A stretch of 63,338 bases of DNA, filler included, from Octopus bimaculoides (GCF_001194135.2; 5 parts of 5 records of this genome joined end to end with filler, not necessarily neighbours in it); one strand, 5' to 3'. Shown: positions 1 to 63,338, counted from the first letter of the whole stretch. A program made the numbers and translations. The notes: generated by a model not told the origin, from the letters alone.

Positions 1-13508: not shown

Positions 13509-14224
13509 CAAAGAGTGCAACTGCTATTTGTTCCATAATTGTTTGTTTTCATAACAGATGGGACACGCACTCAACAAACTGAAAATACCTGGGCATGGTT
13601 GACGCTTACATTTGTGAATGTATGTGGAGAAGGAGATACGAGAAAGATAATTTATTTTATAAAATCCTAGAGTGTATTGCAAACTTTCGTTCTTGAATTT
13701 TTTAACTAATAAATGTCTGTTTTAAACAATATTTTGACTATTATTTCTAGCAAATCCTGTTGGTTTGTTCGTAGCTTTTAAATATTTAATTTGCTCGCGA
13801 ATGTTTTAATATTAACTTTGCTCGTGTATATTTTAATATTTTGACTGTTATTTCTAGCAACTCCTGTTGGTTTGTTTGTTCGTAGCTTTTAAATAGTTTT
13901 AATTTGCTTACATAGCCAGTTTAATGTTTTGACAGGCTGGTGCCCCCACCCCCACCCGCACTGATGATGGAACAGAACAGGAGGAGACACGTGGGATGGG
14001 AGTGTCGCTGAAGAGGCCACAAGTGTGTGACGAAAGAATTCCAGACAATGGAGATAAGATAAAAATAATAACAAAAATTACTATTGTTTATTATAATAAA
14101 CGAGTAAAGAACGAATATATAGTGCGTGTGTTTATTTGACAAGAAAAAAAGTTTAAAAAATGACCATTTCCGATTACATTTGTCAGGGTACGCAACTCAG
14201 ATTTCTTATAACGAGTTACCTCCC

Positions 14225-14265
<41 letters not shown>

Positions 14266-14395
14266 TTTTTTTTTTTTTCGGAAATTGACCTCTTGTTAGT
14301 ACTTTCTTGTACAGGCATGAGACGTGAAATTTTGGGAGGATTGCCAGCATTCGACTGGTACTTATTTTATCCTCCCCGAAATGGCGAAAGGCAAA

Positions 14396-14495
14396 NNNNN
14401 NNNNNNNNNNNNNNNNNNNNNNNNNNNNNNNNNNNNNNNTTAATTAATTAANNNNNNNNNNNNNNNNNNNNNNNNNNNNNNNNNNNNNNNNNNNN
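14396..14495. other. Artificial scaffold-join spacer 44N-TTAATTAATTAA-44N
   Basis: Exact 100-bp structure, repeated four times. The linker has stops in all six frames. Confidence 0.95.
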
Positions 14496-17400
14496 CTTAT
14501 AAAGGAGATGGGGGGATGTACTTCTTTTCACCGCATGAATTCATATTTCCTATATATCAATTGTGATTTGCTTTTTTTAATATATGTATATATATTTAAA
14601 CAATGACCAGCATTTTAAAACTATCAATATCCTCAAGTTTGTATAGATAAGATGTATATATTCATTTAATATCTTTCATATGTATATACTGTCTGCATCG
14701 CATCACTTCATGGTTCTGTTTCTACTCATAAATATACATATATATATATTTGTAAATATAGACATTTTAATTCCATACTTATATGTAATTTCATATTGAT
14801 AAGTTATATTTTTTATATATAAATTTATAATGTCCCAACTTGTAAATAAATTTACATTGTATGTATATTATGTAAATATATATATTAATTTCATGATTTT
14901 ATGTATGAATTTATATCTGTAAATAATGATGGATATTTTGACAGAACATAAATATTTACACACAGTGTTTTAATTGATAAATTTTATTTTTCACATATAT
15001 CTTTAGAACTGTTTTAACTCATGAATGTTTTACACCCCTATATATATATATGTATATGTGTGTGTGTCTATGTATGTATATCTATAAAATTCTCCTTTTA
15101 ATGTTTTAATATGCATTAAAATGCATTTACATTTGTAAATATCAACAGACATTTCAATATTCTTTTTTATATATATATTTTTATGTAAGAATAAAGTATA
15201 TTTTAGTATATGTTTCACCTTGTAAATAAGCTTTACCAATCAGTTAAATAAAACATTATTTTTCAAATAATATCTTTGTTTGTTTTTATATATTTCTTCA
15301 AATTTATTTTTCTTGGTTAAATGTTCAAGTGTATAAAGGGAGTCTGAAAACTGATGCTTTTCACTAAATCTGTTGGTAGTAGAGCAGGAAATGATTTGAA
15401 ATCATTACATACAGACACTGACTCAAACATCCACAAACACAGACATTTATATGCGATGGACTTCATCACAGTTTCTACCTACCAGTTTCTCTCATAACAC
15501 ATTGATCAGTCCATAGCTATAGCAAAAGACATTTACCAAAGGTACCATGCAATGCCATTGAACCTTGAACCATGTCCTGCAAAGGGTGCTTCTTATCTCA
15601 TCCAACCATGCCTCCACCTATTGGTCTTAGTAAGAAAACAAAATTTCTTGAGCATCAATGAAATATTTTAGTTAAGTCACAGACATTAACAGTCTTTCAT
15701 CAACTCATTCAGAACATCATCACCACCACCATCATCATCGTCATCAGTTAATGAGTTTCTCATGCTTGCTATGTGTGAAAGGGAATTTGCCGAGACATAT
15801 TTTCTATGATTGCATGCTCTTCCTGTCAACAACCTTCACCTGTTGCCAAGTAAAGTAATTCTTCCTCATAACCAGACATTAGTGTCAGGCAAGTCTGGAA
15901 AGAAGCATTCTCACATAGACCCAAAACATCATTTCTTGCCCAAAGGCCGCATTTGCTCTTATATGCATGTTATATATATATATATATATATATTTACCTA
16001 TACAATGAACTTCTTTCTGTTTCCATCTTACAAATCCACTGACTTGGCTTAGAATACCAATTGGCTATGGAAGCAGAGAAATAGCCCATAGTGCCATGCA
16101 CTGGTACTGTACCCAAGACCACATGACTGGGAAGCAAGCTTCTTAACCATGCCTCCACACCTGCTGCTTTACGATACATATTCTACTGACTATAAATGTT
16201 ACTGATTTGTTATGATATCATAAGAAATGTTATCAGATCTTAACAAAAACAATGCAGCTCTGATATTTCTCCTATTTTTACATGTATCAAGAATAAAATT
16301 ATGAAATGTTTCCTGCTCATTAAGTTTATAATGTGAGATGTGATTTGAGGAACATTTAACTGCAATCTCTTGCAGATCATTTGTCCATTAGCTAAATAAT
16401 ATTTTGGTAAGGGGATTGATTTTATAGGAAATATATTTGTAAAAGATGTTAAGTTAGAAAAGTGACAGCGTTTTGCTATAATTGTTAAAATATGTTAAGG
16501 AAGAGTGGATTTATTCTATGATGATCAGAAATAATCTAATTGGATAAATTGAACAGAACTGGAGAACATTGATTCAATGGTTAATAAGATTTTAATCATT
16601 TCAAAACATGGGAGATAACTGCAAGCATCTTTCAATCGTATTAGATTTCTTTAGTGAAACATAGATTCCGCTGCAGATGCTGGAGCATTTCTTAAGGGAA
16701 TCTCTAAATAAAATTTATGTAACCTGAGTAGACTTAGAAAAGGTGTGTAATATATAAAAATCAATATGTCGCATGGGTTGCTGTTGATTTTTCTGTATTT
16801 TAACATATTGTAACAACCATAATTTTATATTGTTCAGATATAATAATGATTTAGTTTATTGTAAGAAAACTGATGCAATATTGTTAGTATTTTTAATATG
16901 ATGAGTGCAAACTCCTCTACATGGAAAAGTTTGCATATGTGAAAGTTTTATCGGAGTTATTTCCCGTATAACCCAGTGCTGGCAGAATCGTTAGCACTCC
17001 GGGCAAAATGCTTAGCAGTATTTCACCCGTCTTTACGTCCGGAGTTCAAATTCTGACACAGTCGACTTTGCTTTACATCCTTTTGGGGATTGATAAGAAA
17101 AGGAACCATTTGAGCACTCGGTTAATGTAATCGATTTATCCTTTTCTTCGATGTTGCTTGCCTTGTGCCAAATTTGAAACCGATATATATGATCGATAGA
17201 ATCACGGACATTCATGTGTTCTACAGTCCATTTCAAAAACTGATATATTACTTTCTATATATCAAGTCTTTATTTTATCCGTTACATTGCTGTTCTCTTT
17301 TGTTGTTGTAATTCTCATAACTTTTCTGCAAGTATGCAACTCAAATATGATAAAATATAAATTGGCTTCGACTAAAATCAGAAAATGAATTCTTGAAATT

Positions 17401-17974
17401 ATAAGAGAAACCCGCTTGATTATTTTTCTCAAACTTTCTAAGATTCTTTATCAGATTTTCTCTATGAAATGCGTTCCTACATTTGCTGCACAAATACAAA
17501 TTATCATTTTTGCTGGGATGTAAGGTTTTATCATTGGAACAAACTTTAATACGAAATTTGAGCAACACACACACATACACACATCCATTTGTGTGTGAGC
17601 GCGAGTGTGTACGTACGCGAGCATTTGTTATATGACGATGCGTACATTTCGACGTAAATACGTGTAATTTACTCACACACATACACACATACAGGCGCGC
17701 ACATACATACACTCACACATACACATACATGTATATAATTTGTTAGGTGCCAATATATTTATTTGCAATCATAAAATCTAGAACTATGCTATTCTCAATT
17801 TATAGATACAGTTTATACATTTATTCTAATATGTACATTATTCAATCTTATCATCATTTATTAAGTTTTTTCTCTCTCGGTAAAACAGGATTTTTCTCAA
17901 GTATTTTACATTTCATATTTCTATAGTTTAATTATGATGTACGTTGCTTCATAATTGAATTTCTCACTTATTTC

Positions 17975-18051
<77 letters not shown>

Positions 18052-18440
18052 CACTCACACACACACACTCTCACGCATATATATTCATATAGATATATTC
18101 ATATATATATTCATATATGCATGTATATATTTGTATATAAATATATATACATATATATATATATACATATATAAATATATATATGTACACACACATACAT
18201 ATATTCATATGTCTATAAATTTGTATATATATAAGTATATATATGTATATATATGTATGTGTATATGTATGTGTGTATATATGTATATATATATGTATAT
18301 ATTTGTATATATATTTGTATATATGTATGCCTATATATATATGTATGTGTGTATATATATATATGTATATATATTTGTATATATATATGTCTATACATAT
18401 GCATGTATATATATATATATATATGTATATATATTTGTAT
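17975..18440. repeat. Degenerate (TA)n/(TATG)n microsatellite field
   Basis: Directly visible and abuts a gap. Representative of dozens of TA/CA/TACA arrays in the window. Confidence 0.95.
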
Positions 18441-19013
18441 NNNNNNNNNNNNNNNNNNNNNNNNNNNNNNNNNNNNNNNNNNNNNNNNNNNNNNNNNNNN
18501 NNNNNNNNNNNNNNNNNNNNNNNNNNNNNNNNNNNNNNNNNNNNNNNNNNNNNNNNNNNNNNNNNNNNNNNNNNNNNNNNNNNNNNNNNNNNNNNNNNNN
18601 NNNNNNNNNNNNNNNNNNNNNNNNNNNNNNNNNNNNNNNNNNNNNNNNNNNNNNNNNNNNNNNNNNNNNNNNNNNNNNNNNNNNNNNNNNNNNNNNNNNN
18701 NNNNNNNNNNNNNNNNNNNNNNNNNNNNNNNNNNNNNNNNNNNNNNNNNNNNNNNNNNNNNNNNNNNNNNNNNNNNNNNNNNNNNNNNNNNNNNNNNNNN
18801 NNNNNNNNNNNNNNNNNNNNNNNNNNNNNNNNNNNNNNNNNNNNNNNNNNNNNNNNNNNNNNNNNNNNNNNNNNNNNNNNNNNNNNNNNNNNNNNNNNNN
18901 NNNNNNNNNNNNNNNNNNNNNNNNNNNNNNNNNNNNNNNNNNNNNNNNNNNNNNNNNNNNNNNNNNNNNNNNNNNNNNNNNNNNNNNNNNNNNNNNNNNN
19001 NNNNNNNNNNNNN

Positions 19014-19046
<33 letters not shown>

Positions 19047-21184
19047 CCTGTAATGATAAAATGATAAAAATAACCCGTGAAAGGACAGAAGAACTCAAAA
19101 TGCTTGTGTTGATTAACTCCCGAAGTAAATGCTTTGTATTATTATATTTACTTGACTCTCTGGTTTCAAATCCTCTGGTTTCAAATGCTATCAGGATTAT
19201 CTTTGCCTTTTATGCTTCATGTCCTCGATCCTAAATCCCGAAATATTTGTAAATTATTGGGCACCTGTTATCATTCTTTTACTTTTCCTGGTGAAAAAAT
19301 TTTGTTTGAAACGGCGAAGCTGTTTCTTTTACAGTTTATGCGTTAAACTGATATAGAACTTGTTCCTTCTGTGTTGTCTTCTTTTTGGGCTCATTGTCTA
19401 CCATAACTGACTACATATCTATTTCTTTATCTAAATGTTTATTTCTATGTAACACCTGAGGTTGTAGAACCAGCGACCTCAGGTGTTACCTCAGGTGACT
19501 CTTTTCGCAACAAAATCAAGGAATGCGTCTGCGAAAAGTTTATCGATTTCAACTGTCGAACAATAAAGAACAGATTAGGAAGACCTTTCTTGGAAGAGAC
19601 CAAAATACCTCAACTGAACCGAAAGAATAAAAGGAGTTTTTGAGAAGTTCGAACCTAACATGTCTACCTACCGAGACTATCTCATTTTAGAAATTATTTC
19701 TATGCTTTTATCAAAGTTTTCAAATTTAACAATAACGTTCTCTGAACAATATATATTTTACTATTTATAGGTTATTATTCATTGTTTATCTGATTCGAGA
19801 TCCAGCGTTCCAAATTTTAAAAAAATTACTTTTTATCGTTTGGGGAGTGATAATGAACCGGTCATGAACTGGGGTCGATTTTTCTCTTTTAGAATAATTT
19901 ATGGTCTGTAGTGAGAGGGGCCGCAAGGCATCACTCGTAGAACTCTTTCTTTAGAAACGAAGTAGGATTTATTCAGAGGTACGTTGTTGGAATCACTCGT
20001 GGACGGATCGATGGACAGGAGAAGGCAGAACAGAAATATAGGGCAATATTTTATTGGTACTTGAAGGATTAGCGCTAAAGTCCACCACGTTATGATCTGA
20101 ACTCAGAACAAAACAATGTAACTCAGATAATAAGCGTAAATATGTAAACAATTTAATCTTCCGGATAAACGAAATTTATATATTAATTGTGAAGAAAATT
20201 CTAAAAATGTTTCATTGAAAGTTACTCAAAAATAATTATATCTATATGATGACATTGAATAAATCGATAACTTCGATTAATGATGAGAAAATCAGGAAAA
20301 GATAGATTGGTGCTGGTTTTTAGAAGAAGCTGGTTTACATGTTGTCTCGGTCTTCGGAACAAATTTCATGGAAATACTGTTGAAAAAAAAAAGAAACAGA
20401 AGAATTAACAGGTTTTGATGGAAATAACTGTTGAAGAAACGAGATGAAGGATAATGGACAGTTGAGAAATGTGTATTTTGACTTCGGCAGAATTTGAATT
20501 CAGAACGTGAAGATGAACGAAACGCCGCAAAGCATTTTGTCCGCTGTGGTAACGATTCCGCCAGTTCACCGCCTTAAATAATAATAATAATCCTGTCTGC
20601 TATAGGTACAGAGCCTGAAATTATGCAGGAAGGTGGTGGTGTATCTAGTCGATAATATCGATTCCAGTGCTCAACTGGTCCTATTTTACCGATCCCGGGA
20701 AGTTGGAAAACAAAAGAGATCTCAGAACTTGAACTAAGAAAGTTGAGACGTAACTAGATACCACACGGTACTTCGTTCAGCCTTTTACCGTTTCCGATAC
20801 GCCACCACCACCACCACAACAACATCAACAACAGTGAAAAAAACAACAACAATTGTTGAGGATACAAAGTCGAATACCAAACGCTAATCGCACTCTGTTG
20901 TCGACTACTTTGAAACTGAAATAAACGTTGACTCATTCTTTCTCGATCACTAAATCGACATCAAATGGAAAAATATGCTGATCAAAGCAAGAGCCTTAAC
21001 ACGGTCGCTTGACATGCTAGAAAAAGTAGTCAAATTTCCTCAAATCAATACCCACTTACGAGTGACTTGAACATCTAATCCTAGATATACAGAAGAGTGT
21101 GATGGATGTTGGACTTTGTTTAAACAAGATAAGCAAAAACAAACTATAAAGCATTTACTATGGAGAGTAATCTTTCATCCTCAC

Positions 21185-21277
21185 CTGGTTGTCCATAACT
21201 ACAGCATCTTTTAGTTGCCATTCTTCATCTTCTTGGTTGTAGAACTGCATAAAACTCTCCTTACATACGGAACACAT
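21185..21277 (-). CDS. PCF11-like: PCF11-type zinc finger 2 exon (MCSVCKESFMQFYNQEDEEWQLKDAVVMDNQ)
   Basis: Matches the PCF11 second zinc knuckle CxxCxExFxQxxxxExEEWxLKxAV. Acceptor gtattttgcaacag, donor CAG|gtgagg, 93 nt, phase 0/0. Confidence 0.9.
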
Positions 21278-23301
21278 CTGTTGCAAAATACAGGCAAATT
21301 TGCGCTAGAAAATATTTGTAATATCCTGCCAGATTCCGGTTTTTAAAGATTCGTAAATGAAATACAAGAAATACTGAGATAATATAATATAACTGGAGTC
21401 CATAGATTATCTTTACAACTTCCACACTTGCAGACTTCAAATTAATTTATAGATACGCTTTAATATCAAATACATTCTCACTCACATTCATATAAATATA
21501 GAACCTGTAAACTAGGAGACAGACAGACTGACAGAGAGACCTGAAGGAGGGTTGGCGGTAGAGAGAGCATGTCATCGATGAGGTCGCGTTTGGTGACGAA
21601 AGCACTTGACAAACTTAGCTGTTTCATTGATTCGCCGAATTATTAATTAAAGAATCAAGCAATCGATTAATAAATTGGTTGAGTAGTTAACTGGTTAAGT
21701 TATAAAATAGTAGAATAGAACCAATGCCTATGTTTATTATTGGCATAATGATATTCCTCACACACAACATAAACGTTCTTGTGGAGAAATTGTTTCTTTG
21801 CACTGGTAGAAGGGGAAGACTGAAATTTGGTTTGAAGTTATCTGCACATTTTTCTATATGTTCACTGAGAGGAATTTTCCTGTTTTGAGGGAAACGGATT
21901 TGCTCTTTATGTAGAGTGGTTCTCCTTTTCAAGGTGATACTCATCTGTCCAATATAGTTGTGTCCATTTAAATAAAGAAACTTTTTTCATTGAAAAATAC
22001 AGAACACGTCTTAATATGCACGCATAACGAACTTTTATCTTTTTTCATATTTCAATTCACGATTAAATCACAGTACATAAATCTCCTCGCTAAACAAGTT
22101 CTTCGAAACCTTTTTTTTTTTGTGTGTGTTTGTGTACACATATATATTCCCCTCCTCTTACCCGAAAGCTGAACAGTTATCTCTCTTACACACAACAACA
22201 ATAATAACGATAACCAATTACCTCCCCTTATTTTTCTACTTGTGAAGCCATTCATTCGTAAATATCATCACACACAACATGGACAAAAATTTCTTCTTAA
22301 GAAAATACATATTCAAATAAGTAAACCATAATATCATGAATAGTGAAAGTGAAACCGGTTGATATATTAAAAATTCTATTAAAACTATGTAAAGTGTGTG
22401 TATTTTCCTTTTTTTAATTTCTTATATATATTACAACTCACCACGTGGGGATAATCGAAATTCCTCTTTTTCTGTTACTATTANNNNNNNNNNNNNNNNN
22501 NNNNNNNNNNNNNNNNNNNNNNNNNNNNNNNNNNNNNNNNNNNNNNNNNNNNNNNNNNNNNNNNNNNNNNNNNNNNNNNNNNNNNNNNNNNNNNNNNNNN
22601 NNNNNNNNNNNNNNNNNNNNNNNNNNNNNNNNNNNNNNNNNNNNNNNNNNNNNNNNNNNNNNNNNNNNNNNNNNNNNNNNNNNNNNNNNNNNNNNNNNNN
22701 NNNNNNNNNNNNNNNNNNNNNNNNNNNNNNNNNNNNNNNNNATATATATATATATAAGAAAACCGCTTCACAATATCTTTTGTTTCCATTATTATAAATA
22801 TGCATTAGACGGTGAGCACGCAGTATTGTTAACGCACCGGACAAAATGCTTAGCAACATTTCGTCCGTCTTTGTGTTCTGAGCTAAAATTCCGCCTTCCA
22901 TCCTTTCGGGATCGATGAAATATGTATCAGTTGAGTCCTGGGATCAATGTAATCGACTTTACCGCATGCCCCGAACCTGCTGACTTTGTACCAAAATTTG
23001 AAATCCTTATAAATATGCGTATGTATACATACACACATCCACACACTCAATGCACGATTATAAGCGCGACTCATTGGAATTTCTCAGTTCTTTTTCCTAT
23101 TTTGGTGCTTTTATATTTACAAATTTTCATAATAATCTTTCATTTTATCAAAGCTTGCCCTTCTATTATTTTCCATTAAAAAATATTTTGAAGCGTAACA
23201 CTCGAACACATGGACGTCGTAACAGACAGAATATCATACATTATAAAGACCTTTTTGTAAATTGGCATAATCAGGCACCCAAAGAAGTATCATCTACTTA
23301 C

Positions 23302-23393
23302 GTCATTAATACCCGGAATTAACTGGGGCTTTTTAGCAACTTGTTTCTCTTCTGAGTTGATATTTTTGATGCTTCTCTGTTGCTGTTCCTCTG
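23302..23393 (-). CDS. PCF11-like: PCF11-like linker exon between zinc fingers (AEEQQQRSIKNINSEEKQVAKKPQLIPGIND)
   Basis: NAGNAG acceptor (ctattag|cag), strong donor GAC|gtaagt. Phase 1 in and 0 out bridges the two zinc-finger exons exactly. Confidence 0.75.
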
Positions 23394-24176
23394 CTAATAG
23401 TATAAAGATACATAATTATAGGAAGAATGTAACGTGCAGGCTTCCGGATAGTTTTAGCCTACTCATTTTCACTCACAATGTTTGGCTGAATGCGCGAGTA
23501 TGTTAAAAAACACTTAAGTGTCGCACAGTAATATCGAACCCAAATCGTATCGATTTTGAATTGAATCTTCTAGTGATTTAGTCATGCCTGTGTCCGTACA
23601 GAGATGTATGCGCAAAATACACCATAAATTTGCATATATATATATGCATATACGCGCATAGAGATAATTATACAGTCTTACATACACTCCACACGTACAG
23701 CATACATGCAAGCCAAGAAAAGACGTAGTTACTCGTCCTGCAAAAATAGTCACTAGATGTCCCTCGCATCACGTAATTGTCTTGAAGGACACTGGATAAC
23801 TTTATGCCGATTTCTTTATATTAAAAACCCCGACAGGATGTTCATGGATGGAATATTTTTGCTGAAGATCTTTTCAGTCGAGACTTACCTGGGGCTAAAC
23901 AGAATAACATGAACAAAAATAACTTTACGTGGTTGCTGGAGCTGCTAGAAATAGCAGATAAATCGCTGTCAAATTGTGTAACCTTGGTTTGCTAGTATGT
24001 TTAGCGAGTCGAAATGACACCTTCGTCGCTCTCACGCTGGCTTCTTACTATTCCCCATACCAACAGGTTTATTAACTTACTAATTCTCAGTATTTCTGCA
24101 ATCTAATATTATCCTACATCTCTTCACTACGAACGTTGTTCTTATCCGCCAGAAAAAAAAAAGAACTATAACATAC

Positions 24177-24355
24177 CAATATTCGGTGCCACGTTCTCGT
24201 ACCAATTCCGACATTTCAGGAACCTTCTCTCTGTCTTCAGCTCATTTTGACGGAAATGTTTATCCATGTGTTCTCTATCAATAACCGAACTTCTTCGACC
24301 ACATGTTGAGCACTGTTTACCGTCATAGAGATTTTCGATCAGCAGGTTTGGGAAC
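24177..24355 (-). CDS. PCF11-like: PCF11-type zinc finger 1 exon (FPNLLIENLYDGKQCSTCGRRSSVIDREHMDKHFRQNELKTERRFLKCRNWYENVAPNI)
   Basis: Matches the PCF11 motif LYxGxQCxxCGxR...HxDxHFRQN...RxWY (CCHH). Acceptor gtgttttag, donor G|gtatgt, phase 2 in and 1 out. Confidence 0.9.
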
Positions 24356-24415
24356 CTAAAACACATCAATGCTGAAATTAAATATTGAAAGAAAAAAAAA
24401 ACGCATTTGGCCAAA

Positions 24416-24446
<31 letters not shown>

Positions 24447-24596
24447 ATGCGCATATGCATACGTGATATGGCAAGTAAGAAGAATAGGAAGCCTGATGTG
24501 TCAATAGGAGTTAGATACATATCACAAAATTCTGATGGTTTGACTTATGAAAGCATATCAAGAAATAATCGCAGATTACAAGAAGTTGTCACCCAC

Positions 24597-24778
24597 ACAG
24601 TGAGACGTTCCTTGTTAAATATTGGTAAAATAGCGTTCATTTTCGCCTCACTTTCTGAAGTGTACATAACCTGAATATTGCAACCAATCTTTAGGCCATT
24701 AATGTCCATTGTTTTATATTCTTGCCAGTTGCTTGGATTTAGCTTCAAGGATTCATCTTTCGGTGGAGTTGTGTCTTT
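24597..24778 (-). CDS. PCF11-like: PCF11-like exon (KDTTPPKDESLKLNPSNW...NAILPIFNKERLT)
   Basis: Acceptor ggtttccag (phase 0), donor GT|gtgggt (phase 2), open for 60 codons. The end 'LPIFNKERL' resembles PCF11 'PxLxFxxExLK' just before zinc finger 1. Confidence 0.72.
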
Positions 24779-25070
24779 CTGGAAACCACGATAGAAACTG
24801 CAGTTAACGACAAAGTAAAGCGACTGAATATAAAGCTGTATTAAATACATTTATACTTCAACATGAGATACTACATATACAGATACACGTGCACATGTAC
24901 AATATATATCTGAAGCGCTAATTGTAAACTGGAAGCTACTTTGTATAAAGAACTCAAAGTAAGATTTATAGTCTTCTGTGTGTTTGCTTAATATTTTCAT
25001 TTTAAATGTATTCAGAAGGTATTTATTGTCTCTTCATATATAAAACGATTACATCGATCCTGTATTCGTA

Positions 25071-25132
<62 letters not shown>

Positions 25133-25905
25133 TTGTGTGTGTGTGTGCGCGCGCGCGCGTGTGCGTGTATAGATATATACTCCCTGCTTAAATGATTAAC
25201 AATTTTTAGTTTAAAGGTGAAAGACGAGGTGAATAGTTTAGATGTTTTGTGAGGTAATTTGGGGGTACATAGTCCCTATTTTCTTTGTGTTTGTTTAATT
25301 CATGTCTGCATAAATAAATCAACACCAGAAGCTAGCTGTTTAGTCGTTATTCGCTCTTAGGGATTAGATATTTCATTTTAGCTGAAATAAGGTTGTATTC
25401 CCTTGGCTCGTGTCAGTGTAACTACTATATATGCATTTAACACCCCACACTAAATTCCCCTCGTTATACACACTAAAGGAAGAATTCACTATCTTTCTAA
25501 AACAGTTCTTGTTCCTCGTTGCGACCGCTCGGCCCTTTATCTATTCCTGGTCGACTTTTACACCAACGGTTATACCGTATATAGCTAATCGTCTTTCGTT
25601 CAGCACCGGATGACGAGGTGAACAGTCATCGAAATTTCTAGATGTCCTGTGGTACAAAATGAGAAATATTTCCTAATCTTTAGTGAAGTATATTTGAGAT
25701 AGGAAGAAAAAGTACCGGAAGGGAGAAAATCTATGGAAAACCTCCTTCATATTACACAAAAACAATGATGGCTGCGGAAATAATTCATCACAGAGTAAGC
25801 TCTTTCCCGCTCTTGTCTGTTTTTAATCATTAGATTCGTGAGCACTAGAGGACAACCGGGACCTAAATCAACTTCTTATCATTCAATCAAATATGGATAC
25901 CATAC

Positions 25906-26018
25906 CTTAAAATCTAGCTCTGGTTCTTCAATTGCTTCCTCTGTCACACCTGACGACACTGTTTCACTTGAGATAAATCCCGGCTTAAGTAGATTTCCAT
26001 AGACTTCTGATGGTTCAA
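25906..26018 (-). CDS. PCF11-like: PCF11-like exon (IEPSEVYGNLLKPGFISSETVSSGVTEEAIEEPELDFK)
   Basis: Acceptor tatatgtttcag, donor AAG|gtatgg, phase 1 in and 0 out. Resembles the PCF11 'xDxxELFxKLLxxGII...acidic...PxLxF' segment that precedes the zinc fingers. Confidence 0.78.
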
Positions 26019-26119
26019 CTGAAACATATACATATATATATATATATATGTATCACTATCGAACCAAGAATTTAACTACGGTCTATGCACCCACACACGC
26101 ATACACATACATACATACA

Positions 26120-26165
<46 letters not shown>

Positions 26166-26501
26166 AACATGTATAATATATGTATAGACATACATACATA
26201 TACGTGTATTTTTTACTTTCATTCAAGATCATTTTGTGCCATAGCAGTTAAATTCTTGTCCTTTTTATTTGAACGTCAGATCTAATATTGCTTATACTTT
26301 TAAAATTTTATCAGTAAATACTTTCACAAAACTTTTGATAGATATAACCTTAAAGTAAGTTACAGCTGCACAAATAAATTCGCCTCTTCAACAGCTATTC
26401 ATGTTCCGTGACTTAATCGTAAATCCTTACAATTTCGAAAATAAGACAAAATAAGTACTACCACACTAGTGCTTTCATGATCAGCTATACATCGTACTTA
26501 C

Positions 26502-27571
26502 TCATATCTTTGGCACATGGGAAGTTCTCATGGGTGGGTTCTACCCATTTATTTAATGGAATACAATCGTTTTCCACCGAATATTCTGTCGGTACATTCG
26601 TTTTCGTATCGTGAACTGAAGTAATGTTGTAATACGGTTCTTGCTGTTCCAGTAATAGCTGTTGGATGCTTTCAGTATTATAGGAATTGGTCTGTGAATT
26701 CTGATTTATATTCGATGCAGAAAAAGGATAAGGTTTGTTCGATGAAAAATGTTCTTTGACCTTGCTTTTATACGATCGACATAAGTTTGAAGTTTTATAA
26801 ATATCATGGTTGTAGATATCATATAAGGATGGATGTTGTACATAGTTTTGATAGAATATATGGTTATGTAACGACCCAGACTTTAGTTGGTATCGTTGTT
26901 TATGATGCTGCTGATGTTGCTGTTGGCTATTGTGGTGGTTGTGGTGATGGTGGTGGTGATGATGGTGCTGTGATTGTTGATGACGCCTCTTTTGAGGATA
27001 CCCTTGTGCATGGTGCAGCATATAATGTTGCGCCGGCATAGAAGTGTTATAATCAGAAGATTTCTCATAAAAGCTAGTATCTGTAGAAAAGGTTTGCAGG
27101 ATGCCGTGATTTGGTAAAATCTGTGGCAATAAGCATCTGTAATTGCTATCTTGATTGTGATCTTTATTAAACTGAGGGACTTCATTATTGCTGTCGCCCG
27201 AGAAAAAACAAGATTTGGTATTTTGCTGTTGCTTTAAAGATGACATCTTTTCGGAGGGATAAAAAAATGGTGACTGTTTTTGTCGCTGCAGCAAACTGTA
27301 CTCCTGTTTGTCTTCGTATTGTTTATCATTTATATTTGCTTGTTTCTTTGTCTTAGGGGAGAGTATATTCTGTAGATGTTTGCTACATTCCGCCGTTAAG
27401 TACTCTTCAACAGGATAAGGTTTCAAGTGATGCTTTTCAGCAATTTTCGTGGCTCTCTTCAAACCATTTTGCTCTTTAAAATTCACAGCATTTTTAGATT
27501 GAAAGGATGCGCTTCTTGTATGCATAACATTCTTCCTGTTGGTGTTACAATTATCCATCTCTTGGATTATT
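26502..27571 (-). CDS. Large low-complexity (His/Gln/Asn/Ser-rich) internal exon of PCF11-like gene
   Basis: The 357-aa ORF 26485-27558 is the only long non-microsatellite ORF. Acceptor ttattttcctcgtag precedes 27571 and donor ATGA|gtaagt follows 26502, before the ORF stop. 1070 nt = 1+356 codons+1. Confidence 0.85.
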
Positions 27572-27740
27572 CTACGAGGAAAATAACACCTTATTAATTA
27601 ATCATCACATTTTAAAATAACGAAAGAGTAACACAAACATCACAATCTTCAGACGGAGATTTAATCTTCTACGATCCGTGTTTGTCTCGCACCATCAAAA
27701 TATTTACCTTTCGGCTTCCTAAATTTGATATAATATTTAC

Positions 27741-27909
27741 TTTTGTTGCTGCTTGATCCCTGATGAGTCTCTGTTGAAAAGTTCCAGCCATGATGTATAT
27801 CTAGGATGACGGTTCAAAGCGTCTTTCCATGTAACGCAGAATGAGACAATTTGGTGCAGCTGTTTAGGCACAAATGATTTGGCACGACTGACTGGATATT
27901 CAGCCTGTT
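27741..27909 (-). CDS. Candidate upstream coding exon of PCF11-like gene ((x)QAEYPVSRAKSFVPKQLHQIVSFCVTWKDALNRHPRYTSWLELFNRDSSGIKQQQ)
   Basis: Acceptor cctttcaccag, donor AA|gtaaat. The 169 nt are open (2+55 codons+2). The phase-2 end joins the phase-2 start of the 27571 exon across a 169-nt intron. No homology recognised for this peptide. Confidence 0.6.
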
Positions 27910-28013
27910 CTGGTGAAAGGACGTTTTGTTACTGATTGCAAACAATCCTCCTCCACAAATGCACGCGCACGTGCACACACGCACGCGCGCGCGCACACAC
28001 ATACACACACACA

Positions 28014-28079
<66 letters not shown>

Positions 28080-28926
28080 TACGCACGTGCACGCTTGCAA
28101 ATATACACATTAAGATAGAGTGTGAGAGAGAGGGAATTACATTTTATTATCTGAACACGATTGTCATAAGCATCTTCTCTTTCTTCAAACACATAAAGAG
28201 AAATATGCTCAGATAGAGAGAGAAAGAGAGAGAGAGGGGGGGAGAGAGAGAGGAGGAGAAGGGAGGAAGAGAAGTATTAAAAAGAGAGAAGCATTAAGAC
28301 CTCTTATGTCAAATGTTTCAGTAAAGCCGATTAGAGAATGCCCTGGGTAGGGATTGAACCATATCCCAGTAAGCTTTATAATACTATTTACTTATAGTAA
28401 ATAGGATTACTTAATAATAAGACCACCGAGACATCAACAGTTTGTAGGTAAAATTTTAAAATCTTGGAAGTTGTTTCGATAATCTTGGAAGTTGTAGTCT
28501 CATATTTATACATTTCACAGCGACTTTACTGACGAGAATCAGATGACTAATTAACCATTTAATTACCTTATTAGTTGATTAATTTGGTCATTAATGGCGA
28601 AACTCATGGATATAAGGCTAACTGAAATTTTTATTCACTCAAATGTCTTGCTCACGTACAAACAATGTGCTTTAATGTACGAATGCTTTTTCGTGGTTTT
28701 GGTCTTTGACACTCATTTTTAGCATGTAAGAAATCCACATTGTGGTTTTCTCTTCGTGTATATTTCAAACATTATTATATTTAGAAATATTTATGTCTTC
28801 TCACTTTTATTACGTATGCTAACCACTGGTATAAATTAGTTAATAATTTTTATCCTTCAATTTATAGTTATATATATATATATAGGTATGTGTGTGCGTG
28901 TACTATATATTTACTGATTTAATTAC

Positions 28927-29071
28927 CTCTCTTTAGAGAAGATGCTAAATCTGCATCTGGCTTTCAAGATGGCGTCTTCTTCCTCTATTTCCGCTAAAAT
29001 GGAATGGGCAGCGTGTTTGTGTGTGAGTGAATGATTGAAAGTACGGTTTGTGAAAATGTGACTTTTATATA
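28927..29071 (-). promoter_or_regulatory. Possible core promoter and non-coding first exon of the PCF11-like gene
   Basis: Minus-strand TATATAAAAG (29071-29062), Inr-like TCATTC about 35 nt downstream, YY1-type CGCCATCTTG (28974-28965) and donor GAG|gtaatt at 28927. Motif-level evidence only. Confidence 0.35.
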
Positions 29072-29463
29072 GAGTTTACAAGAACATTTCTGTGGTTGTT
29101 TAAAAGTGTTGTTTAATATTGTTGGTGGTATTGATGTTGTTGTTGTTGGTGGTGGCGATGATGCTGCTGATGCTGATGAGGTAGGGTTCCGTAATGATGT
29201 TTCAGCAAAAACTATTTCATATTAAAACATCCCTCGCCCTCTAAAAAAAATATAATGCACGCAAGTCTATAGATTTGTATATAAATTCACACACAGACAC
29301 ACACATTCACACAACATACACTTTTACACAACCATACACGTTTATGTACGTATGTAAATATATAAATATATTTGTATTTATGTATAAATATACATATATG
29401 TATGCATGTAGGTAAGAATACATGCAAAATATACATATACATACATACATACATACATACCAT

Positions 29464-29509
<46 letters not shown>

Positions 29510-29983
29510 ATATGTTGGCATGTATGCAAATAAATGTAAATAAATAAATAAGATACATACATGATTAAAAATAGGGAAAAAAACTGCTCAATCCATGTTG
29601 TGCAGTTTATATATATTAGAAATCAAGAGAGGAATCATAAGATTGCTAAATGAGGGAAAAGAAAGATTTAATATCGAAATTAATATTGCCTGAAAGTCTG
29701 TACGCTGTCCTCTAGAAATACGTGAAACTCAGAGTGACAATTGCGTGCTTCTTCAACTGATTTATAATGGATACATACATACATATATACATACATAAAT
29801 ACATACATAAATACATACATACATACATACATAAATACATATATGCACGTATACATAAAAACATATGCACGCATACATACATGCACGTATACATACATAC
29901 GTACATAAATACATACATGCATGCACGCATACATACACAGACATATATACATACGTATAAGCACATATACATACATGCATACA

Positions 29984-30017
<34 letters not shown>

Positions 30018-30027
30018 CATACATACA

Positions 30028-30340
30028 GCGAAAAGGAAAATCCCTATACTGAACCATTGAGAAATCTGCAGTTACTCTATGCAGATTATAAGTAATTGTT
30101 GGGGTCATAGGATATGTAACACACTGGCTAAATAACAATCTTGAGAAATTAGGCTTCTCAAAACCAGAAAGGGGGAAGTTAATCCGGAGACTACAGATCC
30201 AACCCATCACTGGAACTGTAAAAATCTGTAAAATTTTCCAGAAGTTTATCATTTAAATATATATGAGCATGTCGAGATATGCAACTATATACATGAGAAT
30301 ACATACATAAAACATACAAATCTGCTCATACATACGTACA
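30028..30340 (+). mobile_element. 3' fragment of R4/Dong-like (restriction-like endonuclease) non-LTR retrotransposon
   Basis: EKENPYTEPLRNLQLLYADYK/VIVGVIGYVTHWLNNNLEKLGFSKPERGKLIRRLQIQPITGTVKICKIFQKFII* matches the RLE C-terminal 'PxxxGxxG' region. Frameshifted and embedded in (TACA)n. Confidence 0.7.
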
Positions 30341-31644
30341 TGCATACATACATACATACATACATACATACATACATAGAAACGTTTATAATTATGAACA
30401 AGTCACAATTATAACGAAGAGGGTTAAAAGACACATGTTTAAAATATGAGTGATATAATGGCTTTATAGCTGTTTTGGTTGCTATTTTTAACATGTAAGG
30501 ATTTTTAACCTTCTTAGTTATAATTGTGACTTGTTCGTAATTATAAACGTTTTTCTTATATATNNNNNNNNNNNNNNNNNNNNNNNNNNNNNNNNNNNNN
30601 NNNNNNNNNNNNNNNNNNNNNNNNNNNNNNNNNNNNNNNNNNNNNNNNNNNNNNNNNNNNNNNNNNNNNNNNNATATATATATATATATATATATAAATC
30701 CAATATCGGCAAAAGTTAACACTACAAATACCAGAGCAGCACAAAAGTGCAGCTTGTGCTGCAGCAGAAACACGCATGCAACTTGAAAGCATGATGATAA
30801 TAAATCAATTTTAAAATAACATACTTTTTCAGTTGGTGTTAATATCCTTTGAAATAATTCGAGAAACTACTTCTTCGGATATGTTGAGATCGATAGGAAA
30901 TTTTAACTAGAAATTTTGATGACTTCATATGCAAGAAATGACGTCATCGAAATGTTTCGTGGAATAAAATCTATTTTTGTGAGCAATCACAACATTTCTG
31001 GCGAAATGAATTTGTATTTAATCAAATAATATTGTCGCAGTTTTTGTTTAGCTTCAGATCAATCTTGATTGAACAGATGTTTGATGAAAGGTCTTACGGA
31101 GATGAACACCTAGGTTTTTAGGGATTTATAACAATATCTTATTTTATATAGTCTTTGATGGGTTTTTTTTTTTAAGACTGAAGAATGAAAATTGTTGCCA
31201 TATCTTACAGGCTGAACAATTTCGTAGAATCTTTGTCGCTAGATTCTTATTTAAACAGAAGCATAACAACGGTTGAAACAGAGTTGTTGACATCTTGAGT
31301 TCATCGCTTTTATCATATTGAGTGTCTGCTCAACTCATTAGAAATCCCAACCAAATCACTCTCAACTCATATCCTTTACTATTAAAAATTGAATACATCT
31401 TAAGAAGTTGAGTAGAATACATTAAATCTGAATGAACAGAAATAATAGCACGCGCTACTCTTTAGTTGTTACCTCCCTTTACGTTCCGAGTTCATTCCCC
31501 ATCGAAGTTATTTTTGCTGTTTATCTCTCCACGGTCGATGAAGTAAGTCGAAACTAAGTGTTCGGGCTTCATTAAATTGTTTTCCCGGTCCCTGCTTTGT
31601 ATTTTGTTGCAATGTTACAAAAAAAAAGAGAAAAAACACCACGA

Positions 31645-31895
31645 CCACGTTTGAGGGATCTACATGGAGTAGATGTTGATGTTTCCAACAAATAATTTGA
31701 CCTCCTGCTGTCCACAGACCCAGATGAAAATACATCACAGCAAGAAGCTCAAGCGAAAATAGCAACACCAAACTCCCTGCTTCATCAAAAGCCAATCACG
31801 AAAGAATGGCGGCTGAGAAACTGATAATGCTGGCGATGCCCCAGCATGGCCACAGCTTTTGAGCTGAGACGAATAAAAGAAATAAAAGAATAGAG
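31645..31895 (+). mobile_element. 3' end of CR1/L2-group-like LINE (ORF2 C-terminus plus tail)
   Basis: PRLRDLHGVDVDVSNK*FDLLLSTDPDE...SNSLL-like 'PNSLLHQ' terminus, then tail ggcgatgccccagcatggccaca...(aataaaag)n. Confidence 0.65.
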
Positions 31896-33907
31896 AATAG
31901 GTGTTCATGTGCACTTTTGTCTCATTGAATGAATTTTTGAATCTCTTTTAATGCTAATGTGTGTGTGTGTGTGTGTCTGTGTGTGTGTGTGTCTGTGTGT
32001 GTGTGTGTCTGTGTTCATTGTTCTAACTCCAGATACTCTCAAGGAGAGAGATTTTTTTTCAATTCTTAATTCTCAAACAAAAATTCGGAAAATTATACTG
32101 TTGGTAAGCGTTGGTCGATACAGCCTGAATAACGAACACAAAGAGAAAATAAAATGAAAAATAGCAACTTAATACAACAGGCCAAAAACAGCCGAAGGGC
32201 AATTGTTATATTAAGCAGTGTGGATCGTGTTTCAGGGACCTCTAGCATCTTGTTGACTTTCATTGCTCCCACAGTTCTGCTGGAGGGCAATTGATATCTC
32301 GAAAATACCATTCATTTGAAAAATCATTAAGATAACGAAATACATGTTTATTGGGGTGTAGCGTTCATAATTAAAACTGTACGACAAAATAACCATGTTT
32401 TCCTCTTCTTTCCTATTCTGCACGTTCATTCACTTCAACTCATCTAAATATCAATATTTGGTCAAAACGACTGCTTTTTATATTTCTATTTGTAATTAAA
32501 CCGTTTAAGCTAGCTTTGATTAATTGTGAAATAAACTTGCAATAAATGCAAGGCGACAATGTACGAAATCAACGGACAATCGATGCTGGGAAAGAAGAGA
32601 AAAGAATCGAAAAAGAGGGAGATAAAGAGAAAGAAGTAAATATTAGAAGAGAACGCTGAAAGAATTAATGAGATGTAGGAGAAAGAATTACTATAAATAG
32701 TCTATTAATAAATGGTAGCAGATTAGCGTAGTCGGTAGAGCGGCAGAGAGAAGGTCTATCAAAATTTATTTACGTCTTTTTGCCTTCTGAGTTCAAGTCT
32801 TGACTTCTATTATTTCGTTGTCGATAAATAAGTCCCAGTCAGGTACAGTAGACGAAGCTTCGCTTTCCTTCTGTTTGCCATTCTCTTTATCAAAGCGTTG
32901 GATAAAATTCTACGCGGTTTTTGATCCAGGTTCAAATCCCATGGGTGTCGACTTTATTTTTTCATCCTTCCAGTGCAGGTAAAATAAAGTACCAATCAAT
33001 ACTTTCATATCCCAAATTTATGTAAGAAGTGATTTTTTTGCAAGCACTGCTGTCTAATTTGGTACAAAGTCGCAGAATTTAACATTGATTCAATCGATCC
33101 CCTTACTTCAATAATACATTATTCTATCGATAATCCGAAAAATATGAAAGGCAAAGTAATCTTCGGCACGATATGAACTCGGAACATAAAGATAAAGCAA
33201 AGGATTTTTGCCACCACTTAACGATTCTGCCAAGGACTCATAAATCCGGAACTTCATCCAGATCTCAAGGACTCACAAATCCGGAACTTCATCCAGATTC
33301 CATGGCATATAAGTGAATAAGATGACAACACTCACTGCTGAACAGGGCCCCTTTATAGGGTTAACTTCCCAGCTAATGACTGGTACTCATTTACAGCTGA
33401 GTGGATGGAAGAACATGGAAAGGAGTATTTTGCTTGAAAACCGCGAAGTTGACTGAGCCGGAAAGCGAAACAATAACCATACGGCCGTATGTGCCACACT
33501 CTAAACATGAGGTCGTGCGCCTTCACAGTCTAACGTTGCTATTATTTAAAAACATGAAACCAGCATTTTCAACCGCTAAATTCACGAACTCAATGATTGG
33601 CGAATGCTTCGTGTAACATCCACGACGTAAGAAACAAGTCTAAATTAAATTCGAAAGAAAAACGTATAACAACGGCCATTTATTTTATTTCATATTTATA
33701 TTGTTCTTTTTGTATTTAGATTAAAATAAGTCTTGGACAGTGTGAAAGAGATAAACTCCAAATATTGCTCTGCCAAATAATGAATAACTCGAGAAAGTGT
33801 TGATTCATGCGGTTTTGCAATTTATCGATATAACAAAAGGTAGATGGAAATATCATCGTTGAATCGTACGTTTAACGATACTATTATCAAAGATATCTGA
33901 TTCAGTG

Positions 33908-33978
<71 letters not shown>

Positions 33979-34640
33979 NNNNNNNNNNNNNNNNNNNNNN
34001 NNNNNNNNNNNNNNNNNNNNNNNNNNNNNNNNNNNNNNNNNNNNNNNNNNNNNNNNNNNNNNNNNNNNNNNNNNNNNNNNNNNNNNNNNNNNNNNNNNNN
34101 NNNNNNNNNNNNNNNNNNNNNNNNNNNNNNNNNNNNNNNNNNNNNNNNNNNNNNNNNNNNNNNNNNNNNNNNNNNNNNNNNNNNNNNNNNNNNNNNNNNN
34201 NNNNNNNNNNNNNNNNNNNNNNNNNNNNNNNNNNNNNNNNNNNNNNNNNNNNNNNNNNNNNNNNNNNNNNNNNNNNNNNNNNNNNNNNNNNNNNNNNNNN
34301 NNNNNNNNNNNNNNNNNNNNNNNNNNNNNNNNNNNNNNNNNNNNNNNNNNNNNNNNNNNNNNNNNNNNNNNNNNNNNNNNNNNNNNNNNNNNNNNNNNNN
34401 NNNNNNNNNNNNNNNNNNNNNNNNNNNNNNNNNNNNNNNNNNNNNNNNNNNNNNNNNNNNNNNNNNNNNNNNNNNNNNNNNNNNNNNNNNNNNNNNNNNN
34501 NNNNNNNNNNNNNNNNNNNNNNNNNNNNNNNNNNNNNNNNNNNNNNNNNNNNNNNNNNNNNNNNNNNNNNNNNNNNNNNNNNNNNNNNNNNNNNNNNNNN
34601 NNNNNATGTCTCTATATGCACACGCGCCTATATATACGTA

Positions 34641-34681
<41 letters not shown>

Positions 34682-34849
34682 CGTATATACATACATACAT
34701 ACATACATACATACATACAGATAAACAGATAGATAGATGATATATAGATAAATAGAAAGATTGATAAACAAATAGATAGATAAACAGATAAATATGCAGA
34801 GAGACAAACAGGCAGACAGACAGACAGATAGATAGATAGATAGATAGAT

Positions 34850-34911
<62 letters not shown>

Positions 34912-34912
34912 T

Positions 34913-34980
<68 letters not shown>

Positions 34981-35577
34981 TTTGGATAGATAACATTCAT
35001 CTGATGACATTTGCTGTTTAGCTATTAAACTATGTCGATCTGTAACGTTTAATGTTTAAGTGTTTAGCCTAAGTACTTGGTGTCCACCATAACGCAATAC
35101 AAAAGGTCTATTTTGAATGAGAGCTTAATCTGGACAAAACCGAACGGACAGTGGTTATCATTTGATTCATTGCAATATTTGAAATTATTGAGAACCTTCA
35201 GTGTTTGTTCTGTTTACTGCACCAGTGATTTCAGACGGCTTTCTGGTTATTATGAAAGTTTCTTATTATAAATTATACATGACACTTAATATCTTTTGTC
35301 GCTCAATCAATGTCTTATCCGTCACAACGACACGTCATTATACTTTCGATGATATAACAGATATTTAAAAGTCTTTTCAACTTTCAAGTTGCAAAGCAAA
35401 TCTCATTTTATCTTCTATAATTACGAATACACATCGCATTTAATACGCTTTCTAACTATTTGCTGCTGCTGCTTCTGCCGCAGCCGCTGCTGCTGCCGCT
35501 GGTGTTGTTGATGCCCGTGCTAGTGTCGGTTGTAGTGCCGGATTATTATTCTAACTGCTGCTTATGCTGCTGCTGCA

Positions 35578-35630
<53 letters not shown>

Positions 35631-35744
35631 GATCGAATAATCACAATCTATATAAATATATATCAGCATACATTATATATAAATACATATATGTATACAT
35701 ACATACATATATACATACATATATATATTGTTTTATTGTTTTAT

Positions 35745-35930
35745 TTGTTTTAGTCATTTGACTGCGGCCATGTTGGAGCATCGCCTTTAGTCGAGCAAAT
35801 CGACCCCCATGATTCTTTCTTTGTAAGCCTAGTACTTATTCTATCGGTCTGTTTTGCCGAACCGCTAAGTTACGGTGACGTAAACACACCAGCATCAGTT
35901 GTCAAGCGATGGTGGGAAGACAAACACAGT

Positions 35931-35983
<53 letters not shown>

Positions 35984-36010
35984 ATATATATATACACATA
36001 TACAACGTGC
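35745..36010 (-). mobile_element. Family A SINE, 3' half, cut by scaffold join
   Basis: Homologous to 10385-10640. Confidence 0.78.
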
Positions 36011-36011
36011 T

Positions 36012-36111
36012 NNNNNNNNNNNNNNNNNNNNNNNNNNNNNNNNNNNNNNNNNNNNTTAATTAATTAANNNNNNNNNNNNNNNNNNNNNNNNNNNNNNNNN
36101 NNNNNNNNNNN
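36012..36111. other. Artificial scaffold-join spacer
   Basis: 44N-TTAATTAATTAA-44N. Confidence 0.95.
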
Positions 36112-36158
<47 letters not shown>

Positions 36159-36182
36159 TAAAGATAAAGATAGTTTAGTAAT

Positions 36183-36316
36183 GGCTGGTCTATGAGGTTA
36201 CCCAGGGTTTCATGTCTCTAAAGCACTTAGCTTTACAGCTTATCTTCCTAGATAGAGATGCTGTAAAGCTAAGTGCATTATGGACATGAAACCATGGATA
36301 ACCCCATACACCAGCC
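36183..36316. mobile_element. Foldback MITE (about 55-bp imperfect inverted arms, 20-nt loop)
   Basis: ggctggtctatgaggttacccagggtttcatgtctctaaagcacttagctttacagc is inverted at gctgtaaagctaagtgcattatggacatgaaaccatggataaccccatacaccagcc. Confidence 0.7.
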
Positions 36317-38532
36317 TTAAGTACTTTTATCTAATTACTCTACTGCTCTATAAATTACAGTGTGCTTCTCTTTCGGATTTATGATTTACTGACGATATAT
36401 ATATATGTATATATCATCATTATCATCATCATCATTTAACGTCCACTCATCATGCTGGCATGGGTTAGGTGGTTTGACAGGAGCATATTGGCATGGGTTG
36501 GACAGTTTGACAGTATCAAAAGGGTTCAAGGACAGCATCATGTTCCAGTATCTGCTTTAGCATAGTTTCAACAAATGGATACCCTTCCTGCTACCAACCA
36601 CTTTACAGTATGTAATGGGTGCTTTTTTAGCCATTTTTATTTTATACCTAAGGTATATACACCTTTGAAAGGTAAGATGGTGAGACCTTTCTCTGAGAGA
36701 AAATCCCTTCATAAACATACTGTGTTGAAAACAATATATGTTGAAGTGAAGTGAATATCATCCCAGAGGTGATTCACAATAACATTAGATGTGTTTCAGC
36801 CTACTTGAACCTTGTCTATGATGTGTACTCACTTGTCACGTGTCTAAATGAAATTCATCCCTCTCATATATAGAAAATAGTGAATAATACATTTACTGAA
36901 ATAGTAGAAAGTTTGCCAAACTAGGTGTACACTCTTGAAACAACATAAAACTAAAATAGGATTCTCATCAAGTACAGAAAATATAAACAGCTATGTATAA
37001 CCATACTACTGTTAATGCAGTTGTAGAAACACAGCCAACTATCTTCTGTATGACAAATGCTTCAAAAAGGAGCTAGCATGCTGAGCTGATGTTTTAGACA
37101 TATACAGGATGGAAAAGGTGTATATTGACTAATCTTTCGTGAAAACATGTCCAGCTGTGGAAGAAATAATATTTTGCTTTGAATCAGATGAGACATTGTG
37201 ACAAGAAAGGCATTTGGCCAAAGAAAATCTACCTTGACAAATTCCATCCGACCCATGCAAGCATAGAAAAGTGAACATTAAAACAATGAGAATGATGATA
37301 ACAACAACAACTGTGACTGTGAAGATGATGATGATGATGATGATGATGAGGATGGTGGTGGTGGTGATGATGATGATAGTGATGATGATGATGATGATGA
37401 GGAGGAGGAGGAGGACAATGATGACAACGACAATGACATTGACGGCAATGATGATGATGACAACTCAGGGTAATGTAAGTCTCAGCTATCCCTTCCTTCT
37501 CCAAGGCATGCTTCAAATATAAAACACCCATCCGTGGCCATCCAACCACAAAAACACCATGAAGGCACACACTTCAATGAGGCTGTATTACTCCTGTAAA
37601 TCTCTAATTAAACTTTTAGCCCTTTATGACTACAAGTTTATACAACATTTACATAAACTTCCATCCATATATTCATCATTAATTATTCATTTTTCCTTAT
37701 CTATTTTTTCATCTATTGATTATTTTTCATTTTATTTGATTATTTATCCCTCTATCGACCTATACATCTATTGATTATTTTGTCTGTTATGACTCATTCA
37801 ATCACATTTATGAACAAATCAATAGACATCATCATCGTTTTAACGTCCAATTTTCTATGCTTGCATGGGTTGGATGGAATCTGTTGAGATGGATTTTCTA
37901 TGGCCAGATGCTCTTCTCCTTGCATTGACATTGCATGATAGTTGTAAGTGAGTGTCACAGTCATACAATCAGTATCCTTCATTTCCAGTCTTCTGTGGAA
38001 ACATGTCTGGTTGTGGAGAAATATTAATTTGATTGGAAACAGGAAGTGCATCTGCCCCACCCCATTGCCAACCTCTAACCGTTTCCAAGCAAACTGATGT
38101 TTCCCCATAGATCTGAAATTAATGTCACAGCTTCTGCATTGAGCAATAACAGTAAAGATGTGTTGAATGTGTAAATGAATCTCCTTTTTGGTCTTGTGCT
38201 CACATTATGAGCTGTGTAGTATGATACTCAAATATAGTACCATCCTCATGCACAAAAACTACAAAAATTCCTTAGTTTGGACAGCTGAAGAAGGGAAATT
38301 CTATTTGTTCTGCATCTTTTCATTTAATGTCTAATTACTTCCATCTACACATCAATGCACACAACCTATTATTAAACAATTATTATTTTGTTAATTTGGT
38401 CATGACACCACATTTACTCTTTCTTTGTATCTTTTTCCATTTCATTCTCTATCCCTATTCCGTTATCATTCAGTTTTTCTATCTATCTCTCTATCTATCT
38501 ATCTATCTATCTATCTATTATTTATCTATCTG

Positions 38533-38567
<35 letters not shown>

Positions 38568-38571
38568 CACT

Positions 38572-38796
38572 CAGAGTAAAAGGCAGACTGTATGACGCAT
38601 GCGTACGAACAACCATGCTACATGGCAGTGAAACATGGGCTGTAACTGCTGAGGACATACGTAAGCTCGCAAGGAATGAAGCCAGTATGCTCCGTTGGAT
38701 GTGTAATGTCAATGTGAATACCCGTCAGAGTGTAAGTATCTTGAGAGAAAAGCTGAACATTAGAAGCATCAGTTGTGGCGTGCAAGAGAGACGATT
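38572..38796 (+). mobile_element. RTE-clade LINE ORF fragment, cut by scaffold join
   Basis: RVKGRLYDACVRTTMLHGSETWAVTAEDIRKLARNEASMLRWMCNV...LREKLNIRSI is the post-RT region of RTE/BovB-type ORFs (LxGSETW...MLRWM). Open frame up to the gap. Confidence 0.88.
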
Positions 38797-38896
38797 NNNN
38801 NNNNNNNNNNNNNNNNNNNNNNNNNNNNNNNNNNNNNNNNTTAATTAATTAANNNNNNNNNNNNNNNNNNNNNNNNNNNNNNNNNNNNNNNNNNNN
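38797..38896. other. Artificial scaffold-join spacer
   Basis: 44N-TTAATTAATTAA-44N. Confidence 0.95.
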
Positions 38897-41800
38897 ATAT
38901 ATCCCGATGAGTGTCTTGCAAACAACTTGCACATGCAAGTGCTACCAGTCAAGAATTCCGCATACCGGAATTATATATTGATAAAATATATTATATACTA
39001 GACTGAACTATTTGCTGGGGTCGATATAATCCGAGAAGTCAGTGCCTTAGCATGGCCAGGGAGCAATGACTGCAACTAGGAAGGAATAATAGAATTCACT
39101 AACTTTCTTATAAGTATACATTGACTGCAACAACAAAATAGAACAATGAAACAATAACGGCGTCTTCAAAAGCAACAGCAACAACTTAATGCAGAAGCTT
39201 CAAAGCTTCCAACTGCAACAGCAACAATAGGAGCGCAAATAACAATAACACAGCAACTGTAACAGCAACATCAAAGAGAATAGGCAATACCATCATAGGA
39301 AGACTTGCACCTGAAACAACGTCAACAATAATATCGTGTAATATCAATGGCAATTGCGACACCAGGTGCAACAGAAATAGTACTGACTGCAACAACAAAA
39401 TAAAGGCTGATAGTAGTGTAGTTAAGAAGTTTCAGGTTCGATCCGCACTAAGTTGCACTTAAGACAATTGGCTTTGACATAGTCGTGGGTGAAATGTTTC
39501 ACATGCCACTGTATATACACGCGTGCGCACACACACACACACACTCACTCATATGGTGCAAAGCAAGGTTTCTCAGTGCTCAGAAGTAAAATCGCATCTG
39601 GTACTCCTAACTGAATAGGTATAAGAAGCCAGAATAAATTTTGCAGCCCTTTACACCTGCGCCTGGGGAAGACTTCCCACCTTGCCTCTGACTGATACAC
39701 CTATGTATGTATGTATGTATGTATGTATGTATGTATGTATGCAGCATGAAAAAGTATGTTTGTAAGTAACAAAGATAAAATACAACGTGTATTAAAGTAG
39801 AGTGATAAAATAGATTTGACGTTGAAAATTCTGAAACCGTCATTGTGCATTTCTCGTTGCTGATCTCGGGACATATGTCGCTTACGCATATCAGCAAAAA
39901 AGTATACAACAGCATAAAACCCGATGAACGGAAGTGTTCGAACAAAACCTCTTTGTTGCATTTATTCTGCCCGGGTTGACAGACGTCGAAAAGGTAGTGA
40001 ACTAGTTGATCGGCTAGTTGGAAATAATGAACTACTTGCGCTGTTAATGCTCAGATCCATTATATAAAATACTAACAAAAACATCCCAAGAAAGCATTTG
40101 AAAGCACCTGCAATGACAACAACGAAATATCGTAATCAACAGCGATAGCAACAAAACATTGTAACGACTGCTGCGTCAACAACAGCATCTCTAACAAGCC
40201 AATGAGGAGCCTCAACATGGTCATCCAACCGACTAAAATAGCAGTTAAATTTCCTTCAGATCATTCCATACTGTCTTTAAACAGACATACTATAAATTTT
40301 AGTCCTGGGTACGCTATAGCCGTGGAAAAAATTATGGCTCCAGTGGGAACGCCTCTATCGGAGCTAATTTGTTAAAAATATCAGCAGTTACATTAGATAT
40401 TCAGTAATTTTTTAGTTCACTTTTATTGGATTGAAAGTTGTCTATATTATTAGTGTTTCCACTAATGTGTACACCCTAATGAAGCTACTTAGACACTGAA
40501 ATATGTAAAATTAAGTATCTTGATTAAGGACAGAAACTATCAACAGATACATTGATTTTCTGATGCCCACTCGATTCTTTTAGTCAAAGCTCTCACCATA
40601 GTATTATCAACAGCTAAAACAATAACAGTCTTAAGTTGCTATTGCATCAATGAATCCATAGTTTTAAACAAGGAACGTTTGCTCATGTTTGAACTGAATA
40701 ATTATACAGAAATGAAAAAATAGGCTGGTAAAAACTGCATTAATTGATAAACAAAATAGTATTCTGCAGACATGGAAATGAATTAAATGTAATACACTGT
40801 TATTTGATATATAAAAAAAGTGGCCCTCAATAATAAGGCTGAAGCTAGAAACATGATAAGGTTCTAAGTTCATGAATACACCTTATTTGGCAATTGTTAG
40901 CAAAGAGCAGGGCTATTTACGAATGAGTTACGCATGAATGCAGCCAAGATGCCTAACAAACATGTGTGAGTTAAATGAGAGAAGGGTTGTTCTTGGTATA
41001 AACATAATTATTGGTTCCAGCAATTTCGAGGTGACGTATTTAGTCGATATCATTGACCCGAGTATTTGACTGATGCTTTATTTTATCGACTCCGGAGGAA
41101 TGAAAGACAACGATGACTTCAATGAGAATTGAATTCAGAACGTAATGAACCGCAAGATATTTTGTCCAACGTTCTAACGATTCTGCAAACCTATCATTCC
41201 CTTTGCCTAAACAAAATTATAAATAAACTAATGGACATTCTCCACGTATGTAAATAATATCTCTTTCATTCATTGGCTCTAATTTGTTAATTGTTGTTAG
41301 ATTAATGGGATTAACTCCTTGTTCAGCTGTTAATTATAACAAAATTTACTAGTAAAAGGAATTAAATTTTGAGGCCACTTCAGTTTGTGGAAACCAGAGG
41401 AACTTGATAGTGAATCTACGATATGGGTGTCAGTAATGACACACTGTGGCTTTTTAGGTGACATGTATACAAACATTTCCCTGCAATATCACGTTGCAAA
41501 AACTTATCTCGAAACATTTACCTAAAATTAAAAAATATAAATACATGTAAATAACGCTATAAACAACACTGTCCTAAACTGTTGTTTGTTTAGCTTAGGT
41601 ATATGTATAGACCTTGGTTTGGAAGACAATGGTAGATGACAAAATGGCAGAGTAGCACGACTGCAGAGGTGTACGAAGATGAAGAGAGAGAAAATAATAA
41701 TTTTCGACGTCTAACAAACAATTAACCGTGAAAAGACTGAGAAGTACAAAATAACTGGAACTAAATGTACAGAACACACGAAATGTGTTGTTAGATAGAG

Positions 41801-42039
41801 AAACACGCGAAGTATTATACATGCTTAATTTCTGTCATTAACTGCACGAACGACCATTTTGGCGGTCAAGTGGATTGATATCTTGACTACTGTAGAATAA
41901 GGATGTGGTTGTTGTTTTTAATACAGAACCGATACCTATCTATTTCTCATTACAGTTAATGCTTCTTACTTTTTGTTGTTTCTTTTTCGTTGCTTTTCAC
42001 TGGTTTGGTGTGAAGAGGCCCTCTGAAGACAGTTGATTA

Positions 42040-42400
42040 ATTTGTAGAGGATGATTTTGAACAGCAGCTGCAAGTTGATGGTTACAGGAAAAACATAGAC
42101 CAGGAGCGAATTCTGGAAACTAGTGTTAAGTGGTGGGAAAATTAGACGTTAGCGGTAAGTGCAGTGCATGTAGTGGGGGTACAATACGAGGGAGAAAAGG
42201 CAGTAAGAAGTAGGTCTAAGAGGAGGCGTCACGTGATCAAAGAAATCTTGAGAAGTAGTGGACACTATTGTAGGTGTTGAAGTGCCAAACTGAGGAGGCA
42301 GCACATCTGTCGACCACAGGTGGGAGTGTATTGGGGAACAATCTTCAGCCGGTTAGATGAGTAGCCGTCTTTGATTTTTGTTTCTTTTTTGGTGGAGATA
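42040..42400 (-). mobile_element. Decayed CR1/Jockey-group LINE fragment
   Basis: Minus-strand remnants (FNTYN..PPLRPTSY...PHYMH...FQNSLLV) resemble the same C-terminal region as 49.9-50.5 kb. Heavily degraded. Confidence 0.4.
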
Positions 42401-42742
42401 GTTGGGATGCATTATAGAACATTGATCCATTACTTTTCCAGAAGAAAGATCCATTCACCAGGATAACTACATGAGTTTTTAAATATAAATTATGCTTTAA
42501 ATTGGGTATTAATTTGATCATGCATTGTATAAGATGCTCATAAATTTATGTTTAATTGCTTTAGATTGTTTTATGCAAAATATAAAAAAAAAGAACAGCA
42601 ATTGCTGTGGTCTTATGAAATTAACTGTGCCTCACCAAAATTTTGCTATGAATTATGTTGTGCATCGCTGGTCTGAGTTATCTGTGCATACACACACGCT
42701 GTTGGCGTTTTCATTTCCTTCTTTGGACTTTTTCCGTTCTCC

Positions 42743-42775
42743 TTTCCGACGAAGAGCAATGTTCGAAACGTCAAA
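42743..42775 (+). ncRNA. Decayed minimal hammerhead-like motif (GUC triplet) in a Penelope-like repeat
   Basis: ttt-CCGACGA-a-gagc-aat-gttc-GAAAC-GTC-aaa. One core substitution (U4C). Confidence 0.4.
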
Positions 42776-43381
42776 AATTATCTCTTTTTACTGAGCGTCA
42801 AATTAATACATTCCTTCTGCACGTTTTCTTGTTGTCTGTTATTGTAAATTTTATTGTTCGTTTATTAGAATTAACTACACCTATTTATACATACATACGC
42901 ATGTGTGTGTGTGTGTTCGTGCGCGCGCGCGTCTCTGTGCGTGTGTGTGTCATTTTTGCACATGTGTGCGAATATGTGTCATCGTGAGTATACTTAACTA
43001 AACGTATATCAATATCGTCTGCGTGCGCGCGCGCGTGTGTGTGTGTATGTGTGTATGTATTTGAGTGCGTGTGTTGCATGTGGATCCATGCACGGACATA
43101 CGTTTGTTCTCGACTGTATTTTATGACTATAAAGTGTTTTTAGTTTGTGTTTGATGTGTGTATATACACTTTTGCTCCATCAATATTTGTATATGCATCT
43201 GTTGCCAGTATATTTGTATGCCTGCACCAGAGTTGGTACCTATGCACAGATGCAAGAGGCATATGTGCTTGTATGTCGGTGTAAACCATACTGTATGTGT
43301 GCGTGTGTGTGCGTGTGTGCGTGCATGTGTGTGTGTGTGAGTGTGTGTGTGTACGAGTATGTGTGTGTGTGTGTGTGTGCG

Positions 43382-43422
<41 letters not shown>

Positions 43423-46082
43423 GTAGCTGTAGCTATTTACATAAAAATGTGTCTGTTCATAGGTTTGTGTATTTGTCTATAAGTGGGTACTTATATAGAT
43501 GTGTACCATATATGTAGATGTTTGAATATATATATATGCGTGTATGTATGTGTTTGCATGTGTTTATGCGTGTGTTTGCGTGCGTGTGCGTGTGCGTGGT
43601 AATATCTACATACAACTGTGTTGTTGTTTAATGTGTTTCGTAGTTGAAATTCCATTCATGCATGGCGTGTTTACCAAATTATTTTCATAACATGTCGGTG
43701 CATTTATTCATCCAACTGCACACATTACAACATCAGTGCTACTGCAAGCTGCATTGCAGCGATATCTCTCTAATTAAATTACTTTTCTAAATTGCATCTA
43801 TGGCTTCTCTTCATTGTGTATTGGAAAACATATGCATGTGTGTAGGAGGAGTGTGTGTGTGTGTTTCTGTGTGCATGAAGGAAGTGCTTGCATGAGTGTC
43901 TATATGTCTATTTATGTATTAGGGGAATGTATATACATATATATATATAAAACTGCGTGAGTATATATATGTATCTACATGTCAGGAAGTATGTAGGTGA
44001 TCTAGTTGCTGTATGTGAACAAATACATTATATTCATGTGTGTGCTATGTGTGTATGCGTGTGTTTATATGTGTCACTCTTTCTTTATCTGTCTGTATGT
44101 CTTTTTCTCTCTCTTTTACACGCGCGTGCGCACGCACACACACAAACACGCATATCACACACACACACACATACATGTATATATATATATACATCATTCA
44201 TTATTTATTATGCGTGCTCCCATAAGAATTTGTGTACGTTTGTATGTATTTATGTAGGTAGGTTGCTCTCTGTGTGTTCTTGTGTCTGCATTTGTTTGCA
44301 TACATGAAAACATATCTCCGTACATTCATGCACAAATAAGTTTGTGCATGAGTCTGTCTTAATTGTGTGTGTGTGTGTGTGTGCGTGTGTGTGTGTGTGT
44401 TTGCCTGCTTGCGCACACGCGTCAGGAATGCTGCAAGATAGATACGCTTAATTTAATAGACTTCTAACATTGATAATGATAAAAAAAAATGCTCTTTCCA
44501 GTTGTAAACAAGAAAAGGGTGTCACAAAATATCAAGATGCTAAAACTTGGTGGATTTGGTACACTGCAAAATCTATCCATCTGCTTCAGTCTTTTCGACC
44601 AAATTTCATTTTTTCATATATTTTCTTTTAGTGTTTCTTATCATTTGATAATCTTTTACCATAGTAAAGACAAACAAGAAATATATTATAAACTTCCCCA
44701 AAAACTTTTCTATTTTCTCTCCTCGTGACAAGAGACAATGCTCAAACCCTGGTACATTTTAGTAAATAAATATGACCTGTGAAACCCAAAACTTCTGAAG
44801 ATCAGACTCCACATGAGTAGTTCAACTCGACACTGTAAGACGAGACATTCTTGTATTTTAGAGTTGTTGCTCATGTTGCTTATAACTTCAAACGATCACA
44901 CTATATGCCACACTCCTAAAGTTAGGCAAACTGGCTTTAATTTCTCTACTGTTTAATCATGGAGGGAAAGTTAGTACCCGTGATCTTTTATTTTTGTTTT
45001 CCAGGGTCTCTGACATTGGTGAGAGAAAGAGAGTATGTTATTCTCAAATCGGAGACCTGACCTAAATGCAATAGAGGGATTCTCACTAAAGGCACTATAC
45101 AACGGTGTTAAATTGTGACAGATTAAGTCTACCACCTAAAACATTCACAGCGTGAATAGTCAGAATAAATTCTGCAATGTGTCGCATTCGACGCCCTAAC
45201 AATTCTGGCAATCTCTCTGGATTGGAACTTTATTTTATTAACTCCTAAAGAATACAAGATAGAGTTGACCTCGACAAGATTTGAACTCAGCGTTCAGAGA
45301 ACCGAGACCAGTTATTTTCTTCTACACTGTAATAGCTGTCAGATTACCACACACTGATGAAAGACAGGTGTCAGGATCATTATCAAGATGGACACGTGAG
45401 TACGGGAAGCAAGATTTGAATTACTGTCTGACTGTCCACAAAACCTACTGGTCTGACCATCGGTGGTCCTCTATTTTTCATGCAGTAATGCATTACCTAA
45501 ATCTGAACGTTTACTTTTGCGATATCCGTATGTATGGGTGCGCACGAGTGCGTGTGTGTGTGTGCGCGCGCGTTGTATATGTGTATGTGTGTGGCAAGTA
45601 AAAGAGAATATCTTGTCAGGAGGAGCATGAAGCAAGTAATAGTTGTAGCAAGATTCGAGCCGACTACCATGAATTCGACAACACAGTCCTCCAAACTAAT
45701 GAACATTAAATATAACTATGTTAATTTAAATTAAGCAAAGAAAATATTTTAATTAGAAAAATGACAAAAGAAAGCTGAGTGGAAGACACTTTTGCCATTT
45801 AACCTTGATCGAGCAAAGAAGCACAGAGAGCTAGGAATGTTGTGGAATTGTTTGTGAAACGTGGGCGGTGAAAGAGTTTAACAAACAACAAGAAATATGC
45901 CATCTTGATGAAATAAACCATTCTAAACAGGTGAAATGTAATTAAGAGCTTTTATTCGTCGAAAAGAGTAATTCAATTTTATTCATGACTTATTTCTATG
46001 CTGCTTGAAGTAAACAACCCCTTTGAAACTTGGGTCTAGTAACAAACGCGGGTACATTAAGTTAGAGAGAATGCGAAAGGTA

Positions 46083-46170
<88 letters not shown>

Positions 46171-46796
46171 GGGGTGTCCGTGTGTTTAAAAGCAAGCAAT
46201 CCCGACATGCAGCTGGAGATTCGATTAAAAACAACGAAATAAACAAGTCGACATACATGCTTCGCTAAGAGAAAACAAAGCATGCGGCTAGATATACTCA
46301 CATAACTACAATCTAATAACGAACATATATGTGTATACATCACTTACAAACATATTAACAAAATCACATTTTTTCAAGACCACATTTACGTAGAGGTAGA
46401 TATGCTGTTTCCACCTACTCAAATCATACACACGCATTACACACGCAGGTGCATTTTCAGGCATGTGCACATACACATAAAACAGTATAGTGTTCATTAT
46501 AAACTTATTTCCACGAAAACTTCGTTAATGTTTCAATTCGAAACGTGATTATTTTGAAATTAAAGAGAAACATTAAATATTTCACGACTGTGTGGGCGGT
46601 TATTTTGGCTGTGAGTTGGTGAGTCTGGTTTGATTCAACGAAAACATGATTTATAGATATTTAAAACGAATGCATTCTTCTTATAGATTTAAATTAAACT
46701 CAGTTTCAATTCTTGATGCGCAGTTGAGAAATTAATTATTAAGCTAAGATCGAACAACTAAATCCTCATCGTTGAACGATGAAGATCTACCACAAT

Positions 46797-46866
<70 letters not shown>

Positions 46867-46899
46867 ACACAAAAATTTATATATATATAGGTCGAATCA

Positions 46900-46990
46900 G
46901 TTTCGCCTGAAGACGCACAGGGTCTTCAGCAAGTTAGAACTCGTAACTTGCCTGATGATCTGGTACACCCGCAGGCGAAACTTAGTTGCA
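46900..46990. ncRNA. Back-to-back hammerhead-like cores forming a multi-hairpin structure
   Basis: Plus strand: ttgc-CTGATGA-tctggtacacccgcaggc-GAAAC-tta-GTT-gca. Minus strand: ttg-CTGAAGA-ccctgtgcgtcttcaggc-GAAAC. 8-bp hairpins at 46907-46929 and 46929-46951. Confidence 0.4.
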
Positions 46991-47369
46991 TGAGACACAC
47001 TCGAGTAAAATTGCTATTAATCTCTACTATGATATCGAGTTCTCTTTTTTCCGACAGTCAACACAAAACGGATATATGTATATCTCTGAAGGATATTTAT
47101 AAGTATGTTGGTGCAAACAAGAAAAATAGTACTCAAATATGAGTATCTCTGTTGTCTAACGATGAGGATTCAGTTTTTCGATCAAACTGGACTGCCTGTT
47201 CTTCGAATTAGTATGTAAGTGGGTGAGTATTCCGCAAAAAGGTATATACCCATAACGTCCTTCTCAATCAGAATCAGCATTATTATTATTGGAGTTCGAT
47301 TCCAAGCAGTGACCTGAACAATAATAATAATAATAATAATGATGATGATGATAGTAATAATAATAATAT

Positions 47370-47520
47370 CAAAAAATACCTTAGGAATGAGAACCCAGGT
47401 TCGAAATTTCTCCAAGACACCTGATGAAGCGGGAGGGTATATCAGCCGAAACGTTGTGTTAACAACAAACAAGATGAGGACAAATATCCGTCAAATGTAA
47501 ATAATGTAAATAATGTAAAT
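47370..47520 (+). mobile_element. Penelope-like element terminal repeat containing hammerhead-like motif (47416-47460)
   Basis: gacac-CTGATGA-agcgggagggtatatcagcc-GAAAC-GTT-gtgtt, followed by an (aatgtaaat)n tail. A homologous inverted copy lies at 2690-2785. Confidence 0.6.
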
Positions 47521-47807
47521 AAAACATTGCTTTATTTAACATTAAATGTACCTTACAATGTATATTAGATAGAACAAATCGGCGCGCGCACGAAGAACAG
47601 CGAAAAGCAAAACATTGACGTGCATATTCATCCCTCATACGGTCCGACAAATTCGAAAATGGATATGCTAATCGCTGTTTTATTTTGTTACACGACGATT
47701 AGTTATCGGTTTGGCAGACATCAGTACGCATCATCAAATAATTTTATTACTGATTTCTATAAAGAAAAAGCTAAAATTCTAGTTTAGATTTATTGATCTA
47801 AGGTACT

Positions 47808-47853
47808 TTTGACTGAGGAGATAAAAACAGGTCGAAACACTAGTATCTCAAAG
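47808..47853 (+). ncRNA. Minimal type-I hammerhead ribozyme-like motif
   Basis: tttga-CTGAGGA-gat(aaaaacag)gtc-GAAAC-acta-GTA-tc-tcaaa. All core nucleotides are present. Stem II is 3 bp, stem III 2 bp, stem I is bulged. Confidence 0.5.
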
Positions 47854-49302
47854 TCCCCTTGTCTCAATGAATCAGGTGTGTTGTGAACACGCATTATTTG
47901 AAAAGAGAAGTTGTTTTCTGTATACAAAACCCAACAGCAACTAGCAAATTCACTTTGGAATCTGTCAGAACGTATTAAGAACGTCATCGAATGCTAAAAC
48001 ATTTTTCTTGAAATTCTTGATAAGGCTAAAGCCAGATACGGAACTCTCCAGTTAGAATAAGACGACTTACTATCAATTGTTTAGTTAGAGACAGTATATC
48101 AATTAATAGCTGCAATTTGGGTCTATCCAGTGAACATTGGCAAAGTGTCTATTAAGAAGACTGTTTACAAGCTAGTTTAAAACTGCTGTTATTACTACTA
48201 CTGCTCTTGCCGCTGCTGCTGCTGTACGGCACAGCTGCTGCTGTTGTTACTATTACTGCTTTGGTTGTCGTGTAGCTTCGGTCAGCTCCGAGCCAACAGA
48301 CGTATACAAAAGTCGAGTTGTTGTGGGTCATAAACTGTGTACAAATACATGTTTTGTTTACATGTAAAAAAAATTAGACTATGTAGATTGGTGGCGGGAA
48401 GGATAGCATTCAAAATGATGGGATGTGGCAGCTGAACATGAAAAAGAAAAAGAAAAGTGTAAAAAAAAAAAAAAAAAGTAATGACTTTTAGCGATGCGTG
48501 AGGGACTGTAGTTAAAATGTAGAGACATTCATGGAACTGAAGACTATCGGTGGCGGGGTGGTAGGGATGGTGATGGTGAAATCACTTTATTGTTATATTG
48601 ATGGCCATACTAGTGTTGCTGATGCTACTTATCGTATAAAAGTTGTGATGATGGTGGTGGTGGTGGTGGTAGCACTTGTGGTTGAGGTAATAATTATGGT
48701 AGTAAAGGATGAAATGATGGATGGTGNNNNNNNNNNNNNNNNNNNNNNNNNNNNNNNNNNNNNNNNNNNNNNNNNNNNNNNNNNNNNNNNNNNNNNNNNN
48801 NNNNNNNNNNNNNNNNNNNNNNNNNNNNNNNNNNNNNNNNNNNNNNNNNNNNNNNNNNNNNNNNNNNNNNNNNNNNNNNNNNNNNNNNNNNNNNNNNNNN
48901 NNNNNNNNNNNNNNNNNNNNNNNNNNNNNNNNNNNNNNNNNNNNNNNNNNNNNNNNNNNNNNNNNNNNNNNNNNNNNNNNNNNNNNNNNNNNNNNNNNNN
49001 NNNNNNNNNNNNNNNNNNNNNNNNNNNNNNNNNNNNNNNNNNNNNNNNNNNNNNNNNNNNNNNNNNNNNNNNNNNNNNNNNNNNNNNNNNNNNNNNNNNN
49101 NNNNNNNNNNNNNNNNNNNNNNNNNNNNNNNNNNNNNNNNNNNNNNNNNNNNNNNNNNNNNNNNNNNNNNNNNNNNNNNNNNNNNNNNNNNNNNNNNNNN
49201 NNNNNNNNNNNNNNNNNNNNNNNNNNNNNNNNNNNNNNNNNNNNNNNNNNNNNNNNNNNNNNNNNNNNNNNNNNNNNNNNNNNNNNNNNNNNNNNNNNNN
49301 NN

Positions 49303-49372
<70 letters not shown>

Positions 49373-49607
49373 GTGTGTGTGTGTGTGTGGAAAGTGAACA
49401 GAAAAACTAAGGGAGAACATAAACGGTTAGAGTGAAGACAATTATAAAATAACATATGAAAGCTACTGTGAAAAGGCGCCACACACTATGACATACATAC
49501 ATAGACATACACACACTATGACATATATACATAGACATACACACACTCACACATACATACACACATACATACATAGATACATACATATATACATACATAT
49601 ATACATG

Positions 49608-49662
<55 letters not shown>

Positions 49663-49919
49663 GTGCTGTAGATACTCAACTCAGTTTTAGCATATACATG
49701 TACATACATGCATGTGTGTATGTGTGTGTATGAGAGAAAGATAGACGAAGATGAAAGAGAGAAAGAGAGACTGAAAGACAGCGGGTATGAGAGAGCTGGA
49801 GGGAAAGGGGTGAGAGAAAGCAATTTATCACAGAAGGGTAATTTTATATCTAGTTTTTGATTAGGTCTTGATATTAGTACTCGTACACTCAATCAGAGCG
49901 CAGTCGCTCTAAATGTTAA

Positions 49920-50465
49920 ACCTTACTGTCACCGAGGAACTCTCTTGATATAACTAGGACGACATCTCAAAGACTGGCACTGCTCTTCAACTTCAGAAAA
50001 TAATTCAGCACCCTGATCTCTACCCGCCACCAATTGCTAATATTAAACAAAGCTCGATGAGGTTTGCCATTGAGTACCTACCACTTATCTGTGACGATGT
50101 TATTGCTACACACGCACAAAAATCCTAGATCGCATTCAGAGAATGGTCACTTGAATATTTTTGACATAAACCACTCTCAGATAATATCCAGCTGTACTGT
50201 CACCTCTCCCTATCCTTTCTTCCGCTACTATAATAGCCTGTTATTCAGAGATGGCTGGTCTAGTGTCGCATTTACTCAAGACTCCTCACCCATTATCGTG
50301 ACTCCCTATCATCGCATATCTGTCCAACCACTTACGTCCATGGAAAACTATTATGCACAGTCATTTCTCTCCTCCCCAACGCCAGCTTTCTGAAACAATT
50401 TCCCTGCCCGTACTTTTCTTTCCGGTATAGACGTCAATCACAAATGTCAAAGCAGGTTAAAAAAG
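49920..50465 (+). mobile_element. Decayed CR1/Jockey-group LINE RT C-terminal fragment
   Basis: Frame-broken LLIL.KAR...LEY...LDRIQR...FFRYYN...YYAQSF...NNFPA pattern typical of these ORF2 C-termini. Confidence 0.6.
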
Positions 50466-50589
50466 AAGTCTCCGTTATGAAGTACCAAAAGGTTTCGTTG
50501 TACTTCTGTGATCTATTGTCACTTAAACGCCCTCATATAAGTTACCGAATAAAAACCCACTTAAATATGCATACATGTGTGTGTGTAGG

Positions 50590-50681
<92 letters not shown>

Positions 50682-50879
50682 CATCGTCTCAACAGAAGAC
50701 TAAGAAAAACAGTTGCACAAGAAAATGCTATACATTTTAATTATAATTCTAGACTCGAAGTCCTCTTTTAATAACACTGGCTCGATTTATGTGTTTTTCT
50801 TTTACTGATCCTTACAATGAAAACAGAGGGGTGTGTAGCAATAGTTATCTGACGAATCAAGTAAAAATCTACCGATGAC

Positions 50880-51170
50880 AGCTCCTAATACAAATTAACT
50901 TTCAGAATTTTCTGCAGAAATATTTCCCGGAGATTGAGTCCGTGTGCTGCAGCACGACAAGACGTGCATGAATTTTCCTCAATAATTTGACTCAAAAGAT
51001 TTCACATCATTCTCCAGCATATTTGGAATTCTACGTTTTCTTCCAGCATTTACAGAACTAGTTCATTAATATTTGTTTGCTAACTTACGTACTGTCCATC
51101 TGCTTACGCAATATTAATGATTTCGCATTTGCGCTTCTCTGAAAATTGCTGAGCTGTCATTTCCTTTCTC
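50880..51170 (-). mobile_element. Highly decayed Tc1/IS630-type transposase N-terminal region
   Basis: Broken frames give EKRKCEIIN...TSSVNAGRKRRIPNMLENDVKSF..QIIEENSCTSCRAAAHGLNL, resembling the HTH-GRPR-HTH layout. Many stops. Confidence 0.4.
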
Positions 51171-51609
51171 AACAAATCTTTCACTTGGAAGAACGAAGAA
51201 CAAAACCTGTCAAAGTGCAGATGAACTTTGTAGAGTCAACGACCATTCAACAACTGAGATTGAGAGATCCCTAGCTTCTCTTTATATATCGTTCTAGGAG
51301 AAGGAAAGCTCTGATGTAACACTTGTGATTTCGTTTGCCTCAATGAGGTAGACTTGTTCTTTTCGGGCGAATGTATACGTTGTTTAGTGAGGTGGGGTTG
51401 ACAGTGTGCAAGACCTTTCCTTACTTTAAAAACTTCAACCACAAGTATTACTTGATTTTTAACATCTCTATTATGTGTTGTATATTATAGCTGGCTGTAG
51501 CGATAAAATTCAAAAACACTGGAAGAAAAATAAGAAAAAAAAAGGAATGAAATGAAGGTATGCGTTCATTGTTTCCGCATCTGTGCAAAAAAAAAAAAAA
51601 AAAAAAAAA

Positions 51610-51709
51610 NNNNNNNNNNNNNNNNNNNNNNNNNNNNNNNNNNNNNNNNNNNNTTAATTAATTAANNNNNNNNNNNNNNNNNNNNNNNNNNNNNNNNNNN
51701 NNNNNNNNN
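51610..51709. other. Artificial scaffold-join spacer
   Basis: 44N-TTAATTAATTAA-44N. Confidence 0.95.
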
Positions 51710-52439
51710 ATATATATATATATATATATAAGGGCATCCAGCTGTAGAAACTCTGCCAAGTCGTCCAACCCATGCTAGCATGGAAAGCGGACGTTAAATG
51801 ATGATGATGATGATATATATACGACGGGCTTCTTTCAGTTTCCGTCTACCAAATCCACTCACAAGGCTTTAGTTGACCCAAAGCTACAGTAGAAGACACT
51901 TGCCCAAGGTGCCACACAGTGGGACTGAACCCAGAACTATGTGGTTGGGAAGCAAGCTTCTTACCACACGGCCATGCCTGCACCCCTCTATTGTACATTT
52001 CCAATTTTCCATGGAAAAGCATATCTAGTAGCACTGGTGCCATTGTTCACTTCGGCCATCTTCATCATCAGCCTATGAGGATGATAGTTATGATGATGGT
52101 GGTGGTGGTGGTGGTGGTAATGATGGTGATAGTTATGATGAGAATGACGATGATGATGATGAACTTACTTTGGCAAATTAGTAGACCTGAGTCTGTTGAT
52201 GGAGCGCCTTGACAAGATCTCTTCAGCAATGCTCGAATATGGAGTGCTGGGTCCATTTCTAGAGTGAACGACAAAAGACAAAAAAAAACAGAAAAGAAAA
52301 GAAAAGTTTAGTAATTTAAACTGAAAACAATGTGTGCTCAATACCTTTATGAGGGGAGGCTGGAAACTTCCTGGCTCTGGGTAACATCAAACACTTTAGA
52401 GTGTACTGTCTATTATATAGTGGTTAGAATGTCAGGGAT

Positions 52440-52828
52440 GGAGGCACAATGGCCCAGTGGTTAGGGCAGCGGACTCGCGGTCATAGGATCGCAGTTTCGA
52501 TTCCCAGACCGGGCGTTGTGAGTGTTTATTGAGCGAAAACACCTAAAAGCTCCACGAGGCTCCGGCAGGGGATGGTGGCGAACACTGCTGTACTCTTTCA
52601 CCACAACTTTCTCTCACTCTTTCTTCCTGTTTCTGTTGTGCTTGTAATTCAAAGGGGTCAGCCTTGTCACATTCTGTGTCACGCTGAATATCCCCCGAGA
52701 ACTACGTTAAGGGTACACGTGTCTGTGGAGTGCTCAGCCACTTGCACGTTAATTTCACGAGCAGGCTGTTCCGTTGATCGGATCAACTGGAACCCTCTCA
52801 TCGTCGTGAGCGACGGAGTGCCAACAAA
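52440..52828 (+). mobile_element. Family C tRNA-derived SINE, full length
   Basis: Homologous to 3734-4116. A 3' fragment also lies at 6140-6330(-). Confidence 0.85.
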
Positions 52829-53499
52829 GAATGTCAGGCTCACAATCATTAGATAGTGAGTTCGATTCTCAGACCGGGCTGTGCGTTGTGTTCTTGAGGA
52901 AGACACTTTATTTCAGGTTGTTCTAGTTCACTCATCTGTGGAAATGAGTTGCGACATCACTGGTGCCAAGCTGTATCGGCCCCTTTGCCTTTCCCTTGGA
53001 CAACATCAGTGGCATGGAGAAGAGAGGCCGGTATACATGGGCGACTGCTGGTCTTCAGTGAAGAACCTTGTCTGCATTTGTGCCTCGGAGGGGAACTTTT
53101 AGGTATAATTCCATGATAATTCATAACCAAAGGGGGTCTTTTCCCTATATCATATAAAACGTCCGCCTTCCATGCTGGTGTCGGTTGGACAGTTTGACCA
53201 GAACTAACAAACTGAAAAGCTGCACCAGGTTCCAGTCTGATTCGGGCTTGGTTTCAACAGCTGGATGCCCTTCCTAATGGTAACCCCTTTACACTATATG
53301 CTGAATGCTTTTAACATGACATCAGCATGAACACCGTCGTGTGGCACTGGTACAAGTGCTTCTTACATGGCACCGGCACAAGACTCTTGCAGGCTGGCCA
53401 ACCATCCCCACCAGGGGCAACTGCTATCTTTGTTAAAATTTATATTGTCCCAGTTTTTTTTAACTTTTTCACTTGCCTTTTATGTAACCTCATATTGCA

Positions 53500-53766
53500 T
53501 AGTGCAGGTGGCATGTAAAATACACCATTTCGAGCGTGGCCGTTGCCAGTACCTCCTGACTGGCCTTCGTGCCAGTGGCACGTAAAAGCACCCACTACAC
53601 TCTCGGAGTGTTTAGTGTTAGGAAGGGCATCCAGCTGTAGAAACTCTGCCAAATCAGATTGGAGCCTGGTGTAGCCATCCGGTTTCACCAGTCCTCAGTC
53701 AAATCGTCCAACCTATGCTAGCATGGAAAGCAGACATTAAACGATGATGATGATGATGATGATGAT
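53500..53766 (+). mobile_element. Family D SINE/LINE 3' end with (GAT)n tail (RTE-type)
   Basis: aagcacccactacactc..ggaagggcatccagctgtagaaac..tcgtccaacc.atgctagcatggaaagc.gac.ttaaacgatgatgat. Related pieces near 36420(-), 37060(-), 37820(-), 51730, 55170, 56750 and 59290. Confidence 0.75.
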
Positions 53767-54564
53767 ATTGCATTCTCCAGTACCATTCCCAACATCTTTT
53801 CTGAATCATCATCATCATCGTTTAACGTNNNNNNNNNNNNNNNNNNNNNNNNNNNNNNNNNNNNNNNNNNNNNNNNNNNNNNNNNNNNNNNNNNNNNNNN
53901 NNNNNNNNNNNNNNNNNNNNNNNNNNNNNNNNNNNNNNNNNNNNNNNNNNNNNNNNNNNNNNNNNNNNNNNNNNNNNNNNNNNNNNNNNNNNNNNNNNNN
54001 NNNNNNNNNNNNNNNNNNNNNNNNNNNNNNNNNNNNNNNNNNNNNNNNNNNNNNNNNNNNNNNNNNNNNNNNNNNNNNNNNNNNNNNNNNNNNNNNNNNN
54101 NNNNNNNNNNNNNNNNNNNNNNNNNNNNNNNNNNNNNNNNNNNNNNNNNNNNNNNNNNNNNNNNNNNNNNNNNNNNNNNNNNNNNNNNNNNNNNNNNNNN
54201 NNNNNNNNNNNNNNNNNNNNNNNNNNNNNNNNNNNNNNNNNNNNNNNNNNNNNNNNNNNNNNNNNNNNNNNNNNNNNNNNNNNNNNNNNNNNNNNNNNNN
54301 NNNNNNNNNNNNNNNNNNNNNNNNNNNNNNNNNNNNNNNNNNNNNNNNNNNNNNNNNNNNNNNNNNNNNNNNNNNNNNNNNNNNNNNNNNNNNNNNNNNN
54401 NNNNNNNNNNNNNNNNNNNNNNNNNNNNNNNNNNNNNNNNNNNNNNNNNNNNNNNNNNNNNNNNNNNNNNNNNNNNNNNNNNNNNNNNNNNNNNNNNNNN
54501 NNNNNNNNNNNNNNNNNNNNNNNNNNNNNNNNNTATTTGCTTTTTTCATTTTAAATTTGCTTTA

Positions 54565-54598
54565 ACCCTAACCCTAACCCTACGGTTAGGGTTAGGGT
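54565..54598. repeat. Telomere-like hairpin (CCCTAA)n-CTAC-(TTAGGG)n at the end of an interspersed repeat
   Basis: Perfect 15-bp stem accctaaccctaacc/ggttagggttagggt with a 4-nt loop. Confidence 0.85.
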
Positions 54599-55548
54599 CA
54601 ATTGTTTCAGAATCGTTTGTTTATGTAGTCGGCACTTAATGTATATCGGCTAAATGGACGTCAGTGATTGGTTGAAATTACAGAAATACGACAACTTTAA
54701 CATGGAATAACTTATGGATTTCTTTTTTTTTTTTAAGAAGACTAAGAGAAAAAGATGTTTTATATGACACATTCTACCAGTGTCCCAAGTTTCAAAGTGT
54801 TTCGTTAATGAAAAATGTGGCCCCCGTTTTAAAAAAGATCCGAAATGAATAATGTGGAAACTTACTTTTTAACACTGTCCAGCCGTGATTTCGATGTCAG
54901 TCCACTGCCACTTGCTATTCCGTTCTCCTGAGAATTATAGAGAAAAAAATAAACATGTAGGCATCTTATAAACATGTTACCATGTAACACAATATGGTCT
55001 AACATGTGGTGACACATACGAATGGTCAAACTAACACATAATATATATATATATATATATATATATACGCATATGAGTGGGGTGCAGAATATTTCCTGGC
55101 TTTAAGGGTATCATGAAAGGCCCGGCTGGATGCCCTATCTTCTGAGTTTTTTTANNNNNNNNNNAGAGAGTGTAGTGGGTGCCTTTATGTGTCACCCGCA
55201 CGAAAACGGCCACGCTCGAAATGGTGTCTTTTATGTGCCACCCGCACAAGAGCCAGTCCAGGGGCACTGGCAACGATCTCGCTCGAAAACCCTACAAGGC
55301 CAGGTGTGTGTGTATATATATATATTGTGGTGGTGGAGGCCCCCAGGTGAGAAGTGGGCTGGTCCACTACTAACAAATGGTGGTCTGGCACAGTCAGGAA
55401 TGTCAGTCAGCGAGGCACACTGGTCGGGCCAGTCCCGCAGAGATGACGAAATACGTTGTCATAATGCGGACAAGACAAGACAAGACACCAAGAGAGAGAG
55501 GGTAGAGAAAGAGAGGGAGAGAAAGAGAGAGAGAGGTGTAAAACTTAC

Positions 55549-55635
55549 CTTGACTCCATTGAAGTGCTTTTGTGGGGATGATACAGGTGTTGAGAAATCC
55601 GACTCGCAACTGGAATCGGCAGGTGACTTGTCGGT
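55549..55635 (-). CDS. 3' part of an exon of the unidentified gene emerging from an N-gap (TDKSPADSSCESDFSTPVSSPQKHFNGVK)
   Basis: Open for 29 codons from the gap edge to a strong donor AAG|gtaagt. The 5' part is hidden in gap 55636-56487. Confidence 0.55.
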
Positions 55636-56487
55636 NNNNNNNNNNNNNNNNNNNNNNNNNNNNNNNNNNNNNNNNNNNNNNNNNNNNNNNNNNNNNNNNN
55701 NNNNNNNNNNNNNNNNNNNNNNNNNNNNNNNNNNNNNNNNNNNNNNNNNNNNNNNNNNNNNNNNNNNNNNNNNNNNNNNNNNNNNNNNNNNNNNNNNNNN
55801 NNNNNNNNNNNNNNNNNNNNNNNNNNNNNNNNNNNNNNNNNNNNNNNNNNNNNNNNNNNNNNNNNNNNNNNNNNNNNNNNNNNNNNNNNNNNNNNNNNNN
55901 NNNNNNNNNNNNNNNNNNNNNNNNNNNNNNNNNNNNNNNNNNNNNNNNNNNNNNNNNNNNNNNNNNNNNNNNNNNNNNNNNNNNNNNNNNNNNNNNNNNN
56001 NNNNNNNNNNNNNNNNNNNNNNNNNNNNNNNNNNNNNNNNNNNNNNNNNNNNNNNNNNNNNNNNNNNNNNNNNNNNNNNNNNNNNNNNNNNNNNNNNNNN
56101 NNNNNNNNNNNNNNNNNNNNNNNNNNNNNNNNNNNNNNNNNNNNNNNNNNNNNNNNNNNNNNNNNNNNNNNNNNNNNNNNNNNNNNNNNNNNNNNNNNNN
56201 NNNNNNNNNNNNNNNNNNNNNNNNNNNNNNNNNNNNNNNNNNNNNNNNNNNNNNNNNNNNNNNNNNNNNNNNNNNNNNNNNNNNNNNNNNNNNNNNNNNN
56301 NNNNNNNNNNNNNNNNNNNNNNNNNNNNNNNNNNNNNNNNNNNNNNNNNNNNNNNNNNNNNNNNNNNNNNNNNNNNNNNNNNNNNNNNNNNNNNNNNNNN
56401 NNNNNNNNNNNNNNNNNNNNNNNNNNNNNNNNNNNNNNNNNNNNNNNNNNNNNNNNNNNNNNNNNNNNNNNNNNNNNNNNNNNNNNN

Positions 56488-56752
56488 AACTTTTGAAAAC
56501 AAGACATTTGTACTACAGAGCTAGAGGTGGTTTCAACCAGGTTGGTATCAAGAGGGTTAAGAATTGTTTCTCTATTATATATTTTAACCGTTTCGTTACA
56601 ATATCTATTTTGTGATGCTCTGTGTTTCTTTCAATTAATTTTAAATATAACAAAGAACTTAGTTATCATTAAGCTGGTGTTAGGAACATAAATTGTGACT
56701 AAGGTTTGGTGGAAGAATTTAATTCAGAACTTTTGAAAACAAGACATTTGCA
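56488..56752 (+). mobile_element. Two adjacent partial copies of a TTAA-ended (piggyBac-like) MITE
   Basis: aacttttgaaaacaagacatttg occurs twice (56488, 56728). The first copy ends aagagggttaa and the second begins ttaaccgtttcgttac. Confidence 0.55.
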
Positions 56753-57200
56753 CAGGTAGCGCATAAAAAGCACCCAATACACTCTGTAAAGTGGTTGGTG
56801 TTGGGAAGGGCATCCAGCCATAGAGACCATGTCACAACAGACAGCTGGAGCCAGGACAGCTCCTGTCAAACCGTCCAACCCATGCCAGCATAGAAAACAG
56901 ATGTTAAATGATAAAGATGATGATGATAGCGACATGTTTGATATATATGGTTGGCATAAGAAATGTCAAAAGCACTAAGCAGAGGTCAAGTGTATGTACC
57001 ATCTAGTGGCTGCTGTCGGGTCGCCGTAAGAGGTCAACTTTCAGAGCCACAGAGCTGACAGATTCTGATGTAGCACAAAACAGGCATAGAGTTAGGTCAC
57101 AAAAGACTGATGTTTTACAGGCCGTAGTAGGAGTGGTAGGTATACAATATTAGAGGAAAGAAAGGACAGTATGCAACATAAAGTGAAAAAGCTCACCTAC

Positions 57201-57324
57201 CTTGGGCGTAATTGAAGGCACGAGACATACTGAGTTTCAGCCCTTTAATTTGGCGGTTACACTCTTGCTGGGACACATGACATGGCAGCATGTCCTCCAA
57301 ACCAATCACACTGAGAAACTTCGA
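57201..57324 (-). CDS. Exon of unidentified gene (SKFLSVIGLEDMLPCHVSQQECNRQIKGLKLSMSRAFNYAQ)
   Basis: Acceptor ctatcattaacag, donor CAAG|gtaggt, 124 nt, phase 0 in and 1 out, in frame with the upstream exon. Confidence 0.65.
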
Positions 57325-58303
57325 CTGTTAATGATAGTATATACATACACATATATATATATATATAATTTTTCATAAAAAACTATGTAATCGTTACCAA
57401 TATAGCAGGAGATTTCACCACAAAAAAATCTAAATTAGACTCCTTAGGGATCATTCTCCTTGTTTCTATATCCAAAGTTTTAAATTTTTAAATTTAAGAG
57501 AGAGATTTGACGCTAATATCCATTATTAATGTAATTTATTCCTATGTCAACATTTCTGTATAAAGCTATANNNNNNNNNNNNNNNNNNNNNNNNNNNNNN
57601 NNNNNNNNNNNNNNNNNNNNNNNNNNNNNNNNNNNNNNNNNNNNNNNNNNNNNNNNNNNNNNNNNNNNNNNNNNNNNNNNNNNNNNNNNNNNNNNNNNNN
57701 NNNNNNNNNNNNNNNNNNNNNNNNNNNNNNNNNNNNNNNNNNNNNNNNNNNNNNNNNNNNNNNNNNNNNNNNNNNNNNNNNNNNNNNNNNNNNNNNNNNN
57801 NNNNNNNNNNNNNNNNNNNNNNNNNNNNNNNNNNNNNNNNNNNNNNNNNNNNNNNNNNNNNNNNNNNNNNNNNNNNNNNNNNNNNNNNNNNNNNNNNNNN
57901 NNNNNNNNNNNNNNNNNNNNNNNNNNNNNNNNNNNNNNNNNNNNNNNNNNNNNNNNNNNNNNNNNNNNNNNNNNNNNNNNNNNNNNNNNNNNNNNNNNNN
58001 NNNNNNNNNNNNNNNNNNNNNNNNNNNNNNNNNNNNNNNNNNNNNNNNNNNNNNNNNNNNNNNNNNNNNNNNNNNNNNNNNNNNNNNNNNNNNNNNNNNN
58101 NNNNNNNNNNNNNNNNNNNNNNNNNNNNNNNNNNNNNNNNNNNNNNNNNNNNNNNNNNNNNNNNNNNNNNNNNNNNNNNNNNNNNNNNNNNNNNNNNNNN
58201 NNNNNNNNNNNNNNNNNNNNNNNNNNNNNNNNNNNNNNNNNNNNNNNNNNNNNNNNNNNNNNNNNNNNNNNNNNNNNNNNNNNNNNNNNNNNNNNNNNNN
58301 NNN

Positions 58304-58602
58304 TACTTATTCTATCGGTCTCTTTTGCCGAACCGCTAAGTTACGGGGACATAAACACACCAGCATCGGTTGTCAAGCGATGTTGGGGGGACAAACACAG
58401 ACACACAAACATATATATATATATATATACATATATACGACGGGCTTCTTTCAGTTTCCGTCCACCAAATCCACTCACAAGGCTTTGGTCAGCCCGAGGC
58501 TATGGTAGAAGACACTTTTCCCAAGGTGCCACGCAGTGGGACTGAACCCAGAACCATGTGGTTGGTAAGCAAGCTACTTACCACACAGCCACTCCCGCGC
58601 CT
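58304..58602 (-). mobile_element. Family A SINE (low divergence)
   Basis: Near-identical to the family consensus seen across copies. Other partial copies near 8115, 8612, 51815, 59575, 61355 and 62485. Confidence 0.82.
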
Positions 58603-58779
58603 ATATATATATGGTACATACAAATATGTGGGGCTGAACCTGACCCCCTATGGTTGAGAAGCAAACATATCGATCCCGTACACACACGTGTCTTCACTCG
58701 TAATCTTCAGCAAATGCAAAGAAGTGTATACTAAGACGTAAAGAAGAGAGAAAGGAAGAGTAAAGCGAGGCATTTTTAC

Positions 58780-58884
58780 CTTGATAAAGGAGAATCCTGA
58801 AGAATTTTCATACTCCTCCTTACGCTTATTCTGAATAATGGAATGATACTTCTCCGGATGTTTCTCGATGTAGTCCATGAGGTC
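58780..58884 (-). CDS. Exon of unidentified gene (DLMDYIEKHPEKYHSIIQNKRKEEYENSSGFSFIK)
   Basis: Acceptor ctcttctgttctag, donor AAG|gtaaaa, 105 nt, phase 0/0, non-repetitive protein-like composition. Confidence 0.7.
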
Positions 58885-59031
58885 CTAGAACAGAAGAGCA
58901 TGGTCATGTAGTACCCTGGTGGTGTAGTACAATGTAGGTCATAGGCCACCCAACTAGTAGATCTCATAGGCTACCCAACCAGTAGCAGATCTTGTCAGCC
59001 AGTGCTGAGATCCCTGACCTCACTATATGTA

Positions 59032-59252
59032 TACAAGGGGGTGCTAAAATGTTACTGGCTTTAAGGGTTTCGCAACAGGCCTGGTTGGAGACCCAACGTT
59101 CCGAGTTCTTTTACAAGGCTTAGAAAAACTGAAGGACTGCTGCAATAAGTGTGTGAATCTGAGAGGGGAATATGTTGAATAAAATCATAATTAACTGATC
59201 CTCCTCTATTTTCTTTTACCCAAAACCAGGAACTTTTCAGCATCCACTCATG
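59032..59252 (+). mobile_element. Short non-autonomous mariner derivative (both termini plus transposase C-terminus FYKGLEKLKDCCNKCVNLRGEYVE*)
   Basis: Left end ta-caagggggtgctaaaatgttactggcttt is approximately inverted at the right end aaaaccaggaacttttcagcatccactc. C-terminal mariner motif 'CxxxxGxYVE*'. Similar left ends near 52350 and 55072. Confidence 0.7.
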
Positions 59253-60629
59253 TGTGTGTGTGTGTGTATATATATGCGTGTATGTATATGGACCCTTGTG
59301 TAGTCATCTGGTTTCACCAGTCCTCAGTCAAATCGTCCAACCCATGCTAGCATGGAAAGCGGACGTTAAACGACAATGATGATGATGATGATACATATAT
59401 ATATATAATACAAACAATATATATGCATGTATAAACATATATGTACATCTACATGTGTATATATATGCATATCAGGGTACAAGACGTTAGAACAATGAAC
59501 TACAGACAACGGAACGAACACATAGGAAAACAGATAGCCACTTGGAATTAATCCTTCGTCAGCTGCCTCTATTCTAAGTCATTTGACTGTGGCCATGCTG
59601 GAGCACCTCGTTTAGTCAAGAAATTGAACCCAGGACTTACTCTTTGTAAGCCTAGTACTTTTTCTGTCTACCAAATCCACTCACAAGGCTTTGGTCAGCC
59701 CAAGGCTTTAGTAGTCGATTCTGGGCCCCATTGCTAATTGGTACTTTGGCCAGAATTTGAACTCAGAATGTAAAGCTAACAGATCAGCCACTAAGGATAT
59801 TACCCGGTGTGCTAACGATTCTGCCACCTTGCCGCTGTGAAGCGTTTAATACTAATTGTCTTACCCCAAGCGCTTTGTGTGTCTCCAAGCTACCCTGCGT
59901 TTCATACTCTTCTNNNNNNNNNNNNNNNNNNNNNNNNNNNNNNNNNNNNNNNNNNNNNNNNNNNNNNNNNNNNNNNNNNNNNNNNNNNNNNNNNNNNNNN
60001 NNNNNNNNNNNNNNNNNNNNNNNNNNNNNNNNNNNNNNNNNNNNNNNNNNNNNNNNNNNNNNNNNNNNNNNNNNNNNNNNNNNNNNNNNNNNNNNNNNNN
60101 NNNNNNNNNNNNNNNNNNNNNNNNNNNNNNNNNNNNNNNNNNNNNNNNNNNNNNNNNNNNNNNNNNNNNNNNNNNNNNNNNNNNNNNNNNNNNNNNNNNN
60201 NNNNNNNNNNNNNNNNNNNNNNNNNNNNNNNNNNNNNNNNNNNNNNNNNNNNNNNNNNNNNNNNNNNNNNNNNNNNNNNNNNNNNNNNNNNNNNNNNNNN
60301 NNNNNNNNNNNNNNNNNNNNNNNNNNNNNNNNNNNNNNNNNNNNNNNNNNNNNNNNNNNNNNNNNNNNNNNNNNNNNNNNNNNNNNNNNNNNNNNNNNNN
60401 NNNNNNNNNNNNNNNNNNNNNNNNNNNNNNNNNNNNNNNNNNNNNNNNNNNNNNNNNNNNNNNNNNNNNNNNNNNNNNNNNNNNNNNNNNNNNNNNNNNN
60501 NNNNNNTGGTGTGTAAATACAATTTCATTAAAAGATATCCATTTTCTTTAAAGTTACGAGAGAAAAAAACCGGATCTCGTGAATTTTCCGAAGTCCTTTT
60601 CCCACCCCCTCGGAAAAGATTTTACCCAC

Positions 60630-60840
60630 AAATTTGGGTAATTTTTCAGATCAACACCCGCACGATCTTCACTAGGGTGTTACGGTCAGGGTTAGTGTTT
60701 TAGGGTTAGGGTTTTAGGGTTTACGGTTACGATTTGGGTTAGGGAATTCCGTCCCTAACCGTAACCGTGACCCTAAAACCCTAACCCTAACACCCTAGTG
60801 AAGATCGTGCGGGTGTTAATCTGAAAAATTACCCAAATTT
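60630..60840. repeat. 211-bp palindrome with inner TTAGGG/CCCTAA telomere-like repeats
   Basis: About 54-bp outer arms with 1 mismatch. Inner degenerate TTAGGG runs face CCCTAA runs around gggaattccgtccc. Confidence 0.9.
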
Positions 60841-60982
60841 CTTTAGAACCGTAATGTATGCCGTTTGAAAGGTATTTGTATAAAATTTCATTATGTATAT
60901 ACGAAGATCTGAAACCCGAACTTGCTGTTGGGCCAAGCCTGCACCTTGTTAATTAATTCAATCGATGTACTTTCTTACTTAC

Positions 60983-61039
60983 CTCTTTCCATAAAATGCG
61001 TGATCTCATACAAATCGATGGAATAAATTCTAAGGACGG
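60983..61039 (-). CDS. Exon of unidentified gene (PSLEFIPSICMRSRILWKE; may contain the start ATG)
   Basis: Acceptor ctgtctgtacaccag, strong donor GAG|gtaagt, 57 nt, open in phase 0/0, compatible with the 58884 exon. Confidence 0.58.
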
Positions 61040-62442
61040 CTGGTGTACAGACAGATCACAGGGTTTGATGTGTATATATATATATATATATATAGTGATC
61101 AACAGTTAATTAGAGAGCGATCGGAGAATTAGAATATATCTTGTGGTTATATAGCAACAGCAATAATAAATAATAATAGACTGAAATGGAACAAACACCA
61201 ACAAAGTCGTGTCTCTAATATTTTTGAAATCCGGACAAGTTTGGCGGCGTTTTCAGATGACGTGTGATAACAGGTTACCGGTGTAGATATTTTGAAGTTA
61301 CCCTCTCATGAATTAAAGTTAACTGGAGGTAGTAACTGGTCATCTTTTATTTGTTTCAAGCCATTTAGGCTTGTCCATACTGGGGGGAACCGCCCCGAAG
61401 CGATTTTACTTACTTGGATGAATCGAACTCAGAAAGTTATTTTGGTTTTTTTTTTGGTTTTTTTCTAAGCCTGGTACTTATTCTATTGTTTTTGTTCTTT
61501 GCCGAAACGCTGTTACGGGTACGTAAACAGACCGACACCGGTCGTCAGTCAGTGGTGGGGGACAAATATAAAGATACACACACACACACACACTCACAGA
61601 CATATATACATACATACATGTATATATGGTAAAGATCGCCGAAGACACTTTTTACGGAAAAGGCCGATATTTCGGCCTAGTATCGAAAGATCGCCATATA
61701 TATATATATATATATATNNNNNNNNNNNNNNNNNNNNNNNNNNNNNNNNNNNNNNNNNNNNNNNNNNNNNNNNNNNNNNNNNNNNNNNNNNNNNNNNNNN
61801 NNNNNNNNNNNNNNNNNNNNNNNNNNNNNNNNNNNNNNNNNNNNNNNNNNNNNNNNNNNNNNNNNNNNNNNNNNNNNNNNNNNNNNNNNNNNNNNNNNNN
61901 NNNNNNNNNNNNNNNNNNNNNNNNNNNNNNNNNNNNNNNNNNNNNNNNNNNNNNNNNNNNNNNNNNNNNNNNNNNNNNNNNNNNNNNNNNNNNNNNNNNN
62001 NNNNNNNNNNNNNNNNNNNNNNNNNNNNNNNNNNNNNNNNNNNNNNNNNNNNNNNNNNNNNNNNNNNNNNNNNNNNNNNNNNNNNNNNNNNNNNNNNNNN
62101 NNNNNNNNNNNNNNNNNNNNNNNNNNNNNNNNNNNNNNNNNNNNNNNNNNNNNNNNNNNNNNNNNNNNNNNNNNNNNNNNNNNNNNNNNNNNNNNNNNNN
62201 TATATTTATATTTATATATTTATATATTTGATCCTTTATATTGAACACTCAATATTTCATCTACATTCAATACTTTCTTTCATGGTGCCATCCATTTTTA
62301 TTTTATTTTATTTTATATTGTATATTGTATATCATATTATATTATATATTGTATATTCCATATTCTATACCCCACATTAGTTCTGCAGGAATATAAATAA
62401 AACATAAAAAACAGACAGTGTTGGAACTCTTTTAAGCAAAAT

Positions 62443-62481
<39 letters not shown>

Positions 62482-62772
62482 GCCACTGGCTTCTTTCAGT
62501 TTCCGTCTACCAAATGTGCTCATAAGGCTTTGATCGGTCCCAGACTTTAGTAGAAGACACTTTGCCCAAGGTGCCAAGCAGTGGGACTGAACCCGGAACT
62601 ATGTGGTTGGGAAACAAACTTCTCATCACACAGTCACGCCTGCGCTTATGGAATTTTGATCTGAAATCTGTTTTTTTTTTTATATCACCTTTGCAGCAGT
62701 TGACAATAATGCTGTACACAATTTGTTGGGTATAATACCTTCTACAACCTGATTAACTATATGGGTAGCATG

Positions 62773-62928
62773 CAGGAGTGGACTGAGCTGTCAGTCAAAC
62801 AGGTATTGCCCAAGGACCCGGAGCACTGAGGGGCCCCGCAATCTACATGTTAACTCTGCTAAACGAATGCTAAAGGACCCAGTAAACAGTTATACCCAAG
62901 GGCCCTTAATACTGTCAGTCCGCCCCTG
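62773..62928. mobile_element. hAT-type MITE with perfect 8-bp target-site duplication
   Basis: TIRs caggagtggactga and tcagtccgcccctg (12/14 match). Flanked on both sides by GTAGCATG (62765-62772, 62929-62936). Confidence 0.85.
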
Positions 62929-63080
62929 GTAGCATGCCATATTGCATTACAAAGATCTATCTACTTTTCTGTCTGTCTATCTATCAATCTATCTATCTAC
63001 CTGGGTGGCTAGCTAGCTAGATTGATAGGTAGAGATGGATGGACGGATGGACGGACAGATAGACAAACATGTAGAGAGAC

Positions 63081-63338
63081 AGGCGCAGGAGTGGCTGTGT
63101 GGTAAGTAGCTTGCTTACCAACCACATGGTTCCGGGTTCATTCCCACTGCGTGGCACCTTGGGCAAGTGTCTTCTACTATAGCCTCGGGCCGACCAGAGC
63201 CTTGTGAGTGGATTTGGTAGACGGAAACTGAAAGAAGCCTGTCGCATATGTGTATATATATATATATATATATATGTATGTCTGTGTATGTGTGTCCGTG
63301 TTTGTCCCCCCCCATCATCGCTTGACAACCGATGGTGG
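63081..63338 (+). mobile_element. Family A SINE running off the window end
   Basis: aggcgcaggagtggctgtgtggtaagtagcttgcttaccaaccacatggttccgggttca..gcgtggcaccttgggcaagtgtctt. Confidence 0.85.

What the first reader, a model, noticed from the sequence alone, without database searches (positions are those of the whole stretch)
21185..27909. Divergent PCF11-like gene hidden in short exons: a possible lineage-specific paralog of a 3'-end processing/termination factor
Seen in sequence: seven GT-AG exons splice in frame (phases 1-2-1-0-2-1-0-0) to about 632 codons. Established: the CCHH 'LYxGxQCxxCG..HxDxHFRQN..RxWY' and 'CxxCxExF....EEWxLKxA' modules are the PCF11 C-terminal zinc-binding region of cleavage factor II. 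Here otherwise well-conserved positions differ (HMDKH for HLDWH, GRRS for GxRF, and no DW.. segment after WY). Inference: this is a fast-evolving duplicate rather than canonical PCF11, and could modulate alternative polyadenylation or termination in a tissue-specific way.
Basis: partly seen in the sequence, partly recalled or inferred. Interest (0 to 1): 0.72.

Follow-up and report, generated by a model that had tools for sequence, protein, structure and literature searches.

The report
Octopus PCF11 zinc-finger-only paralog gene
This is a real, already-annotated octopus gene that keeps only the two-zinc-finger tail of the mRNA 3'-end factor PCF11; it belongs to a tandem gene family so far seen only in octopuses, and its function is untested.

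Summary
The PCF11-like exons are real, on the minus strand of an Octopus bimaculoides sequence. Its first exon (27909-27741) is not conserved coding sequence. One donor differs from the annotated model. It missed the terminal exon (20376-20335), which carries the last two zinc ligands. The correct CDS has 7 exons from ATG 27558 to stop 20335 and reproduces RefSeq XP_014781154.1 (584 aa) exactly. The assembly gap lies inside a phase-0/phase-0 intron and hides no exon.

The protein has no CID and no central PCF11 region. It has a new low-complexity N-terminus followed by ZnF1, an R-x-W motif and ZnF2. Three introns match the canonical cuttlefish PCF11 gene in position and phase. A 43-nt mini-exon is lost and a 10-nt donor shift keeps the frame. 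So the gene arose by DNA-level duplication of the 3' half of PCF11. O. vulgaris has at least 5 such genes within about 61 kb. dN/dS is 0.14 over the fingers, so the gene is constrained.

The function is inferred, not shown: a protein that binds RNA and possibly CLP1 but cannot couple to Pol II. A canonical octopus PCF11 could not be retrieved by name. Interest is moderate.

The parts
27741..27909 (-).
   Evidence: No in-frame ATG. In O. vulgaris the frame has TAA and TGA, and 98 bp (window about 27811-27714) including the donor at 27741 are absent. The flanking block 27927-27812 is about 96% identical between species.
26502..27571 (-). Exon B: acceptor at 27571, start codon ATG at 27558. Codes for aa 1-352, a His/Gln/Asn/Tyr-rich low-complexity N-terminal region.
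   Evidence: tblastn gives 100% to P0001 aa 1-352. The CDS reproduces XP_014781154.1. No Pfam hit and no similarity to canonical PCF11 or to the N-terminus of subfamily 2. dN/dS 0.65.
25906..26018 (-). Exon C (113 nt), acidic linker region
   Evidence: AG/GT flanks. Conserved with the same splice sites in O. vulgaris L001 13749-13861, although the O. vulgaris gene model omits it.
24597..24778 (-). Exon D (182 nt, ends phase 2): module that precedes ZnF1 (..NWQEYK..GLKIG..AILPIFNKERLTV)
   Evidence: Homologous to the duplicated module of the 448-aa subfamily (E=1e-7). Its 3' intron has the same position and phase as in the cuttlefish PCF11 gene.
24177..24355 (-). Exon E (179 nt, ends phase 1): ZnF1 (C-x2-C-x10-H-x3-H: LYDGKQCSTCGRRSSVIDREHMDKHFRQN) plus the R-x-W motif (CRNWY)
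   Evidence: Alignments. All four ligands and R/W are invariant. 4-residue loop deletion. AF2 gives a beta-beta-alpha unit at pLDDT about 72-75. dN/dS 0.12.
23302..23393 (-). Exon F (89 nt from 23390, or 92 nt from 23393: NAGNAG acceptor giving isoforms X2/X1): inter-finger linker
   Evidence: both isoforms are reproduced exactly. Corresponds to the 116-nt exon of the cuttlefish gene. Predicted disordered.
22484..22741 (.). Assembly gap inside intron F-G
   Evidence: Phase 0 on both sides. F-G joined directly gives the annotated protein. The O. vulgaris counterpart is non-coding.
21185..21277 (-). Exon G (93 nt, phase 0/0): first half of ZnF2 (MCSVCKESFMQFYNQEDEEWQLKDAVVMDNQ)
   Evidence: Pfam PF23228/PF21936. 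Same length, position and phases as the 93-nt cuttlefish PCF11 exon.
20335..20376 (-). Supplies the His and Cys ligands of ZnF2.
   Evidence: Aligns to yeast Pcf11 'YFHSTCYHE' in 2NAX/5M9Z. AF2 pLDDT about 88-91 and Foldseek top hits 5M9Z/2NAX.

Best explanation
The locus is an intact, selectively constrained Octopus bimaculoides gene (RefSeq XP_014781154.1/XP_014781153.1; UniProt 'Pcf11 C-terminal domain-containing protein').

What it encodes: a PCF11-derived protein without the CID. A novel low-complexity N-terminus of about 350 aa is followed by the PCF11 'zinc finger - CLP1 motif - zinc finger' tail.

How it arose (shown): DNA-level duplication of the 3' half of a canonical PCF11 gene, followed by remodelling. 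A 4-residue deletion shortened the ZnF1 loop. The 43-nt mini-exon encoding the second Trp and acidic segment was lost, and a +10-nt donor shift restored the frame. The protein now ends right after ZnF2. The gene then amplified into a tandem family with two subfamilies, at least 5 genes within about 61 kb in O. vulgaris.

How it most likely works (inferred): the two fingers bind RNA, as they do in human PCF11, and the retained R-x-W may still contact CLP1. The protein has no CID, so it cannot dock on the Pol II CTD. It also lacks the central region that human CF II needs for cleavage. It is therefore more likely to modulate or compete with the canonical cleavage factor II, or to act as a stand-alone RNA-binding protein, than to be a working cleavage factor.
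For: Identity and gene model:
- The exon set reproduces both RefSeq isoforms exactly. Orthologs exist in O. sinensis and O. vulgaris.

Domains:
- Pfam Pcf11_C and zf_PCFS4 score above their cut-offs, with no CID, helical or Clp1_ID hit.
- ZnF2 matches yeast Pcf11 2NAX/5M9Z by sequence and by fold (rmsd 1.9 A, prob 1.00).
- Cys/His ligands and R-x-W are invariant across the alignments. R-x-W aligns to yeast R480/W482 (weak, E=0.28). Those residues are needed for Clp1 binding (PMC3273803).

Origin:
- Three intron positions and phases are shared with the Sepia pharaonis PCF11 gene. The mini-exon is lost with a compensating donor shift. The 448-aa subfamily has the same derived structure.

Family:
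- Five Pcf11_C genes lie on O. vulgaris OX597821.1 between 70.338 and 70.399 Mb.
- The octopus copies are monophyletic at 72% bootstrap.

Constraint:
- The 1755-nt ORF has no indels between O. bimaculoides and O. vulgaris, and all splice sites are conserved.
- dN/dS is 0.14 over ZnF1-ZnF2, 0.65 over the N-terminus, and 0.45 overall. dS is 0.12 and intron K is 0.085-0.11.

Mechanism by analogy (PMC6239180):
- The human zcz fragment (aa 1340-1505) binds RNA.
- The human fragment that starts at the first finger (deltaN1339) co-purifies with CLP1.
- Fragments lacking the FEGP region bind both RNA and CLP1 but are inactive in cleavage. The CID is dispensable in vitro.
Against: - There are no expression, junction-read, binding or activity data. 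The whole functional part is inference from human and yeast PCF11.
- The ZnF1 Cys-His spacing is cut from 14 to 10 residues, and its AF2 confidence is only moderate. The finger may have altered or lost its RNA-binding mode.
- The second Trp and acidic segment of the CLP1-interaction region is gone, and Pfam Clp1_ID gives no hit. The canonical cephalopod protein also scores below that model's cut-off, so this test is weak.
- One family member (P0004) reads the 3' part of its ZnF1 exon in another frame, so some copies may be decaying.
- The 90% cluster of this protein contains no transcript-derived (Logan) member. That is compatible with low or restricted expression.
- A canonical Octopus PCF11 was not retrieved.
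Confidence: 0.55

Rival explanations
1. A neofunctionalised zinc-finger protein that no longer has anything to do with mRNA 3'-end processing. For example, a general RNA-binding or condensate protein driven by the His/Gln-rich N-terminus, or a ubiquitin-binding UBZ-like finger protein.
For: - The N-terminal 350 aa is new, of low complexity, and unrelated to PCF11.
- The CLP1 region is truncated.
- Canonical ZnF1 weakly resembles UBZ fingers: TAX1BP1 hits and PF18439 hits.
- The branch separating it from the canonical proteins is very long.
Against: - The R-x-W CLP1-contact residues are invariant in both subfamilies despite about 60% divergence elsewhere.
- Both fingers are under purifying selection.
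- The UBZ resemblance is lost, not gained, in the octopus copies.
Confidence: 0.25
2. A non-functional or decaying duplicate, like the probable pseudogenes PCFS1/PCFS5 of Arabidopsis, that annotation pipelines still call as a gene.
For: - CID-less PCF11 copies in Arabidopsis are judged probable pseudogenes (PMC10839035).
- The family member P0004 looks frame-shifted.
- dN/dS over the N-terminal exon is high (0.65).
- No transcript-derived sequence sits in the protein's cluster.
Against: - A 584-codon ORF is intact in three species, with zero indels over 1755 nt at dS 0.12.
- All 12 splice sites are conserved.
- dN/dS is 0.14 over the fingers, while intron divergence is about 0.09-0.11.
Confidence: 0.1
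3. It is the canonical octopus PCF11, with its CID and central exons lying outside the piece or unrecognised.
For: No Octopus-named canonical PCF11 turned up in the protein searches.
Against: - tblastn with four canonical PCF11s, a canonical central-region fragment (P0238) and a CID peptide finds only the ZnF exons, in the 21.5-kb piece and in 58 kb of O. vulgaris.
- The 10 kb upstream of the O. vulgaris ortholog has no called gene.
- The upstream frame is closed by stops in O. vulgaris.
- There are at least 5 copies.
- The searches that failed to find an octopus canonical also failed to return proteins known to contain the query.
- Genomic-style contigs of a third canonical cephalopod-type PCF11 with CID exons exist in public reads (L004/L005).
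Confidence: 0.03

Closest known systems
Canonical PCF11 (human PCF11; yeast Pcf11; nearest retrieved: Sepia/Acanthosepion pharaonis PCF11 CAE1234847.1 and its gene on CAHIKZ030000709.1)
   Same: - The ZnF1 motif LYxGxQCxxCG..HxDxHFRQN, the R-x-W just after it, and the CCHC ZnF2 CxxCxExF..EEWxL..A....YHxxC.
- Three intron positions and phases, and the 93-nt ZnF2 exon.
- The ZnF2 fold.
   Different: - No CID, no helical domain, no central region.
- 4-residue shorter ZnF1 loop, and HMDKH instead of HLDWH.
- The mini-exon with the second Trp and acidic stretch is lost.
- The protein ends 7 residues after the last zinc ligand.
- A novel 350-aa low-complexity N-terminus.
- Multi-copy tandem family, 35-40% identity in the shared region.
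Engineered human PCF11 C-terminal fragments (zcz, aa 1340-1505; deltaN1339; deltaN1123/deltaN1184) of Schaefer et al. 2018, PMC6239180
   Same: Essentially the same architecture: finger - CLP1 contact - finger without the CID. This is the natural counterpart of a construct known to bind RNA, and the slightly longer deltaN1339 fragment is known to bind CLP1.
   Different: - Natural, with a shortened linker and a different N-terminal extension.
- The human short fragments are inactive in cleavage. Whether the octopus protein binds RNA or CLP1 at all is untested.
Arabidopsis PCFS1 / PCFS5 (CID-less Pcf11-related genes), PMC10839035
   Same: Lineage-restricted PCF11 relatives that lack the CID and keep the zinc-finger part.
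   Different: - The plant genes are intronless, carry frameshifts and nonsense variants, and give mostly non-stop RNAs. They are probable pseudogenes.
- The octopus gene has 6 introns inherited from the parent gene, an intact ORF in three species, and purifying selection on the fingers.
Short 'Pcf11-like' / Pcf11_C-only predicted proteins of insects (Aethina tumida XP_049824330.1, 251 aa; Contarinia nasturtii XP_031625584.1; Henosepilachna vigintioctopunctata KAK9886934.1/KAK9886935.1)
   Same: Short proteins with both fingers and no CID in Pfam. The ladybird pair shares one contig and one 90% cluster, so it looks like a local duplication.
   Different: - They keep the canonical HLDWH, the 14-residue loop and the DW segment, so they are independent and less remodelled.
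- None is characterised. Some may be partial gene models.

Membership tests
PCF11 (cleavage factor II / CF IA subunit), canonical | [quoted passage not shown] | tested here: not met
   No CID hit in P0001, whereas the canonical cephalopod P0169 scores 62 bits. tblastn of canonical proteins and a CID peptide finds no CID exon in the piece or in the O. vulgaris loci.
PCF11 (cleavage factor II / CF IA subunit), canonical | First zinc finger, C-x2-C-x14-H-x3-H with LYxGxQC and HLDWHFRQN | tested here: inconclusive
   All four ligands plus Y, G, Q, F, R and N are conserved. The spacing is 10 rather than 14, and HMDKH replaces HLDWH. The AF2 beta-beta-alpha unit has only pLDDT 72-75.
PCF11 (cleavage factor II / CF IA subunit), canonical | CLP1-interaction segment between the fingers (yeast R480/W482; PF11526) | tested here: inconclusive
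   R-x-W is invariant and aligns to the yeast Clp1-bound fragment, but only at E=0.28. There is no PF11526 hit, and the second Trp and acidic mini-exon are lost. Canonical P0169 also falls below the PF11526 cut-off.
PCF11 (cleavage factor II / CF IA subunit), canonical | C-terminal CCHC zinc finger (PF21936 Pcf11_C / PF23228; structures 2NAX, 5M9Z) | tested here: met
   32.7 and 30.6 bits, both above cut-off. PDB E=2e-5, and 1.6e-10 with a profile. Foldseek top hits are 5M9Z and 2NAX.
PCF11 (cleavage factor II / CF IA subunit), canonical | Central region required for cleavage activity (helical domain PF20845; FEGP-type repeats in vertebrates) | tested here: not met
   No Pfam hit. phmmer of aa 1-452 against canonical proteins finds nothing.
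PCF11 (cleavage factor II / CF IA subunit), canonical | Common descent with the PCF11 gene (shared intron positions) | tested here: met
   Three introns have identical position and phase, and the ZnF2 exon is 93 nt in both, compared with the Sepia pharaonis gene.
PCF11 (cleavage factor II / CF IA subunit), canonical | Physical binding to CLP1, RNA and the Pol II CTD; activity in cleavage | not testable with these tools
   Needs biochemistry.
CID-less PCF11-derived paralogs (as Arabidopsis PCFS1/PCFS5) | Lacks the CID but keeps the PCF11 zinc-finger region; lineage-restricted | tested here: met
   (no CID); only octopus sequences occupy the high-scoring tier among 1.84 billion representatives; three Octopus species.
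CID-less PCF11-derived paralogs (as Arabidopsis PCFS1/PCFS5) | Intronless, with disabling mutations (pseudogene signature of the plant genes) | tested here: not met
   Six introns, intact ORF, and dN/dS 0.14 on the fingers.

The most novel reading that the evidence does not exclude
Octopuses have evolved and amplified a family of natural 'headless' PCF11 proteins: fingers plus the CLP1 contact, without the Pol II-docking CID or the cleavage-competent centre. These act as tunable antagonists or alternative partners of cleavage factor II, and reprogram poly(A)-site choice or termination in particular tissues such as the nervous system or germ line.
Probability: 0.15. Interest if true: 0.75.

Novelty: new variant of a known kind. 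Interest (0 to 1): 0.45.

Why it matters
PCF11 dosage is a known lever on alternative polyadenylation and termination in animals. Biochemistry has shown that human C-terminal fragments that keep both fingers but lack the FEGP repeats bind RNA and CLP1 yet cannot support cleavage. Here an animal lineage has built that kind of finger-only protein as a gene, kept its fingers under purifying selection, and amplified it in tandem. If it binds CLP1 or competes for RNA, it would be a natural regulator of the core 3'-end machinery.

Practical points:
- The RefSeq names ('sex-determining region Y protein', 'myotubularin-related protein') are artefacts of the low-complexity N-terminus and should not be propagated.
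- The O. vulgaris model lacks two conserved exons.

Tried and rejected
1. Exon A as coding sequence: rejected. O. vulgaris has stops and a 98-bp absence there.
2. Two shorter donors for exon D (24666 and 24652, with acceptor 24371): rejected once the RefSeq protein showed donor 24597.
3. A shifted frame right after exon G ('KITLHSKCF', which would need a 13-nt intron) as the source of the last zinc ligands: rejected when the true terminal exon was found at 20376-20335.
4. Placing the octopus clade in a tree: the NJ tree puts it next to a microsporidian, fungi, flatworms and a protist. This is long-branch attraction, so only monophyly of the octopus copies (72%) is usable.
5. P0003 (134 bits) as a relative: it is a chimeric moth model with the canonical C-terminus twice.
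6. P0009 (317 aa, shares 'IC.EDRH' after ZnF2) as a possible out-group paralog: it comes from a partly spliced transcript of an unknown organism and keeps the canonical loop and second Trp. Unresolved.
7. Finding a canonical Octopus PCF11 by name: two word-indexed searches failed. The second did not even return proteins that contain the query, so the negative result is uninformative. Run accessions of unnamed contigs gave no paper.
8. Repeat sharing between the unnamed canonical contigs L004/L005 and the octopus loci, to identify their organism: nothing found.
9. Remnant of the lost mini-exon in intron E-F: none credible.
10. Other ORFs, tRNAs and Rfam families in the piece: none.

Full report
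WHAT IS IN THE SEQUENCE. The coding pieces lie on the minus strand. The large protein database then returned a 584-aa Octopus bimaculoides RefSeq protein (P0001 = XP_014781154.1) whose exons match the window at 100%. The window is therefore O. bimaculoides DNA. The exon set 27558-26502, 26018-25906, 24778-24597, 24355-24177, 23390-23302, 21277-21185 and 20376-20335 translates exactly to isoform X2. Using the alternative NAGNAG acceptor at 23393 gives isoform X1, XP_014781153.1.

- Its first exon (27909-27741) has no start codon. In O. vulgaris that frame is closed by TAA and TGA, and 98 bp including the donor are missing. It is at most 5'UTR, and translation starts at ATG 27558 in the next exon.
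- The donor of the fourth piece is 24597.
- A terminal exon (YFHEICSEDRDNM, stop at 20337-20335) was missed. It carries the His and Cys that complete the second zinc finger.

THE GAP. N 22484-22741 sits in the intron between exon F (ends in phase 0) and exon G (starts in phase 0). The direct F-G join gives the annotated protein. The gap-free O. vulgaris locus has the same two exons in the same order, and its corresponding 4.3 kb contain no credible ORF. Nothing coding depends on continuity across the gap.

WHAT THE PROTEIN IS. Pfam finds Pcf11_C (32.7 bits) and zf_PCFS4 (30.6 bits), both above their cut-offs, and nothing else. There is no CID, no Pcf11 helical domain and no Clp1-interaction model. 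The second finger aligns to the solved yeast Pcf11 fingers 2NAX and 5M9Z at E=2e-5, and at 1.6e-10 with a profile. An AlphaFold model of aa 389-584 gives that finger pLDDT of about 88-91, and its best structural matches are the same two entries (rmsd 1.9 A over 40 columns). The first finger keeps all four ligands and the flanking LY.G.QC / HF R.N residues, but its loop is four residues shorter (C-x2-C-x10-H against x14) and it reads HMDKH instead of HLDWH. Among 209 two-finger PCF11 sequences, this combination together with the absence of a second Trp occurs only in octopus copies.

Just after finger 1, an R-x-W (CRNWY) is invariant in every sequence aligned. In a profile search it lines up, weakly (E=0.28), with positions 27 and 29 of the 110-residue yeast fragment crystallised with Clp1. 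These would be R480 and W482 if the chain starts at residue 454, which I take from memory of that construct. R480 and W482 were shown to be needed for Clp1 binding (PMC3273803). The N-terminal 350 residues are His/Gln/Asn/Tyr-rich. They have no Pfam hit and no similarity to canonical PCF11. Canonical PCF11 queries find only the two finger exons anywhere in the 21.5-kb piece.

A FAMILY, NOT A SINGLE COPY. The whole piece is collinear with O. vulgaris chromosome OX597821.1. That chromosome carries the ortholog (P0002 = CAI9726967.1). Its model skips the conserved exons C and D. It also carries a tail-to-tail 448-aa gene 7 kb downstream and three more Pcf11_C genes 25-45 kb further on: two near-identical 448-aa genes in inverted orientation flanking a 202-aa one. 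That makes at least five genes in about 61 kb, with a 15-kb stretch I did not see. The window ends about 260 bp short of where the first neighbour would begin. O. sinensis has the ortholog too (XP_036361071.1 / XP_036361072.1).

In an exhaustive HMMER scan of 1.84 billion cluster representatives, the gene's own cluster scores 279 bits, the second octopus subfamily 128 bits, and every canonical PCF11 scores 75 bits or less. One 134-bit hit is a chimeric moth model. The two subfamilies are each other's nearest relatives, and the five copies are monophyletic in 72% of bootstraps. Beyond that the tree is dominated by long-branch attraction.

HOW IT AROSE. I reconstructed the 3' exons of the canonical Sepia pharaonis PCF11 gene. 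Three introns have identical position and phase in cuttlefish PCF11 and in the octopus gene. The first lies before finger 1 (phase 2, eight residues upstream of LY). The second lies before finger 2 (phase 0). The third lies inside finger 2 (phase 0), and the finger-2 exon is 93 nt in both. The octopus gene lacks that mini-exon. Its finger-1 exon instead runs 10 nt past the canonical donor position and ends in phase 1, so the frame into the next exon is kept. The 448-aa subfamily has the same derived structure. The remodelling therefore preceded the split of the subfamilies. The family comes from a DNA-level duplication of the 3' half of PCF11, not from a retrocopy.

IS IT FUNCTIONAL? Between O. 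bimaculoides and O. vulgaris, the 1755-nt ORF has no indel and all splice sites are conserved. dS is 0.12, similar to intron divergence of 0.085-0.11. dN/dS is 0.65 for the N-terminal exon, 0.38 for exons C-D and 0.14 for finger 1 to finger 2. That is purifying selection on the finger module and weak constraint on the low-complexity head. It is not the pattern of a pseudogene. One O. vulgaris family member (P0004) does read the end of its finger-1 exon in another frame.

LIKELY MECHANISM (INFERENCE). For human PCF11, the isolated finger-CLP1 region-finger fragment (aa 1340-1505) binds RNA with a preference for G-rich sequence. A fragment starting at the first finger co-purifies with CLP1. Fragments lacking the FEGP region bind both but are inactive in cleavage, and the CID is dispensable in vitro (PMC6239180). 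The octopus protein is a natural version of such a fragment, with a shortened linker. The best-supported reading is a protein that binds RNA and possibly CLP1, cannot dock on the Pol II CTD, and probably cannot support cleavage. It would then be a modulator or competitor of cleavage factor II, or a stand-alone RNA-binding protein. I put the identity and origin at about 0.9 and this mechanism at about 0.35.

LIMITS. I could not retrieve a canonical PCF11 labelled Octopus. The Sepia query returned cuttlefish, unnamed cephalopod-type sequences and other invertebrates. A CID profile query did not even return the proteins it was built from, so the index is lossy and the negative result carries no weight. 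Unnamed genomic-style contigs carry CID exons of a third canonical cephalopod-type PCF11, 58-61% identical to the other two in the central region. Their organism is unknown. No expression data were available. No paper in the searchable library links PCF11 to octopus or describes an animal PCF11 paralog.

COMPARISON AND NOVELTY. As a gene model with an automatic 'Pcf11 C-terminal domain' label, it is already in the databases. The following appear to be undescribed: the corrected structure, the CID-less architecture, the mini-exon loss with frame-restoring donor shift, the tandem octopus family, and the constraint on the fingers. The nearest precedents are the CID-less Arabidopsis PCFS1/PCFS5 and uncharacterised short Pcf11-like proteins in some insects. 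The Arabidopsis genes are intronless probable pseudogenes (PMC10839035). The insect proteins keep the canonical motifs. I rate it a new variant of a known kind, of moderate interest.

Noticed in passing
window 27812-27927 (and 27714-27811): The non-coding block just upstream of the start exon is about 96% identical between O. bimaculoides and O. vulgaris, higher than the CDS. It is followed by a 98-bp stretch present only in O. bimaculoides that contains a short upstream ATG. Probably promoter or 5'UTR.
   Followed up: partly
window 23390/23393: A NAGNAG tandem acceptor (tagCAG|) explains RefSeq isoforms X1 (585 aa, extra Ala) and X2 (584 aa). O. sinensis has the same pair (583/582 aa).
   Followed up: yes
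L001 33473-36330; L002 5575-9011, 10001-12015, 16018-19554 (O. vulgaris OX597821.1, 70.36-70.40 Mb): A second subfamily of Pcf11_C genes (448 aa, each with two copies of the exon-D-like module) occurs as near-identical recent duplicates in inverted orientation around a 202-aa copy. The 202-aa model (P0004) reads the 3' part of its ZnF1 exon in a shifted frame, so it is either a decaying copy or a mis-model.
   Followed up: partly
L001 13749-13861 and 15671-15852: The O. vulgaris gene model CAI9726967.1 (488 aa) omits exons C and D. Both are conserved with intact splice sites, so the true O. vulgaris protein is most likely 584 aa.
   Followed up: yes
window 16982-17053 and 22820-22891; also 35646-35952: Interspersed repeats. 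A 72-nt SINE-like element is present twice (78% identity), with further copies in O. vulgaris introns. A roughly 300-bp element at the upper end of the piece has two inverted copies inside the O. vulgaris gene's introns (L001 14721-15020, 22687-22950).
   Followed up: no
window 21770-22483: About 700 bp on the low side of the assembly gap have no counterpart in the O. vulgaris locus. A 99-aa ORF there has no Pfam hit. Possibly a lineage-specific insertion.
   Followed up: partly
window 18441-19013, 30564-30673, 33979-34605: Three further assembly gaps, all flanked by long (TA)n, (CA)n, (GA)n or (GATA)n microsatellites. These also dominate the introns and inflate ORF and repeat lists.
   Followed up: no
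database records (no window coordinates): The RefSeq product names are spurious, low-complexity-driven transfers: 'sex-determining region Y protein' (O. bimaculoides) and 'myotubularin-related protein DDB_G0290005-like' (O. sinensis). UniProt's 'Pcf11 C-terminal domain-containing protein' is the accurate label.
   Followed up: yes
P0025/P0265, P0006, P0021 (insects): Short proteins with both PCF11 fingers and no CID also exist in a ladybird (two 453-aa genes on one contig), a hive beetle and a gall midge. Independent CID-less PCF11 duplicates may be recurrent in animals.
   Followed up: partly
L008/L009 (Logan SRR23372229/SRR23372228): P0009 is a 317-aa two-finger protein from an unidentified organism. 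It shares the 'IC.EDRH' ending with the octopus copies but keeps the canonical finger-1 loop and the second Trp. Its contig looks like a partly spliced transcript. Its relationship to the octopus family is unresolved.
   Followed up: partly
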